This document shows, piece after piece, positions 1-64,000 of a DNA stretch of 64,000 nt. A model generated the notes under the pieces. The model had not been told where the DNA came from and ran no database searches. It saw only the letters and a program-made list of their open reading frames with translations. How positions within the stretch are numbered: the stretch's first letter is position 1; the number at the start of each line of letters is the position of its first letter. The DNA is from Bacillota bacterium (lineage in GTDB: Bacteria; Bacillota; DTU025). The stretch spans positions 1,344,001-1,408,000 of the forward strand of contig JBMNJT010000002.1 in assembly GCA_050951805.1 (NCBI GenBank). The letters run 5' to 3'. Made by a program: the position numbers and the translations under genes.

Positions 1-399
1 CGCCAGCTTCGACTCGAACCACCCGTCAAAAGCAATGGAAGATTCGGCCACGGGAACGACTCCGACGTAGACTACGGAGTTCTTGCCGCCGTATGGGTCC
101 GCAACCTGCTCCACCGCATTGGGATCATGATGCCACGTCTTACCATCAACTACAAACTTGTACTCGTAACGTCCAGGCTGTAGATGGATTACGGCGGTCC
201 AAATTCCATCTTCGTCGGGGCCTGTCATGAGATTTGCAGTAGGGTTCCAATCATTGAATGTGCCCGCCACCGCCACTGTGTTTGCTGCCATCGGAGGAGT
301 GAATGAAAATGCAACAGGAATCCTCTCCGCCGCAAAAGCGGGAGACGCTAATGCCAAGACCACGATAATTGCAGACCAAAAGGATACTCTCTCTGACAC
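1..399 (-). CDS. Secreted CBM48/glycogen-binding domain protein (runs off the left edge of the window)
   Basis: Not in the ORF track because there is no stop. Hand translation from GTG 399 (SD GAAAGGA): signal peptide VSERVSFWSAIIVVLALASPAFA, then VAVAGTFNDWNP..GIWTAVIHLQPGRYEYKFVVDGKTWHHDPNA..DPYGGKNSV, a typical CBM48/AMPK-beta-like domain. Confidence 0.85.
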   Translation of the reverse strand, partial: MSERVSFWSAIIVVLALASPAFAAERIPVAFSFTPPMAANTVAVAGTFNDWNPTANLMTGPDEDGIWTAVIHLQPGRYEYKFVVDGKTWHHDPNAVEQVADPYGGKNSVVYVGVVPVAESSIAFDGWFESKLA

Positions 400-462
400 T
401 GTGCAACCCGTCCTTTCGGTTGATATCAGAAATCTGTCGGCATTTGCCTTGAGCGCAAATAC

Positions 463-489
463 ATAGGGGGCCGCCACGCGGCCCCCTAT
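463..489. terminator. GC-rich stem-loop between the GH57 gene and the CBM48 gene
   Basis: ATAGGGGGCCGC-cac-GCGGCCCCCTAT perfect 12-bp stem right after the GH57 stop; the U-tract is weak, so it may be an mRNA-stability hairpin instead. Confidence 0.5.
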
Positions 490-491
490 AG

Positions 492-3400
492 CTAGTATTC
501 CCAGTCAGGGTATATCATTGGTACCACTGCGAGCTTCTTGGCGGAAACATCATAGGCGGAAAGTATCTCCTCTTGAGTACGTCCTGTGGGAACAAGCATA
601 TCGATAACGTTCGGGTCGTACACGCTGTTGTCGCCTCCACCGAAACGCCACTCTGCGGCCTGTTCCATCACCTCGCGGACACGCAGATTGCCCTCAGATG
701 GATAACCTTCCTGCCCAAGCACGAACACTTGGTAGCCCCAACCGGGCTCTGGCTGGCCTATAATGGACTTAGGAACCGAAATCGAAACCAGATTGCCTAT
801 GGTGTCAACGGTGGCAGTGACGCCACCAACATCGCCACCCTCGGGCATGAAGACCCTTTGGTTCCATCCTTCGACCCAGATCGCGTATTCCCACGCACAT
901 TCCGGTTCAAACTCGACTCTTCTGCCACCCAACGCTTTAGTCGATCCCGAGCTTGCCTTGTTGTCTGTATCGATGTAGATATCGATAGTCTGCACGGAAA
1001 GCCCGATCCCGGAGTTCCAAGGATTTGTTATCTCTCCTGCAAGCTCAACGTTGAAGACGACCTCCTCACCGGAATCGATAACTTCAAACGAAACCATATC
1101 GAAGGCTCCCGGCGTGAACACGGGGTTGGTGGGATAGTTGTAGGTTCCGGGACCATGATCATCACCCCGCGGATCTTCGACCCTGAAGAGCCGACGCCCA
1201 ACGGTGACCACCGGGGCCTTGAACTCTGCCGGCCCCGATGTAGGGATCATGTCGATGTTTTGATCCTTACTAGATGCTACAACAACAATGTGAGCTACAT
1301 CGGCCGGTTTCATCCGCAAAACCTCAAATGGCACGGAGATCTCAAGGGCCTCCCCCACTCCGACTGTGTTAATACGACTCACTTCTGTCCAGGTATCGTC
1401 GCCTGCCGCCACCGACAGGAGCGCGGTCGCGCGGCCAGCTCTCTCGATACCTGCAAAGTCCACTAGTATCTCTGTTCCCGGAGCGAATCCCAATACCGTG
1501 GCATCGCGTCCTGATGCGCTCCCGCGGGGAATAGTGTTGACCTCGTGCCGCCTTGGATTGGTGAGATATGCAGCGATCTTGATGTCTTTGCCGTAGAGCT
1601 CATCAAATCCGTCTTGCGTTCTTATGCGGATATAGAGGTTCTCGTTATCCACTCCAACACGCAGAGACGAGAAGATATTCTCGCCTTCACCCCAACTGAA
1701 CACAGCAGCATCGTCTTTGGGATAAAACGACGACTTCTCCCATTCGCCCCAATCGATGAACCCGTCCATCACGGGTTCATGCATGAGTCCGGTAATCCGC
1801 TCTTCCGGGATTGCAGCACGCTTCGGGATTATGGGCATGTAAAGATAGTTTGGAACCTCAAGGCCGATGTAGGAGTAGATGTTTTGTAAGTGGATCCTGA
1901 AGAGCTCGTCGAAGGCTTCATCATTGCCCGAATCCTGATCATCACCGTACCACCAGAACCAGTCAGAGCCCTCAGCCGCGTAGAGCTCCTCCCATGCTCG
2001 TTCAAGGGCGGTCATCACCTCATCATCAGCCGAATCGGCGTGTTCTGCTGTGAAGCCGGCAAGAGCCGTCCGGGCCTTCGACAGATAATCCCATGCACGA
2101 TTCTCTTCCACCTCGCCTATCCATGTCTCAAGGTCGTCAGATATCCATGAGCCAGTATGCAACATGGGAATTCTCTCTGTTGCAGGATGCGCGGCAAGAT
2201 ATTCCTCAACTGTGACTGCCTTGAAATCCGGATCATCATTCAAGGCTTCGTATAGCGTGTGCAGGAACTCCTTGCCGTCGTTTTCATAGTATTCCCAGCA
2301 ATTCTCGCCATCGAGGGCGATCGTGACTACATGCGGGCCGGGAGTTGAGGCAAGGCTCCTCTTTACGCTTCGCAGATAGTCCGTGAGATCGCGAGCAGCT
2401 GCGCGACCGCTCATCCCTGAATATGAGAATCCTATCTTGTCGGAAAGAACGATGTCTCTGAAGAGTATCGTGACTTCTTTGCCGTCTTGCTCGACGATGT
2501 AAGGTTTATAGAGGACATCAGGCCGGACGATCCTGCCTGCCCCGTCCCGCAAACCTATTCCTAGGGATTGCGCGAGCACGCCTTCACTCGAAACCATCCA
2601 CTGGAAACCCGCCTCGTGCACGATGCCGACTATGTCCTGCCCAACTGCCTGTTCCGACGGCCAGAGTCCGCGTGGAGCCACAGCAAAGTGATCTTTGTAG
2701 AAATCGACGGCCTTCGAAAGCTGCGCCTCGACATCTTCAGGGTAAGCGAACGGTTCACTCGGCAGCTCCAGCTTGGGGCTAGCGACCCGAGCAAGCTCGA
2801 CATCATAGATCAACGGCATTATCGGATGGTAGAATGGAGTGGTGGTAACCTCGATCTGTCCTGCGTTCTGCATCTCCCGATAAATCGGAATGACGTTGCG
2901 AATTATCTCGTTATGCTTGTCGAGAACAACTCGCTTATCCTCTTCGGTGAAGCCTCGGCCCTTTCTGACCAACGCCTCGATACTCGGATCTTCATCAATG
3001 AAGTCAGGGTCGAGCCAGGCCAAGTTGAACCAGACCTGCAGGTCGCGAAAGTCCTGTTCGTCGTAGGCCGCTATAGCCGCGGCAATGGATTCATCGGTCA
3101 CTCCCTGTCCCCGCTTGTTCAGGAGTTGCCAATATCGGGGGTACTTTTTGATGATGTTGTCCCAGTTGGCATCGAAAAACCTTCTCAGAATGAAGTCTTT
3201 GTCATCATCGGTCAATTCCGATGCAGGTTTGAGAGAAAGCAGGAGCTGCACGTCTTGAGCCCCGTCCGCGTACTCATCTAGTTGAAGGATGAGTGACGGC
3301 ACCAGGTTGAAGGTGACATGAACGTTGGGATAATCCTTTAGTATCGATGCCATGTCGTAGTAATCTTTTACTGCATGCATGCGCACCCAAGGCATCATAT

Positions 3401-3560
3401 ACATATCGGTTGCAGTGTTTTTGTAGAATGGCTGGTGGTTATGCCATATCAACGCAACGTAGAGGGGTTCGCCTGAGCCCACTGACGCTGGCGCCAGCCA
3501 TAAGGCCATTGCCACCAGCGTGCAGAGTGTGAGAACGCCATATAGTCTTCTCATCCCCAT
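492..3560 (-). CDS. apu: Secreted GH57 amylopullulanase with C-terminal glucodextranase-like DOMON domain
   Basis: Signal peptide; GH57 motifs IWHNHQP, HPIMP, GLWPSEQAV (nucleophile E), IALDGENCWE (acid D), AEGSDWFWW; C-terminal DPRGDDHGPGTYNYPT DOMON-like motif. Confidence 0.92.
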   Translation of the reverse strand: MGMRRLYGVLTLCTLVAMALWLAPASVGSGEPLYVALIWHNHQPFYKNTATDMYMMPWVRMHAVKDYYDMASILKDYPNVHVTFNLVPSLILQLDEYADGAQDVQLLLSLKPASELTDDDKDFILRRFFDANWDNIIKKYPRYWQLLNKRGQGVTDESIAAAIAAYDEQDFRDLQVWFNLAWLDPDFIDEDPSIEALVRKGRGFTEEDKRVVLDKHNEIIRNVIPIYREMQNAGQIEVTTTPFYHPIMPLIYDVELARVASPKLELPSEPFAYPEDVEAQLSKAVDFYKDHFAVAPRGLWPSEQAVGQDIVGIVHEAGFQWMVSSEGVLAQSLGIGLRDGAGRIVRPDVLYKPYIVEQDGKEVTILFRDIVLSDKIGFSYSGMSGRAAARDLTDYLRSVKRSLASTPGPHVVTIALDGENCWEYYENDGKEFLHTLYEALNDDPDFKAVTVEEYLAAHPATERIPMLHTGSWISDDLETWIGEVEENRAWDYLSKARTALAGFTAEHADSADDEVMTALERAWEELYAAEGSDWFWWYGDDQDSGNDEAFDELFRIHLQNIYSYIGLEVPNYLYMPIIPKRAAIPEERITGLMHEPVMDGFIDWGEWEKSSFYPKDDAAVFSWGEGENIFSSLRVGVDNENLYIRIRTQDGFDELYGKDIKIAAYLTNPRRHEVNTIPRGSASGRDATVLGFAPGTEILVDFAGIERAGRATALLSVAAGDDTWTEVSRINTVGVGEALEISVPFEVLRMKPADVAHIVVVASSKDQNIDMIPTSGPAEFKAPVVTVGRRLFRVEDPRGDDHGPGTYNYPTNPVFTPGAFDMVSFEVIDSGEEVVFNVELAGEITNPWNSGIGLSVQTIDIYIDTDNKASSGSTKALGGRRVEFEPECAWEYAIWVEGWNQRVFMPEGGDVGGVTATVDTIGNLVSISVPKSIIGQPEPGWGYQVFVLGQEGYPSEGNLRVREVMEQAAEWRFGGGDNSVYDPNVIDMLVPTGRTQEEILSAYDVSAKKLAVVPMIYPDWEY

Positions 3561-3715
3561 CTCTCCTTTTAATACCGGATTCTGTGTACCGCCATTTCCG
3601 ACCTCCGCACTTGGCGCGAAAGCCCATATGTGCCACTACGTGCTAGGTTTCTATATCGATCTGGCAAATCCTTTGTCGGTACCGATGCTGTAACGTCCAA
3701 AGACGCGACGAAATG

Positions 3716-3838
3716 GGCAACCGCCTTTCGCAATCCGAGACGTAAGCCTTCACAGGAATTACAGCTTTGCCCTCAACTTCTCGGCAAACCGTTCCTTCAT
3801 GGCTTAGGAACTTAACTTTTTGCTGCAAAACGGTGGAA
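3716..3838. promoter_or_regulatory. Three putative LacI-family operator-like sites upstream of the amylopullulanase
   Basis: GGCAACCGCCTTTC (3716), GGCAAACCGTTCC (3783) and TGCAAAACGGTGGAA (3824) share a GCAA(A/C)..CG half-site. Confidence 0.3.
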
Positions 3839-4042
3839 CATTGCTACAGATGAATCCCCTGTTTGAGCAAGTATGCTGCCTCTTGGCAAAAGCTTACGGA
3901 AGCCTTGATGATAAGCGTACCATTTAGGAAGAGCATAAAGCCCTTGCCAAAGAGATTAGGGAGCTCCTGTACCGGCTCTGTGAAAACGTAACAGCCGTCA
4001 GAAACTCCCTGAAATGCGCATGATCACACGATGCGAATCTGA

Positions 4043-5044
4043 CTAGAAATGCAGTCGCTCCATCTTCCCCGCCCCAACTTCTCCTGAGCCTTGAGAGCAC
4101 GTGAAATCGATCAAAACCTTCAGGCTTCCCCGGGTGCATGCTCTTTCAAACGCTGCCTCCATCTGATGAGCCGGGTAGATCGCCTCGATCAACGGCTCAG
4201 TAACGATCGCCCCCGTCTCAAGCAACCTCAGCGCTGGCGGAAATGGTCCGCATCGCGAACCAACGCAAGTGACCTCGTTGCGGACTATCGGTGTAAGGTT
4301 CAGCGGGGCCCCCTGCTTGAAAGTGCTCTTAAGTACGATGGTCCCCTTGGGACGGACCATGGCCATAGCAGTTTCCATCCCAGATGGATTCCCCGTGCAA
4401 TCGACTACGACATCGACAGTATCGACGAAGTCGGCTACGAGTGATACATCCATCCCGAGATCCCTTGCAATCTGCAGTTTCTCCACGTGCTTTCCCAACA
4501 CAGTAACGCGGTTTCCGCAGGCATGTATGGCCTGGGCCGTGAGGAGGCCCAGCTTGCCATCACCGATCACCACAACTTCGTCGCTCGGCCTGATGTGAAC
4601 CTGCTCCATCACTTCAACCCCTGCAGCCAATGGCTCCACAAAAACCGCCTGATGGTCTGAGACCGAGTCCGGGACGACATGGAGGTTGCATTCGGGCAGC
4701 ACCACATAGTCAGCGAAGCAACCCGGCCAACCGTTTATGCCCATGGCTTTTACATGCTCGCAATGGCGCGGGTTGCCGCCACGGCATGTCGGGCACTCGC
4801 CGCAGCTCACATTTATCTCTCCCACCACACGCTTAGCAATGAGGTCGGGATCATCGGCATCCTCTACCACGCCCACGAACTCATGCCCCATGATCCCCGT
4901 GTAGGCAAAATAGCCACGCGTAACCTCTATGTCCGTGTTGCAGATTCCCGCAAGTGTCACGCGGACCAAGGCCTGCCCCGTAGTTATCTCTGGTATCGGC
5001 ATATCCACTTCTCTAAGTCCATCCTTGAAAACGAGCGCACGCAC
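4043..5044 (-). CDS. Zinc-dependent alcohol dehydrogenase (MDR superfamily)
   Basis: GICNTD, GHEFVG, structural Zn motif CGECPTC-x7-C, GDGKLG nucleotide-binding motif; SD AAGGAGG. Confidence 0.92.
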   Translation of the reverse strand: MRALVFKDGLREVDMPIPEITTGQALVRVTLAGICNTDIEVTRGYFAYTGIMGHEFVGVVEDADDPDLIAKRVVGEINVSCGECPTCRGGNPRHCEHVKAMGINGWPGCFADYVVLPECNLHVVPDSVSDHQAVFVEPLAAGVEVMEQVHIRPSDEVVVIGDGKLGLLTAQAIHACGNRVTVLGKHVEKLQIARDLGMDVSLVADFVDTVDVVVDCTGNPSGMETAMAMVRPKGTIVLKSTFKQGAPLNLTPIVRNEVTCVGSRCGPFPPALRLLETGAIVTEPLIEAIYPAHQMEAAFERACTRGSLKVLIDFTCSQGSGEVGAGKMERLHF

Positions 5045-6272
5045 AGAAGGTCCTCCTTCCTCCGTATCAACTACAATTCATTCTATCACCCGATTCAAGC
5101 AGGTTGCATCGCCCTATCCCCGTAAGCTACCCAGGAGCTCTGTCAACAATCTACCCCCACTTTATCTTCGATCACTGCTACTTTGTTCTGCCCATACTCT
5201 CGTTCCCGCGCCTTTGCCGCTAATGCTGCTCAAACATGCCCTCACCGCACCCTCATGTTCTTTGCGGATAGTGCCCCGAAGCGCCGATCCGAACAGACGC
5301 TTTCGCGGATTGAATAGGACACCGTCGATAAATGCGGTCAGCCTTCAGCGCTTGCTCAAGCACTCTATTTCGATGGACCATCATGCCCAGTCCGGCCTGT
5401 ATGCGCGTCTGAAACAGCTTCACACCGCCCGGTATGCCCATTCGGCAAAAGCCCAGACAGATCGTAGAGCATGAGCGCATTTTCTTAGTTTGAGAAGCAT
5501 TAATCGTCCAGCAGCGTGAGCTTGTGCTGTATAATGGAACCGCAGTCTCATCGTCTCTGTCGTCTTGCCACAAGTCCAATAGGTTTCTTCTCATAGCAAG
5601 GTTATGTTATCATTGCTCCTCATTATGGAAATAGAGGTACAGGAGCCGTCTCCAGCACGAAGGGCGCACATCTCAAACGGACATACTCCATCAACCTTTT
5701 CTCACTTTCCGAGCAAAACCTGCCTCGGGCCGCGGATTCCATGCGGCATCGGGGGGCCGCAACTGTTGAAGAGCATATGGCTGAGTAATATAGGCAGCCG
5801 TGTTCACCATACCGTTGCAGCACTCCTCGCCTTCCTTCTCGACTAGCTGATCACATAGTTTGAAAGGGGTGGACTCTCCAGCTGGATCGGTTCCATGTGG
5901 ATTTTCTCGAAGCATGGCCTCTCCTTGACTCTGGGCGAGGTGATGGTAATACGATTCTTCACAGGCGCCCCGGGAGTGGACAACAAGGTCATACCTGCAA
6001 GGCTCGTGTCCAACCTTGTGGTCATTTCGAAGGTCGCGCACTTAAGCACAACATGGTGTAGAATCTAAGAGGCAGGCCTGGCCGCCAATAAAGCCCTGCC
6101 TGTCTACTGCTGTGTTACAAATGGCTTGCAACCGCACAGCACGGTTCGGAAGCAGAGCGGCGTAATCGTTTGGTAAATTCGTGTTCTTCCGCCGCAACTT
6201 CCAATCCATACAGACGTTCCCTGTTGAAGTGACAAGGCTTGTAAACGATCGAAAACGGAGGCCACAAAGTGA

Positions 6273-7037
6273 ATGGATTCAATGACTTGCGTACCTGCAA
6301 TTGAGCTCAACCGCGTAAGCATGACAAAGCCCGTCCTCTTGGGCAACTCGTTGACCGAGCTTGACATCATACGTGATGTCTCGTTCTCTGTGCCCGAGGG
6401 AGAAATCCTGGCCCTCATAGGCCCCTCAGGGTCGGGGAAATCGACCCTGATGCGAATGATCAACAGAATGGAAGACCCTACTTCCGGCCAGATCTTACTT
6501 TTTGGGTCCGACATATCAGGATTAGATGTGAGGGAGCTCAGACGTCGAGTTGGAATGGTGTCGCAAACCCCTGCCTTGCTGCCTGGGAAGGTGTCCGACA
6601 ACATAGTGTATGGCCCCAGTCTCAGAGGCGAACCGTGCAACCCCGAAGAATACTTGGAGCTTGTAGGCCTGGAGCCAGAACTCGTGTCAAGGCCTGCTTC
6701 GTCTCTGTCTGTAGGACAACAGCAACGGATGTGTATCGCGCGGGCTCTGGCCAATCGTCCCAATATCCTGCTCCTTGATGAGCCTACATCAGCGCTGGAC
6801 CGCACTGCAGCGCGGAACATAATAGAACTCATCTGCAACCTCAACCGTCAACTGGGGCTCACAGTCATCATCGTAACCCACGTGATGGAGCACGCCCAGG
6901 CCGTAGCGACGCGCGTGGCGATGCTTGTTGGCGGTGTCCTGATAGAAGAAGGCGCAGCCGCGGATTTTTTCGAAGGCCCCAAAACTCAAATTGGCCACAG
7001 ATTTCTCAAAGGAGAGCTGACAGAGGATGGACGCTAA
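6273..7037 (+). CDS. ABC transporter ATP-binding protein (FetA/YbbL-like)
   Basis: Walker A GPSGSGKST, signature LSVGQQQR, Walker B LLLDEPT, H-loop VTH; overlaps the UPF0014 permease gene. Confidence 0.9.
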   Translation: MDSMTCVPAIELNRVSMTKPVLLGNSLTELDIIRDVSFSVPEGEILALIGPSGSGKSTLMRMINRMEDPTSGQILLFGSDISGLDVRELRRRVGMVSQTPALLPGKVSDNIVYGPSLRGEPCNPEEYLELVGLEPELVSRPASSLSVGQQQRMCIARALANRPNILLLDEPTSALDRTAARNIIELICNLNRQLGLTVIIVTHVMEHAQAVATRVAMLVGGVLIEEGAAADFFEGPKTQIGHRFLKGELTEDGR

Positions 7038-7863
7038 CTCGTATATTCACATTTCCAACATGGATCTACTCATTGCACTTCTCTTCATCGCTATCTCCGG
7101 AGCAATTTCCCACTGGCAGAAGCTGGAGCTTGAACGCGACATGGCTGTAGGAACCATCAGAGCCTTCGCGCAATTACTTGCTGTCGGGTTCGTACTGCAG
7201 CAACTCTTTGACGCAGCCCGTTGGTATTGGGTTGTGCTTGCCCTTGCCATTATGACTACAGTGGCAGCACACAACGGAGTAAGGCGTCAGACCGGCGCCA
7301 AGCAAGGATTGTTCACAGTGATGATGGCCGCCATCGCAACAGGAGCATCAATTACCTTGATTCTCGTAATAGGCGTAGTCCTTCGGGTGCGCCCTTGGTA
7401 CATGCCGCAATACGTGATACCTATAGCTGGAATGATACTAGGTAATTGCATGAACGGAGCAGCCCTAGTTGTAAATAGACTCCACTCGGAGCTTACCCTC
7501 AGGCGAAACCAAGTCGAGGCCGCACTGGCGCTGGGCGCTCCCGCCAAAAAAGCGGCATCTGAGGCAATGCGGGAATCGTTGCGGGCGGCAATGATGCCGA
7601 CAATAAACTCCATGATGACTGTCGGCTTGGTGCATCTTCCAGGAATGATGACAGGACAGATGATTTCGGGCACAAGCCCGCTAGACGCAGTCCGATACCA
7701 GATCGTGGTGATGCTCATGATAGCCGCGGCAACAGCTGTAACAGCTATGACTGCGGCGTTCGGCGCCCTCGGCGTTTTCTTCACGCCTTTCCATCAGCTA
7801 TCGCCAAGGCTCGAACTAGGCGAGGCATGGGACGCCTATACACATGACAAGTCCAAACACTGA
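7027..7863 (+). CDS. fetB: ABC transporter permease, FetB/YbbM (UPF0014) family
   Basis: RAFAQLLAVG, PQYVIPIAGMILGNCM, VGLVHLPGMMTGQMISG, AVRYQI motifs. Confidence 0.9.
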   Translation: MDANSYIHISNMDLLIALLFIAISGAISHWQKLELERDMAVGTIRAFAQLLAVGFVLQQLFDAARWYWVVLALAIMTTVAAHNGVRRQTGAKQGLFTVMMAAIATGASITLILVIGVVLRVRPWYMPQYVIPIAGMILGNCMNGAALVVNRLHSELTLRRNQVEAALALGAPAKKAASEAMRESLRAAMMPTINSMMTVGLVHLPGMMTGQMISGTSPLDAVRYQIVVMLMIAAATAVTAMTAAFGALGVFFTPFHQLSPRLELGEAWDAYTHDKSKH

Positions 7864-8104
7864 CACAGCCATGGCTGAAGTTAAACATCCCTCTCAACAG
7901 TGCGCACGAAGAACCTCACGGCAAGCCTAAGTCCCTGCGTTTAGAAGACGCTGATCTCGTAGTTCCCACACTTCGTTTCCTTGCAGCCTCAATGGCTGCA
8001 TGCTCTTTCCAGAGCCCTACGAGGCCTCGAAGACTATCTACCCCGCCGGGCTCTGGAAAAAGCACAGGGCCCAGAGCGAATCCCTATTAATATGGTAAGG
8101 CCAA

Positions 8105-9148
8105 TCAGTAAGTTATCTGCCCATATATCAACACCGTTTGGTCCTGGGTTATTGCTGCAAGGAGAGACCCGTCAGGACTCCAAGCCACAGGTAAAGACCA
8201 CCAACGCCTTCCATCAACACTGATATCTGCAACCGGATCGACCTGCTCAGCGTCGAATATTACTCCGGAACCGTCATCGGTGTAGGCCACTATGTGGCGC
8301 CCATCCGGGCTCCACAACACATTGGCAAACCCGCCCGCAGCTCTCTTATGTTCCTTCTCCAGTTGACCCGTTTCGACGTTCCATACCACGATGCCCTCAT
8401 CTGTGGCACCGGCCAGACGGGAACTGTCAGGACTCCAAGAGACATGACGCACGAAACCTGAATGCCCACAAAGTTCCTTTGTATCGAACTTTTCAGACGA
8501 AATGGTATGGATAGCCCAGACATCCTCACCCACCTGCCATGCAGCGAGTTTCCCGTCGGGGCTGGGCACACTGCTCTGCTCGCCTATGCTGACAAACCAA
8601 CGATTCTCCATGGTTTTTGACTCGATATTCCACGAAGAGAAGTATTCCTCCCCGTTCCAGGTCGTCACCGACTTGCCGTCCTCGCTCCAGCCTTCCAGTC
8701 CATACACCTCAGGGTCAACAACGGTCCACTCAACTTCTCCGCTCCCTGAATCCCAGACTGTGAGCTCGTCTTCGCCAGTAATAGCCGCGATATGTTTCCC
8801 GTCAGGGCTCCAGCATACATGTTCAATCTGGTAGCCGGGCCTTCCGTGAAGCGTCAGGCTCTTCTCGCCACAGCGGGCATTCCACACGACCACAAGCCCG
8901 TCGCCTTCGCCAGTGACAATTCGCTGGCTATCAGGCGCCCAAGCCACGCTCTTCGTGCCGCCTGCATTCGCATCCATAGTGCAAAGCACTGCAAAGCGAA
9001 CCCTCTCCGGAAGATCAGAAATCTCCACCCTGGAAGAGCGTCTCTGATTCGCAATCGCGAAAACAGTTAGTATACAGGCCAATGCTATGAAGACTGCAAG
9101 AAGCGCTTCGACAGACAAACCAGTCTTGCGATCCTTCTCGTTCCCCAT
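8105..9148 (-). CDS. Membrane-anchored WD40 beta-propeller protein
   Basis: N-terminal hydrophobic anchor, then repeated (V/A)WSPDG...(V/L)xVW(N/D) WD40 units. Confidence 0.85.
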   Translation of the reverse strand: MGNEKDRKTGLSVEALLAVFIALACILTVFAIANQRRSSRVEISDLPERVRFAVLCTMDANAGGTKSVAWAPDSQRIVTGEGDGLVVVWNARCGEKSLTLHGRPGYQIEHVCWSPDGKHIAAITGEDELTVWDSGSGEVEWTVVDPEVYGLEGWSEDGKSVTTWNGEEYFSSWNIESKTMENRWFVSIGEQSSVPSPDGKLAAWQVGEDVWAIHTISSEKFDTKELCGHSGFVRHVSWSPDSSRLAGATDEGIVVWNVETGQLEKEHKRAAGGFANVLWSPDGRHIVAYTDDGSGVIFDAEQVDPVADISVDGRRWWSLPVAWSPDGSLLAAITQDQTVLIYGQITY

Positions 9149-9799
9149 CTTGCAACACCTCAGCTTCAGTCAAAATGGAGCCCACAGCGGAGCTTCCAAG
9201 GTAAGTTTACATGGCCCTCCGGGAAGCTGCAATCGCCCCTGCCGTCGACATACAAAGCAGGAACAAGGTTCCGATCTCCGTGATTACCGGACTTGTCTCG
9301 ATGGAGGCTGCAATTTAGACAGCAATGCCCACCACCGGCTCGAGGATTGCACCAGGGTCTTCAATATCAGACGGGTGCATCTTTTCCATACAGGTTTCTG
9401 GCAAAAGTGTATCTATCATGTGTCGGGCGCGCCTCAGGGAACCTGCTTTCACAAAAAAGAATCTGTGTATGCAAAACTTTGAGACTCGCGCCAGCTTTTC
9501 ACTTACACACGTAGCCTCAGGTCATGAGCGCGTGATCCTAGCCATTCCAAACCGGGATGGCGTCAACTCGATCCTCTGCCACTCAATGCAACGTTAAGCC
9601 CTCACGCTTGACGGATCGTTAACAGAATATCAACCCTTCTTTCGATATATCTGCACATTACGGCTGTACGTTTCGTTGCGCAAGTTTGCTGAAAGACGGA
9701 TATCAGCAATCATCATCTCAATTCGGTCTCAGTCACCTGCTAATGGCCTATGGATGGATTCCCCTCAAAATCGCGCTCCGGCAAAGAAAGTCACCAATG

Positions 9800-10432
9800 T
9801 CAGTCCATTGGCGCAGACAACGCCCTGAGAGATACAACAAATATCCACTGCAGAATCGCGCCGGCGGTCAGACGCTGCCATGCCCCCTGCAAATCAGTTC
9901 CAAGGAGAAAGGCGTGCGCGGTGACAATCGAACATGATACCGCAAAAGCGAAGGTAGCGAAGGAGTAGAATGCAAAGCCACCCCATTCAGAACTGTTTCG
10001 CAAACCGAATCCAAAGAGGAGGATCGCCAACATCGAGCACACCATTATGGCGGCGGCTATAAACACATGAAGGGTTCCGACGACAGTAGTAACGAGAATC
10101 GAACCATCCATGGGAAACCACAGTGTCATGATTATACCTAAAACGCCCGCAAGGGCAAGGAATGCCGCTCCGCGCTGCACATACGTTGCGACCCCGTCGT
10201 TTTGAGTACAGACGGAGGCTGGCATCACAGATGCAAATCCGATCACCATCGTGTCGAGGAGGATGAACCATCGATCGAGAGCAGGTTTGGTTGCGCTGCC
10301 CTGGGCAGTCATCTCGCTTAGCGGGCGTGAAAGGTGATTATAGCCCGGGATCATCTCCGCTCCGACCACAGTGACCACCACGTACCCCGCAACCGCCACC
10401 AATCCTGCAAAGAGCAGAGCTCTGCCCATCAT
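9800..10432 (-). CDS. DUF998-family membrane protein
   Basis: PGYNHLSRPLSEM motif, LHV helix, GAWQR near the C-terminus; start moved to ATG 10432 after SD AAGGGGAG. Confidence 0.75.
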   Translation of the reverse strand: MMGRALLFAGLVAVAGYVVVTVVGAEMIPGYNHLSRPLSEMTAQGSATKPALDRWFILLDTMVIGFASVMPASVCTQNDGVATYVQRGAAFLALAGVLGIIMTLWFPMDGSILVTTVVGTLHVFIAAAIMVCSMLAILLFGFGLRNSSEWGGFAFYSFATFAFAVSCSIVTAHAFLLGTDLQGAWQRLTAGAILQWIFVVSLRALSAPMD

Positions 10433-10481
10433 GATATCCGACCATCTCCCCTTGTACAGCTTCAACTGGAGCATCCGCCCA

Positions 10482-10511
10482 CATTCTTGCCCAACGCTGA
10501 CAATGTCAAAC
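10482..10511 (-). promoter_or_regulatory. Possible sigmaF/G-type promoter for the DUF998 gene
   Basis: GTTTG-N15-GGCAAGAATG compared with consensus GYWTA-N15-GGNRANANTR. Confidence 0.3.
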
Positions 10512-11454
10512 CTACGCGAGAACGGGCTGTTCTCGCACCGATTCGGGAAACGCTATCGGGCAACGTGTTTCATAGAATATGGCAGAGTTCAGTGGCTAGA
10601 TGGAGCACATACGGCATACCGGTCATGCTTAAAGCAGATATCGTCTGCAGCTGCTTGCAGAAAGAGGCCTTTGGGTAGCCTGCTTTATGTGGCTCACACC
10701 TCACGTTCGCACTTCTCCGAATAAACTTGGAAATTTTCTGTACCAGCATGGGAATATCATGTCGTCGGCATTCGAGTCCCGAGAGGATAATCCCACATCC
10801 AATGCAAGGACGCCCTTGTCGTGACGTAAAGCCCGACCATTCCTTCGGGTACGGCTTTCCACGTGTTCGATCTAACGAACAGCATAGGCGAAACCGCCTG
10901 AATTGCAGTAAACGCCAGCGCAGGTGCCTTATGTGCCCCTATCAATGACCTAGCCAAGCTTGTCAGGACCTTCGTGCTCGGAAGACTTGTCCCAAAAGGC
11001 AGGGATCTCAGCTCTAAAACAGTCGGCACATGAGGCAATAGCTCATCCCAAGGTTGAATGCGGAGCACCGGTCGGGTGGTCTCAGAAAACATTCTCAACT
11101 TCTCCACTTGATCATTGACCCCATTAATGTGCTCTGCCACTCTGAGACCGAGTCGATTTTCTGCGCGGCAAGGCGCGCATCATACAGGTTCTGGAGACGA
11201 TTTATGAGCCTGCGCGCTCGCTGCGTCATTCTCCACCTGCGACCGTATTCCTCTTCTCTCCTCATATAGAGCTTGCCAGGCGTGCCTAAGAGTTTTTACA
11301 GGCCTATACCAAAATTCGCCTGGCACATAGATCCGATAGGCATGAGACAAACAACTTGAATGCGTCTTTGGCTGGAACGAATGGAAAATCGTGACAGACC
11401 GGCTGTTTGGCCTCTCAAAACACTGACCGTGCTTGGCCTGCAACCGACACCTCC

Positions 11455-11673
11455 CTAACGGAAGAGAGAAAGCATCCACTTTGCGGCCTTGTCTATCCAG
11501 ATCGCCGGATTCGGAATATTCACCCCGAGTAACATCAAAAGCGCCAGCGTGAAGTCGAGCCCTACAGCGAAAACAAACACGGCCAGCTCCCGCCAGAGCT
11601 TGTTCCTTATGAGGTCCGGCGCCTCATAGAATCCCAAAACGACGACCGCCAAGACTAGCAGCACTATATTCAC
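11455..11673 (-). CDS. Small two-TM protein at the end of the ger operon (putative germinant-receptor D-type subunit)
   Basis: 72 aa, two hydrophobic helices, YEAPDL..KLWREL..IPNP motif; overlaps the upstream ger stop. Confidence 0.75.
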   Translation of the reverse strand: MNIVLLVLAVVVLGFYEAPDLIRNKLWRELAVFVFAVGLDFTLALLMLLGVNIPNPAIWIDKAAKWMLSLFR

Positions 11674-14063
11674 TGCTGTCCACCCGATCCTCCCATTTCA
11701 TTCAGCTTGACGCTGCGCACAGTCAGCCCGCTCCTGACCAGTGTTGCCTCGATCTCGATCTCCGGCTCTATTTCAGCGAAAATGTCGTACCAACCATCCC
11801 GGATCTCTTTCCAAAGTTTCGGACGGGTTCGATGGATCTCGCGCCCAAAACCGAATACATCTGCTCGAAGATCCTGAGCCTTCTTCACAGCGGCCATGAT
11901 TTCATCCTCTATCGCCTTTGCCATCAGCCGCTCCATCGACTCCCACAGTCCAGGGTGAGCGTACAGGTCGACGTACGGCTGCACATCCGATATGTTAGCC
12001 TCTGCCTTTATCTTAATGACGATCCCTATTGTTTTTCCATTGTCTTCGATTTTGGGTCTGAAGGATCCACTAGATCTGATGATTTCAAGTCCAACGCGAG
12101 ACCCTAACGAAGCCTGACCCAAGCTCAGTTCAGGCGCATCTATTACCAGAATCCCGGACTTGGTCTTTCCCGTTATCCAATTGTATCCTCTGGCTTCGCG
12201 TCCATCGAGCCATCCTACCAGCTTATCGCTACGAAATACTGCTGCGCCCGTCAACCTAGCCACAGATTTAATCTGCTCCCGTGTGACGTCTCCCGTGATC
12301 TCGTAAGGATACGTATACGGCATGACCTCTATGCGCAAAGCTATTGGATCAATTCCTTCCGATTCCAACGCCATAACGAAGTCATTGACTGAGGCAATAA
12401 CAATAGTCGACGTGCTCTTCGAAGCGTTCATCGCAATGCCCATCCCCGCTTCCCCTGGCACTCGCTCCAACTCAAATTCCGATTGGAGCAGATCCCATGC
12501 CCTAGCGCCTGAGGCCACGCCCAAAACGGCTCGCCGCCGAGTTTCTTGGTCGCGCACTAAAAAGTCAACCGCCCTTGCCACTCCGCCCTTTGCGAACTCC
12601 TCGCCGAATAGCACCCATCTACTGTGCGGCCAGGAGAGCCTGCGCGGCGAAAGCTCCGACACATTGCGCACTGCCTCAAAGATGGTATATCCTGTCGCGC
12701 TTATTACCCAAAACGGCTTCTCAGGTGCAGGCCCACGTTCGCCACTGACTATAGCGGAAGGTTTGACTACGTGGGCCGTGACCTGAATCAACTCGCCGGG
12801 ATCGCGTTCTTCACCCGGCAATTCCCAGTGGGTCTTGCCCAATGCGGTATCTACTCCCACTGCGTTGACAAATCCCAGGCTCTCAATCTCCCTGTGACTC
12901 CAACACCCTGTAGCAAGAAATGCAGTAAGCCCTAGAGCTAGTATTGCCGCTATCATTCTCGTCCCGCCGGGCCCCTCGCCTTTCCGTCGATTCAACCACC
13001 TTGCTCCAGTCAGCACAACCAGCACAGCAATAATGAAGACCGCCGTGACAAGGCTCCCGCTCTTGGCAGAAGCGGACCTGTCAAATGCTCCCATGTTGGG
13101 CCACATACCCAATCCCATGATCACCGCCAACCCTCCCAGGGGGTAGACTAGTGGTTCGTAGCGCTTTAAGCCAAGCAAATTCGCACTAGCCTCAGCCGCC
13201 GCCCAAAGCGATGTGGAAAGCACAAGGCCCGCCCCGGAGGTCCATGAGGCAACAGTAATCAGCTCCAGCCTTTCAAAGAATTCCCCAAGGCTGATCATGC
13301 GGGTAAGGCTGAGGGCAGGCAACTCAAGTGACGTGGCAAGAGGCCCGAAGACCGCTGTAACAACCACTGCAAGAAGAATCAGGATAGCGCCGCTTATCAG
13401 GGCAGAATAGACTGTGCCTCTCATAAGATCCCGGCCGCTTTTCATGTAGGGCGCTATCATCATGAGCACGTTAAGGTCGAGGAAGAGACTGACTGCAGTT
13501 CCAGTCGGGAGCGCCAATGAACTCAGGTCTTCAGGAAGAAGCGGCAACAGGTTTCTAAATTGCATGACGTCTGCAGGAAGAGTGAACGTAAGCAGCAATC
13601 CCAGAAGGATCAAAACGGCTGTAAGCTCCGACATCATAGCAATCAACTTTATGCCGCGCCGAGCTATGCCCGAACTGACCAGCGCCGTCAGAACCATGAA
13701 GACTACGATAGGAGTCTCCGGCATGGTACCAATCACATAAGCCTCTCCCACCGAGCGCACTTGCAAAGCCGCAAGAAGCATCCAATAGAAGACGAAGAGC
13801 CAGCCTACTGCTCCACCTACAGTCGTCCCAAGACGGCGGCGCGATATTTGAATAATGTCATCAAGCCCTTCCGCCCTTGACAGCGACGCCATCCACACCA
13901 GCAGAGGCAGGGAGATGAGAGTACCCAAGGCCCCTGCTATCCACAACCCATGGGAAGACTGCATGCCTATCATCATTGGGAACGTCAGAGTGACAGGCAA
14001 AGCCCTCTGTAAGAAAAGAATCGACCCTAACTGGCGCGCGGTCAGCTTATGGGACATAGTCAT
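11670..14063 (-). CDS. Fused spore germinant receptor subunits GerAB (APC permease) + GerAC (lipoprotein)
   Basis: Roughly aa 1-360 are GerAB-like (MPETP, NLLPL, ISLGEFFERLE); then the linker RRKGEGPGGTR, hydrophobic helix with lipobox LATG-C, and GerAC motifs WSHREIE, GYTIFEA, GAAVFRSDKLVGWLD, DVFGFG; no stop between the halves. Confidence 0.9.
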   Translation of the reverse strand: MTMSHKLTARQLGSILFLQRALPVTLTFPMMIGMQSSHGLWIAGALGTLISLPLLVWMASLSRAEGLDDIIQISRRRLGTTVGGAVGWLFVFYWMLLAALQVRSVGEAYVIGTMPETPIVVFMVLTALVSSGIARRGIKLIAMMSELTAVLILLGLLLTFTLPADVMQFRNLLPLLPEDLSSLALPTGTAVSLFLDLNVLMMIAPYMKSGRDLMRGTVYSALISGAILILLAVVVTAVFGPLATSLELPALSLTRMISLGEFFERLELITVASWTSGAGLVLSTSLWAAAEASANLLGLKRYEPLVYPLGGLAVIMGLGMWPNMGAFDRSASAKSGSLVTAVFIIAVLVVLTGARWLNRRKGEGPGGTRMIAAILALGLTAFLATGCWSHREIESLGFVNAVGVDTALGKTHWELPGEERDPGELIQVTAHVVKPSAIVSGERGPAPEKPFWVISATGYTIFEAVRNVSELSPRRLSWPHSRWVLFGEEFAKGGVARAVDFLVRDQETRRRAVLGVASGARAWDLLQSEFELERVPGEAGMGIAMNASKSTSTIVIASVNDFVMALESEGIDPIALRIEVMPYTYPYEITGDVTREQIKSVARLTGAAVFRSDKLVGWLDGREARGYNWITGKTKSGILVIDAPELSLGQASLGSRVGLEIIRSSGSFRPKIEDNGKTIGIVIKIKAEANISDVQPYVDLYAHPGLWESMERLMAKAIEDEIMAAVKKAQDLRADVFGFGREIHRTRPKLWKEIRDGWYDIFAEIEPEIEIEATLVRSGLTVRSVKLNEMGGSGGQQ

Positions 14064-15673
14064 TGCTCCTTCCTGCGGCCTTCCCGAAACGTGCTATGTT
14101 CGTCCTTGTGGTTTGCCGCCGAATCCATCCTCGTCTGGTTGTACCAAGTCAGCCATTCCGGACGCTCCTTCATCGCCCGCCACGGGACCCGCAAAATCGC
14201 GTCCCTAAGTCCTGCATCAATTACCGGCGCGATGGGCGACATGTAGGGAACCCCGAAAGACTCCAAGGATGTGAGGTAAGCGAAGAGGGCAAGCGCGCCT
14301 ATGGCTATTCCGAAAAAGCCGAGAAAAGCCGCGAGAAAGAGGAAGGCGAAACGAAGCACCCTGATTCCTATAGCAAGGCTAAATGCGGGTGTTGCGAGAG
14401 ATGCAATGCCAGTTGCTGCAACGACCATTACCATGATCGGCGATACGAGACCTGCTCGAATGGCAGCGTCACCCAACACCAACACCCCCACTATGCTGAT
14501 GGCCGGGCCAATGACACGAGGAAGGCGTATGCCAGCCTCCCTTATCAGCTCAAACATGACCTCCATTATGAAGGCTTCAAGGAAGGCGGGAAAAGGAACG
14601 CCTTCTCTTTGAGCGGCAATGCTAAGGATCAAAGAAGTCGGAAGCATCTCCTGATGATAGGTTGTTACTGCAACATAGAACGAGGGCATAAGAAGCGAGA
14701 CGAAGACAGATAGCACTCTGATCAACCTGATCAGTGTCCCAGCGTAAAACCGTTCGAAATAGTCTTCAGGAGTTGACAGAAGCATCGTGAGGGTAACAGG
14801 AACGATCAGCGCAAATGGGGTCCCGTCAAGAAGGATGGCCACCCTCCCCTCAAGGAGAGCTCCAACAATTCTGTCAGGTCGCTCGGTTCGGGCTATGGTT
14901 GGAAAGGGAGAAAACGGAGCATCTTCTATGAGTTCCTCCAATTGCCCGGATTCCTGAATCGAGTCGATATCGATCGCCGCTAGCCTCGATCTCACCTCTT
15001 CAATGATGCTGGGACGAGCTATTCCCTGAACGTAAGCGATTACCACTGACGTCCGAGTCAGCCTGCCGAGCCGGCATTCTTCGATACGCAGACAGGGATG
15101 GGCGATTCGTCTCCTCAGTATCGAGGTATTAACCCGTATAGACTCTACGAAGCCTTCCTTCGAACCACGCACCGTCGCCTCTGTGTTAGGCTCTTCGGGG
15201 CTGCGCTGCTCCCACCCTTGCACGGCGCAGGCGAGCGCAGTTGGCAGGGAGTCTATCAACACTACGCATGAGCCTTCAGCAATCCGCAACGTCGCCTCAT
15301 ATCCATCCACGACCTTGTCGACGCCTGTCACCGATATCAGACCATCGTGAAGCTCGTCCAAAACACTCTCGGGCGAATCGAGGCTCTCTGTCATCACCGT
15401 AATAGAACGAACTACGCTTTGGGCCACAAGAAGCCCGTCCACTAGACCATCGAGATGAATGACAGCGGCCGACACCGAGCCCCCTTTTCCTGCTCGAAGC
15501 CGGCGTACAACAAGGTCGCTGCTGCTGCCGAAGGCCTTTACGATGTAAGCGATGTTGTTCTCCAGGTCGGAGCTGAGTTGAGCCGAATCGCCTTCGCTAG
15601 AAATGATGTTCTTGCCCCGCTGCCTGTCACCTGCTATCGCTCGCATGATCTTCCTTGCAAGTCTTGAAAGCAA
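14060..15673 (-). CDS. Spore germinant receptor A subunit (GerAA/GerKA family)
   Basis: EEPNTEATVRGSKEGFVE, SPFP..TERPD, LLEGRVAILLDGTP, REGVPFP, EAGIRLP, SFGVPYMSP; start refined to TTG 15673 (ORF track gives 15841). Confidence 0.92.
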   Translation of the reverse strand: MLSRLARKIMRAIAGDRQRGKNIISSEGDSAQLSSDLENNIAYIVKAFGSSSDLVVRRLRAGKGGSVSAAVIHLDGLVDGLLVAQSVVRSITVMTESLDSPESVLDELHDGLISVTGVDKVVDGYEATLRIAEGSCVVLIDSLPTALACAVQGWEQRSPEEPNTEATVRGSKEGFVESIRVNTSILRRRIAHPCLRIEECRLGRLTRTSVVIAYVQGIARPSIIEEVRSRLAAIDIDSIQESGQLEELIEDAPFSPFPTIARTERPDRIVGALLEGRVAILLDGTPFALIVPVTLTMLLSTPEDYFERFYAGTLIRLIRVLSVFVSLLMPSFYVAVTTYHQEMLPTSLILSIAAQREGVPFPAFLEAFIMEVMFELIREAGIRLPRVIGPAISIVGVLVLGDAAIRAGLVSPIMVMVVAATGIASLATPAFSLAIGIRVLRFAFLFLAAFLGFFGIAIGALALFAYLTSLESFGVPYMSPIAPVIDAGLRDAILRVPWRAMKERPEWLTWYNQTRMDSAANHKDEHSTFREGRRKEQ

Positions 15674-15705
15674 CTCTTTCCCACCCTGCCAACAAATCCT
15701 GTATA

Positions 15706-15735
15706 CATTCTTTCTCCATGATAGCAGCGGTATTC
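15706..15735 (-). promoter_or_regulatory. Putative forespore sigmaF/G promoter of the ger operon
   Basis: GAATA-N15-AGAAAGAATG about 35 nt upstream of the TTG start; ger operons are normally forespore-expressed. Confidence 0.45.
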
Positions 15736-15841
15736 GATAATCCTCTACCCTCCCCTGCCAGAGCCTGCCATCCCGCATGTGCCAGAGGCACGAGCAATTA
15801 TCGGGGCAAGCATCCTCGCTCGCAGAAACGACACCACCCAA

Positions 15842-16413
15842 ATCAGGTAGGATGGCGCCAGATGATCAGCCTGGTATCACACCTCTGACAGAATCGTTCG
15901 TGCGAACCTCGTATACTGCTCCTGACAAACCTCAATCACCACGCTTCGTAGAACAAATGCAAGACGACGACCTCGTGTATTTGATAAGGTCTATCCCATC
16001 AAACCAAGCCTCAAAAAACGACATGTTGACCGAAAGTCTCATCGATATCTTCAGGAATTCAGCTAAACAACCCCGCTCCCGGAGCACTTTATGCATACCC
16101 CGCCGGATTTTCATCTCCTGGATGAATCCTCAACACTCATCCCGTGGCTACGTAGAATCAGTTTGCCGGCAGTTCCCTTGAACTTCGCTTTTTGATCAAA
16201 GCAGTCAAGATAGATATTGGCGAGACGTGGCAATACCACTCCGGCTTGCGGACTGCCTATGGTTGTCTCATCCCAGGCCCCATTGTAAGGGCTCACGCTA
16301 GATGACCACCCAAAGCCATTTTTACTCAGATTGGACCCCAGTAACCGAAAGTGGTGTAGGAGGTGCTGGATAGACGAGGTACGAGCCTCTCCCCGGGACC
16401 ACTTCATCCCCAC
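15842..16413 (-). mobile_element. Degenerate group II intron remnant (RT/maturase fragments plus domains V-VI)
   Basis: RT fragment WDETTIGSPQAGVVLPRLANIYLDCFDQ (cf. GSPQGGVISPLLANIYLD); maturase C-terminal-like fragment at 15932-16114; DV-like AGGAGCAGTATACGAGGTTCGCACGAACGATTCTGTCAGAGG and 3' end CATCCTACCTGAT at 15842; YADD motif and 5' end not found. Confidence 0.85.
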
Positions 16414-16449
16414 GAAGCATCTTGATATTACTGGTAATAATAAACAAGG

Positions 16450-16529
16450 CCGGCCCCGTTTTCACAGGTCTTAGGTTACACTAAAGGGAAAGCCTGCCTT
16501 AGTGCAGAGCTACATGTGAAAGGGGCCGG
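16450..16529. repeat. About 80-nt imperfect inverted repeat (long hairpin)
   Basis: CCGGCCCC/GGGGCCGG, TTTCACA/TGTGAAA and CACTAA/TTAGTG paired arms; T-rich run follows on the minus strand. Confidence 0.6.
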
Positions 16530-17106
16530 TACTATGGGGTTTTTCCAAATGCTCTTGACACAATTCAAAAGGTGCTCAAGCATTTTGCCAATAGGCTGTG
16601 GCCTTCGCGAGGTTCGACAGACTCGATCAGTTTCAAGCCCTGGCCCTTGAGAAATTCGATGAGTCCCACGAGTTTCGGATATTCGCTACTGAAAAACTCG
16701 CCAAGCTAAATCAACGCCCGGCCGCAATCGAAAAGAGCCAGCGGGTTGATCACGATATGATCCCAGTTAGATCAGATGGGCATTCGCCTTAGAGCTCTTG
16801 AAGAGAACGCGGATAGAGTAGGCGCACCATCCGGCACAGTATAGGCTTTCGTCTATGCCGCCTAGCTGGTGCGCTATCCCACTCCAAATCAGCCTTGATT
16901 AACAGCTCCATCCTGGTTCGACGCTTGCCGTAATCCTGGGGGAAGCCACATGAGCCCATATGATCAAGATGTCGCTCCTCTCCAGGTCATTCGTTAGAGT
17001 CAATGAGGAACATGGGCGGCAGCCATGGACAGATCAAATCCCCTCACTGCGAAAAAACATGCATCCAGGAGACAGAAGTTGCACGTTGCGATTACCTCTT
17101 CTGTTG

Positions 17107-17898
17107 CTAGCGATCTTCCAAGAAACCGTGCAGGCTTATCGTTACATAGTAGGATTCGCCATCTTCGAATTCGGTGGCCTCTATCCTGCCACTGCCACTG
17201 ACGGCAATATTCTTCTGCTTGAACCTATCCAGATCGCTTCCTACCTTGCCCGTCACGGCAAATGTGTAGCCTGCGCCAGCCTGGTGTTGAATTCCCATGA
17301 TGATGAGGGCGCCCTCGTCTACGACTTCCACCCCTGAGGCAGTTCGCTTCAGGCTCATCCTTGCGCCGGCCGTATAACGTTTTCCGCCATCCTGCTCCAG
17401 CGTAACATCGATAGTTGCCTCTGCAATGACGGTGCCCTCCGGAATGTCATCCAACACGCCTTTCGCTTCCAGCTCCGCTATTGCCTCTGAGCCTATCGGA
17501 AGCAATGTCCACTTCGGCTCGATCATGATCGTCTCCGTGCCTTCCTCCGGCACTATTTCCAGATCGCCGATATCAGAACCGTCCGCCTTGACCTCGACAG
17601 CCTTAGTAAGCGTCTGAAAGCCTTCCTTCTGGACGGTAACAGTCTGCCTCCCCGCCTTAACGCCAGAGATCTGGAAACGCCCATCATAATCCGTAACGGC
17701 TGTGCTAACCTTTCCGATCGTCACAGAAGCTCTGTATATAGGAATTTCCTTTCCATTGGCATCCGTGGCAATTACCCTTCCATTTACGACGACTTTAGGC
17801 CCGAACCACGTACACCCGGCCCCTGTAAATGCCATTGCAAGAATTATTAATGAAAACAGACCAACTCGTAAGAACCTACCAATTTGCGCCTTGCGCAT
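17107..17898 (-). CDS. Lipoprotein with carboxypeptidase-regulatory-like/PEGA beta-sandwich domain
   Basis: SD GGAGGT, ATG 17898, signal peptide ending in TGAG-C; VTDYDGRFQISGVKAGRQTVTVQKEGF pattern. Confidence 0.75.
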   Translation of the reverse strand: MRKAQIGRFLRVGLFSLIILAMAFTGAGCTWFGPKVVVNGRVIATDANGKEIPIYRASVTIGKVSTAVTDYDGRFQISGVKAGRQTVTVQKEGFQTLTKAVEVKADGSDIGDLEIVPEEGTETIMIEPKWTLLPIGSEAIAELEAKGVLDDIPEGTVIAEATIDVTLEQDGGKRYTAGARMSLKRTASGVEVVDEGALIIMGIQHQAGAGYTFAVTGKVGSDLDRFKQKNIAVSGSGRIEATEFEDGESYYVTISLHGFLEDR

Positions 17899-17955
17899 TT
17901 GATTACCTCCTATCACTTCTTCGCTTCTGCCAAAATTTCGGCACTGGATTGATGC

Positions 17956-17983
17956 CTTCGTCAAGGAAGACGCCCAATCCTCT
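17956..17983 (-). promoter_or_regulatory. Putative sigmaH promoter of the lipoprotein gene
   Basis: AGAGGATT-N13-GACGAAG (AGGA-N18-GAA). Confidence 0.4.
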
Positions 17984-18024
17984 TTGATTGCTCAATACAC
18001 TCACCAGTTTGAAACTGGCTTTGA

Positions 18025-18480
18025 CTATAAGATTTCCCTATGCCTGATTCCCATCTCCTTGCGTCTCCTGTTTGTCGCTTCCCATATCAGGTCGCGGACG
18101 CGCTGCGGGTCCTTTACACCAACCAAGCGAAATTCCGGGGTTGATGGGTCTGTGGATATGATCTCTATCTGGCCGATCCCCATGATCCTATCTGAAAGCC
18201 CCTGGGTCATTCTGATGTCCTTGACGCGGGCCAAGTCGATCTGCTCTTCCTTCCGGCCGAGCAGACCTGTGGTGATGAGAATCCTCTGGTTTGTTACCAC
18301 GTAATTCGTGTTTCGCGCGATCTCCTTGAGATATGGCTTGCCCTCCCATAGCACCTCCTCTTGGGCAGTCATGTGCCTTTCAGGTTCAGAAGAGTCAAGG
18401 ATCTTGAGGCGTGCACCGCATTCCTTGCAAAACTTATCATCTGGGTTGCAGCCTGCACCACATGCAGGACAATATGCCAT
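18025..18480 (-). CDS. Zinc-ribbon + bacterial PH-domain protein (bPH_2/YdbS-like)
   Basis: YCPACG..KFCKECG ribbon; EEVLWEGKP..YVVTNQRI..GIGQIEI PH motifs; SD GGGAGG before ATG 18480. Confidence 0.8.
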   Translation of the reverse strand: MAYCPACGAGCNPDDKFCKECGARLKILDSSEPERHMTAQEEVLWEGKPYLKEIARNTNYVVTNQRILITTGLLGRKEEQIDLARVKDIRMTQGLSDRIMGIGQIEIISTDPSTPEFRLVGVKDPQRVRDLIWEATNRRRKEMGIRHREIL

Positions 18481-18954
18481 AACAAACGCCTCCCTTATTG
18501 CAACGGCCTTTCCCATAGCCGATCAGCCCAATTGAAAAAGTGCATTACCAAGCAAGAACTAGTCTACAGCACAGGCATCCACTAGGCAAGGCAATGTCCT
18601 CTATCACAAGCAGGTACATCAGAACGTACCCTACCTCCACCAGTTCACTCAGGTTCCGCTTCATGGGCCTCTCGACAAGAGATTTCACCCTCAAACGTCC
18701 CCTATACCATGCCCATGCATGGCCAACTATGATGACATTTACGGATGTCTTGCCTCACGACAAAAGCACATACAGCCCGATATCGTGCCACAGCGTCTAG
18801 CAGACCTTCTCGAAGTGGGCACCGTCCAAGCGGAGGGAACGCGGAATCACATCCCCGCTTCCGATGGAAGACCTCGATTTCAAACGGAACCTCCCTTTCG
18901 CGCAACGCTCAGTCCATACAATAATCCAGGCGGGTCAGCGTTCGGCATCTATAA

Positions 18955-19004
18955 GAAACGGCGCGCCGTCCCGCCGGGGCATAAACCCCCGCGAGTCGGC
19001 GCGC
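18955..19004 (-). terminator. Intrinsic terminator of the aldehyde dehydrogenase gene
   Basis: GCGCGCCG...CGGCGCGC long GC stem followed by TTTCTT on the minus strand. Confidence 0.6.
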
Positions 19005-19038
19005 TTCAATGAGCCACTAGGCCCGATAGTTGCAGAAA

Positions 19039-20514
19039 CTAGTACATTCCCATCTTTGCTTCGGATATATGGATGAGGATATTCTTCTTCTGAGTATAGT
19101 GGTCGAGCATCATCCGATGCGTCTCACGCCCGATTCCGGACTTCTTGTAACCACCGAATGGGGCGTGCGCCGGGATATTGTTGTAGTTGTTTATCCACAT
19201 ACGTCCCGTCTCAACACCTCTTGCAACCCTAAGGGCCCTGTTGATATCGCGTGTCCAGACCGCGCCCCCAAGGCCGTACTCGCTGTCGTTGGCCATCTTG
19301 ATGACCTCGTCCTCATCCTTGAATTTGATGAAGCAGACTACCGGCCCGAAGATCTCTTCCTGCGCCACTCTCATGTCATTGGTCACATCAGCCAAGATCG
19401 TGGGACGCATGAACGGGCCCCGGGCAAGCTCTTCCTCTTCAATGCGAGTGCCGCCACAGACGACCTTGGCGCCCTCGTCTTTTCCGATTTCAATGTACTT
19501 CAAGATCTTCTGGAGCTGTCCATCGTTGATCTGACAGCCCATGACGGTCTCCTTTTTCCAGGGCAAGCCGACCTTGATGCTATTGAACTTCTCAACACAC
19601 TCCGCCAGGAACTTGTCATAGATATCTTCGTGCACGAATACTCTCGAACCCGCGCAGCACACCTGTCCCTGATTGAACAGGATTCCGATCTGAACGCCTT
19701 CGATGGCCTTCTCCCAGGGGGCATCCGGGAAGAATATGTTGGCCGACTTTCCGCCCAGCTCAAGTGTGGCTGGAATGATTTTATCCGCTGCCGCCCTCGC
19801 GACATTGTACCCAACTTCTGTGGAACCAGTGAAAGCGAGTTTGCGGAAACCGGGATGCTCCAGCATGTACTGGCCTGTAGTGGAGCCCCGCCCTGTTACT
19901 ACATTGACGACTCCGGGCGGAACAACATCCTGTATGATCTTGGCAAATTCGAGAATACTGAGTGGCGTGGCTGATGACGGCTTGATCACTATGGTGTCTC
20001 CGGCTGCCAAGGCCGGCGCAATCTTCCACGCAGCCATCAAGAACGGAAAGTTCCACGGTATGATCTGACCAACAACCCCTAGCGGCTCCCGCAGTATGAT
20101 GCTGAGGGTCTGGTCGTCAATCATGACCGCGCTATCCTCTTCAGCTCTTGCTACCCCTGCAAAGTAGCGGAAGTGATCCGCCCCCAACGGAACGTCGAGC
20201 GTCGCGCTCTCGCGAATAGGCTTGCCGTTGTCCAGCGTTTCGATCATGGCCAGTTTTTCGGTGTTTGCATCGATGCGGTCTGCAATCTCAAGAAGAATCT
20301 GCGAACGCTGTGCGGGACTGGTCAATTTCCATGAATCGTACGCTTTCCAGGCTGCCTTGACAGCAAGATCCACGTCCTCTGGCCCTGCTTCCACACAGGT
20401 TGAAAGGAGCTCTCCATTGGCCGGGCAATAGGTGTCAAAGGTCTTCCCTTCCTTGCCGTCAACCCACTTCCCGTCGATAAACAGCTTGTAATTCCTGTCC
20501 ATCGGCTTCTCCAT
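19039..20514 (-). CDS. NAD-dependent aldehyde dehydrogenase (AldB/AcoD-like)
   Basis: IIPWNFP, FTGSTEVG, LELGGKS, FNQGQVCCAG (catalytic Cys), EEIFGP, PFGGYKKSG. Confidence 0.95.
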   Translation of the reverse strand: MEKPMDRNYKLFIDGKWVDGKEGKTFDTYCPANGELLSTCVEAGPEDVDLAVKAAWKAYDSWKLTSPAQRSQILLEIADRIDANTEKLAMIETLDNGKPIRESATLDVPLGADHFRYFAGVARAEEDSAVMIDDQTLSIILREPLGVVGQIIPWNFPFLMAAWKIAPALAAGDTIVIKPSSATPLSILEFAKIIQDVVPPGVVNVVTGRGSTTGQYMLEHPGFRKLAFTGSTEVGYNVARAAADKIIPATLELGGKSANIFFPDAPWEKAIEGVQIGILFNQGQVCCAGSRVFVHEDIYDKFLAECVEKFNSIKVGLPWKKETVMGCQINDGQLQKILKYIEIGKDEGAKVVCGGTRIEEEELARGPFMRPTILADVTNDMRVAQEEIFGPVVCFIKFKDEDEVIKMANDSEYGLGGAVWTRDINRALRVARGVETGRMWINNYNNIPAHAPFGGYKKSGIGRETHRMMLDHYTQKKNILIHISEAKMGMY

Positions 20515-20609
20515 GGTCTATCGTCCCCTCCTTCTTGTTTTGACCCCACGGCGCCCCAAGAACCATTCTTCAGATGGGCACCGGTTGTCATCATGCGACT
20601 AATAAACAA

Positions 20610-20625
20610 TGCAACTTTCATGCCA
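20610..20625 (-). promoter_or_regulatory. Sigma54 (-24/-12) promoter of the aldehyde dehydrogenase gene
   Basis: TGGCATGAAAGTTGCA matches TGGCAC-N5-TTGCW with exact spacing; a divergent sigma54 activator is adjacent. Confidence 0.85.
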
Positions 20626-20667
20626 TCAGGTTTTACCTGCTCAGAAAAGGCACGTTGTTGAGAAGAT

Positions 20668-20727
20668 GTGACATAGCTGTAACTTAAATGGTGGTATACG
20701 TGACAAAGTGGTGACATATATGCAACA
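20668..20727. promoter_or_regulatory. Phased GTGACA direct repeats, probable upstream activator sites
   Basis: GTGACA (20668), GTAACT (20679), GTGACA (20700), GTGACA (20711), GCAACA (20722), about 11-bp period. Confidence 0.55.
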
Positions 20728-20826
20728 ATAGGAATGAGAGCCATGACATGCATCTTGCCGCCTCTTGTGTAGCGCCCGCCTGGCGGGCGCATGCGGAGAC
20801 GCAAAGACAGAAAGGGGGACACCCTA

Positions 20827-22836
20827 ATGGCCAGCGAGTACATTCCCCACGTCGTGGCGAAAGCGTGGGAGGATCTGGTCAATACCGGGACAGTGAGAGT
20901 TGAAGCACTCAGGCCCGTTGTGGCCTCCTCCTGGACCAGGTCCCAACAGGCTGGGATAGACCCGAGGGATGCAGTAGGCAAGATTGTCCTCAGCCAGGCC
21001 CAGCTGGAAAATGTCATATTGGACCGCTCCGATCTGATTGAAGTTGCCAGACCGTTCATGTCCAGCCTTTACGAGTTCGTTGCAGGTTCAGGCTTCGTCG
21101 TGATCATCTCCGATGAACTCGGGCGCGTGATGGAGGTCATGGGAGACGAAAACGCCCTTCGCCGAGGAGCGCTAGTCAACCTTCTGCCCGGCTCGAGCTG
21201 GGCAGAACATCACGTGGGAACCAATGGAATAGGCACAGCCCTTGCCATCGCCAAGCCAGTTCAGGTATCAGGAGAAGAGCACTATTGCGAGAAGTTCCAT
21301 CCATGGACATGCTCTGCAGCACCGATACGCAACAGCAACGGATCGATCATTGGCGCACTCCAGATGTCCGGCCCTTCATCGAAAACCCACATCCACACTT
21401 TGGGAATGGTAGTGGCGGCGATTGAAGCAATTGAAGCACAGATGAAGATCAACGCCAAAGTCCGGGAGCTCACAGTCCTAAATGACAACCTGAACAAGAT
21501 GTTTCAGATAGCCTCAGATGGGATAGTGCTTGTCAACAATGAAGGCATAATCCAGCGAACCAATCCGGTAGCAGATCGGATTCTCGGCACTACCCGCCCA
21601 ACCTCGTTCATGGAGGCAACAGGCGCACCGAGCCATTTGGAGAAGATGATCTCAAACGGCACCGCCTTCGATGATGTGGAAATGAGCGTGGAGACCCCAG
21701 AAGGGCGCGTGCAATGTTTGGTGAGCGGAAAAGCCATCTACGATGAAGACGGCGAGATCAGAGGGGGCGTCGTATCCCTCAATCCAACCAAGAGGATTGC
21801 CAAGCTCATGGGAAGGTACAGCCGTTCGTACGCCACCTTCACCTTCGACGACATCATAGGCAGAGACGGCAATCTCCGCCGCGCTATAAAGTTGGGACAT
21901 ATAGCGGCGGAAAGCGACAGCAATGTGCTGATATGCGGCGAAAGCGGGACGGGCAAGGAGATGTTTGCCCAGGCCATTCACAACGAGAGCAGACAGGCAA
22001 ATGGCCCATTTGTGCCCATAAACTGTGGTGCCATTCCGCGCGAGCTGGTAGGCAGCGAGCTATTCGGTTACGAGGAAGGCGCCTTCACAGGCGCAGCCCG
22101 GGGCGGACGGCCAGGCAAATTCGAACTTGCGTCAGGCGGCACTCTCTTCCTGGACGAAATCGGCGATATGCCCCTTGAACAGCAAATTGCGCTTCACAGA
22201 GTCCTTCAGGACAAGATGGTAACCCGCATAGGCGGTGCGAACATGACTGAAGTAGATGTAAGGATAATCTGCGCAACCAACAAAAACCTCCAACATGAAG
22301 TTGCCAAAGGCAACTTCAGACAAGACCTCTACTACAGGCTGAACGTGATATACATTCTTCTGCCGCCGTTGAGAGAACGCCGAGAAGACATACCCCTGCT
22401 TTTCGATTTCTTCCTTTCGAAAGCCATGTCACAATTAGGAGTCGACATATCAAATGTCGATCCCGATGTAACAGGCTGTTTGACCTCATACGATTGGCCA
22501 GGCAACGTAAGGGAGCTTCAAAACGTGGTGGAACGCATGGTGAATATCGCCACATCCGGATACATCGGTCTCGAACACATTCCTGTAGAAATACTCAACC
22601 CTAGCCGCTCCGGAAACACATCGACGCAAATGGGTTCACCTTTTCCTGCGGCAAAGCCTCCAACTTTCGAGCAACAGCGGGCGGAGATTAGACGCACTGC
22701 CGAGCAGCGCCAGCGAGAAGAACTGATTCGAGCCCTCGAAAAACATGATGGCAACATAACACGGACAGCAGAAGAAATGGGCGTCTCGAGGAACACAATT
22801 TATAGAAGAATGAAAAAACTCGATCTGCAAAGGTGA
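20827..22836 (+). CDS. AcoR-like sigma54-dependent enhancer-binding protein (GAF-PAS-AAA+-Fis HTH)
   Basis: SW.RS, GTNGIGTAL, WTCSAAPI GAF motifs; GESGTGKE, GAFTGA, LFLDEIG, WPGNVREL; C-terminal HTH; SD AAAGGGGG before ATG 20827. Confidence 0.93.
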   Translation: MASEYIPHVVAKAWEDLVNTGTVRVEALRPVVASSWTRSQQAGIDPRDAVGKIVLSQAQLENVILDRSDLIEVARPFMSSLYEFVAGSGFVVIISDELGRVMEVMGDENALRRGALVNLLPGSSWAEHHVGTNGIGTALAIAKPVQVSGEEHYCEKFHPWTCSAAPIRNSNGSIIGALQMSGPSSKTHIHTLGMVVAAIEAIEAQMKINAKVRELTVLNDNLNKMFQIASDGIVLVNNEGIIQRTNPVADRILGTTRPTSFMEATGAPSHLEKMISNGTAFDDVEMSVETPEGRVQCLVSGKAIYDEDGEIRGGVVSLNPTKRIAKLMGRYSRSYATFTFDDIIGRDGNLRRAIKLGHIAAESDSNVLICGESGTGKEMFAQAIHNESRQANGPFVPINCGAIPRELVGSELFGYEEGAFTGAARGGRPGKFELASGGTLFLDEIGDMPLEQQIALHRVLQDKMVTRIGGANMTEVDVRIICATNKNLQHEVAKGNFRQDLYYRLNVIYILLPPLRERREDIPLLFDFFLSKAMSQLGVDISNVDPDVTGCLTSYDWPGNVRELQNVVERMVNIATSGYIGLEHIPVEILNPSRSGNTSTQMGSPFPAAKPPTFEQQRAEIRRTAEQRQREELIRALEKHDGNITRTAEEMGVSRNTIYRRMKKLDLQR

Positions 22837-22982
22837 GTTGTTTCCTAACCCCATGTCGACCGCGTCATACCAATGGCATTGTCCATGTTTCGCCCGGTCC
22901 TTGGACGCAACCCGATGCAGGTGCCGTAGAGCACAGCTGATCAAGATAGCATCTACGCACCGTCGCGAAGACTAGATTCCGC

Positions 22983-23011
22983 TTGTAATCCCACAAACGT
23001 CATGGGATAAT
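22983..23011 (+). promoter_or_regulatory. Putative sigmaA promoter giving the CofE-like gene a leader of about 185 nt
   Basis: TTGTAA-N17-GATAAT with a TG extension. Confidence 0.45.
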
Positions 23012-23201
23012 AAATATTGCTGCCAAAGCCTCTAACGGGCCGAAGTCTGGCAGTAGCCCTTCTCGGCCCCAAGCCCGTCCGCTGCAAAAACTGGGCAGGC
23101 CTTTGGGAACCGATTTGGATGGACCAGAAACGAAAGTCCGCATATTCTCACTGGACCACGTATGGGCAGGTGAAGATGTGCGGAGAAAGCAGGTGAACAT
23201 T

Positions 23202-24749
23202 TTGGGCTTCGTTCTATCGGAGAATGCTGGCGTTGCCGTCGTAGGAATCAAAACAGGGCTGATAATGCCTACCGATGACATAGTCGAAGTCACCATGGAT
23301 GCAGTCGAGGATATTCTGGAGGACGGCGATATCGTATGCGTCACCGAGGCGGTTGTGGCCAGATCTCAGAATCGCTACATAACCTGCGATGAGCTTGCAG
23401 AAGACGTGAAGGCCAAACTTAACATAAAAGATAACGGCACTGTCGCCGTCATAAGTCCCATCGTAAGCCGCAATCGTTTCGCATTGGTTCTTCAGGCCAT
23501 CGCGCGGGCGGTGAACAAAGGAAGAGTCATAGTACAGCTGACAGTCCCGTGCGACGAAGTGGGGAACCAAGTCATAGACGAGGAATTCGCCAATAACCGT
23601 CTTCGCTTCAAGAAGGTGCTGCGCAGCCTCCAAGAGGTCCGGGGAAACACCCCACAGATGAATGTTCTCATAAGAGAGATCATCGCGGCGCTCAAGTTCC
23701 AGGAGCTCGGTTATTCGGTGAACGCCATTCGAAAGATCACCGGAACGGGCATGGCCGACATAACCTTGCTCGACAAGGACGGCCGAAAAGTCATCGCCGA
23801 GGTCGCTTTCGAGAACCTCGCAGGCGTCGCCCAGAAGGCTATAGGAATAGCCAAAGATGATAAGGCGGACATCGCCATGGCGGTCGCAGTGGACCTCCAG
23901 GCTCAGGAGATGGCCATTGTCGAAGCCACGTCATTTTTGGAGGGCAAAGCAAAGCCTGAGGTATATAAGTATGACGAGCGCCAGGCGTTCTACGAAGCGA
24001 CCGATGTGATTACTGTTGCGGAGATCGGGGAGAGACTCTTCCCCCATCCCATCACCGGGATAGACTATGGCAGAATGTATGCTGCGACGATAGAATCAGA
24101 AGGAGCTCAAGCAGAGATCGTTTTCACCAACAATCCCTTGGCCGTCTTCAACTTCGGCCACATAGACGGGATCATCATAGGCGCAGTCCACGAACGCGAG
24201 TCTCTGAAAAACCTCTTTCTCTCGTTCGGAACGAAGACTCCCATGCTCACGATACAGGATATTGGGCCGGAGCCATGGGGCGTAATCGGATCGAATGTGT
24301 CAGACCTCGACAAGGGGATACTAAAGCTCCTACCTGATAATTCCGATGACGTGTGCGACAAGATCAAGGCTGCGGCTTGGGAGAAGACTGGCAAGGATAT
24401 TGAAGTTCTGATCTTTGGAGATGGAGCCTACAAGGACCCGGATACAGGCATCTACGAACTGGCTGACCCGTATCCGTCCATCGGATGCAGCAAGGGGCTT
24501 CGCAGTGCCTCACTGCGGCAGGGCACGAAACTCAAACTCCTTGTCGAAACGATGTTCAGAGAAGGCCATTCCCGCGAGGAGATATACAAGGCCCTCGAGG
24601 AACAGCAACCGTCCCGCGAAACCCTTGGCACAACACCGCGCAACATCACCGGGATACTCGCAACCATGGCCGATCTTGCCGCCGGCTCTGCCGATGCCGG
24701 AACGCCGGTGGTAATCATACGAAACTTTCCTTTTAAGCCTGCCAAGTAG
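23202..24749 (+). CDS. CofE-like (F420-0:gamma-glutamyl ligase family) protein with an inserted domain of about 135 aa
   Basis: DIVCVTEAVVARSQN, SPIVSRNRF, DEVGN, HPITGIDY, IFGDGAYKDP..YELADP, GTTPR, DLAAGSADAGTPVV; start TTG 23202 after SD GCAGGTGA. Confidence 0.82.
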   Translation: MGFVLSENAGVAVVGIKTGLIMPTDDIVEVTMDAVEDILEDGDIVCVTEAVVARSQNRYITCDELAEDVKAKLNIKDNGTVAVISPIVSRNRFALVLQAIARAVNKGRVIVQLTVPCDEVGNQVIDEEFANNRLRFKKVLRSLQEVRGNTPQMNVLIREIIAALKFQELGYSVNAIRKITGTGMADITLLDKDGRKVIAEVAFENLAGVAQKAIGIAKDDKADIAMAVAVDLQAQEMAIVEATSFLEGKAKPEVYKYDERQAFYEATDVITVAEIGERLFPHPITGIDYGRMYAATIESEGAQAEIVFTNNPLAVFNFGHIDGIIIGAVHERESLKNLFLSFGTKTPMLTIQDIGPEPWGVIGSNVSDLDKGILKLLPDNSDDVCDKIKAAAWEKTGKDIEVLIFGDGAYKDPDTGIYELADPYPSIGCSKGLRSASLRQGTKLKLLVETMFREGHSREEIYKALEEQQPSRETLGTTPRNITGILATMADLAAGSADAGTPVVIIRNFPFKPAK

Positions 24750-24756
24750 GCATTGG

Positions 24757-24795
24757 AACCTAGCAGGGCGGCGTCGGGCCGCCCTGCTAGGTTTT
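24757..24795 (+). terminator. Intrinsic terminator
   Basis: AACCTAGCAGGGCGGC-gtcgg-GCCGCCCTGCTAGGTT-TT. Confidence 0.8.
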
Positions 24796-25037
24796 GCGAG
24801 GATTCACACAACAATCGCCGCATCTCCACGGCGTGCCTGATGTCGTTGGGAGTGAGCCTATGAGGAGTCTATTCACCACCCAGACGTGCAAAGAACACCG
24901 CATCAAGCAAGAGCTTCCCGTCATCTTCCGAATTCGCTACAGACGCAGCCTATACAACCATCAAGCGCAGAACTTCGCGTTCATGTTATTATCTTCTTAG
25001 GAAAGCGAGGGCAATTACAAAGGGGAGTGAATACTTC

Positions 25038-25439
25038 GTGAAGGGATTTGCTATCGACACGTTCGAGAAGAACCAAGTGGTCGATATCACCGCCCAGGTC
25101 GAATCGTGCCTTGCCGACCAAGGGCTACAGGACGGCATCTGTCTAGTTCAGACGCCACACACCACATGTGGAATTATCCTCAACGAACACTTCGATTCTA
25201 CTGTCTCCGAGGACATACTCGACTGCCTCAACCGCATTGCCCCCGAGGACGCAGATTACTCACATAAGGAAGGCAACGCAACTGCCCATATCAAAGCCGC
25301 TCTGATTGGCTCGTCAGTTATCCTCGCGATAGAGGATAGACGCCTTGCCCTAGGAACATGGCAGCGCATCCTTCTATGTGAGTTCGATGGGCCGCGCCAG
25401 CGGAAAGTGTGGGTCAGGACATTGAAACAAGGCACATGA
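25038..25439 (+). CDS. yjbQ: YjbQ/UPF0047 family protein
   Basis: PHTTCGIILNE, HKEGNATAHIK, LGTWQRILLCEFDGPR; SD AGGGGAG. Confidence 0.9.
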   Translation: MKGFAIDTFEKNQVVDITAQVESCLADQGLQDGICLVQTPHTTCGIILNEHFDSTVSEDILDCLNRIAPEDADYSHKEGNATAHIKAALIGSSVILAIEDRRLALGTWQRILLCEFDGPRQRKVWVRTLKQGT

Positions 25440-25544
25440 GAGTCTAAGAAGGATCACCACGTGTGAGGCTGCCCGCATCCGGGACTCTCGGAAACCTCTA
25501 TCCCAATTAACCACATCATGACCGTATCTGAACGGAGGGTGCCC

Positions 25545-26579
25545 ATGGCTAATTTCCGAATTCCAGATGTCAGACGATTGCCAGCAATCGCGTCTATCTT
25601 CGTTATCTTGGCCCTAATCGGATCTGTCTGCGCTCGACCTCTGTCTGCCGCAGCCGATAGTGCAATAACCGTGACCTTCATCGACGTCGGCCAGGGCGAC
25701 GCGATCCTTGTATCCACAGACGATGGACGCCACATGTTGGTTGACGGCGGACCCAAGGCGGCCGGAGGCAAGCTGGTAGCGACGCTCCATTCCATGGGAG
25801 TCGGGCACCTCGATGTAGTCGTATCCACGCATCCCCATGAGGATCATGTGGGAGGACTCATAGAAGTGCTGGACTCTTTCGCAGTTGGCAAAGTACTGGA
25901 CTCCGCCAAAGCGCACACGTCAGCCACCTACGAAGCCTACCTCAGCAAGATATACGAGAAAGGCATAGCTTTCTCGGCTCCAAGGGCGGGAGATTCATTT
26001 GACCTAGGACCCGTTACAATCAAGGTTCTGTGGCCCACCGAGCCCCTTCCGCAAGACATAAACGATTCCTCCTTAGTCCTGGAAGTCGCTTACGGAAAAT
26101 CCCGCATCCTGCTCACAGGCGACATCAGCGGGCACGTGGAGCGGATATTGGCTGACACAGGAGTCCTAAACCACATCCATCTGCTCAAAGTTGCTCACCA
26201 TGGCAGCAGAACGTCCACAACCCAAGGCTTTCTGACGCAGACGTCTCCAAGGCTTGCAGTGATACAGGTGGGGCAGGGCAACGACTATGGGCACCCATCA
26301 AACCAGGTGCTTACAAACCTGAGATCACGCGATGTCCTCGCATACAGAACAGACGAGCATGGGTCTGTGAGCGTCAAGATGAGGCCGGATGGAAAAACAT
26401 TCTCCGTCCATATTGAACAGCCCGGCAATGACCTGCGAGCGTCATCTTCCAGCGATGTGTTTCACCGAAGTTCATGCCGATACGTGAATACGATCGATGC
26501 ATCCAGAATTGTCATGATCTCAGACCGCGAACAAGCGATGAATGCAGGTTACAGGCCGTGCAAGCTCTGTAACCCATAG
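25545..26579 (+). CDS. Secreted ComEC/Rec2-type metallo-beta-lactamase-fold hydrolase with C-terminal Ada-type Zn-binding domain
   Basis: FIDVGQGD, THPHEDHVGG, NDSS, LLTGD, KVAHHGS, YGHP, YRTDEHG; FHRSSC..GYRPCKLCNP; signal peptide. Confidence 0.88.
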   Translation: MANFRIPDVRRLPAIASIFVILALIGSVCARPLSAAADSAITVTFIDVGQGDAILVSTDDGRHMLVDGGPKAAGGKLVATLHSMGVGHLDVVVSTHPHEDHVGGLIEVLDSFAVGKVLDSAKAHTSATYEAYLSKIYEKGIAFSAPRAGDSFDLGPVTIKVLWPTEPLPQDINDSSLVLEVAYGKSRILLTGDISGHVERILADTGVLNHIHLLKVAHHGSRTSTTQGFLTQTSPRLAVIQVGQGNDYGHPSNQVLTNLRSRDVLAYRTDEHGSVSVKMRPDGKTFSVHIEQPGNDLRASSSSDVFHRSSCRYVNTIDASRIVMISDREQAMNAGYRPCKLCNP

Positions 26580-26604
26580 GAAACTCGTGGTGAGGTGATG
26601 TCGG

Positions 26605-26850
26605 ATGAAACTTGTAGCCACTCTGGACCGGATCGAGAATGGCATCGCAATCCTTCTGGTACGACCGGAGGAGTCCATACAGATCCTTTGGCCCGTCTCT
26701 GCACTCCCAGAAGACGCCGTTGAAGGCGCCATACTCGACATCTCAGTGGACGTCGACAAAGGCAAGACCCAGGCCGCAGAAGAACGCGTTCAATCCCTTC
26801 TCGACAAGCTCTTGGGCAAGGGATCTCAGCAATCAACTGAACCGATATGA
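26605..26850 (+). CDS. DUF3006 family protein
   Basis: LDRIENGIAIL..LPEDAVEGAIL pattern; usual neighbour of ComEC-like MBL genes. Confidence 0.8.
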   Translation: MKLVATLDRIENGIAILLVRPEESIQILWPVSALPEDAVEGAILDISVDVDKGKTQAAEERVQSLLDKLLGKGSQQSTEPI

Positions 26851-26929
26851 GCGCAACAAAAAAGGGGCGCACTGCACCAACGCGAATGCCTCCATACACG
26901 TGCGCCCATCGACCTCGCGGGGATAAGCC

Positions 26930-27193
26930 CTACACGATATGGCCATGCCCACCGCAGCCACATCCGCCTTTAGATCTTTCCCCAGGCCTCATGTCATCAG
27001 CAATCTTCTTCAGGCCGTCCTGAAGCTGACCTAAAGCAGCTGACAGCGCCTGGGCAAACTCGCCTTCAACCTCTATTCTCCGTCCACACTTGCTGCACAC
27101 GACGTAGTCTTCGAGCAGAGTCTCAAAGCTGTCTTCTATAATCTCGACATATGGCTTGCCGCATTCGCATGAGAATTTATGCTCTTGTTCCAC
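26930..27193 (-). CDS. Small zinc-ribbon protein with Cys/His-rich tail
   Basis: CECG...CSKCG plus C-terminal GGCGCGGHGH. Confidence 0.7.
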   Translation of the reverse strand: MEQEHKFSCECGKPYVEIIEDSFETLLEDYVVCSKCGRRIEVEGEFAQALSAALGQLQDGLKKIADDMRPGERSKGGCGCGGHGHIV

Positions 27194-27346
27194 CTTGCAA
27201 CAACTCCCAAAACAATTTGAGTCATCGGAACCATTTCAGCCTACGCCCACCTGCGCGCGAAAAGATTGCCAGTCAATCCCGGCAAAACTCCACTCGAGGG
27301 GGTGCGGCGAATCACGCTTCCAGTTTACTAACGCGCTCCGCCCTCT

Positions 27347-28132
27347 TCATCTCCCCTTCTCAGCCAATTCGAAGGCGATTATCGCGGCCCCATATGCCCC
27401 CGCAAACTGAGACATAGAAGGAACCGACACCTTCAAGCCAAGCTTGCGCTCCAAGGAAAGCCTCACACCGTCGTTGCGGCTAACACCGCCAGTCATTACC
27501 ACTTCCGTGGCCAGCCCCACTCGGTGCACCATGCCCGCCAGACGGTCTGCCACGGCGTCACACAGCCCCCTAATGATCGGCTCCCGGGCCACACCGTGCG
27601 AAAGCAAGCTCACAACCTCCGATTCCGCAAAAACCGTGCATGTTGAGGAGATCATCGCCGGCTTCCTCGTTGCGCGCCACATCTTGCCGAAATCCGAAAG
27701 GGGAACTTCCAGCCTTTCGGCCATAACCTCGAGGAACCGGCCGGTTCCAGCAGCACACTTGTCATTCATAACGAAGTCGGCAACCATCCCATCCTCATCG
27801 AGGCGTATGACCTTGGAATCCTGGCCGCCTATATCGACGATTACGTGGGCGGCCTCGGCAAAAGCCCTTCCGCCTCTGGCATGGCAGGTGATCTCAGTGA
27901 CCGTCCTATCCGCCATCTTCACCATGGACCGCCCGTATCCCGTTGCAACCATTGCTGAGATATCCTCAATGTCAACCACCCCGGCATCCTGCGCTGCCGC
28001 TGAAAGAGATTGGAACGCGGTCTTTTCCTGGTCAGTCCCAGTGGATATGACATTGGTTCCCGCAATTCTACCATCCAAAAGCACCACCGCCTTAACAGCA
28101 GTGGAGCCCACATCGACGCCTGCCACGTACAC
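27347..28132 (-). CDS. 2-hydroxyacyl-CoA dehydratase activase (HgdC/BadF-type ASKHA ATPase)
   Basis: GVDVGST, ATGYGR, TEITCH, DIGGQDSK, MNDKCAAGTGRFLE, STCTVFAESE. Confidence 0.93.
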   Translation of the reverse strand: MYVAGVDVGSTAVKAVVLLDGRIAGTNVISTGTDQEKTAFQSLSAAAQDAGVVDIEDISAMVATGYGRSMVKMADRTVTEITCHARGGRAFAEAAHVIVDIGGQDSKVIRLDEDGMVADFVMNDKCAAGTGRFLEVMAERLEVPLSDFGKMWRATRKPAMISSTCTVFAESEVVSLLSHGVAREPIIRGLCDAVADRLAGMVHRVGLATEVVMTGGVSRNDGVRLSLERKLGLKVSVPSMSQFAGAYGAAIIAFELAEKGR

Positions 28133-28138
28133 CCTTTG

Positions 28139-29422
28139 CTACCTCGCCTTCTTCGCGTCTATAAGCTCGACAAAGGCCCCAAGACGGGTCATCGCCTGTG
28201 CCTCACTTCCATTGCGCACATCAACCCCATCGCCACCAAGATTGAGAAAGGGGATTCCTCTCCTCTTCAAGTGATCTGCGAGCATAGAAGCGCCGCCATT
28301 CGATTGCCTGCATCCCCACTGAGCAAACTGGACCACACCATCAATGGAGTAGTCGTCAATCATCCTATCGACCGCAGCGAGCCGCCTCTCTATCGGACCC
28401 CATCCGAAGTTCGCCAACATCTTCCGAGCAACGCTGGCGAAGGGGTCATCAGGATCGAGCTCGCTCCAGTATGGCCAGTTGTATTCCTCAAAGGCCACTG
28501 AAGTTTCGAGTTCCAGCTCGAGATAGTCTAAAAGACCAGTCTTATAATATGGTCTGAGGTTGAGCCAAAGGAGCCTGTGCCTTTCGCTGCAACACGGATA
28601 TTCGCCGCTGGCGATAATTCCCCGAATATGGCTTGCCAGATCCTTGTAGAACTCTGCAAGCCAGGGATTCCCCCATGCCCCGAGGAACATGACCACGTAG
28701 TTTAGGGCTTCCCCTCCCCTCCAGGGAGACGGGGAATGCTGCCGCAGCGCACACACCTCCAAATAATCGTCGAGGGTCGCATTGGACACCCGGATTGCCT
28801 CGGCCATACCTTCCGGCGAGATCCCCGGAACCTTTTCCGGAAGATCGAACGCAATATGCTCTACTTGATCCCGCAGACGCTTCTGTCCCCGCTCAGATCG
28901 ATCGTATGGCACATCAAGTAGATAGAACGGACAGCCGGCGTCCTTGCTCATGCGATGAAGAGACTTCTTGCCCCCGTCGCAAAGATGTGATGTAGCAATC
29001 ACTGCAGAGGGACGCGGCAGGACGCCCAATTTCCCGGCGCCAACTCCGGCCCTGTGGAAACTGCACAAGTCCGCAGAATACCACATCGCCTCGGCTGCTC
29101 CGAGAGCATCATAGGCAAAGCCGAAGGCTGCCGCATAGCCCGCAGCAACCTCAGGAAGAAAAGGAACCGCGCCAAGCCCGTACACGAGCTCTGTAGGCAC
29201 AAAAGCCGTCGTATATATGCACGGCCTCTCTCCGGTGTAGGCTTGGCGAAAGTCATCCATCACGCACCGTATAGCGCTTATCTGATAAGGCTTCCAGCCG
29301 CGCCGCTCCATAATGTCAACCACCTGTTTAGCCGCGCCATAGCACCATGGTTTCCTGGCAAATCGGCGAAATGCCCTCACCTGAAGTGAATTGCCCACGC
29401 TCCGCGTGCCTCTAGGCCCCAC
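28139..29422 (-). CDS. 2-hydroxyacyl-CoA dehydratase subunit (HgdA/D-component family)
   Basis: Three Fe-S Cys motifs DLCSFH, LCDGGKK, WGCRQS; TRLGAFVE C-terminus. Confidence 0.88.
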   Translation of the reverse strand: MGPRGTRSVGNSLQVRAFRRFARKPWCYGAAKQVVDIMERRGWKPYQISAIRCVMDDFRQAYTGERPCIYTTAFVPTELVYGLGAVPFLPEVAAGYAAAFGFAYDALGAAEAMWYSADLCSFHRAGVGAGKLGVLPRPSAVIATSHLCDGGKKSLHRMSKDAGCPFYLLDVPYDRSERGQKRLRDQVEHIAFDLPEKVPGISPEGMAEAIRVSNATLDDYLEVCALRQHSPSPWRGGEALNYVVMFLGAWGNPWLAEFYKDLASHIRGIIASGEYPCCSERHRLLWLNLRPYYKTGLLDYLELELETSVAFEEYNWPYWSELDPDDPFASVARKMLANFGWGPIERRLAAVDRMIDDYSIDGVVQFAQWGCRQSNGGASMLADHLKRRGIPFLNLGGDGVDVRNGSEAQAMTRLGAFVELIDAKKAR

Positions 29423-30530
29423 TTGGCTCTCCCCTCCCCTCCAACATCTCCCGAAAGGCCACCGCCCTGGTGAGCACCTGCCCCGTCCTTCCCGCGCCGT
29501 ATTCGCCCTCCAGAAGGAGGCTGGGCAACCCGAAACTTTCCCTCAGCCCTCGCTTCACATCGGGAAAATCGTAGTAGCCCAAATCGCAGAACTTCGGAGC
29601 GAAGTACACAAGGCCTTTGGCCCCATACATGGCCGCAAGCGCGCCCAAACGCGCAATACGTTCGTCGCCTGCGAACATTCTAGGACATCCGGGTTTTGAC
29701 AGATATGACCTCGCCAACTCCATGTATATATCGTAGCTCGGGTTAACATCGACAGAAAAGTCGTACACCCTCTGACACATGCAGGAATCGATAAAGACTG
29801 GCTCCAGTCCGGCTTCTTCAATGCACTCTACTACGGACAAATCGAGAAGACACGTTCCCGACACGCCGACCCGCACCCGTCCAGCCAACGCTGGGGGTTG
29901 CACCGAGACTGACAGCGCCTTCTCGATCTCGGCGCGGACCGCTCGCGTTAAAGCGTCACAAACCTCTCGGCCAAACCCTTCTTCCCTATCCCAGGTCATT
30001 CCCCAACGCGCCACATCCCCCATAAGCTCGTTTACGTCCATAATTGCCTGCAATAGCCGGGAAGCGCGCAAGGTGCCTTCTTCCAAAGACCTTGCAGTCT
30101 CCGCCATCGCAGCCCTCGCCTTATTCATCGCCTCGCACGCAAGGCGCAAGCTCTGCTCCTCCACCTGCCCTGCTGGGCCTACCACCCCGATGTGCCTCGC
30201 CATCTGCCGCAGTTCGCCGGCAAAGTAGTCCACAGCAGCTTCATCTGCTGTTCGCGGCACATCGAGGTAAAAAACGTCCGCTGCAAGACCCCAGTACCTG
30301 ATTGCATCGTATGCCCGCCTCATCGCATCACAAGACCCTGCAATGGCCAACACGTCACCAGGGTCATATTCCCTCATCAACGCCCTGGCATATGGGCAGA
30401 AATCCCGGGGAAGAAGGCCGTCCGCATCTACTTCGGCCCCGTCTAGGACAAAGAGCCTCTTCGCCGGTAGCCCGGCTGCAAGAGGCAGTTCCAGCGGTAT
30501 GTAGCTGCACGACGTCAACAACATTCTCAT
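29412..30530 (-). CDS. 2-hydroxyacyl-CoA dehydratase subunit (HgdB-like)
   Basis: CSYIPLEL, FCPYAR, SCDAMRR, CPRM, KFCD, GQVLTRAVAF; SD GGAGG before ATG 30530. Confidence 0.85.
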   Translation of the reverse strand: MRMLLTSCSYIPLELPLAAGLPAKRLFVLDGAEVDADGLLPRDFCPYARALMREYDPGDVLAIAGSCDAMRRAYDAIRYWGLAADVFYLDVPRTADEAAVDYFAGELRQMARHIGVVGPAGQVEEQSLRLACEAMNKARAAMAETARSLEEGTLRASRLLQAIMDVNELMGDVARWGMTWDREEGFGREVCDALTRAVRAEIEKALSVSVQPPALAGRVRVGVSGTCLLDLSVVECIEEAGLEPVFIDSCMCQRVYDFSVDVNPSYDIYMELARSYLSKPGCPRMFAGDERIARLGALAAMYGAKGLVYFAPKFCDLGYYDFPDVKRGLRESFGLPSLLLEGEYGAGRTGQVLTRAVAFREMLEGRGEPSGA

Positions 30531-30598
30531 TCCTCCGGCCCGGTTCGCACACCCTAGTACCATCCCACACGGCGGCCTCTGATTCTGCTTTTTGTCGT

Positions 30599-30626
30599 GT
30601 TCTACGCAATGCCCGGACTTTCCTGC
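30599..30626 (-). promoter_or_regulatory. Putative sigmaH promoter of the dehydratase operon
   Basis: GCAGGAAA-N13-GTAGAAC, nearly identical in layout to the spo0A promoter in this window. Confidence 0.55.
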
Positions 30627-30653
30627 CTCGATGCAGCCAGGTTCCAGGAACGC

Positions 30654-31511
30654 TCATTCTTTCTCCCTCCCCAGCCGGTCAATGAAGCGAAGCACCCTGT
30701 TGTCCTCTATGACTTTGCCGAAAGACATCCGTTCCGATGCCAACGTAAGCCACACGAGAACGATCAGAGCGCTCGTCCGCCACCCGACTGTCATCTGGAG
30801 AAGGCAGTAACCAAGGGCTGCGCCGAGGGCATTGGACCCAGTGTCTCCAAGCATTGCTGTTTCGCCAAGATCCGCAGGGAAAAAGGCGATCGCGGCTCCA
30901 AGGGCAGATCCCGCCGGGCTGAGCATTCGCGCCAAACCGGCCTTCCCGTCCTTCATCCAAAACCACATGCTAAGGGCCGCAAACCCCAGTAGAAACCCTT
31001 TTATTGCGCGCCCTGGCCGCCTATCAAGCAAGTTGATCAAGTTGGCAGAGAGTGCTACGACTGCGGCGTCCATCAAGTCCCTGATTCCCACGGGAGCCAT
31101 TGCCAGCAGCTCGACAGCGCCAAGAGAAACCGCTCCGCCCAAGAAGACCTTGACCACCCCCGTAGTGAAGGAGCCCTGGGACAATGCGCCGAAATGTCCG
31201 CTAAACCCCGACTGGGCGTGACCTCCCAGCATGTCGTCGATAAAACCGGCGAACCCAAATCCGACGATCACCAGGAGGTAGGCTCCAACTCTGCCCGGCT
31301 CGTCCACGTGGATCCCGCCAAGTGCTCCAACGAGAATGGGTCCTAGAACAGCTCCGAATGGCACAACAAGGCCGCCCGGGAAGGCTACCGGTTTTCGACG
31401 ATAGTTGGCCACAGGTCCAACGGTTCGCAAGAGCATTTCTGTGACGCCCTTCAAGGACGCGGCCACGATCATCCCGGCCAACAACGCCCCGAAAGCTCCG
31501 TCCCACATCAT
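30654..31511 (-). CDS. MraY/WecA-like (glycosyltransferase family 4) polyprenyl-phosphate phosphotransferase
   Basis: NYRRKPV, GFIDDMLG, GFSGHF, NLINLLDRRPGRA, MLGDTGSNALGA; multiple TM helices. Confidence 0.85.
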   Translation of the reverse strand: MMWDGAFGALLAGMIVAASLKGVTEMLLRTVGPVANYRRKPVAFPGGLVVPFGAVLGPILVGALGGIHVDEPGRVGAYLLVIVGFGFAGFIDDMLGGHAQSGFSGHFGALSQGSFTTGVVKVFLGGAVSLGAVELLAMAPVGIRDLMDAAVVALSANLINLLDRRPGRAIKGFLLGFAALSMWFWMKDGKAGLARMLSPAGSALGAAIAFFPADLGETAMLGDTGSNALGAALGYCLLQMTVGWRTSALIVLVWLTLASERMSFGKVIEDNRVLRFIDRLGREKE

Positions 31512-31629
31512 CCGTGCCTCCGAAGCAATCACCTCCCAGCGTTCCTAGGGCTATCTTTCGCCACCGCCCAAACGAATATCACGACGAGCACCTCCGCGCT
31601 CGTGTCAGATGGACCGTTCACTCTGTCCG

Positions 31630-31684
31630 AAAAAATGAGAAGCTCGCCGCGGTCGCGCCCCCACATGGCGCAAGGCGCGGCGAG
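31630..31684 (-). terminator. Terminator-like hairpin inside the GT2-GT4 spacer
   Basis: CTCGCCGCG...CGCGGCGAG stem followed by CTTCTCATTTTTT on the minus strand. Confidence 0.5.
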
Positions 31685-31957
31685 TCACATGCAGAGTCCC
31701 CGCAAGAATGGCTCCGGCTAGCACTGGAAAACACCCACGAGCTCGTGGGCTGATCTGTCTTGACTCTAATCAGGCGGGGAACGAGAATGGGCATCCACCG
31801 ACGAAGGTGTAATGGGTGCAAGAGATGCCCCAGAAAAGGCCGGTGAATAAAAGTACCCAAACCTTGGAGAGCTCACTACGCGACGACGCAAACTTCTTCT
31901 GGCGCGTCCCTACACGATGCATCCACGCCCGCTCGGAGCATGTCGTCTGCCACACGC

Positions 31958-32656
31958 TCAGCGGCGCCGCATCGTGAGCGCCTCAAGCACCTCTACGAAT
32001 TGACGCGCCCTGTGACAAATTCCAGCCAGATCCTTCCCTGTCTCCCTATGAGTCATATTCGTGGGAACCTCAACAATCGTGTATCCCGCCCTTGCCCAAT
32101 CTATCGCCAAGCCGACCTCGAGTCCGAACCCCCTGTCCAACCTGGGCATGTGGGCGCCGTCCCCTGCAAACACCTCATAGAACGGCTCCGCCAGTAGCGC
32201 CCGCTGCCCGGACAAAGGCCACTTGAGATCCAAGCCTGCCAATTGCCTGACTCCGCGCTTTGCAAGCCCGACTACCAGGCCAAAGCCGCCTGAACTGATG
32301 GGCTGCGGGAATCCTGCCACCGCCATGTCTCCCCTGCCTTCAACCACAGCAGACACAACGGATGCCATCTCGGCTGCGCTCGGTCCCAGATCCGCGTCGG
32401 CAAAAACGAGAAGCGCCGGAGCCATCTTCCGCGCTCTGGCGATCCCCGTAGCTACAGCCGCGCCCTTTCCTACAGTTTTCGCCATCCGGATCACCGTCGC
32501 CCCAGCCTCCTTTGCCCTAGCAGAGGTGCGATCACGAGATCCATCATCCACAACGATCACACAGTCCGCAGCGGAGCATTGGAGAAGCGCAGCCACGCTC
32601 TGGCCCACACTGGGTTCTTCGTTGAGCGCGGGCACTATTGCTACCCTCGGATGCAC
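31958..32656 (-). CDS. Glycosyltransferase family 2 protein
   Basis: IVPALNEE, VVDDGSRDRT, GKGAA, FADADL, PLSGQR, GFGLEVGL; GTG 32656 overlaps the steB stop. Confidence 0.88.
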   Translation of the reverse strand: MHPRVAIVPALNEEPSVGQSVAALLQCSAADCVIVVDDGSRDRTSARAKEAGATVIRMAKTVGKGAAVATGIARARKMAPALLVFADADLGPSAAEMASVVSAVVEGRGDMAVAGFPQPISSGGFGLVVGLAKRGVRQLAGLDLKWPLSGQRALLAEPFYEVFAGDGAHMPRLDRGFGLEVGLAIDWARAGYTIVEVPTNMTHRETGKDLAGICHRARQFVEVLEALTMRRR

Positions 32657-33471
32657 TACCTTCCCTCCTGCGCGGGCAGGGCCGCCGGTGCTGGAGGCTG
32701 TCCGTATACCCCGCGGGCACCTGCAAGCGCCAGCGCCATCGCCACATTGCCAGGCGCAGTCCCAACACCGTAAACCTCGGCTGCGGGCAACGCCTTTCCA
32801 AGCTGACTCGAGAACTTGCCGGCTGCCACGTCCGACCGGACCTTGAGCACAGCAGCGCGCGTCCATCCAACTACCAGGGGCGTTCCTGCACTCTTTGCGG
32901 CAGCAGACAAGGCTTGAAGAAAGGCTGCTTCCTTTGCCTCAGCAGGCCCTGACAGAGCCAGCACCACGCTGAACTGGCACCTTTCGGCCATCCTGATCTT
33001 GGCGAGGCCTTGGGTCGACAAACTCTTGATCCTATCCATGTCAGAGGACGTGATAGCCTGAGCCCAAACACTCAGCTGTCCGCTGTTGGCGCCCGCTAAA
33101 GCCACATCGGCCAACTCAACGACCGCCCCGACTCGAGCCCCCGCACCTTCGCAAACATCCCTGGCAGATTCCAGATCGCCTCGATCGACGTCTGGCATGG
33201 ACACGATTCCCACTGTCTTGCCGGCCAAAGACCCACGGATCATGTATGGCACGCTCTCTTCCGCATACCTTCGCGCGGCGTCAAGTTCCTGTGCTAAGGC
33301 GTCACGGTCTTGTGACAACCTGTAGAAGTCGGCATCGAGCCTGTCAATCAAGGTCCTCTGTTGCGCCGCCAATCCTTCACCGCCAGATATGGCAGCCCCA
33401 AGCAGAATCCCTATCCCTAGAGCGACGAGGACCGCCGCCAAAGATACCACGTGATACCGCAGACTCATCAC
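32656..33471 (-). CDS. steB: SteB/MctB (DUF3186) family membrane-anchored protein
   Basis: N-terminal LRYHVVSLAAVLVALGIGILLG followed by a coiled coil; directly downstream of steA. Confidence 0.85.
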   Translation of the reverse strand: MMSLRYHVVSLAAVLVALGIGILLGAAISGGEGLAAQQRTLIDRLDADFYRLSQDRDALAQELDAARRYAEESVPYMIRGSLAGKTVGIVSMPDVDRGDLESARDVCEGAGARVGAVVELADVALAGANSGQLSVWAQAITSSDMDRIKSLSTQGLAKIRMAERCQFSVVLALSGPAEAKEAAFLQALSAAAKSAGTPLVVGWTRAAVLKVRSDVAAGKFSSQLGKALPAAEVYGVGTAPGNVAMALALAGARGVYGQPPAPAALPAQEGR

Positions 33472-33501
33472 GGCAATCTCCCCATCCGATCGGCTTTCGG
33501 T

Positions 33502-34692
33502 TCAAAGCAGGCCCAACATCACACGGATTTTGAGGTAGATCAACCTCGCCGTGTCAGCCACAGATCCAGAGAACAAGGCTATAGCAGCCAGGGGCACAAC
33601 CGCTGCCAAAAGGATCCCGATTATGTGCCCTATCCGTAGCCTTCCCCTGTATAGCTGGCTCACTCCCTTTGCGTCCACCAGTACCGATCCAACCTTCAGC
33701 CGCACAAGAAACGTGCTGCCCATCCCAGGCCTGCCTTTCTCGAGGAAATCAAGCATATTGGAATGAGTTCCCACCGCCACGATGAGGGAAGCTCCTTTCT
33801 CGTAGGCAAGGAGCATGGCTATATCTTCGCTCGTGCCGGGACAGACAAAAGTCTTGTGCGAAAGGCCGAGATTGGCGAGGCGCTCGGCGCCGGGGGATCG
33901 GCCGTCAGGATACGAATGGGCCACCAACTCCGCGCCTAAGAAAAGCGTTTCATCGGATACTGAATCCATGTCTCCTATGATGATATCCGGCGCGAATCCC
34001 CTCTCTACTAGGGCATCAGCGCCTCCGTCGACGCCGATGAGGACAGGGGCCATCTCCCTGATGTAGGAAGCAACGGCGTCGAGGTCTTCCCTGTATCTAG
34101 GGCCCCTCACCGCGATCAGGCAGTGTCTGCCGTGAATCTGGGTCTCCAACGGGGGGATGTCTATGTCCCCGAGGATTATGTCCTTCTCCTTGATTGCATA
34201 CTGAAGAGTATTGACGACGAATTTCTCCAGCTCGGCATCGAGATTCTCCTCGGCTTCGATGTAGGCGGCCTCAAGGCTGTCCCTTGTCACCCACACCCCG
34301 ACGCCTATAGGCTTTCCCTCTTTGAAAACCTCATTTCCTTCTATTTCCAGGGCATCTCCGTCCGCAACCACGTCCAAAAGATGAGGGCCGACCCCATCCA
34401 GCACCGGAATGCCCGCATCCAGCAGAATCCCAGGACCCAGGCACCTGTATCTGCCGGTGATGGAACGGTCGGCATTTATCACCATTTTAGGGCACGCTTC
34501 AACCAAGGCTCGTCCCGACACTTCATCTATATCGGCATGGGCTATCACTGCAATTTCCCCAGGTCGGAGCCGGGAAATTAGATTCTTCGTTTTACGGTCA
34601 GCTCTGGCTGTCCCTCTGATGCGAACACGGGCGTTTCCCGCGGAATCCTCCGCCCCAATGCTCTGTTTGCCATCGACCCCATCGTACCCCAT
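33502..34692 (-). CDS. steA: SteA (putative cytokinetic ring protein with thiamine pyrophosphokinase-like domain)
   Basis: DRKTKNL, IAVIAHADID, LIGVDGGADAL, GDMDSVSD, GTSEDIAMLLA, FLEKGRPGMGSTFL, C-terminal TM; start uncertain. Confidence 0.9.
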   Translation of the reverse strand: MGYDGVDGKQSIGAEDSAGNARVRIRGTARADRKTKNLISRLRPGEIAVIAHADIDEVSGRALVEACPKMVINADRSITGRYRCLGPGILLDAGIPVLDGVGPHLLDVVADGDALEIEGNEVFKEGKPIGVGVWVTRDSLEAAYIEAEENLDAELEKFVVNTLQYAIKEKDIILGDIDIPPLETQIHGRHCLIAVRGPRYREDLDAVASYIREMAPVLIGVDGGADALVERGFAPDIIIGDMDSVSDETLFLGAELVAHSYPDGRSPGAERLANLGLSHKTFVCPGTSEDIAMLLAYEKGASLIVAVGTHSNMLDFLEKGRPGMGSTFLVRLKVGSVLVDAKGVSQLYRGRLRIGHIIGILLAAVVPLAAIALFSGSVADTARLIYLKIRVMLGLL

Positions 34693-34755
34693 ACACTTAT
34701 TGATTCCCCGAGTTGCGTAGGCCATTCGCCAGAGTATAGGAGCACAATGACACAA

Positions 34756-35565
34756 TCAGCTGATAATCTGACCTGCCAGGTCTATCCTTACCTTGCTGGC
34801 TACCCGGGCTATGAAGGCAGAATTGGTTGGACGTCCCTTCTCAGCGTCGACAGTATGGCCAAATATCCGATTGATAAAGTCGATGTCCCCGCGATTCCAC
34901 GCCGTTTCGATCGCATGCCTCATGGCCCGTTCGACCCTGGAGGGTGTTGTGCCATGAGCTTCGGCGATCGTCGGGTAGACTGAGTAGGTCATGCTTCCTG
35001 CACCGTGCCCCCTCTCCAACGCCATGATGATCGCATCCTTCAGATAAAGGTATCCCTTCAGGTTTGCAGGCACGCCCATTCTGTGCAGAGTCTTGCTAAC
35101 CTCCACATCGTAGATGGAACGTTGAAGGTCTGTGCTCTGCGGGCATGATGCGCAGGATTGAAGCTCTTGAGGGCGCTCCGGCGGCAATGCTGCGAGCCGC
35201 CGGATCCGCCGCGCCAATACTTCAAGGTCAAATGGTTTCGCCATGTAATAATCGGCTCCCGCCGCCACTACCCCGGCGGCAGTGGTCTCCAGGCCCATCG
35301 CGGTGATTACCAGGATGCGAGGATGGGGGCTCAGGGGTGTGCTGTTGACATACTCTATGACCCCCAACCCGTCAAGGTGCGGCATGACGAGATCGAGCAG
35401 AATTACATCGGGCGCAACCTCCCTGATGACACTTATCGCTTCGGAGCCGTTGAAAGCTACACCGCACATCGACATGTCGGGCTGAGTCGAAACGAAGTCG
35501 GTAACAACTTCGACGAGGTCGACATTGTCGTCGACCATCACCAACCGAACCAGGCCTTGGGACAT
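34756..35565 (-). CDS. spo0A: Sporulation master regulator Spo0A
   Basis: Receiver domain (LLDLVMPHLDGL, KPF) plus GVPANLKGYLYL, TTPSRVERAMRHAIETAW, PTNSAFIA. Confidence 0.96.
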   Translation of the reverse strand: MSQGLVRLVMVDDNVDLVEVVTDFVSTQPDMSMCGVAFNGSEAISVIREVAPDVILLDLVMPHLDGLGVIEYVNSTPLSPHPRILVITAMGLETTAAGVVAAGADYYMAKPFDLEVLARRIRRLAALPPERPQELQSCASCPQSTDLQRSIYDVEVSKTLHRMGVPANLKGYLYLKDAIIMALERGHGAGSMTYSVYPTIAEAHGTTPSRVERAMRHAIETAWNRGDIDFINRIFGHTVDAEKGRPTNSAFIARVASKVRIDLAGQIIS

Positions 35566-35598
35566 TATCCGCAGCCTCCAAGAACATTGATACTGTCA

Positions 35599-35627
35599 CT
35601 TTCTACAGCGCTGAGCCCATCTCCTGC
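35599..35627 (-). promoter_or_regulatory. SigmaH promoter of spo0A
   Basis: GCAGGAGA-N13-GTAGAAAG; the spo0A sporulation promoter is sigmaH-dependent in B. subtilis. Confidence 0.65.
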
Positions 35628-35629
35628 CT

Positions 35630-35896
35630 TCACTGATCAATCGCTGGATCCACTAAACCACATCTTATGGCATACAGCGCAACCTGGATCCTGTTCTCGA
35701 CCCCGAGCTTCCTGCGTATGCTTGTTACGTAGTTCTTGACAGTCTTATCGGATATGAAGAGTTTTTCACCTATGGCCTGGTTGCTCAATCCTAGAGCCAC
35801 CATTCCTATTATCTCCCGCTCACGAGGAGAAAGTTTCTCCAGCGCGAGCGCGGCAGATGAGTCCAGTTCTGGTCTATCTTGCGGCACAGGCCTCAC
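35630..35896 (-). CDS. Stand-alone LuxR/GerE-type HTH protein
   Basis: LSPREREIIGMVALGLSNQAIGEKLFISDKTVKNYVTSIRRKLGVENR; no receiver domain. Confidence 0.88.
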   Translation of the reverse strand: MRPVPQDRPELDSSAALALEKLSPREREIIGMVALGLSNQAIGEKLFISDKTVKNYVTSIRRKLGVENRIQVALYAIRCGLVDPAIDQ

Positions 35897-35957
35897 CTCT
35901 CAACCCCATCAGGGCGTGTACACAGACGAAGCAAACTTGCTTCTCCCTCTGGCGGTA

Positions 35958-35986
35958 CATAATATGTGGTGCCAAATCTCCCTGTG
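35958..35986 (-). promoter_or_regulatory. Putative sigmaK-type promoter of the solo LuxR gene
   Basis: CACA-N16-CATATTATG compared with consensus mACm-N16-CATAnnnTa. Confidence 0.55.
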
Positions 35987-36035
35987 TATAGGCTTTTTGA
36001 CGGGGTCTGCGATTCGGACCCACATCGCCGCCTCC

Positions 36036-37352
36036 TCAAGCGGCCAACAAGACGATCCAACCCGCTGCGCGCTCGCTTCCTTCCATCAATCCGGCAACGT
36101 TCAGCATGTGTTCGGCAAAAACCCCGTATCCTCTCGAAGGGTCGGAAACGAAGACGTGAGTCACGGCCCCTACGAGCTTCCCATCCTGGATTATAGGGGA
36201 TCCGCTCATTCCCTGTACTATTCCGCCTGTCAGCTCGAGGAGACGTGGGTCAACCACCCTGATGACAATACCTTTCCCCGCGATCCGACTCTGCTTTGCA
36301 ACCTTCACTATTTCGATTTCAAACCTTTCTATGGAAGACCCGGTGACAACAGTGAGAATCTCGGCAGGGCCTTCATGGACCGCCGCAGCCAGCGCAACCG
36401 GAATCGGATCCGCGTAGTAGGGATTGGGAAGTGGCGCATCCAGTGTCCCGTATATCCCTACTTCGGTGTTGGCCTCCACGACCCCCACATTGTCCCGCGC
36501 GCCCGCGAATGTCCCGATCTTCTCCCCAGGTCTCCCTGCACCACTCAGATCTATCCCTGATACGCGCGCTGAGACGATTCTCCCATCTGTAATTGGGATC
36601 TCCTTGCCTGTCTGCGAATCTACTACGACATGTCCCAAAGCCCCGTACCTCATCGTGCCCGGGTGCCAGAAAGTTAGGGTGCCCACGCCTGCCGCATTAT
36701 CTCTCACATAAACCCCAATTCGATAGCCGCCATCGGCAGGCGCCGGCAAGACCGTGACATCGAATTCCCGCCCATCCCGAACAATTCCCATCCTCACAGG
36801 CCTACCCCCCAATGCACCTTCGCTCACAAGCGTCTCCAGCTGGCGCGGCTCACGGACCTCATATCCATCGACTGAGACGATCATGTCCCCGACCTCGATT
36901 CCCCCGTCGCGGGCCGGCATGTATCTGAGTCCGTCTGAGCCAACAACCGGGTACATTCCCATCACCCTCACCCCGCGGCTTGCGAGCAGGATGCCTATGG
37001 AGTGTCCCCCAGGAATCACCCGCATCTGGGGCACTACGTCCACAACTAGGCGTTTTACGGGGATCGCATTGAAGAGCCGTACCTCCAGCCGCGTTCTTCC
37101 CGCCTTCGTGGGAGTCACTTCCACTTTCGATCCTATGGCGGCATCCATCAGAAGAGAGTCTGGAGGATCAACGACTACGGCCCCTCTGCCAAGAGGGCCC
37201 ATGTCCACACTGAATGTTTGGCCTTCAAAAACCCTGATGTAAATGGGAGACACATAGATTCTGGCTACCGCAGCCCCGATGGCCGCAAGCGAAAGGAAAC
37301 CGACAATGACCGCAAAAGCGATCGCTATGCGTTTCGACGAATACGCCCGCAT
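36036..37352 (-). CDS. spoIVB: SpoIVB peptidase (S55)
   Basis: PGGHSIG, PDZ domain, YVRDNAAGVGTLTF, YGALGH, GGIVQGMSGSPIIQ, GAVTHVF. Confidence 0.95.
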   Translation of the reverse strand: MRAYSSKRIAIAFAVIVGFLSLAAIGAAVARIYVSPIYIRVFEGQTFSVDMGPLGRGAVVVDPPDSLLMDAAIGSKVEVTPTKAGRTRLEVRLFNAIPVKRLVVDVVPQMRVIPGGHSIGILLASRGVRVMGMYPVVGSDGLRYMPARDGGIEVGDMIVSVDGYEVREPRQLETLVSEGALGGRPVRMGIVRDGREFDVTVLPAPADGGYRIGVYVRDNAAGVGTLTFWHPGTMRYGALGHVVVDSQTGKEIPITDGRIVSARVSGIDLSGAGRPGEKIGTFAGARDNVGVVEANTEVGIYGTLDAPLPNPYYADPIPVALAAAVHEGPAEILTVVTGSSIERFEIEIVKVAKQSRIAGKGIVIRVVDPRLLELTGGIVQGMSGSPIIQDGKLVGAVTHVFVSDPSRGYGVFAEHMLNVAGLMEGSERAAGWIVLLAA

Positions 37353-37413
37353 CCTTCCACCATCTCGCCGCGGGCGTATCTGACGCGCGCGTACGCGCCG
37401 GCCCGCGCGGGTT

Positions 37414-37443
37414 TAACGTGTCCGGCACGAGCAAGGCGTATTC
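37414..37443 (-). promoter_or_regulatory. SigmaF/G promoter of spoIVB
   Basis: GAATA-N15-GGACACGTTA; spoIVB is known to be forespore-expressed. Confidence 0.6.
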
Positions 37444-37655
37444 GCGCTAAAAGATGCTGTAGTTGGCAACTAGACTTGATTTGAAATCAGACTGAAGAAG
37501 AAACCGATTCCCGTGACGCTTAGTGGATCAAGCCACAACGGCACAAGAGTAGTTGCGAAATGGAGCATGCGGCAGCGGGATGCACGCCCATGAAAGGCGA
37601 TACGAACGTCTGATAGAAAAAGCTAACACATCGAACAGGGATTTGCGTCCTATTC

Positions 37656-39146
37656 TCAAATATCCCGCTTCCTGTAAAACCTGGATATGAAGAATCCATC
37701 GGTGCCGGATATACCGGGCAGGAGCTCAATCATGTGCCCGTCGTCAGAACAGAATGCACGGGCAGCGGCTGAGGGCATGTACGGGGCTATCGGCGACGGC
37801 ACGAACTCGCGATGACGCACCGCGAACCGCTGAACCTGGTCCCGATTCTCCCGGGTTCCAACGGTGCACGTGCTGTACACCAGCACCCCTCCGGGCTTTA
37901 CACACCTAGCAGCCGCATCGAGTATCTCTTCCTGCAGCTCCGAAAGCTCCAAAATGTCGTCTGGGCTCCTGCGCCACCGTGCATCGGGTCGGCGGCCTAG
38001 CACACCCAGGCCTGAACATGGCGCATCAACAAGCACGGCATCAGCCTTGCCCGAGTAGATATCTGGAAGCTCTCGTGCATCGCAGCAGATCGCCTCCACT
38101 GATGGCAGACCGAGCCTGGCCACGCTGTCTTCTATCATCTTCACTCGTTCCAAAGCTACATCGCATGCCACAACCTTCGCACCGCATCCCGCCAACTCAG
38201 CCATGTGGGCAGCTTTTCCTCCAGGAGCGGCGCACGCGTCTATTATCAAGGGCCAATGGCCGTCTTCAATCGCTTCTTCGGCCACACCCGACTCATCTTC
38301 CTTGCCGGATTCTGCCCAGAGCGCACCTGGCTTTTTCCCATTCGCGGCACATACGAGCTCCGCAACGCCAATAACGTGCCCTACCAACATAGAGCTTTCG
38401 TCCTGGACAGAAAAGAGCCCATCGTGGTACCCGGGCAACTCCTCGACCCCATCGATTGGACTTGAGAGTATAAGCGCCTCGGGGCATAAATGGCCCGGTT
38501 CAGAGAGCACACCTTCACTTTTGAGCATGCGGGAAAACTCTTCACGCTCGATCTTCAGCCGGTTGACGCGGAGCACTATAGTCGGCGCTTCATTTCCCGC
38601 CTCCAGCATTGCCCGAGCCACATCAACGCCATATTCGCCTATCCATGACTGCACAAGCCACTCGGGATATGACAGGGAGACCGAGAGATAACCTACAGGA
38701 TCACCTTTGGGGTCGGGAAACTCCGGAGAAAACTCTGCAGACGTGATCTTCCTCATAACAGCATTCACGAAAGAAGCAAGGCCGCGATGACCTAACCTTG
38801 CCGCGGACTCCACGGATTCCGAGACTGCAGCATGAGGCGGAACCCTCGACATGAAGAGAAGCTGGTAAACGCCTGTGCGCAACAAAGCCCTAGCCAGAGG
38901 ATCCATGAGATCTACAGGCCTGGTTGACGCATGTCCGATCCACCAATCCAAAGTTCTCTTTCTCCTTATGGATCCATAAGCGATCTCCATGGCAAGCCTG
39001 CGGTCACGCGCGTCCATCTCTTTCCCCGAAAGCGCCTGTGACCAGGCGGCATTCGCATACATGCCTTCCTGGTCACAGAGGTACGCAACTTCTACAGCAA
39101 GATCTCTGGCAGTTTTCGAAGCCGCAAACTTTGGCCGTCTAGTCAC
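37656..39146 (-). CDS. rsmB: 16S rRNA m5C967 methyltransferase RsmB/Sun
   Basis: NusB-like N-terminus, VQDESS, DACAAPGGK, DAPCSGLG, YSTCT, DGFF; extra loop of about 35 aa before motif I. Confidence 0.95.
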   Translation of the reverse strand: MTRRPKFAASKTARDLAVEVAYLCDQEGMYANAAWSQALSGKEMDARDRRLAMEIAYGSIRRKRTLDWWIGHASTRPVDLMDPLARALLRTGVYQLLFMSRVPPHAAVSESVESAARLGHRGLASFVNAVMRKITSAEFSPEFPDPKGDPVGYLSVSLSYPEWLVQSWIGEYGVDVARAMLEAGNEAPTIVLRVNRLKIEREEFSRMLKSEGVLSEPGHLCPEALILSSPIDGVEELPGYHDGLFSVQDESSMLVGHVIGVAELVCAANGKKPGALWAESGKEDESGVAEEAIEDGHWPLIIDACAAPGGKAAHMAELAGCGAKVVACDVALERVKMIEDSVARLGLPSVEAICCDARELPDIYSGKADAVLVDAPCSGLGVLGRRPDARWRRSPDDILELSELQEEILDAAARCVKPGGVLVYSTCTVGTRENRDQVQRFAVRHREFVPSPIAPYMPSAAARAFCSDDGHMIELLPGISGTDGFFISRFYRKRDI

Positions 39147-39843
39147 GCTGGCTTCCTCGCAGAATGAGCAATCTCAACAATTGAGTGATAGCCGTCGCCG
39201 ACGCCGCAACGTAGGTAAGAGCCGCAGCTTGAAGCACCTGCCTGGCCGCCGGCAATTCATCTTGGGTAATATATCCTCCGTCTGCAAGAAGCGTCAGCGC
39301 TCGCTTGCTTGCGTTGAACTCCACAGGGAGCGTTACCAGTTGAAAGAGTACCGCCCCGGCAAAAAGCCATATCCCGAGGCTCATAAGGAACTGTCCGGTC
39401 TTGTCGTATCCCATCAGCATGCCCAGTATGAACAGGGGAAAGGCCATGTGGGATCCGAAATTGGCCACCGGAAGTATCGCCTGCCTGAAAGCAAGAGGGG
39501 CATAGCCTTGCTTATCCTGCATAGCATGGCCGCTTTCGTGAGCCGCAACAGCCAAAGCAGCTATCGACGATCCGCGGTACACCGCAGGAGAAAGCCTCAC
39601 CTTTTTGGACCTTGGATCGAAATGGTCTCCAAGAGGCGTATTGATGGGCTCAACGCCCACATCGTGTATTCCATTGCTCCTCAAAATGGACTGCGCGACC
39701 TGGCTTCCGGTGAAGCCCGTCTTCGACCTTACCCGCATATAGCGGTTGAAAGTTCCCTGCACCTTGGCCTGAGCGTAAATTGCCAGAAGCAATGCTGGTA
39801 TAACAATAATATAGGTCGGATCATAGTAAAAGTAAAATGGCAA
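39139..39843 (-). CDS. Putative neutral zinc metallopeptidase (YugP family)
   Basis: DHFDP, AVAAHESGHA, TLPVEFNASKRA, AAALTYV. Confidence 0.9.
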   Translation of the reverse strand: MPFYFYYDPTYIIVIPALLLAIYAQAKVQGTFNRYMRVRSKTGFTGSQVAQSILRSNGIHDVGVEPINTPLGDHFDPRSKKVRLSPAVYRGSSIAALAVAAHESGHAMQDKQGYAPLAFRQAILPVANFGSHMAFPLFILGMLMGYDKTGQFLMSLGIWLFAGAVLFQLVTLPVEFNASKRALTLLADGGYITQDELPAARQVLQAAALTYVAASATAITQLLRLLILRGSQRD

Positions 39844-39881
39844 CCCAGATCACCCCTTTCGCATCCACTCTGATGCCTCAT

Positions 39882-40865
39882 TCAACACATGCCAGAGCCG
39901 AACCTGTCGCCATGGGATATCCTGCGGCCCCTGGCGAAATCCGCTGCTGGCATCTGGCGTTTGCCAGCCGGGTGAACCACATCCAAGGCCATCAGTTCGC
40001 AGCCATTCAGTCCGCAAAAGACAATGAGCTCTCCTTCAGGTCCTATTGTTAGCATGCCCGGATATCCTGAGCAAACCGTTTCACCGGCCTCGCCATCTCC
40101 AACCAAAACCGGGGCAATCTCGTGCGCCCGCAGGATGCGCACGGACTGCCCGGCAAAAGAGGTGCGAGCCCCGGGAGCGGGCGACAATGCCCTTATGAGG
40201 TTGCCTATCTCGCGGGCGCTCTTCCGCCAATCTATCTCGAATTCATCAGACGACAGTTTTCGGGCATACGTAGCGGCGGAATGATCCTGCGGAACCCGGG
40301 GCGCTTCCCCACACTCAATTAGACGAAGGAATTTCACAATTAGTTCCCCGCCCAACTCCGCAAGGGCGCATTCAAGCCAACCTCTGTCGACATCCGAAGG
40401 TATGGGCATATCCTGGCAAATCCCGATGTCCCCAGTGTCCCAGCCTTCGTCCATATACATGATGGTGACTCCGGTAACCTGATCACCGTTGATCATTGCC
40501 CGCTCTATGGGAGCAGCTCCCCTGTATTTGGGCAGAAGCGATGGATGGATATTGATGAATCCATGCCGCGGCACCGAAAGAAGCTCTGCGCTGATCTTTT
40601 GTCCGAACGCGGCTAACACCGCAACGTCCGGTGCCATCTCCGCAAAGCCCTCCACGAATTCAGGATCGCTCACCCTCGCCGGCTGCACAACAGGAAGCCC
40701 CAACCTCTCTGCCTCCACCTTCACAGGCGGAGACGCCAACTTGTAGCCTCGGCCCCGAGGCCTGTCAGGCTGGGTCACAACGCATATGATCTCATGTCCT
40801 GCATCTGTCAGCGCACGAAGCGCAGGAACAGCAAACTCCGGAGTTCCCATAAAAACTATTCGCAC
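39882..40865 (-). CDS. fmt: Methionyl-tRNA formyltransferase
   Basis: FMGTPEFA, TQPDRPRGRG, NIHPSLLPKYRGAAPI. Confidence 0.96.
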   Translation of the reverse strand: MRIVFMGTPEFAVPALRALTDAGHEIICVVTQPDRPRGRGYKLASPPVKVEAERLGLPVVQPARVSDPEFVEGFAEMAPDVAVLAAFGQKISAELLSVPRHGFINIHPSLLPKYRGAAPIERAMINGDQVTGVTIMYMDEGWDTGDIGICQDMPIPSDVDRGWLECALAELGGELIVKFLRLIECGEAPRVPQDHSAATYARKLSSDEFEIDWRKSAREIGNLIRALSPAPGARTSFAGQSVRILRAHEIAPVLVGDGEAGETVCSGYPGMLTIGPEGELIVFCGLNGCELMALDVVHPAGKRQMPAADFARGRRISHGDRFGSGMC

Positions 40866-40868
40866 CTG

Positions 40869-41360
40869 TCAGTCTCCCTCACTGCATTGAGATTCCTCGC
40901 ACTCTTCTTCGACAGGCCTAACATTCTCTGCCTTGTCGATGTACAACACCCCATCAAGATGATCTATCTCGTGTTGGAGAATGCGGGCCAAAAAGCCCTT
41001 TCCACGTACAGACACGAGCTTTCCGTCCCTGTCGTAGGCAATGACCTCTACCTCAGCCGATCTTGTGACCGTTCCAATCATTCCCGGCACAGACAAACAG
41101 CCCTCATCGTCCACCGCTTCGCCCCGTCGCCACACGATTTCAGGGTTGAACAACGTGCGGGGACCGTCACCTGCATCAATCACGATCAACCTAACGGGAA
41201 TCCCAACCTGCGGGGCCGCAAGCCCCACTCCTGGAGCGCTATACATCGTCTCGAGCATGTCGCGGGCAAGGTCACGCATCTTGCCATCGATTATCTTGAC
41301 TGGTTTCGCAATTTCCCGAAGCACCGGGTCTCCCTCGGTGCGGATCTCCAAAATCAACAA
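40869..41360 (-). CDS. def: Peptide deformylase
   Basis: GVGLAAPQVG, EGCLSVP, QHEIDHLDG. Confidence 0.96.
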   Translation of the reverse strand: MLILEIRTEGDPVLREIAKPVKIIDGKMRDLARDMLETMYSAPGVGLAAPQVGIPVRLIVIDAGDGPRTLFNPEIVWRRGEAVDDEGCLSVPGMIGTVTRSAEVEVIAYDRDGKLVSVRGKGFLARILQHEIDHLDGVLYIDKAENVRPVEEECEESQCSEGD

Positions 41361-41380
41361 TACGGCCTCCCATTCCTAGC

Positions 41381-43861
41381 TCACAGAATACTTGATGGAT
41401 CCATATCTACGCTTATTGTAACCCCTGCCAACCTAGGCTGGCAACCTGCGGCGGCAACAGCGCGGATGGCATCGGCATCGCTTGAGAAGAGAAGAAGATG
41501 CCACCTATATTTCCCTGCTATGCGTTGAATAGGTGCTGGTGCTGGCCCTATAACCTCAACAGCTCCCCTCGCCACCGGTTCCGTGCCTGTGCACGCCCTC
41601 CTTATCTTGCCTGCAGCCTTGGCTGTCGCAGATTCATCTTCCCCTCTCACTAGTATGCGGGCCATGCGCCGCGCAGGCGGGTAACCCATTTCCCGGCGTG
41701 CAGCGATTTCAGCATCGTAAAATGCACGGTAGTCGTGGGCAGCGGCAGCCATGATGCTATAATGCTCCGGGTTGAATGTCTGGACCACTACCAGCCCGGG
41801 TTCTGATCCCCTTCCCGATCTTCCTGCAACCTGGGATATGAGCTGGAAAGTGCGCTCCGCGGCACGGAAATCGGGAAGGTTTAGACTGGTGTCTGCAGAG
41901 ATGACCCCAACAAGGGTCACATTGGGGAAATCGAGCCCTTTGGCGATCATCTGCGTTCCGATGAGAATATCGGTCCGTCCCGCCCGAAACGCCCCCAAAA
42001 TCGCCCGGTGCGCCCCCTTCCGCCTAGTCGTATCGACATCCATCCGAGCAACCCTCGCGCGGGGAAATTCCTTCCTTACCGCCTCTTCTATGCGCTCAGT
42101 CCCAGTCCCAGAATACTTCATGTTCATCCCGCCGCACACAGGACACACGTCGGGAATAGGCTGCGACCAGTTGCAGTAGTGGCAAACCATTTCCGATGCC
42201 CTTGCATGGTAAGTCAGGGAAACATCGCAATTCGGACACGAAATGGCCTGGCCGCACTCGAGACACATCGCAAAAGTGGAAAACCCGCGCCTGTTCAGAA
42301 AGAGCATTACTTGCTGTCCGGAATCGAGCACCTCCTCCACACTACTCCGAAGAAGGTTGCTGAATACCGACTTGTTTCCCGACTTCATCTCCCGCCTCAT
42401 GTCTACGACGCGGATCTCTGGAAGCGGGCGGTGATCTATGCGCGATGGCAACTCTATCCGTTCACACTCGCCCAATTCGGACAACTCATACGTTTCAAGG
42501 GCCGGAGTAGCCGAACCCAAGACGACAGTGGCGCCGACCTGCTTTGCCCTGAAAATCGCTACGTCCCTGGCGTTATAGCGAGGGGAGTCGTCTTGCTTAT
42601 ATGAAGAATCGTGTTCCTCGTCGACAATAATGATGCCCAGCGACGGCACTGGTGCGAACACCGCTGATCTGGCGCCAACTACCACATCTGCATCTCCTGC
42701 ACGAGCCCGCTCCCATTCATCAAGCCGTTCCCCAGCGCCCAACGCGCTGTGGAGCAGAGCGACCCTGTCGCCGAACCGCCCCATCACAACGTCGACCATC
42801 TGCGGGGTGAGTGATATGTCAGGGACTAGCAGGATGCCTTGCTTTCCCCTGTCTATCACGTGCTGGATCGCGCGAAGATAGACCTCCGTCTTGCCAGACC
42901 CGGTCACCCCATGGAGCAAAACCACGCCTCCCCCGTTCTCCGCGACATCAGTTATCCTGTTTACGGCATGCTCCTGATCGTCAGTGAGCACGGGAGGCAC
43001 CGATTTCTCTATTTGAAGGCCTGCAGTGGGATCCCGCTGAATCGCCACATCCATTCGTTCGAGCATCCCGTCGCGAACGAGAGCATCAACAACAGATGAC
43101 GAACATCCTGCCCTCTCCAGAAGCTCTGCCCTGGGAATCGCCAGTCCTTTGGTCCCCGTTTTGTCGATGTCCTCGGCGAATACCCTCATAACGGCTGCCC
43201 GCGCTGGACTGCCCGGAGCAAGACTTAACGCCAAAGCTTGCGGGTCTATCTCCTTGCTGGCCAAACGAAACGCCCTTACAGTCCGAGGACGAACCCTGGG
43301 CGGCGCCCACATAGTGTCCGTCTCGACCAAACCGGCCTTTGTAAGAGCAGATATAGGTCTTGTAATGTCTGCAATCTCCAATGAAGAAGCTATCTCGTCC
43401 CTTCGCGCGCTCCCTCCGCATTCCACGAGGTAATCGAAGACTTCCTTGGCTGCACCTGAAATCTTCGCCCCTTCCGCATCCTCATCTGTCGCACACACGC
43501 GCACTATTGTGGATGATTCCAGCTTCGTGCCTGACGGCACCAAAGCCCGAAGCGCCTCGATCAACAGACACATGTATTCATCCGCCATCCATCTGGCCAC
43601 GGCGAGCAAGTCTTCCGGGACAGGCGGCGCACTCTTGACGCACGCAGTTATCGGCTTCACCTTTGCCACGGCAGGTTTTTCCGTTCTGGCAACGACAAAG
43701 CCCTCAACAGATCTGGGTCCGAAGGGCACCACGACCCTCGACCCAGGCACGATCTTGTCCATTAAGTTGTCAGGAATTATATAGTCGTAACACTTGTCCA
43801 CCCTGCGGGCAGGCACGTCCACAACCACCTGAGCATATCTTCCGTCCAAGGTGGCCGTCAC
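41381..43861 (-). CDS. priA: Primosomal protein N' (PriA)
   Basis: GVTGSGKTEVY, DEEHD, SATP, two Cys-rich Zn knuckles, GTQMIAKGLDFP, QVAGRSGR. Confidence 0.96.
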   Translation of the reverse strand: MTATLDGRYAQVVVDVPARRVDKCYDYIIPDNLMDKIVPGSRVVVPFGPRSVEGFVVARTEKPAVAKVKPITACVKSAPPVPEDLLAVARWMADEYMCLLIEALRALVPSGTKLESSTIVRVCATDEDAEGAKISGAAKEVFDYLVECGGSARRDEIASSLEIADITRPISALTKAGLVETDTMWAPPRVRPRTVRAFRLASKEIDPQALALSLAPGSPARAAVMRVFAEDIDKTGTKGLAIPRAELLERAGCSSSVVDALVRDGMLERMDVAIQRDPTAGLQIEKSVPPVLTDDQEHAVNRITDVAENGGGVVLLHGVTGSGKTEVYLRAIQHVIDRGKQGILLVPDISLTPQMVDVVMGRFGDRVALLHSALGAGERLDEWERARAGDADVVVGARSAVFAPVPSLGIIIVDEEHDSSYKQDDSPRYNARDVAIFRAKQVGATVVLGSATPALETYELSELGECERIELPSRIDHRPLPEIRVVDMRREMKSGNKSVFSNLLRSSVEEVLDSGQQVMLFLNRRGFSTFAMCLECGQAISCPNCDVSLTYHARASEMVCHYCNWSQPIPDVCPVCGGMNMKYSGTGTERIEEAVRKEFPRARVARMDVDTTRRKGAHRAILGAFRAGRTDILIGTQMIAKGLDFPNVTLVGVISADTSLNLPDFRAAERTFQLISQVAGRSGRGSEPGLVVVQTFNPEHYSIMAAAAHDYRAFYDAEIAARREMGYPPARRMARILVRGEDESATAKAAGKIRRACTGTEPVARGAVEVIGPAPAPIQRIAGKYRWHLLLFSSDADAIRAVAAAGCQPRLAGVTISVDMDPSSIL

Positions 43862-44343
43862 CTCTCATCTATGTCTCCAAGGATCTTTCTTTCAAGGGTT
43901 CTTTTGAATCGGGTGTGCGGAAGCTCCCGGTCACTGAGGGGCAAGACTAATACAGAGTATATCCCGAGCCTATTCGCGCCGCGAATGTCGGTAAAAAGCT
44001 GGTCTCCAACCATCACCGTAGAATCAGCGTCAGTTCCAAGCTTGCGCATGGCACGCCTGTAGCCCCACGCCCACGGCTTAACCCAACCCCGAACGGCGCC
44101 CACATCGAGTTCGCGGCTGAACCAATCGGCGCGGGCGCCGTAGTTGTTGGTTAGGATGCACAGGTGGAAGCCCCTGGCCTTGGCCTCCTCAATCCACTCG
44201 CGAACTGGACCGGGAATGTCGTAACTGCCCCAAGGAGCCAAGGTATTATCGATATCCAGAATGATACCTGATATTCCCCTTGCAAGAAGATCATCCAGGT
44301 CGATTTCCCATACTCCGGATACTCGAAGGTCTGGTTTAAGCAG
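43858..44343 (-). CDS. yqeG: YqeG-family HAD phosphatase (probable CTG start)
   Basis: LDIDNTL, LTNN, KP, VGDQLFTD; SD AGGAGG at 44353-44358 lies 9 nt from in-frame CTG 44343; extended -10 TGGTATAAT at 44372-44380. Confidence 0.88.
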   Translation of the reverse strand: MLKPDLRVSGVWEIDLDDLLARGISGIILDIDNTLAPWGSYDIPGPVREWIEEAKARGFHLCILTNNYGARADWFSRELDVGAVRGWVKPWAWGYRRAMRKLGTDADSTVMVGDQLFTDIRGANRLGIYSVLVLPLSDRELPHTRFKRTLERKILGDIDER

Positions 44344-44600
44344 GTCATCATTCCTCCTCTCGCCATAGCCCATTATACCATGGCAAAACCTCATTCTGCG
44401 ATGCGTACGCCCACAGCCCGCACGGACCCATAGACGTTTATCGTCGCCTCAGAATGCGCTACAGGTGAGTGCGGCCTCAGCGAGAGGAGTCGCATGTGCT
44501 AATTGGTGGCCGGGCAGCCGGCTCGTTGCGGAATCTCCATGGCAGATCAGGTGCCAATCGAGAACTGGAATAGGCCGTATGGGTGTCGCCGACTCGGATG

Positions 44601-45305
44601 CTAGCTGGGTGTGGACATCTCTTTCATCAGTTTGGCCAGAGCACGCTTCTCTATCCTCGACACATAAGATCTCGATATCCCCAATGCGCGCGAAATCTCT
44701 CTCTGGGTCTGACGGCGCCCTTCTCCCATGCCGAATCTGAGTTCCAACACTCTCCGTTCCCGTGGCGACAGCTTCGCAAGCTTCTCCACAAGTCTCTCCT
44801 GTTCCACCTTAGACTCCACAATATCCGCAACGGTGTCGCCCCCATTGGTGAGCACGTCCATGAGGATTATCTCATTGCCTTCCTTGTCGGCGCCTATTGG
44901 GTCATATAGCGACAATTCTCCCCGGTTCTTTCGTCCTGAGCGCAAATGCATAAGTATCTCGTTTTCAATGCACCGTGCTGCGTATGTCGCAAGTTTCGTC
45001 TTCTTCTGCCTATCGAAGGTGTTTATCGCTTTGATCAATCCGATGGCACCGATGGATATGAGGTCGTCAGTATCTTCGCCGACCACGTCATACTTCTTAA
45101 CTACGTACGCGACTAGTCTCAGGTTGCGCTCAACCAGTATGTTGCGGGCCTCTTCGTCCCCGGCCTCTTTCCTTTCCAGCATCTGGCGTTCTTCATCTTC
45201 TGTGAGCGGGGGCGGGAAAGCGCCGTTTCCCGCAACGTAAGAATGGAGAAGCATGAGCCCTCTTGTGAGAAGGTCTGCAAAAGCAACAAGGGCGCTGGAG
45301 ATCAA
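44601..45305 (-). CDS. sigK: Pro-sigmaK sporulation sigma factor, uninterrupted (no skin element)
   Basis: Hydrophobic pro-sequence ending LHSYV, NLRLVAYVVKKY, LATYAARCIENEILM, DPIGADKEGNEI, ISRSYVSRIEK. Confidence 0.95.
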   Translation of the reverse strand: MISSALVAFADLLTRGLMLLHSYVAGNGAFPPPLTEDEERQMLERKEAGDEEARNILVERNLRLVAYVVKKYDVVGEDTDDLISIGAIGLIKAINTFDRQKKTKLATYAARCIENEILMHLRSGRKNRGELSLYDPIGADKEGNEIILMDVLTNGGDTVADIVESKVEQERLVEKLAKLSPRERRVLELRFGMGEGRRQTQREISRALGISRSYVSRIEKRALAKLMKEMSTPS

Positions 45306-45346
45306 GACAGGCCACCTCCGTCCCTCAACGCTTTGTGATACAGATT

Positions 45347-45375
45347 TAGCTTATGAGTAAACGAGGGATTCGGTG
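45347..45375 (-). promoter_or_regulatory. SigmaK/E promoter of sigK
   Basis: CACC-N16-CATAAGCTA. Confidence 0.6.
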
Positions 45376-45408
45376 CACGTCCGAGGTGCGCCGGTACTAA
45401 CAACTAGG

Positions 45409-47133
45409 CTAGCCGAAAAACCCGAGGACTTCGTCACAAATATCTCCGAATATGGGGGCTGCAAGATCTGCACCTGATTCCGCCCCTTCCACCAGCACCG
45501 AAATGACAACTTTGGGATGGTCGGCTGGCGCGAATCCGGCAAACCAAGCATTGTAGATGGGCTGTCCTGTCTCTGTAACCCTGCCTGTCTGGGCGGTTCC
45601 TGTCTTGCCAGCCGCATTCAGTCCCCCCAGCGCATCTTGCGCGGTCCCATAGGATACCACCCCTGACAACATGGAGCGAAGTTTGGAGGCGACACCGGAA
45701 TCGAGCGCGCGGGCAGCCTCCCAGTCCATCTTCATTACCCTGCCTGATGTGGAGTGCACTGCCTCGAGCACCAAAGTCGGATGACGCAAGATCCCGTCAT
45801 TAGCCACGGCGCACATCATCGTCGCGACCTCCAGAGGCGTCACCTTAACAACCGATTGTCCCAGGGCGAAGTTGGCTAGCTCTGCAGCGGCCATGCGCGC
45901 CTGTCGAGGGGGAGTCTGGCCTGTGGACACATTTGGAAGGTATGTTGATGCAGCAACCTCGTAGCTCCCTATTCCCAGGGCTCTAGCGGCGTCCACGATA
46001 GGCCCGGGGCCCACGGCAAGGGCTGCATCGACGAACGCGGTATTGCAGGAGTATGCCATGGCATCCGCGAATGTGATGTCGCCGTGACCTCCACGTTCGA
46101 AAGCATGGCATCTGAACGTGTGTCCGCCTGCCTGTATCGCCCCTGAATCATGGTAGACAGATCCCGGCATCCTCGCGCCTTCGTTTAATGCGGCAGCCGC
46201 AACCACGACCTTGAAGATTGAGCCAGGGTAGTAGGGATAGACAGCTCTATTGAGCAATGGCGCATCGGCGCGAGCCAGAGAGCTCGAAACGTCGTTCTGA
46301 TCATACGACGGGCGGGATGCCATTGCCATAACCTGGCCAGTCCATGGGTCCATAACCACCACTGCCCCGGCCAGTCCAGGAGCGCGCCTGTCGAATGCTC
46401 GCTCTACTGCCTCCTGAACGCGCCGGTCTATAGAGAGCCTTACCCAACCAGGCTCCTCTCCTGCCACAGCCAATCGGACTCCAAGGCCAGGTATTTCCTT
46501 GCCTCTGGAATCGCACATCGCCCGAACCACGTCCCTACCCTGCCCGCCACCACCAAGGAAGCGTTCGAAGGCGAGTTCTATTCCCTCTGCGCCAACCTGT
46601 GACCCCGTAAGGTAGCCAACTACATGCGAGGCTAGCCCAGACCACCGGCTGGGAATACTGATGGGGACAATGCCTGTAACTGCCTTCGCCATGCCGACAA
46701 TCTCCTTGCGATCGTATCCGGGAAGCCGGATAACTCGCGGGGCTCCATCAAGCACGCCCGGGATCATGCGCTCGAGCTTATCCAAACTGTCTCCCGGCCC
46801 GCTAATCGATTGGGGGAATATGGCGACTGCCAGAGCAGCGCAGTCTTCGCCTAAATCGCCACCCAATCCAATAGAGGTGCCACCAGCAAGTAGCTCCATG
46901 TTTCTGTCGAAGATCGGCCCTCTTGCGAGTCGGATCACGGCGTCTACAGACCTCTGCTCCACTGCTTTTGCCGCCAAAGGCCGGCCTCTTACCAATGAAA
47001 TCCAGGCGAGGCGAACCAGAAGCAATCCAAAGCACACAATAACGAGGCCAATTAGGAAATTAAGCCTTGAAGCGTTTCGTCTCGTTGCACCCACCCCCCA
47101 TCCTATCATTCCCCCAAAACCTTCAGGAAGCAT
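45409..47133 (-). CDS. Class B penicillin-binding protein (PbpI/YrrR-like)
   Basis: N-terminal TM, RGPIFDRN, PGSIFK (SxxK), SCN (SxN), GKTGTAQ (KTG); udk-pbp-sigK synteny. Confidence 0.92.
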   Translation of the reverse strand: MLPEGFGGMIGWGVGATRRNASRLNFLIGLVIVCFGLLLVRLAWISLVRGRPLAAKAVEQRSVDAVIRLARGPIFDRNMELLAGGTSIGLGGDLGEDCAALAVAIFPQSISGPGDSLDKLERMIPGVLDGAPRVIRLPGYDRKEIVGMAKAVTGIVPISIPSRWSGLASHVVGYLTGSQVGAEGIELAFERFLGGGGQGRDVVRAMCDSRGKEIPGLGVRLAVAGEEPGWVRLSIDRRVQEAVERAFDRRAPGLAGAVVVMDPWTGQVMAMASRPSYDQNDVSSSLARADAPLLNRAVYPYYPGSIFKVVVAAAALNEGARMPGSVYHDSGAIQAGGHTFRCHAFERGGHGDITFADAMAYSCNTAFVDAALAVGPGPIVDAARALGIGSYEVAASTYLPNVSTGQTPPRQARMAAAELANFALGQSVVKVTPLEVATMMCAVANDGILRHPTLVLEAVHSTSGRVMKMDWEAARALDSGVASKLRSMLSGVVSYGTAQDALGGLNAAGKTGTAQTGRVTETGQPIYNAWFAGFAPADHPKVVISVLVEGAESGADLAAPIFGDICDEVLGFFG

Positions 47134-47237
47134 CCATCACGGCTCAGAGGAGAGGATGGTGAAGAGGCTCGATGACTGGCCAAAAGGAGTTGGGCTCGGT
47201 CCCTAAGCTCTCGGAGTGGTCAGATGTTCTTTGAGAC

Positions 47238-47266
47238 TTGCCCAGACTGATCAATCTGGGCAAAAG
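47238..47266. terminator. Stem-loop downstream of udk
   Basis: TTGCCCAGA-ctgatcaa-TCTGGGCAA. Confidence 0.5.
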
Positions 47267-47270
47267 CCCG

Positions 47271-47909
47271 TCAATCTGAACTGATTGCCGACTTGAGCCT
47301 CGCGATAAGCAACTCTATTGCCACTTGATTGAACCCGCCTTCAGGAATGATGAAGTCCGCATATCTCTTATTGGGCTCCACGAACTGCAGGTGCATAGGA
47401 CGAACTACATCTAGGTATTGCTCCACCACTGAATCCACCGTTCTGCCCCGCTCCTTGATATCGCGCATCAATCGTCTGATAAATCTCACATCGGGGTCGG
47501 CGTCCACATAAGCCTTGATATCCATGAGGGCGCGCAACCGAGGGTCTTCTAGTATGAGAATGCCTTCAAGCACTATGACGGGCGCAGGATCGACTCGCTC
47601 AGTCTGTGGGGTGCGGGTATAGGATTCAAAGGAATACACGGGCTTTTCTACCGGTTTGCCCTCTATGAGAGTTTCGATGTGTGATATGTAAAGATCGGTA
47701 TCGAACGCGAACGGATGGTCATAATTGGTCTTCAACCTCTCTTCGAAGCTGAGGTGGCTCTGGTCACGATAGTAGGCATCGTGTTCAAGGACTGCTACGG
47801 CATCCCCAAAAGCTTGCGAGACTGATCTGACCACTGTGGTTTTACCTGAACCTGATCCTCCCGCGATCCCCACCACTAGTACTTCATCTGACATTTGGAA
47901 TTCTTGCAC
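47271..47909 (-). CDS. udk: Uridine kinase
   Basis: [35 protein letters not shown]. Confidence 0.96.
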
Positions 47910-47927
47910 CGCCTTGTGTTGCCCCTG

Positions 47928-48986
47928 TCATCGCGACGACCGCGAGTCTCTCTCGATTCTTGCCTTCGCCCGGAGATGCTCGCTGTATGTCTTGGTGAAT
48001 ACGTGGCTGCCATCGCTTGCAGCAACAAAATAGAGGTAATCGCCGGGCTCGGGATTGAGCACGGCCTCAATAGATGCCAGGCCTGGATTGCAGATCGGGC
48101 CGGGCGGAAGTCCCATATTAATGTAGGTGTTGTAGGGCGAATCAATCTCCAAATCCGGGTTGAGGAGGTGCTCTTTCGGGACGGGAAGAGCATACTGGAC
48201 CGTGGCGCAGCTCTGCAACTTCATCTGTTTCTGGAGACGGTTAAGAAACACCCGCGCTATAATCGGCCTCTCTTCCGGGTGCTTCGCTTCCCGCTCAACG
48301 ATGGACGCCAAAATCAACGTTTCCCTGTCCGTCAGGGACATGGGACGTGATGGATGATGGTCAAACGCAGCCTGCGCAGTATGTTGGAATCTTCTCAACA
48401 TGGTTCGAACGATGCGGAGAGCGCCCACTCCATTGGCAAACTCGTAAGTATCAGGGAAAAGATATCCTTCCAACGATGATTGGTCAGCTACAAACGGAAA
48501 TTCCTCGGCTAGGTCGTGCGGAGGATTGTTAACCAGAGCAAGGAGCTCTTCCCTGTCAGCAAGTCCGCGCTCGTGGAAAATATCGGCTATCTGCAACGCG
48601 GTCAGGCCTTCCGGTATCGTTACTCTGACTGTGACTACTCTTCCGCTAGCTATGGCATCTAGAATGCTGGCAACGCTTTCGCCCTGTATGAACTCATATT
48701 CCCCGGCTTTGAGCGACGAGTCCTTACCAGAAAACCGAGCCATGGCATCAAACATGACGCTCGAACGGATGAGTCCGTCTTCTTTAAGGATTGCGGCGAT
48801 CTTAGACGCTGACGCACCGTCCGGCAAAACGACTCTGACTCGAACTTCAGCACCCTCTTCAGGCGAAACACCCCTGGACGCCCATATCGCCCACGCGCCT
48901 GCTGTCACGAGTAAAGCCATAAGAAAAACCAACGGCCACGCCAACCGCCTACGGGCTCTTTCTCTGGTCTGAACAGTACCCGGCAT
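47928..48986 (-). CDS. mltG: Endolytic transglycosylase MltG (YrrL)
   Basis: TM anchor, LKAGEY, TIPEG, LEGYLFPDTY, LASIVERE, SPYNTY, GLPPGPI; start refined to ATG 48986. Confidence 0.94.
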   Translation of the reverse strand: MPGTVQTRERARRRLAWPLVFLMALLVTAGAWAIWASRGVSPEEGAEVRVRVVLPDGASASKIAAILKEDGLIRSSVMFDAMARFSGKDSSLKAGEYEFIQGESVASILDAIASGRVVTVRVTIPEGLTALQIADIFHERGLADREELLALVNNPPHDLAEEFPFVADQSSLEGYLFPDTYEFANGVGALRIVRTMLRRFQHTAQAAFDHHPSRPMSLTDRETLILASIVEREAKHPEERPIIARVFLNRLQKQMKLQSCATVQYALPVPKEHLLNPDLEIDSPYNTYINMGLPPGPICNPGLASIEAVLNPEPGDYLYFVAASDGSHVFTKTYSEHLRAKARIERDSRSSR

Positions 48987-49230
48987 TCTGAAGGCCCCCC
49001 GTCCCCTATTATGTGCACCCCTGGGACCAACAATAATTATAGGGTCAACCGCGTTGTTGTGCAAGGAAGCTCGGCATGATCCGCAACAATATGGCGACTG
49101 ATTCCTCCGACTTCAATGGGGGCCTTTTCAGACAAACGAAAGGTGAGGCAGATTGGATGTCTCCGAAACGGCCTTTTGCGGCATTTCGCATGCGGGATAC
49201 AGTCCCACGTAAAACAGCAACGAAACGCTG

Positions 49231-49270
49231 AAAAAATGGTGACGCCAGGCCGATTACCTGGCGTCACCAT
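49231..49270 (-). terminator. Intrinsic terminator after the DUF1292 gene
   Basis: ATGGTGACGCCAGG-taatcgg-CCTGGCGTCACCAT-TTTTT on the minus strand. Confidence 0.85.
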
Positions 49271-49315
49271 ACTTATTGCTTTCGGCTGCCCCAATTGCGC
49301 CCGCGCTAGAGGCGG

Positions 49316-49633
49316 CTACATGTCTTCGTCGTCATCCTCACCGTAGTCATCATCAAGAAAATCGTCGTCGAAGGCTTCCAAGGCTTCGAGGACCCTCTCA
49401 TACTCCTCATCGTCTTCAATGTCTGTGAAGTACTCTTCTCCATCGTCATCAACTTCGATTCGGAATATAAAGGCCTCCTCGCAGACATCCTCGTCCTCCA
49501 GCTCGTCCAGGCACTCTGCCGGCACGAGTATAGCGTACCGCGTCTCGTCCACCTCTACAATGTCATCGATTGCGAAATCCTGCTCCTCACCATTCTCATC
49601 AACTAGCGTGACGATGCTTACCTCGTCTGGCAT
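49316..49633 (-). CDS. DUF1292 (YrzB) family acidic protein
   Basis: VTLVDENGEE..YAILVP..IEDDEEYERV; ruvX-yrzB-mltG synteny. Confidence 0.9.
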   Translation of the reverse strand: MPDEVSIVTLVDENGEEQDFAIDDIVEVDETRYAILVPAECLDELEDEDVCEEAFIFRIEVDDDGEEYFTDIEDDEEYERVLEALEAFDDDFLDDDYGEDDDEDM

Positions 49634-49783
49634 CTCGATCACTCCAATCTAGCCCTATTTTGTTCGCCAAGACAGTACTCTACGCACACAAGGACAACTC
49701 GTTCTATCCGCGATTCCTGTTTTTCCTGTCCTCCAGGTCAATGCCGCCGGAACTGTCCGGCGGGCGCAGGGCTGACTCCCAAC

Positions 49784-50203
49784 TTAGTCCTCAATGCCAA
49801 GCCAGTCGAGATAACCCTGGAGGATAATCGCGGCGGCAGTTTTGTCAACGGTCTGCCGTCGGCGTCTCCGCGAAAGATCGGCCTCGATCAGCAGTCTAGA
49901 TGCCTCTACTGTGCTCAAACGCTCATCCCACGTGACCACAGGAAGCTTCACCGCCCTCTCCAGTCGCTCACAGAAATCTTCAACCCGCTGCGCCGCCGGT
50001 CCGTAGCTTCCATCCATGTTCCTCGGCATGCCCACAACTATTTCACATGCCCCGACCTTTTTGGCGAGTTCTCCTATGCGGATAATATCCTGCTCCCAAC
50101 CGCGACTTTCAATTACAGTATGAGGCATGGCTGCAATGCCTAATTCGTCAGAGACTGCCACTCCTATTCGAGATTCACCGAGATCGATCCCGATACGAAC
50201 CAA
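49784..50203 (-). CDS. ruvX: RuvX/YqgF (YrrK) nuclease
   Basis: GIDLGESRIGVAVSD, VVGMP, WDERLST, VDKTAA..ILQ; SD AGGAGG before TTG 50203. Confidence 0.93.
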   Translation of the reverse strand: MVRIGIDLGESRIGVAVSDELGIAAMPHTVIESRGWEQDIIRIGELAKKVGACEIVVGMPRNMDGSYGPAAQRVEDFCERLERAVKLPVVTWDERLSTVEASRLLIEADLSRRRRRQTVDKTAAAIILQGYLDWLGIED

Positions 50204-50214
50204 CTTGCAACCTC

Positions 50215-51165
50215 CTATACCACCTTTATGCAGAACTCCTTGCAATGGGCGACACAGTACCCGCAGAGCACGCACTTTTCGGGATCGACCACGGCCCGTT
50301 CAGCGCCCATTCTGAGGGCTCCATGGCTGCATGCATCTATACATGCGCCGCATTTGGCGCACCACATTTCTATGAGGAGCCGCTTTTCTCCTGCAAGGCC
50401 ACTAAACATTTCTTGAGAGACTTTGCGTCCGGAAGCGATGGCCAGCTCAGCCTCGAGTTCTCCCACGTTTTTGATCCCGATCGCCACCAAGTCTATGTAG
50501 TCGTGATTCATAACCCACGTAAACGCGTGTAGGACCTCTCTGTAAAGATGTCCGCCTCCAAGAGGTTTCATGCTGTATGTTCCCACACCAGAAAGGCTCG
50601 CAGCTTCTATGGCCCTCTCCATGTCACAGACGCTCCCGTCCATGATGCCTATGCCTTGCAAGTTGAGGATGGGGTGCACCACGTCGATCTCCGGCATCTC
50701 CGAAACAGCGTCCACCACTTTCACTGCATGCCTAGAGACCGATACTGCCCTGATCAGGCCATTTCCCTTCGCGTCTTAAAGATACCGGATCGCGTCAACA
50801 TGCCCATTGAGCGTCAGCCGGCTTTCCTGTTCGTGAAGACCAAATATGTCGATATAGTCTCTACTCCGATATCCCGCAATGCCCGCTCCAGGCTTTCGCG
50901 CATGCCTTCGTACGTATACTGATAGCATCTCGACGAGATTACTATAGCCTCCCGCGGCACTCGGTGCAAGACTCTGCGCAAATATTCATAGACACCATAG
51001 AGCTCGGCAGTGCCGAAGAAACTGATGCCACGCTCCACGGCCTCGCAAATGAGGGCTGCGCCTACGTCTGGGCTGATATTAGCCTGCAATGGCCCCATTG
51101 TCAATGTTCCAAAGCATAGCCCTAGATACCTCTATGCCAGTTCGACTAAGGATTCCTCTTTCCAT
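50215..51165 (-). pseudogene. Disrupted aldo/keto reductase with C-terminal 2x[4Fe-4S] domain
   Basis: ATG 51165 MERGILSRTGIEVSR, frameshift, LCFGTLTMGP...; second frameshift near 50860 before YIDIFGLHEQES; in-frame TAA near 50777; intact C-terminal MKPLGGG and two CxxCxxCxxxC motifs. Confidence 0.85.
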
Positions 51166-51167
51166 TT

Positions 51168-53552
51168 TCAGGCCCCTTCGGCTAGGATCTCGTCTACAAC
51201 GTAGCCCAGCAGCGCAAACGCAGGCATCATAGCCACAGTAGCGCACGCCACAACCCCGGAATCATTCACAGCCATGGCCACAAGCGCGCCAGCCAATCCG
51301 CCCATGACTGATACGTACACGATTGGGTAATCATCGCGGAATCGTCGAAACAAGCCAAAAGGCTTGCCTGCGAGCACCGTAAGGGCGATGAGGAAGGCCA
51401 ACAGTACCCGTGTCCATGCTGTATATCGTAGCAGGCGCATATTCATTGCCAGCTTTCGCCATGCAATTACGCCCAGCTGGCCTAGGCCCATGTCAATCGC
51501 TTCTGTCGCACCGTGGGCATCCTCGCGTTCCTGCACCGCTCCAACATCTGCATCAGCTCCATCTGCGCCTGTTTGATCGGTCAGAAGCCGCCACGCTCTG
51601 CCAATGTGGGACGAACGTTTCCCTTTGGCATCAGCCCAGGCCATACCTGCGCAAGCCCCGACCGCCACAACGACTATGGCGACCATCGCTACGACCTTTG
51701 CCCGGCGTGAAAAAGTGCTTCTTGCAAACGCCATCACGCCCATGAAAACCGCTATTGCAGCGGCGGTGACCATTCCTCCGAAGTTGGCGCCTATCGTCGG
51801 ATGCCCGAGCAGCATGGAGATGGCCCCTACGCCGATAGCTGCGCCCGCCGTTGCCTTACCCGACCTGGAGACAACGCGTTCCGCTCCGGTCCACATTTCG
51901 CCCAGTGCGGAAAGGCAAATAGCAGCTGAGCCCGCCAGAACACCCATGAGTTCGTTGCCTATCCCATAGTACCGCGCCCCCACTATTGCGGAATGGCCCA
52001 GAAGGGACGTTGCAGCAAGGGTGCCTCCGGCAAGACCATCTGCGATGATCACTACGGCCGATGCCGCAGCGATCCCAACAGATGCCCACATGCATGATGA
52101 AGTTGTTCTCATGAGCAACAAAGAGATGATGGCCGATCCCAAAGATGCAAACAGGAGAGTTCCAGCGATCCCCTGAATCCTCAGGATCGGGGCAACCAGA
52201 ATGAGCAATGGCTGGGCCGCCACTGACAGTAACAAAAACTTCGCAAAGAACACAAAAACAGCAGGCACCCGAAGTCCGAGGAGAGCAACTGCGAGGACAC
52301 TGAAAACCGCAATTACAACCGTTCCTATAAACACGCTAAGCACCGGAACCCGCGACGAAGCCGCAATCTGCAGCGATTCTGCCATGCGCATCAGTCTCTC
52401 TGCAACATTTTGTTCCTCTCCAGCCCTGATGCCGATCATTGGCGATCCATCATGAGGCCATGCCTCCTGAACACCCAGACCGTCGAGGATTGTGGCGGCC
52501 AGATCCAGATTGGCAACAAGTCCCTCGCGACGAGTTGTGTCGCTTGACAGCATACCCCGGGGATACTGCCAACCTGCGATCGCCACAGGCCCGAGGGACG
52601 ACGGTTCTCCCGGAGAGAACAGTATGTATGCGAGGTCATCAGAGGGCGGTCCCACAGCCTCAAAGAGGGCTCTGAAAATCTCATCGAGTTTTCCGTAGCA
52701 TTTACCAAGCTGCTCGACGCGGGCCTCCGAGGAGAGGTTTGATAGGTAGCGCCCGAGCCGATTCATGTCACCGAAATCCACAGTCACAGCAGCGATATTC
52801 GGCCGAGAAAGGGCATCCGCTGTCGCATGCGCCATGGCCAAAGCGTCGCAGGAAATTCCGAATGGAGCGCTAGGGTCGGTTGCGACGATTTCTGCGCCGA
52901 CCGCGCCGCGAGCAACGCGTCCCTTTGCATCCATGACCAGAAGAACTCCAGGCCGCACCTGAACCCCGGCTACGTCGGAATTCCCGACCACTGCCGCGGC
53001 AAACCCCGCCAAACGGAGGGATTCGCCAATCAGCCCGGGCCTACCCCGATAAGGCGACTGCTTACCCATGGCCTCCAGCTCCGGGTATCCCAGGCAGAGG
53101 ATCTCCCCAGAAAAGCGCTTCGCCTCCGCGCCTGTGCGACGAAGATAGACATCTTCAGCCCTTTCACCGTTGATACGCTCATCTCTGCCCAGCCCATAGC
53201 CAGCCGGCTCGCGGGCGCTCATTCGGCGTCCGGCGCCGAAGGTAGCTGCGGCCGAAAGGAGCCTGTCGCCCCCGTCTGCCGTTCGGCAGTTGGACATCCC
53301 TATGGATGCCGAGTCAAGGAAGGACAGAAGCCAAGGGCCACCATGCTCCAGGGCATCCCTCAATGAGAAGCCATCGGCTATTATAACTATGACACCGCGT
53401 CGACCCGGGAAATCTTCGAACCTCTCCCCGTTCGGCGCCGCTATGGCGGACGCCAAGGCATGGTTTGACACTGCGCACAACAACGCGACAAGGATAACAA
53501 CGCAGGTTCCAGTTTTGGAGACGGAAAAAGGCGCCCAGCGTGGGGGCGCCAC
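51168..53552 (-). CDS. Large membrane protein: extracellular alkaline-phosphatase-like domain plus multi-TM C-terminus
   Basis: Signal peptide, VIVIIADG, SDTTRREGLVANLDLAATIL, GARYYGIGNE, GANFGG, RKLAMN, NDSGVVA. Confidence 0.75.
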   Translation of the reverse strand: MAPPRWAPFSVSKTGTCVVILVALLCAVSNHALASAIAAPNGERFEDFPGRRGVIVIIADGFSLRDALEHGGPWLLSFLDSASIGMSNCRTADGGDRLLSAAATFGAGRRMSAREPAGYGLGRDERINGERAEDVYLRRTGAEAKRFSGEILCLGYPELEAMGKQSPYRGRPGLIGESLRLAGFAAAVVGNSDVAGVQVRPGVLLVMDAKGRVARGAVGAEIVATDPSAPFGISCDALAMAHATADALSRPNIAAVTVDFGDMNRLGRYLSNLSSEARVEQLGKCYGKLDEIFRALFEAVGPPSDDLAYILFSPGEPSSLGPVAIAGWQYPRGMLSSDTTRREGLVANLDLAATILDGLGVQEAWPHDGSPMIGIRAGEEQNVAERLMRMAESLQIAASSRVPVLSVFIGTVVIAVFSVLAVALLGLRVPAVFVFFAKFLLLSVAAQPLLILVAPILRIQGIAGTLLFASLGSAIISLLLMRTTSSCMWASVGIAAASAVVIIADGLAGGTLAATSLLGHSAIVGARYYGIGNELMGVLAGSAAICLSALGEMWTGAERVVSRSGKATAGAAIGVGAISMLLGHPTIGANFGGMVTAAAIAVFMGVMAFARSTFSRRAKVVAMVAIVVVAVGACAGMAWADAKGKRSSHIGRAWRLLTDQTGADGADADVGAVQEREDAHGATEAIDMGLGQLGVIAWRKLAMNMRLLRYTAWTRVLLAFLIALTVLAGKPFGLFRRFRDDYPIVYVSVMGGLAGALVAMAVNDSGVVACATVAMMPAFALLGYVVDEILAEGA

Positions 53553-53556
53553 TCGA

Positions 53557-53820
53557 TCATTCTTTCCTGAGATAACTCCGAACCAGCTCCTCTATAATCT
53601 CATCACGCTCCACCTTGCGAATGGTGTTGCGCGCGTTTCTGTGACTCGTAATATATGTCGGATCGCCCGAAAGGAGGTAACCCACGAGCTGGTTCACGGG
53701 GTTGTACCCCTTTTCCTCAAGGGCAATCGTCACTTCGGTAAGGGCTTTCTTTACCGGAGTGACTTCCTGTTCCGCCTCGACAGCAGGGTACTTCACTGTT
53801 TCATCCCATTTACCACTCAT
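53557..53820 (-). CDS. ireB: IreB (UPF0297/YrzL) regulatory phosphoprotein
   Basis: [48 protein letters not shown]; start ATG 53820. Confidence 0.93.
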
Positions 53821-53857
53821 AAACCACACCACCCCGGGCAGATTTAGTCTTTCCTCA

Positions 53858-56497
53858 TCAGGACGCAGAATGCGCCCGAACCACATCGACGCCGGCTTCG
53901 ATCGCCGCCTCAAGCTTAGAGACATCTCTTCCTCCAGCTTGGGCCATATCGGGCCTGCCACCTCCGCCTCCACCAGCTACTTTGGCCGCTTCGCGAACTA
54001 TCGAGCCCGCGTTAAAGCCTTGTTTCACAAGATCGCGGCTGACCGTCGCAACGAAAAGAACCTTTTCTTCCGCCTTAGATCCCAACAGTACAATGCCGGA
54101 ACCTAGCTTGTCTCGCACAGCGTCTGCCAGATTGCGCAAAGCTTCCGGATCGGCCAGTTCGACAGGGGCAGCTACAACAGGAATGTCATCGACCATGATT
54201 CTGCCGGCAACCAACGAATCCACGCCGCCAACGGCCAGGCGCTCACGGAGGCGCGCGATCTCCCGCTCCTTCTCCTTCAACTCGCCCAAGAGCTTCTCCA
54301 CGCGCTCGACCATCATATCCTCAGGAACCTTAAGAATCTCAGCCAAGCTCTGAAACTCTCTATCCATATCGTTGAAACGCTGGAGGAACGCGTAACCGGT
54401 TATCGCTTCTATTCTGCGAACTCCTGCCGCAATACCGCTTTCTGACACGATTTTGACGAGGCCGATCTCTCCTGTTCGGGACACATGCGTCCCGCCGCAC
54501 AATTCCAGACTGATATCGCCGATACCCACCATCCGGACTTCATCGCCATATTTCTCATCAAAGAGTGCTATTGCACCAAGCCTATGGGCCTCGTCGATAG
54601 TAGTCATCCTCACGTCAACAGGAATGTCCGCCATGACCCATCGATTTGCCAAAAGCTCGACTTGGGCAAGCTCGTCTACGGTGAGTGCCTCAAAATGCGA
54701 AAAGTCAAACCTGAGTCGCTCGCCGTCCACGTATGAACCGGCCTGCTGCACGTGTTCTCCCAGGACTTGTCTGAGCGCAGCCTGGATAAGATGTGTGGCC
54801 GTGTGGTTTCGCATGGTGGCGGCTCTGCGATCTTCATCAACATACGCAATGACTCTATCGCCTACCTTCAGCGTGCCCCTTATCATATGAACCTGGTGGG
54901 TAATGACGCTTTCGAACGGTCGGCTGACGCTGCACACCTCCGCCACTGCACCCCTTGACGAGACTATCAATCCCGTATCAGCCTGCTGTCCACCACCGGT
55001 CGGGTAGAACGGGGTCTTGTTCATCACTGTCTCGCCATCTTGGTCCTCGGAGAGCTCCGCAAGGCTGTTCCCATCTTTTCCGATTATGGCAATGATATTG
55101 GCCGTGTCCGCAAACTCATGGTACCCCACAAATTCCGTTGTCAAATCTCCGATTGCGTCATGATACTTCGCGCTCTTCTCATCAAGGTAGGCATTCTCGC
55201 CCCGAGCGGCACGCGCCCGCTCTCTCTGAGCCTCCATTGCCTCATCGAAGTGGGCCTTGTCAACTTGGAGGCCGCGCTCTGATGCTATCTCCTCGGTCAG
55301 TTCGAACGGAAAACCGTACGTGTCATAAAGTTTGAAAGCATCCTCACCGGGGAGCATTCTACCCCCGTCCCGTTCGACCTCAGCAATAATCGATTCCAAA
55401 ACTACAGACCCTTGTTCAAGCGCTGCAGCAAACCTTTCTTCCTCGAGAGCTATGGCCTTCAGTATGCGATCGCGATCGCGTGCAAGCTCCGGATATGGGG
55501 CGGCCATTACATCTATGACCGTATCAGCAACTTGTGGAAGGAAGGATCCATCGATTCCAACAAGTCTTCCATATCTGGCAGCCCGTCTGAGAAGGCGGCG
55601 CAGAACATATCCACGTCCCTCGTTTGTCGGGAAAATCCCATCCGCTACCATGAAAGCGGCGGCACGAACGTGGTCAGTAATCACCCTGATCGCCACGTCA
55701 CTCTGGTGGTCGGCACCATATTCTACACAGGCCAGCTGAGCCGCTCGATCTCGCACCGCGCGAGTCTCATCGGTGTCGAAAATCGTCTCAGCCCCCTGAA
55801 GCACGGCCGCGACCCTTTCAAGTCCCATTCCAGTGTCGATTCCCGGCCGCTCAAGTGGAGTATAGTTTCCATCTTCGTCTTTATGGTATTGGATGAAGAC
55901 GAGGTTCCACAGTTCAATGAATCTGCCACAGTCGCAGTCAAGACCGCATTCAGGAGATCCGCACCCCACATCGGCGCCACGGTCAATGTGTATTTCGGAA
56001 CATGGGCCACATGGCCCAACCCCTATCTCCCAGAAGTTATCCTTCTTGCCTTTCCTGATAATGCGATCTGCAGAAACACCTACCACATCGCGCCAGATAT
56101 TAAAGGCTTCGTCATCATCGAGGTATATGGTTACCCAAAGGTTTTCAGGGGCTAAACCCAAGACATCAGTGACGAACTCCCACGCCCACGGTATTGCCTC
56201 GGCTTTGAAGTAGTCACCAAATGAGAAGTTGCCCAGCATCTCAAAGAAAGTGCCGTGACGGGTAGTCTTCCCCACATTGTCTATGTCGCCGGTTCGCACA
56301 CACTTCTGGCACGTTGTGACCCGTGTGTGCTCGGGCACTGCAGTGCCCAGAAAATACGGCTTAAACGGCACCATCCCCGCGGCTGTTAGGAGCAGGGTCG
56401 GATCGCCCGCCGGAACGAGCGGCGCTGACGGCAGAATTTTGTGCCCTTTTGATTCAAAAAACCTGAGATACGCTTGCCTTAGTTCATCGGTTTTCAC
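53858..56497 (-). CDS. alaS: Alanine--tRNA ligase
   Basis: [59 protein letters not shown]. Confidence 0.98.
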
Positions 56498-56903
56498 ATA
56501 TTACACCCCATCTAGAAAGCCCCTGCCGCATAGCCGGGATGCTTCTGCAAACTCTCGTAAGTCTACTCAAGTACATTATCATAACGCCGCTGCTCGCACA
56601 ATACGGCATACGGCTCCACTCCCATCCTCCGCGTGCACAGGCTTCGCGCTATGAATAACTGAAATGGCCACTGTGCCATGGCAGATTTCAGGCTTCCTCA
56701 TGCGTTAGGCATACGGAATCCAATCTCCACAAGACGAAGCTGGATTTCCACTTCAAAGCGCCAAAAACGATTCATAAACCACTCCGGTACGAAGAAGACC
56801 ACTTTACCCGCAAAACGCCAGGCCCACCATGTCAACGGCTGCCCAAAAGGCTAACAATTCAAGCCGAAACGAGGTGGGCCCCTTTCTCGGGAAAGGCGCG
56901 CTG

Positions 56904-57314
56904 CTACAGAATCTCCCAGTCGATCTCAATGTCTACCGCTTTCTCCAACATCACATCGACTTGACAGTATTTCAACCTGGCGAGGTTAACCGCCCATTCT
57001 ATGTCCCCATCGGTGACACCGCTCTCCTCAAACCTGAGCGAAGCATGGATTTTGGTGAACACAGTCGGTGGCTGGGGTTCCCGTTCAGCCTCGATTGTCA
57101 TGGACATCTTCCCCACATCAAGCCTCTTCTTCTCGAGCAAGGATTTTACGGTCATAGAGAGACAACCACCGAGAGAAAACAAGACCATTTCCATGGGAGT
57201 AGCGGCAGCGGCTCTCTTCCCTTCCTTATTCGAATCCATGACAACCCAGTGATTCGTGTCAGACTTGGCAAGCATAGTAAGGTCCGCAACATTGATTATC
57301 TCTGCTTTCATCAT
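56904..57314 (-). CDS. OsmC family protein (YhfA-like)
   Basis: PMEMVLFSLGGC..KYCQV; SD GGGAGG. Confidence 0.88.
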   Translation of the reverse strand: MMKAEIINVADLTMLAKSDTNHWVVMDSNKEGKRAAAATPMEMVLFSLGGCLSMTVKSLLEKKRLDVGKMSMTIEAEREPQPPTVFTKIHASLRFEESGVTDGDIEWAVNLARLKYCQVDVMLEKAVDIEIDWEIL

Positions 57315-57380
57315 CTGTTCCTCCCTGCGCATCATGCAACTGAATCATCGCAATCGTCAGGCATTCAGTCCAAGCCCTCT

Positions 57381-57408
57381 ATTCTACCTGTTGCCCCTCG
57401 TATCCTTC
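57381..57408 (-). promoter_or_regulatory. SigmaH promoter of the OsmC-family gene
   Basis: GAAGGATA-N13-GTAGAAT, close match to RNAGGAWW...RNNGAAT. Confidence 0.65.
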
Positions 57409-57454
57409 GCGCCCTGACCGGGTTAAGGCCCAAATCCTTGCGAGACGGGCAAGC

Positions 57455-58576
57455 TCAATCTGTTGTCAACAGGAGCCTTTCTCCCAGTATGAATATGACA
57501 GCAGCTACTGGCACTGCAAAAAGTATCCCCATTACGCCAAAAAGGGCACCTCCCACGAGCAGCGCACCTATAACGGCCAGGGGATGCAAACCTACACAAT
57601 CGCCCACAATCCTAGGGGAGACTATCGCCGACTCCACCTGTTGGATTAATGTGAATGCTACTGTCACTATGATCGCTGTGAGGGTAGATTTCTGAACAGC
57701 CATGAGAACAGCCGGTACCATGCCAAGGAGCGGGCCGAAGTAAGGTATTATCTCAAGAATCCCAACCAGAACCCCTATGGGCAGCGCATATTCGACGCCA
57801 AGCAAGGCCAGTGAACCCCCTGTGGCCACGCCCACAAAGGTGCAGACGATTACCTGCCCCCTTACCCAACCGGCCAATGCTTCATCTATCCCGGAGATGG
57901 CACCCATTATCCTGTCGCGTGAATCTTGGGGAAGCCAAGATGCGAAACGTTCTTTAATGTCATCCACGTCCCGAGTGAGATAGAAAGCGATCACAGGAGC
58001 AACTATGATGCTTCCCAGCTGCGAAATGAGGATGGATACACTGCGCCTTGCAGCCAAGGCAAACTCCCGAATATATGACTCGACCCCGGCCACAGCGGCT
58101 TCCGCTATGCGTGAAGTGGTTCGCTCAGGCAGGAATGTGACCTTCTGTCCCCATTCATGAACCAACGTCTCCAAGCCTTTGCCGGTTCGCCATTCTCCCT
58201 TCGAACCTTCCTTATAATCCGGAGTTGGTTCCTGTAAGCTCGTGTCTGATCCACCGGAGTCCATTCCGAAACCGCTCGCGTCCGAAAAAACCCTCACAAT
58301 CTCGTCCAGTTGCGCCGCCAGAGGCGGAATAACGAATATCAGCGAGTAACCTATTACAGCAGTCACCACCAAATAAGCCGTGAAGATAGCTGCAGATCTT
58401 TGGGCTCCCCGCGCCTCAATAATCATCACAAGCGGTCTTATGAGATAAGATATGGCAATTGCGATCAGAAACGGCACGAAGGCGCGTCGCGCCTTATAGG
58501 CAACGAACAAGGTCGCCACTACCGCAGTCATAATTGCTATGGCGCGCACTATCGCCGCGCCCCAGCGCGATGCCAC
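57455..58576 (-). CDS. AI-2E family transporter (YrrI-like)
   Basis: PFLIA..SYLIRP, WVRGQ, IIPYFGP, QQVES..SPRIVG..GLHP, GILFAVP; start refined to GTG 58576. Confidence 0.9.
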   Translation of the reverse strand: MASRWGAAIVRAIAIMTAVVATLFVAYKARRAFVPFLIAIAISYLIRPLVMIIEARGAQRSAAIFTAYLVVTAVIGYSLIFVIPPLAAQLDEIVRVFSDASGFGMDSGGSDTSLQEPTPDYKEGSKGEWRTGKGLETLVHEWGQKVTFLPERTTSRIAEAAVAGVESYIREFALAARRSVSILISQLGSIIVAPVIAFYLTRDVDDIKERFASWLPQDSRDRIMGAISGIDEALAGWVRGQVIVCTFVGVATGGSLALLGVEYALPIGVLVGILEIIPYFGPLLGMVPAVLMAVQKSTLTAIIVTVAFTLIQQVESAIVSPRIVGDCVGLHPLAVIGALLVGGALFGVMGILFAVPVAAVIFILGERLLLTTD

Positions 58577-58610
58577 ATCCACATCCCTCACAGTCCACGA
58601 GGAGAAACTG

Positions 58611-58640
58611 ATTATATGCAGGTGCGCATCGACTCTACGC
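58611..58640 (-). promoter_or_regulatory. Putative mother-cell sigmaE/K promoter of the AI-2E gene
   Basis: GCGTA-N17-CATATAAT. Confidence 0.45.
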
Positions 58641-58722
58641 CGCACCAAGAACCCCTACAGACGGCAAATAGACCGGCCACGGCAGGCAACGCCCGTGACC
58701 GGTCCTCCCTGACCATCGCTGG

Positions 58723-58962
58723 CTAGCTCTCACAGTCACCTGTGACGCGCCGCCCTACAGACTGCATCGCCTCCACTACTGGCTCGGCCATAGTCCGAAC
58801 TTGTCTGGAGACTCTAGTACGCCTCATCCCCAACGGAGTTTCACTCGCAACTTCCTCGCGCAATGTCTCCCTGCCAGACCGAGATGAGTTCAGTGCCATC
58901 AAAACCCCAACACCCGCCCCAATAAGGCTGCCTGTGAGGAAGATCTTCCAGGACCTTCGAAT
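58723..58962 (-). CDS. Small YtxH-like single-TM protein (apparent ATT start)
   Basis: FLTGSLIGAGVGVLMA..SGRETLRE; SD GGGAGGG 7 nt before in-frame ATT 58962. Confidence 0.65.
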   Translation of the reverse strand: MRRSWKIFLTGSLIGAGVGVLMALNSSRSGRETLREEVASETPLGMRRTRVSRQVRTMAEPVVEAMQSVGRRVTGDCES

Positions 58963-58988
58963 CTTCGGTCCCTCCCTTCTGCACCACG

Positions 58989-59018
58989 TATTATTCCCTC
59001 CGAAGGAGGAGAGTACCC
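58989..59018 (-). promoter_or_regulatory. SigmaF/G promoter of the YtxH-like gene
   Basis: GGGTA-N15-GGGAATAATA. Confidence 0.6.
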
Positions 59019-59099
59019 GCGGCGCAGCCAGATTCGCCGGCTCGGGACCGACCATGTCCAGGCAATTGCATACCACACGTCACTTTATCGAAAATGCCA

Positions 59100-59543
59100 T
59101 TATTCCTGCCCTTCGACCTCGTCATGGTCATGTTCGTCAATTCGTATGGATGCAGAATCGATCCCTAAGTCAAGATCTTTATGTTTCTCAAGGTAGTCCT
59201 TGATAGCCGCATGCACCGCGCTTGCCGCGAGGTTGGAACAATGCATCTTCTGCGGAGGCAATCCATCGAGAGCCTCGGCCACAGCCCGGTTGGAAACCTC
59301 AAGGGCCTCAGCTAAGGTCTTACCCTTGACCATCTCCGTAGCCATGCTAGACGTGGCAATGGCCGCCCCGCATCCAAAGGTCTTGAACTTTATATCAGTT
59401 ATGATTCCGTCATCTACCTTGATCTCGATCCTCATAATGTCCCCGCAAACCGGATTTCCTACCTGTCCAACTCCATCGGGGTTGGGTATCTCGCCCACGT
59501 TCCGCGGATTGCTGAAATGATCCATCACCTTGTCGCTGTACAC
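59100..59543 (-). CDS. iscU: Fe-S scaffold NifU/IscU
   Basis: YSDKVMDHFSNPRNVG, CGD, FGCGAAIA, LPPQKMHCS. Confidence 0.95.
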   Translation of the reverse strand: MYSDKVMDHFSNPRNVGEIPNPDGVGQVGNPVCGDIMRIEIKVDDGIITDIKFKTFGCGAAIATSSMATEMVKGKTLAEALEVSNRAVAEALDGLPPQKMHCSNLAASAVHAAIKDYLEKHKDLDLGIDSASIRIDEHDHDEVEGQE

Positions 59544-59596
59544 TTAGTGCACCTCCCCAAAGCTGCGGGGACAGCCCCGCCGAACTCAAACCATAT

Positions 59597-60820
59597 CTAG
59601 CGTTTTTCCGCCACATCGCAACCATGGGCGTTAGCACAGAATTCCTTGATCCCACACTCCGTCTTCACATAAATAGGCGACATTGCGCGAAGCTTCTCCA
59701 CGATGCGAGGCATCACATCGAGCACCCTTTCGACGTCGGCATCCTCGGTGTAGCGCCCAAGGGTCATCCTGACTGAACCATGGGCAACTTCGTGAGGTAT
59801 CCCCATGGCCATCAAAACGTGCGATGGAGCAAGAGAACCCGACGTGCACGCCGATCCACTTGATGCGGCAATACCCTCCATGTCGAGGTTGAGTAAGAGC
59901 GATTCGCCTTCTACGTAAAGAAAGCTCATGTTCACGTTGTTAGGTAGCCTCAATCTGCGATGGCCATTGAGTTTCACATCGGGAATGCGCTGCGTGAGAC
60001 CTTCCATAAGCTTGTCGCGGAGCCTCTCCTCCTTGGCCGACACCTCATCCATTTCGCCGACGGCAAGCTCGATAGCCATGCCGATCCCGACGATTCCAGC
60101 CATGTTTTCAGTCCCCGCACGGCGCTTGCGTTCCTGTGCTCCTCCGTCGATTAGAGGCGCCAACCTCACGCCCCTCCTTGCGTAGAGAGCGCCCACTCCC
60201 TTGGGCCCGTAGAATTTGTGTCCGGAAAGGGAAAGCATATCCACGCCGAGGGACTTTACGTCCACCGGCATGTGGCCGACAGCTTGGACCGCATCAGTGT
60301 GGAACAAGACCCCGGCCTCCCGCGCAATCCGCGAGATCTCCTCTATGGGCTGGATCGTGCCCACCTCGTTGTTGGCATACATTATGCTGATAAGGCAGGT
60401 TTCAGGGGTTATCGCGCGCTTCACGTCTTCAGGGTCGACCATGCCCTCGGAGTCAACCGGAAGTATGGTCACTGAAAAACCCAGTCTCTTGAGGCTTTCG
60501 ACAGAATGCAGCACTGCATGATGCTCCACAGCCGAGGTTATAATGTGGGACTTCTCGCCGTACATGGCGAGAGCCGTGCCCTTTATGGCGAGGTTATCAG
60601 CCTCAGATCCGCCAGCCGTGAAGATGATTTCCTCCGGAGCGGCGCCGATCGCTGCCGCCACCTGCTCCCTGGCACGGTTCAGATCAGCCCTGGCCTCGCG
60701 CCCGTATGAATGTATACTCGAAGGGTTTCCATACTTGTCGGTAAGGTAGGGGACCATGGCCTCGAAAACCTCGCGCCTTACCGGGGTCGTGGCGGCATTG
60801 TCAAGGTAAATCCTATTCAT
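59597..60820 (-). CDS. iscS: Cysteine desulfurase NifS/IscS
   Basis: YLDNAATT, GNPSS, HTDAVQ, SGHKFYGPKG, SSGSACTS; start ATG 60820 overlaps the rrf2 stop. Confidence 0.96.
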   Translation of the reverse strand: MNRIYLDNAATTPVRREVFEAMVPYLTDKYGNPSSIHSYGREARADLNRAREQVAAAIGAAPEEIIFTAGGSEADNLAIKGTALAMYGEKSHIITSAVEHHAVLHSVESLKRLGFSVTILPVDSEGMVDPEDVKRAITPETCLISIMYANNEVGTIQPIEEISRIAREAGVLFHTDAVQAVGHMPVDVKSLGVDMLSLSGHKFYGPKGVGALYARRGVRLAPLIDGGAQERKRRAGTENMAGIVGIGMAIELAVGEMDEVSAKEERLRDKLMEGLTQRIPDVKLNGHRRLRLPNNVNMSFLYVEGESLLLNLDMEGIAASSGSACTSGSLAPSHVLMAMGIPHEVAHGSVRMTLGRYTEDADVERVLDVMPRIVEKLRAMSPIYVKTECGIKEFCANAHGCDVAEKR

Positions 60821-61283
60821 CAGGCCTTTCCTCCTCTTTGTTGCCCCCAATATCTTTCGCCGAATCCCTCAGGTCTCCGGCGATCATGTCCTGCAGCGTA
60901 GTTGAATCCAGAATCGACGTTATTCCATCCTGAAGCCTCACCCATAGCGGATGCGCTGCGCATTCTCCCATCCTGTCGCAAATAGCCTCGCCATCTTCGT
61001 CCGCGAGGCAATCGCACAGAGCTATGGGACCCTCGAGAGCTCGGACTATATCGCCTACTGTTATGTGCTTCGGTGCCTTTGCCAGAGTGTATCCGCCTTG
61101 GGCTCCTCGTTGACTGTAGATCAAGCCTTCTTTGCGAAGAGCCGCAAAAAGCTGTTCAAGATATTTCTCTGATATGCCCTGTTTCTCGGCTACCTCTCTC
61201 AGCGCCACGGGACCGCTCCCGTGGACCTCGGCAAGTTCCACCATGGCCCGAACTCCGTATTCAGTGCGCGAACTAAGCTTCAT
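60813..61283 (-). CDS. Rrf2-family regulator (IscR/CymR-like, with Cys/His cluster ligands)
   Basis: YGVRAM, ISEKYLEQL, RGAQGGY, CDC-x9-C-x5-CAAH. Confidence 0.93.
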   Translation of the reverse strand: MKLSSRTEYGVRAMVELAEVHGSGPVALREVAEKQGISEKYLEQLFAALRKEGLIYSQRGAQGGYTLAKAPKHITVGDIVRALEGPIALCDCLADEDGEAICDRMGECAAHPLWVRLQDGITSILDSTTLQDMIAGDLRDSAKDIGGNKEEERPDE

Positions 61284-61289
61284 CGAATG

Positions 61290-61448
61290 TCACGCTACGG
61301 AGGCCCCCGCTCTCGGGTGCGGGGGGAAGTAGCGTTTTCCCCTCCTTTCGCACAGGATTGGCCGATGCCGAGATCCATGTGCCATCCAACTTGTTGCGCA
61401 GGTCAAAACAGCCTGTGTTACGTCTTCCGAAAACAAAGCCCTCCTCAT
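61290..61448 (-). CDS. Possible 52-aa leader ORF ending 6 nt before the rrf2 start
   Basis: Hand translation MRRALFSEDVTQAVLTCATSWMAHGSRHRPILCERRGKRYFPPHPRAGASVA*; weak SD and no recognised homology. Confidence 0.25.
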   Translation of the reverse strand: MRRALFSEDVTQAVLTCATSWMAHGSRHRPILCERRGKRYFPPHPRAGASVA

Positions 61449-61634
61449 ACTCAGCCTTATCAAATGAAGGCGCCTATATGTTTAGTCAATCAATCCAAGT
61501 CAATCCCCGCTTTTGGGCTTGGGGTGGTCGACCGTATCACCTCCCGTCACCGCCTGACATAGCCTGCAGATTCGACCGCCACCGAATCTTGCGTGCTGTT
61601 CACATGTGAACACTGCTTCTGCCTGGTTCGGCGT

Positions 61635-61659
61635 AATCCCTACTGAATCAGTAGGGATT
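61635..61659. promoter_or_regulatory. 25-bp palindrome, probable Rrf2 autoregulatory operator
   Basis: AATCCCTACTGA-A-TCAGTAGGGATT, perfect 12-bp arms just downstream of the predicted +1. Confidence 0.7.
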
Positions 61660-61669
61660 TGCTACTGAC

Positions 61670-61698
61670 AGTATACGCCCGCATAGTATATGTGTCAA
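61670..61698 (-). promoter_or_regulatory. SigmaA promoter of the rrf2-iscS-iscU operon
   Basis: TTGACA-N17-TATACT. Confidence 0.8.
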
Positions 61699-62102
61699 TA
61701 GCCAACGGCCTTGTTTTTCTGAACTTGCCCACAACATCAACCCAAGACCTCACCAAAAACAAACATTGAGCGTCTTCCTCATTTTGACCCATTGTCCACC
61801 AGGAACGGGGCTGACTCGAATCACATCAACTTGCTTAGTGCAACGCTCGAAGTAACTATAGAGTCGACACATCGTCCCATTGCTGACCAAGCCTGCACGC
61901 TCAGCAGCTTTGCAAGACACCATACCCTGTTTGGACATTGACCGGAATGGCTGTCCTTGATATGCTCAACTTGGCAGCTATGCCATACGCTTATATCTTC
62001 GAGAGTCGCACAAACGCCAAGCTGTCGGCTCAGCCAGGCGTCTGTACGCAGGCATGCATCGCCATGCACACGCCAACACAAGCAAGACGGGAGGAATGTG
62101 GC

Positions 62103-64000
62103 ATGAAACGTTCTAAACGACTAGTCATTCAAAGGCTGGCACTTTCGGCAATATTGCTCATCTTTGCCGCTACAGGACCAGCCCATTGGGGCTGTCCAAG
62201 CTTTTGCCTGGCAGAAGCGTCGTCGGCCACTGCCAACGACGACGCCACAATCGTCGGCTTGGCCGATCTTCGCAAATGCGATGAACAGGGGGTACCCCTT
62301 CTCATCGACCAAGTAGTCACGGTTGAAGGAGCAGCGCTTATCGATACAGGCAAGTGGCACAACGCCGCGAACTACTTCGCGATCGTAGGGCCAGCTCAAC
62401 CCGTATCGCTCTCAGATTGGGCCAAAGCTGTCACACCATCTGATCGCGTTTTCGGCACGCTCGTGTATCTCCCCGGAACCACCGTTCCCCAGGTAAAAGC
62501 GGGCGATTTTGTTCGTGTTACAGGAAAGGTGTCTATCAAAGGATACACCACAGATTATGGCACCACGGTAATTGTGCCCTCCAGTTCCGACCAGATAGTC
62601 ATACTCGAACACGGCTCCGACATCATAGGGAATCTGCCGGCAACTCGGCTCGCCACCGACCCAACCTTCGCTGAAGCCGAACCCCTCGAAGGCCAGCTCG
62701 TTACCGTCGAAGGAAGGCTCTTCGGCTATGATGACGAGGGAATCACCCAAGGCTTTTGGCTCGACGGAAGCCGCGACGGAAACATAGAGGACGCCGAGGG
62801 CATGATGCAGGTCAAATTCTACAACTATCATGGTCTCGACATATCCCATCTAGGAAACGGCTCCTACGCAAAAGTAACAGGCGTGCTCGTTCAGGGGCAG
62901 GATTTCCCGCCATACCACGGCGGCTACTACATCCGCCCCACTGCTCAGGAATTCATCACCGACGATCCCAGTAGGAAGCTGGTCTCGGCGGAATCAGAAA
63001 TGAGAGCCGCAAAGATCAGGTACAATGTTGGCGACCCTGTCCACATGTCAAAAAAAGGCATCTTTCAACTGAGTACCATGGTCTCTAGCACCTCATACCC
63101 ATTCGTAGACCGAGTTCATTCTCACTGGAATCCAGATGGCAGCGGCGTCGTGTTCACCATGGGAAAACTGAAGAGTGCTCGGAGCACTCTGGAGAATACA
63201 GAGACAAATCTATTTCTCATCGATTTTCGGGGCGGGAATGAGCATTCCCAGCTCACCTTCGACAAAAGCCCCAAGGAATTCCCGCGATGGTCTCCCGACG
63301 GAACCAGAATAGCCTATAGCGCGTTGGAAAGTCCCGACGAACTGTTTGGCAAGTGGGACATTTGGATATGGAACGCGTCAGACAATTCAGATCCCATAAA
63401 AGTGACTGATGGGCTATGCTATGATACGTATCCAAGCTGGTCGCCTGATGGAAAGAGCCTCGTATTCCAGTCCGACCGCAGCGGCAACTGGGACATATGG
63501 CGAATAGACCTCGACGGCAGTGTCAATGATGATAGCGCAATCCGTCTCACCCGATCAATGTCGGATGATGGCTGCCCTGACTGGTCCCCTGATGGTTCAA
63601 GGATTGCGTTCCAATCAGACAGAAATGGCAACAGATTCGACATATGGATCATGTCTCTTGAGAATCCGGAGAATCACGAGAGTCCTGAGAAGAACGCTTT
63701 CTGCCTGACCGGATCGCTCTCGGGCGACTCTGTTTGCCCACGCTGGTCCAATGACGGCACTCAAATAGCATTCATGTCAAATCACTTCGGAACATGGGAC
63801 ATATGGATGGCCGACGTAGCCACAGGGGATCTGTGGCGCGTGACTGATCTTGAGGGCGCTGAGAAGTATCCCTCGTTCTCCCACGACGGACGACGCATAA
63901 TATTCGCCACTGATCTGGGACAAGGCTGGAACCTCTACGCAGCCGATCTCAAGAGGGCCAAGCCGGCCAAATTCACAGGATCCGAGGGCCAGGCAGTAAC
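62103..64000 (+). CDS. Secreted protein with two OB-fold-like domains and a TolB-like (PD40) beta-propeller (runs off the right edge)
   Basis: Not in the ORF track because there is no stop. SD GGAGG, ATG 62103, signal peptide MKRSKRLVIQRLALSAILLIFAA; QVVTVEG..VKAGDFVRVTGKV and LEGQLVTVEG..AKVTGVL..YYIRP; repeated P.WSPDG..I.F.SDR.G.WDIW units. Confidence 0.85.
   Translation, partial: MKRSKRLVIQRLALSAILLIFAATGPAHWGCPSFCLAEASSATANDDATIVGLADLRKCDEQGVPLLIDQVVTVEGAALIDTGKWHNAANYFAIVGPAQPVSLSDWAKAVTPSDRVFGTLVYLPGTTVPQVKAGDFVRVTGKVSIKGYTTDYGTTVIVPSSSDQIVILEHGSDIIGNLPATRLATDPTFAEAEPLEGQLVTVEGRLFGYDDEGITQGFWLDGSRDGNIEDAEGMMQVKFYNYHGLDISHLGNGSYAKVTGVLVQGQDFPPYHGGYYIRPTAQEFITDDPSRKLVSAESEMRAAKIRYNVGDPVHMSKKGIFQLSTMVSSTSYPFVDRVHSHWNPDGSGVVFTMGKLKSARSTLENTETNLFLIDFRGGNEHSQLTFDKSPKEFPRWSPDGTRIAYSALESPDELFGKWDIWIWNASDNSDPIKVTDGLCYDTYPSWSPDGKSLVFQSDRSGNWDIWRIDLDGSVNDDSAIRLTRSMSDDGCPDWSPDGSRIAFQSDRNGNRFDIWIMSLENPENHESPEKNAFCLTGSLSGDSVCPRWSNDGTQIAFMSNHFGTWDIWMADVATGDLWRVTDLEGAEKYPSFSHDGRRIIFATDLGQGWNLYAADLKRAKPAKFTGSEGQAV

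Follow-up and report, generated by a model that had tools for sequence, protein, structure and literature searches.

A GerB-GerC germinant receptor fusion joined through an intact internal lipoprotein signal peptide

A germinant receptor operon was located on the minus strand of the window, by which the whole analysed stretch of 64,000 nucleotides is meant. The genes followed the order gerA, gerBC and a conserved membrane ORF of 72 amino acids, and every junction was a 4-nt overlap: ATGA at 14060-14063 between the gerA stop and the gerBC start, and GTGA at 11670-11673 between the gerBC stop and the start of the 72-aa ORF (Table 1). The sequence-only reading of this DNA had described a two-gene receptor; the locus was found to hold three genes. 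Two more receptor loci were present in the same genome, both of the classical type with split B and C genes. Receptors of the GerA family normally consist of three separate subunits, A, B and the lipoprotein C, and the binding of these subunits to one another is textbook knowledge.

Table 1. Coordinates of the receptor operon and of the parts of gerBC within the window.
Feature	Position	Strand	Details
gerA, channel-forming A subunit	14060..15841	-	ORF as listed; Pfam GerA PF03323
gerBC fused ORF	11670..14063	-	797 aa, ATG start, stop codon included in span
GerAB-type permease part	13002..14063	-	residues 1-354; PF03845 and TIGR00912
Basic Gly/Pro-rich linker RWLNRRKGEGPGGTR	12957..13001	-	residues 355-369
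Hydrophobic segment MIAAILALGLTAFLATG	12906..12956	-	residues 370-386; former signal-peptide h-region
Lipobox Cys387 (TGT)	12903..12905	-	context A-T-G-C-W
GerAC-type domain	11673..12902	-	residues 388-797; PF25198, PF05504, TIGR02887
72-aa ORF, conserved, two hydrophobic segments	11455..11673	-	GTG start

The gerA product contained the PF03323 domain at residues 99-562 (Pfam, E 6.1e-178). The Shine-Dalgarno pairing energy (here and below in kcal/mol) was -1.5 for the listed start, TTG 15841, and -8.1 and -5.2 for the candidates at 15673 and 15646, respectively; the true start is probably TTG 15673 or ATG 15646, downstream of the listed one. A regular expression made from the consensus gave no full match to a sigma-G-type promoter 5' of gerA, which is evidence neither way. 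The gerBC start was preceded by the Shine-Dalgarno sequence GGAAGGAG with a pairing energy of -8.2, and an energy of -10.4 was obtained for the 72-aa ORF. The latter ORF was detected by tblastn in 91 of 167 loci, beside gerC in the loci inspected, and gave zero matches to Pfam and NCBIfam. PMC4661057 describes a germinant-receptor D subunit of 76 aa that has two transmembrane segments and whose gene lies within the receptor operon or next to it. The 72-aa ORF fits that description in its size, two hydrophobic stretches and operon position.

The uninterrupted B-C reading frame claimed earlier was borne out, as both domains were complete within the single 797-aa ORF. The B part, the ligand-binding permease, exceeded the curated cut-offs of Spore_permease PF03845 (residues 25-316, E 1.8e-33, 116.2 bits against a cut-off of 23.4) and of the endospore germination permease TIGR00912 (NCBIfam, 144.1 bits against 139.55). 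A Kyte-Doolittle scan gave 8 segments only, and the helices of the AF2 model were used in its place. Ten helices were found between residues 9 and 360, from 9-26 to 337-360, with a pLDDT mostly above 90, and TM10 of B was intact. The structures matched by Foldseek were AdiC, ApcT and a bacterial CAT homologue (E 8e-9 to 2e-7, TM-score (target) 0.63-0.65). The B part is thus predicted to adopt a ten-helix APC/LeuT-type fold, and this fold, the curated cut-offs and the adjoining gerA gene agree with its assignment as a B subunit.

In the C domain, Spore_GerAC_N (PF25198) was recognized by Pfam at residues 390-579 (E 8.5e-34) and Spore_GerAC (PF05504) at residues 605-779 (E 2.9e-42), and the score for TIGR02887, Ger(x)C, was 267.8 bits against an NCBIfam cut-off of 163.25. 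The best Foldseek match was the GerBC crystal structure 3N54 (E 1.7e-12, TM-score (target) 0.68). By sequence and fold this is a Ger(x)C protein, although it is not a separate polypeptide with an N-terminal signal peptide, the signal peptide being internal at residues 355-386. The domain is predicted to be located at the outer surface of the inner spore membrane.

The junction read ...ARWLNRRKGEGPGGTR-MIAAILALGLTAFLATG-C387-WSHREIE, identical to the sequence-only reading. The linker (K+R = 5, D+E = 1) had a pLDDT of 56-62 in the AF2 model, with a loop at residues 361-367, and corresponds to the old cytoplasmic tail of B together with the n-region of the C signal peptide. When compared with the split relatives, its DNA appears to be a G-rich remnant of the gerC Shine-Dalgarno region. 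Helix 11 was placed at residues 368-386 with a pLDDT of 49-62, the least confident part of the model, and the low confidence at this helix and the lipobox is consistent with a helix that does not pack against B. The earlier proposal of a cytoplasmic linker, an extra transmembrane helix and a Cys outside was supported by the ten B helices, the five basic residues of the loop and the 11th helix. The model fits a cytoplasmic linker followed by a former signal peptide oriented N-in/C-out, with the Cys outside.

A lipobox has a small residue at -1 and Cys at +1. The features of a lipoprotein signal were found in gerBC, namely a basic n-region, an uncharged h-region of 17 residues and the lipobox A-T-G-C, except that the signal peptide did not stand at the N-terminus of the precursor and was preceded by 354 residues of membrane protein. 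The lipobox, earlier read as intact, proved to be conserved as well: G-C was kept in all 16 fused sequences examined, which represented all lineages, C-W was kept in 15 of these, and G386, C387 and W388 were invariant in the close fused proteins (9/9). The n-region was basic throughout the fused sequences (K+R 2-8). The h-region of 17 residues in the window equalled the median of the fused sequences (17, range 15-18, n=16); in separate GerC signal peptides the median was 16 (IQR 14.75-17, n=132). The lineage of G005 and G010 contained four dissimilar h-regions, each of which ended in S-G-C-W.

An assembly frameshift could mimic a fusion, and so could a recent mutation that inactivated a redundant receptor. 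The junction DNA is G-rich and prone to indels, the genome holds two other, split receptor loci, and another apparent fusion, G393, looks like a frameshifted B tail lacking TM10. The sequence-only reading had proposed a check of the junction, and this was performed on per-run Logan contigs, not raw reads, over the stretch 12600-13400. All 85 sampled 31-mers were present in 14 DNA runs from 6 studies. One contig each from X5, X10 and X13, which belong to three studies, spanned the 801 bases completely, with neither a differing letter nor a gap, and X15, from a fourth study and a diverged strain, covered 12600-13289 with 7 substitutions and zero indels. Some of the matching runs may be the source of the assembly itself; X15 differs in sequence. 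The junction was identical in the contigs of three studies and differed in X15 by substitutions only. The fused frame was also preserved at 60-77% identity, and both halves scored full-length and folded confidently in AF2 with TM10 intact. An artefact or decay was therefore regarded as hardly credible, and it is nearly certain that the gerBC fusion is real, conserved and functional. Contigs of RNA runs contained partial shares of the sampled 31-mers and were not counted as evidence of expression.

A search of relatives for B-C fusions, suggested earlier, revealed that the fusion recurs in several lineages, from which the 16 examined sequences were drawn, and that both fused and split forms occur among close relatives, so that the refuting case of uniformly split relatives did not apply. 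Eight fused clusters are known at 60-99% identity, the sources of one of them including NCBI, JGI and ENA, and in the ESM Atlas both domains were present in 29 of the 30 closest clusters. A profile search started from the fused sequences was limited by its word index to 3 proteins, and the sample was not enlarged. In the phylum scan two candidates were scored per genome and 150 among 419 matches were listed, the counts being lower bounds. G393 was dropped as a further fusion, since its frameshift-like B tail without TM10 was followed by a canonical MMKNK... signal peptide.

Split orthologues from the same bacterial family (G007, G008 and the metagenome loci L092-L102) were 62-69% identical and had a syntenic operon, including the 72-aa ORF, and a homologous signal-peptide region. 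Three states of the junction were distinguished. B and C were either separate with a stop/start overlap (ATGA/GTGA), or lay in one frame interrupted by a single TGA, two codons ahead of the ATG, or were fused, the same TGA codon then reading GGA. The split and fused states were one point change (TGA/GGA) or a one-base indel apart. In the tree of B and C, from which the linker columns had been left out, one 100/100 clade comprised 12 fused and 2 split rows, and none of the 200 bootstrap trees had a branch that set the fused rows apart. The end branches of the G005/G010 lineage were 0.35-0.76 changes per column long, and every row was fused. The grouping of the long branches P0076, G040 and G027 in a C-only tree was not relied on. 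The graded series of junctions among close relatives indicates that the fused or split state is evolutionarily labile. It has changed more than once, and every intermediate is represented among relatives. The origin of the fusion is a merger of frames where the B stop and the C start lie a few bases apart in the G-rich gerC Shine-Dalgarno region.

The fusion might be only apparent if GerC were produced mainly from ATG 12956 and the read-through B-C product were minor or non-functional. This in-frame ATG is codon 370, the first codon of MIAAILALGLTAFLATG, and lies 17 codons upstream of the Cys, at the place expected for the start of a separate gerC; the DNA upstream of it resembles a decayed Shine-Dalgarno sequence of the split relatives (GGGACGAGA vs GGGGTGAGA). 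The fused lineage L091 (P0008-like) also keeps a strong Shine-Dalgarno sequence (-10.0), which precedes an in-frame GTG located 16 codons upstream of the Cys. However, Met370 occurred in only 2 of the 9 aligned fused proteins, those of the window and of its 99% twin, and the others had I, L, S or N at this position. The pairing energy of -5.5 kcal/mol was at the background level, 32% of ORF positions being equal or better, when the real starts in this operon family had energies of -7.3 to -10.4 and the gerC starts of split G007 and G008 had -9.3. L090 (P0003-like) contained no ATG, GTG or TTG 8 to 32 codons before the Cys, G010, G040 and G027 lacked a candidate start with a usable Shine-Dalgarno sequence, and a well-placed in-frame start with a strong one was found in 1 of the 7 fused lineages with DNA. 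In addition, a start at Met370 would give a signal peptide without a basic residue before the h-region, and ribosomes on B would read through into C regardless. The weak Shine-Dalgarno sequence noted earlier for this ATG was thus confirmed, but the ATG did not hold up as a general route to GerC, and it is very unlikely that the fusion is only apparent.

We proposed that the gerBC product serves as a precursor, and that its internal lipoprotein signal peptide may be lipidated by Lgt and cleaved by LspA. This was considered the best of the readings, with about an even chance of being correct, and its main rival was a permanent tether. On insertion of the 797-aa precursor, the linker would stay in the forespore cytoplasm and the 11th helix would be oriented N-in/C-out, and the lipobox would thereby be presented at the outer face like that of an N-terminal signal peptide. 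Lgt would attach diacylglycerol to Cys387 and LspA would cut before this residue, resulting in an ordinary lipid-anchored GerC and a GerB in which the old signal peptide is retained as an extra C-terminal helix. In its mature form, the receptor would then not differ from the usual A:B:C assembly, which would explain the easy interchange of fused and split forms as well as the retained signal-peptide features. Lgt and LspA were encoded by adjacent genes in the genome, both over the Pfam cut-off. As G-C was invariant while the h-region sequences drifted, the lipobox seems to be under selection in the fused state, and the h-region was not lengthened toward a normal transmembrane span (17 vs 16), which also supports processing. 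The lipidated N-terminus of B. subtilis GerAC is reported to lie between GerAA and GerAB (bioRxiv 10.64898/2026.08.27.747515), and GerF/Lgt to be needed for normal receptor function (PMC11841064); both would give the Cys a reason to stay under selection.

The former signal peptide could instead stay in place permanently as the 11th transmembrane helix and tie the C domain to B, whether or not Cys387 is lipidated, which we regard as a serious possibility, albeit one with odds somewhat below even. The AF2 helix at residues 368-386 comes straight after a short loop, the hairpin from TM10 to the h-region of G040 is very tight at only ~3 residues (G-R-K), and a helix that is tied to a large membrane protein might be out of reach for LspA. 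No action of Lgt or LspA on a lipobox placed after ten transmembrane helices, and no internal cleavage by signal peptidase II, was found described in the literature searched, which included few subscription journals. GerK is reported (PMC11841064) to tolerate the loss of GerF or of its Cys, possibly since an uncleaved hydrophobic segment anchors GerKC; such tolerance of lost lipidation implies that a permanent tether can work. A precedent is OpuA of L. lactis, the binding domain of which is joined to the membrane domain via a signal anchor, when the B. subtilis homologue is lipid-tethered (PMC2861598). The conserved G-C-W could also serve the fold or contacts in the A-B cleft without any cleavage, and the retention of the Cys could partly reflect too little time for decay if most fusions are young and independent; the long end branches of the G005/G010 lineage, with all rows fused, argue against such a lack of time. 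However, a pure tether gives no reason for G(-1)-C(+1) being kept throughout while the helix drifts, nor for the hydrophobic stretch being held at the signal-peptide length of 15-18 residues. Moreover, once Lgt lipidates the Cys, nothing known would stop LspA, and helix 11 is the region of weakest confidence in the AF2 model. Processing by Lgt and LspA stayed the preferred reading.

The classical B. subtilis GerAA/GerAB/GerAC receptor comprises the same three families in the same A-B-C gene order as the window, its genes are likewise translationally coupled, and the folds are those of gerBC (LeuT/APC for B and GerBC-like, 3N54, for C). Separate GerC proteins carry G-C-W at the mature start in 116 of 132 representatives, and the same motif was present in gerBC. 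Unlike classical receptors, gerBC has B and C in one polypeptide, with the C signal peptide internal and after ten transmembrane helices, whereas in the split orthologues (G007, G008, L092-L102) B and C are kept separate by an overlap or by one in-frame TGA. The cytochrome b/c1 polyprotein FbcH of Bradyrhizobium is reportedly cut at an internal signal peptide. It would be like gerBC in combining a polytopic membrane protein and an exported partner in one precursor with an internal signal sequence, but the enzyme is said to be type I signal peptidase, while the lipoprotein pathway (Lgt, then LspA) is proposed for gerBC. In L. lactis OpuABC, a partner that is a lipoprotein elsewhere (B. subtilis OpuAC) is joined C-terminally to the polytopic partner via a hydrophobic anchor, which resembles gerBC. 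The families are unrelated, however, and OpuABC is described as staying covalently linked; the Ger fusions examined all keep the lipobox G-C (16/16). The earlier suggestion that the fusion fixes a 1:1 ratio of B and C adds little, because GerA is reported in a 2026 preprint as a pentamer of A:B:C heterotrimers.

No description of natural B-C fusions was found in the literature searched, most subscription journals being outside its coverage. Germinant receptors sense nutrients and bring spore dormancy to an end, and their subunit architecture has only just been resolved. As the natural fusion demonstrates, a covalent link across the membrane between the C-terminus of B and the N-terminus of C is possible without gene loss, and this link fits the position of the lipidated C N-terminus beside B that is reported in the work cited above. 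The graded series of junctions is a clear example of translationally coupled genes fusing and, possibly, separating again. On the evidence of the letters and their conservation, we tentatively suggest, at slightly less than even odds, that gerBC is a natural polyprotein resolved by Lgt and LspA, which would be the first described internal signal-peptidase-II site and would explain the free interchange of the fused, overlapping and TGA-interrupted arrangements in these bacteria. Processing of the internal lipobox would mean that no free N-terminal signal peptide is needed by Lgt and LspA; the rules of lipoprotein prediction would widen, and a simple design would be at hand for producing pairs of a membrane protein and a lipoprotein at a fixed 1:1 ratio. 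Should the lipobox stay unprocessed, the lipid anchor of these receptors is replaceable by a plain helix.

The minus-strand gene gerBC was recovered in the ORF listing as a single frame, and its product scored above the cut-offs of two NCBIfam families: TIGR00912, the endospore germination permease, and TIGR02887, Ger(x)C. The joint between the GerAB-type permease (B) and the GerAC-type lipoprotein (C) consists of a linker (residues 355-369), a hydrophobic segment (370-386) and the lipobox Cys387, and reads ...ARWLNRRKGEGPGGTR / MIAAILALGLTAFLATG / C387 WSHREIE. The ORF and the DNA read-out agreed exactly with the junction described in the sequence-only reading. The two-gene locus proposed there had to be enlarged, since the overlaps with gerA upstream and with a 72-aa ORF downstream make three translationally coupled genes.

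Features of the gerBC operon
Feature	Position	Strand	Basis
gerA	directly upstream of gerBC	-	PF03323, E 6e-178; ATGA overlap of gerA end and gerBC start
gerBC	11670..14063	-	single 797-aa ORF
Spore_permease	residues 25-316 of gerBC	-	Pfam
Spore_GerAC_N	residues 390-579 of gerBC	-	Pfam
Spore_GerAC	residues 605-779 of gerBC	-	Pfam
72-aa ORF	11455-11673	-	GTGA overlap of gerBC stop and 72-aa ORF start

The listed gerA start, TTG 15841, showed almost no Shine-Dalgarno (SD) pairing (-1.5), and the Pfam domain began only at residue 99; a start at TTG 15673 (SD -8.1) or ATG 15646 (SD -5.2) on the minus strand appears more likely. The 72-aa ORF, which gave no family match in Pfam or NCBIfam, carried the conserved motif YE.P.L.R.K.WREL ... 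G..PNP. It was matched by tblastn in 91 of 167 loci from many Bacillota, adjoined gerC wherever inspected, and fits, by description, the published germinant-receptor D subunits. Two further receptor loci were present in the same genome, with the B and C genes separate in both. LspA and Lgt were encoded there as neighbour genes, adjacent on the same strand and 39 bases apart (G000:C2:1148662-1149806, outside the window).

An artefact or gene decay behind the apparent fusion was judged extremely unlikely. All 85 sampled 31-mers of positions 12600-13400 were present in 14 DNA runs of 6 studies (sludge, digester and soil metagenomes). The 801 junction bases were all covered, with 0 differences and 0 gaps, by one contig each from three studies, these being per-run contigs and not raw reads, with some runs possibly the source of the assembly itself. 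Over 12600-13289, the sequence of a diverged strain from a fourth study differed by 7 substitutions and was free of indels. Independent support was provided by the divergence of the eight protein clusters sharing the fused architecture (99, 77, 67, 64, 62, 62, 62 and 60% identity). The AlphaFold2 model of gerBC, built on a 102-row alignment, had a mean pLDDT of 88.5; in Foldseek the B half matched APC transporters, and for the C half the match was to 3N54, the crystal structure of GerBC, at E 1.7e-12. It was concluded that the gerBC fusion is genuine and conserved, a variation on a well-known receptor, and that its junction belongs to a clear evolutionary series.

Counts over genomes, metagenome loci, protein sets and the ESM Atlas established the B-C fusion as a minority yet recurrent form, held in databases under automatic names. 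None of 66 loci in species-representative genomes was fused (51 split, 14 without a B match upstream, 1 unclassified). The 80 metagenome loci comprised 5 fused, 48 split, 22 without a B match and 5 without the start of C; in one partial locus among the 22 (L097) the joint was also read through. When 1.84 billion representative proteins were searched, 5 fused proteins were found among the best 150 of 8,827 matches, and additional fused frames were verified in four genomes (G005, G010, G040 and G027). Spore_permease and GerAC_N occurred together in 29 of the 30 nearest named ESM Atlas clusters, four of which had 60-80 members of 697-774 aa, all from Bacillota. The search for fusions elsewhere that had been suggested from the sequence was thereby borne out in several lineages, as protein clusters, genomes and metagenome loci. 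Another genus of the family has orthologues at 62-69% identity. In the closest relatives searched, the two other genomes of the genus to which the window's genome belongs (G001 and G002; completeness 97% and 72%), the 797-aa query gave only distant matches (best E 1.4e-22 and 5.2e-19) and did not reveal the fused operon. No paper on a natural B-C fusion was found in the searched literature, outside which most subscription journals lay.

Some loci were noted separately. At L085 (G027:C1:2196000-2202500), in a high-GC genome, B and C share a frame through a Pro-, Gly- and Ser-rich linker of ~75 aa, much longer than the cytoplasmic linker of other fused forms, and the signal peptide ends in L-G-G-C-Y. 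Locus L177 (G393:C11, ORF 1489-3858, minus strand) has an unbroken 789-aa B-C frame; it was not counted as fused, because the end of B lacks the hydrophobic TM10 and reads as a shifted frame before a canonical MMKNK... signal peptide, and it is probably a frameshift, by error or recent mutation. Locus L025 (JBLNCC010000073.1), on a contig recorded under a Betaproteobacteria MAG, has adjoining gerB and gerC genes that share 48% identity with the pair in the window and are nearly identical to those of several Bacillota MAGs; the contig was probably mis-binned.

Two genomes of the same family (G007 and G008; 64-69% identical, operon including the 72-aa ORF) keep B and C as distinct genes that overlap at ATGA or GTGA. 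In the junction DNA of the near clade, two split states were distinguished beside the fused one. In S1 (G007, G008, L098, L099, L101), B lies two frames from C and its stop overlaps the C start. In S2 (L092, L093, L095, L100, L094, L096), the G-run within the gerC SD is longer by one G, which places B in the frame of C; B then ends at the TGA of GGTGAG, two codons ahead of the ATG (...GDAGRRG(stop) DW MTRR...). The fused form of L091 and clusters P0005-P0008 is codon-for-codon colinear with S2, having GGA at the TGA position and AGG at the ATG position. Counted in bases between the R of RWL and the Cys codon, the linker DNA of the window is 17 nt shorter than that of G007. The SD and ATG can still be recognized in it in decayed form. 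As at least nine more genomes had B and C in one frame with a single stop between them (phylum scan; four inspected), the raw material for fusion is common. In G244, G308, G197 and G404 the shared frame is interrupted by a single stop just before the gerC start. There and at the S2 loci, any stop-codon read-through would yield the fused protein from a 'split' locus. At the S2-type locus L102, ACG replaces the gerC ATG of its relatives (...GRRG(stop) DSTTRRVV...), with no start codon evident at the junction ahead of the signal peptide; a sequencing error, a pseudogene and reliance on read-through are all possible explanations.

The direction of change was followed in a careful tree for which the B and C parts were concatenated without the linker columns and 12 split outgroups served as the root. 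The 12 fused rows and G007/G008 formed one 100/100 clade, the split pair was nested in a 100/100 sub-clade of fused forms, and none of 200 bootstrap trees separated the fused rows from all others by a single branch. In a quick tree including seven near-clade split rows, S1 and S2 formed one clade (SH-aLRT 94), sister to fused P0005-P0008, with fused P0004, P0003, window/P0002 and the G005/G010 lineage outside. On parsimony, a single old fusion followed by one separation is thus preferred. Alternatively, the split state would be ancestral and followed by four or more independent fusions, as argued by the outgroup junctions, 17 of 17 split with the S1-type frame relation, and by the G004 B tail (...NAGRRG(stop)), which resembles that of S2 (...DAGRRG(stop)). 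Under both histories, a single clade has seen two or more changes of state, each of them achieved by one or two point changes.

The joint retains every feature of a lipoprotein signal peptide, with no growth into a longer membrane span. G386, C387 and W388 were invariant in 9 of 9 close fused proteins; across 16 fused sequences of all lineages, G-C was kept in 16 and C-W in 15. In these sequences 2-8 Lys/Arg occur in the 15 residues ahead of the hydrophobic stretch, and the uncharged stretch before the Cys spans 15-18 residues (median 17), the value for separate GerC signal peptides being a median of 16 (IQR 14.75-17, n = 132). The hydrophobic sequences themselves vary freely. The AlphaFold2 model contained ten confident B helices, a loop (361-367) and a helix (368-386), which together with the lipobox was its lowest-confidence part (pLDDT 49-62).

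We proposed, at about an even chance, that the gerBC precursor is lipidated and cleaved by Lgt and LspA at the internal signal peptide. On insertion of the precursor, the basic linker would face the inside and helix 11 would run N-in/C-out; Lgt would lipidate Cys387 and LspA would cut before it. GerC would then be lipid-anchored as usual, and GerB would carry one more helix at its C-terminus. Such processing would account for the unchanged signal-peptide features and for the selection on G-C; it would also account for the easy interchange of fused and split genes, whose mature products would hardly differ. According to a 2026 preprint (bioRxiv 10.64898/2026.08.27.747515), A:B:C heterotrimers assemble as a pentamer in GerA, and the lipidated GerAC N-terminus is sandwiched between GerAA and GerAB; GerF/Lgt is required according to a 2025 review (PMC11841064); both would give the Cys a reason to stay under selection. 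The main rival, a permanent tether of C to B, likened to L. lactis OpuABC (PMC2861598), was regarded as possible at somewhat under an even chance. It is favoured by the tolerance of GerK to loss of lipidation, reported in the same review, by the 3-residue hairpin of G040, and by the literature search, in which no published internal signal-peptidase-II site was found.

Production of GerC from the in-frame ATG 12956 (Met370) was considered improbable. The weak SD noted in the sequence-only reading was upheld: the pairing of -5.5 kcal/mol was equalled or beaten at 32% of ORF positions, and compares with -8.2 at the start of gerBC, -10.4 at that of the 72-aa ORF and -9.3 at those of the separate gerC genes in G007 and G008. 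The ATG did not hold as a general route, as just two of nine close fused proteins, that of the window and its twin at 99% identity, have Met370 (I, L, S or N elsewhere). A well-placed in-frame start with a strong SD was present in one of seven fused lineages with DNA (L091: GTG, 16 codons before the Cys, -10.0), and L090 had no start codon whatever in the relevant stretch before the Cys. With background-level pairing at the ATG and a good start in L091 only, internal initiation does not appear to be the general way in which GerC is made; it may contribute in some lineages.

The analysis thus showed how the joint is built, that it is conserved, that the genome encodes both enzymes and that the fused and split states are labile. 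If internal lipoprotein processing were demonstrated, the significance of the gerBC fusion would rise from moderate to high.
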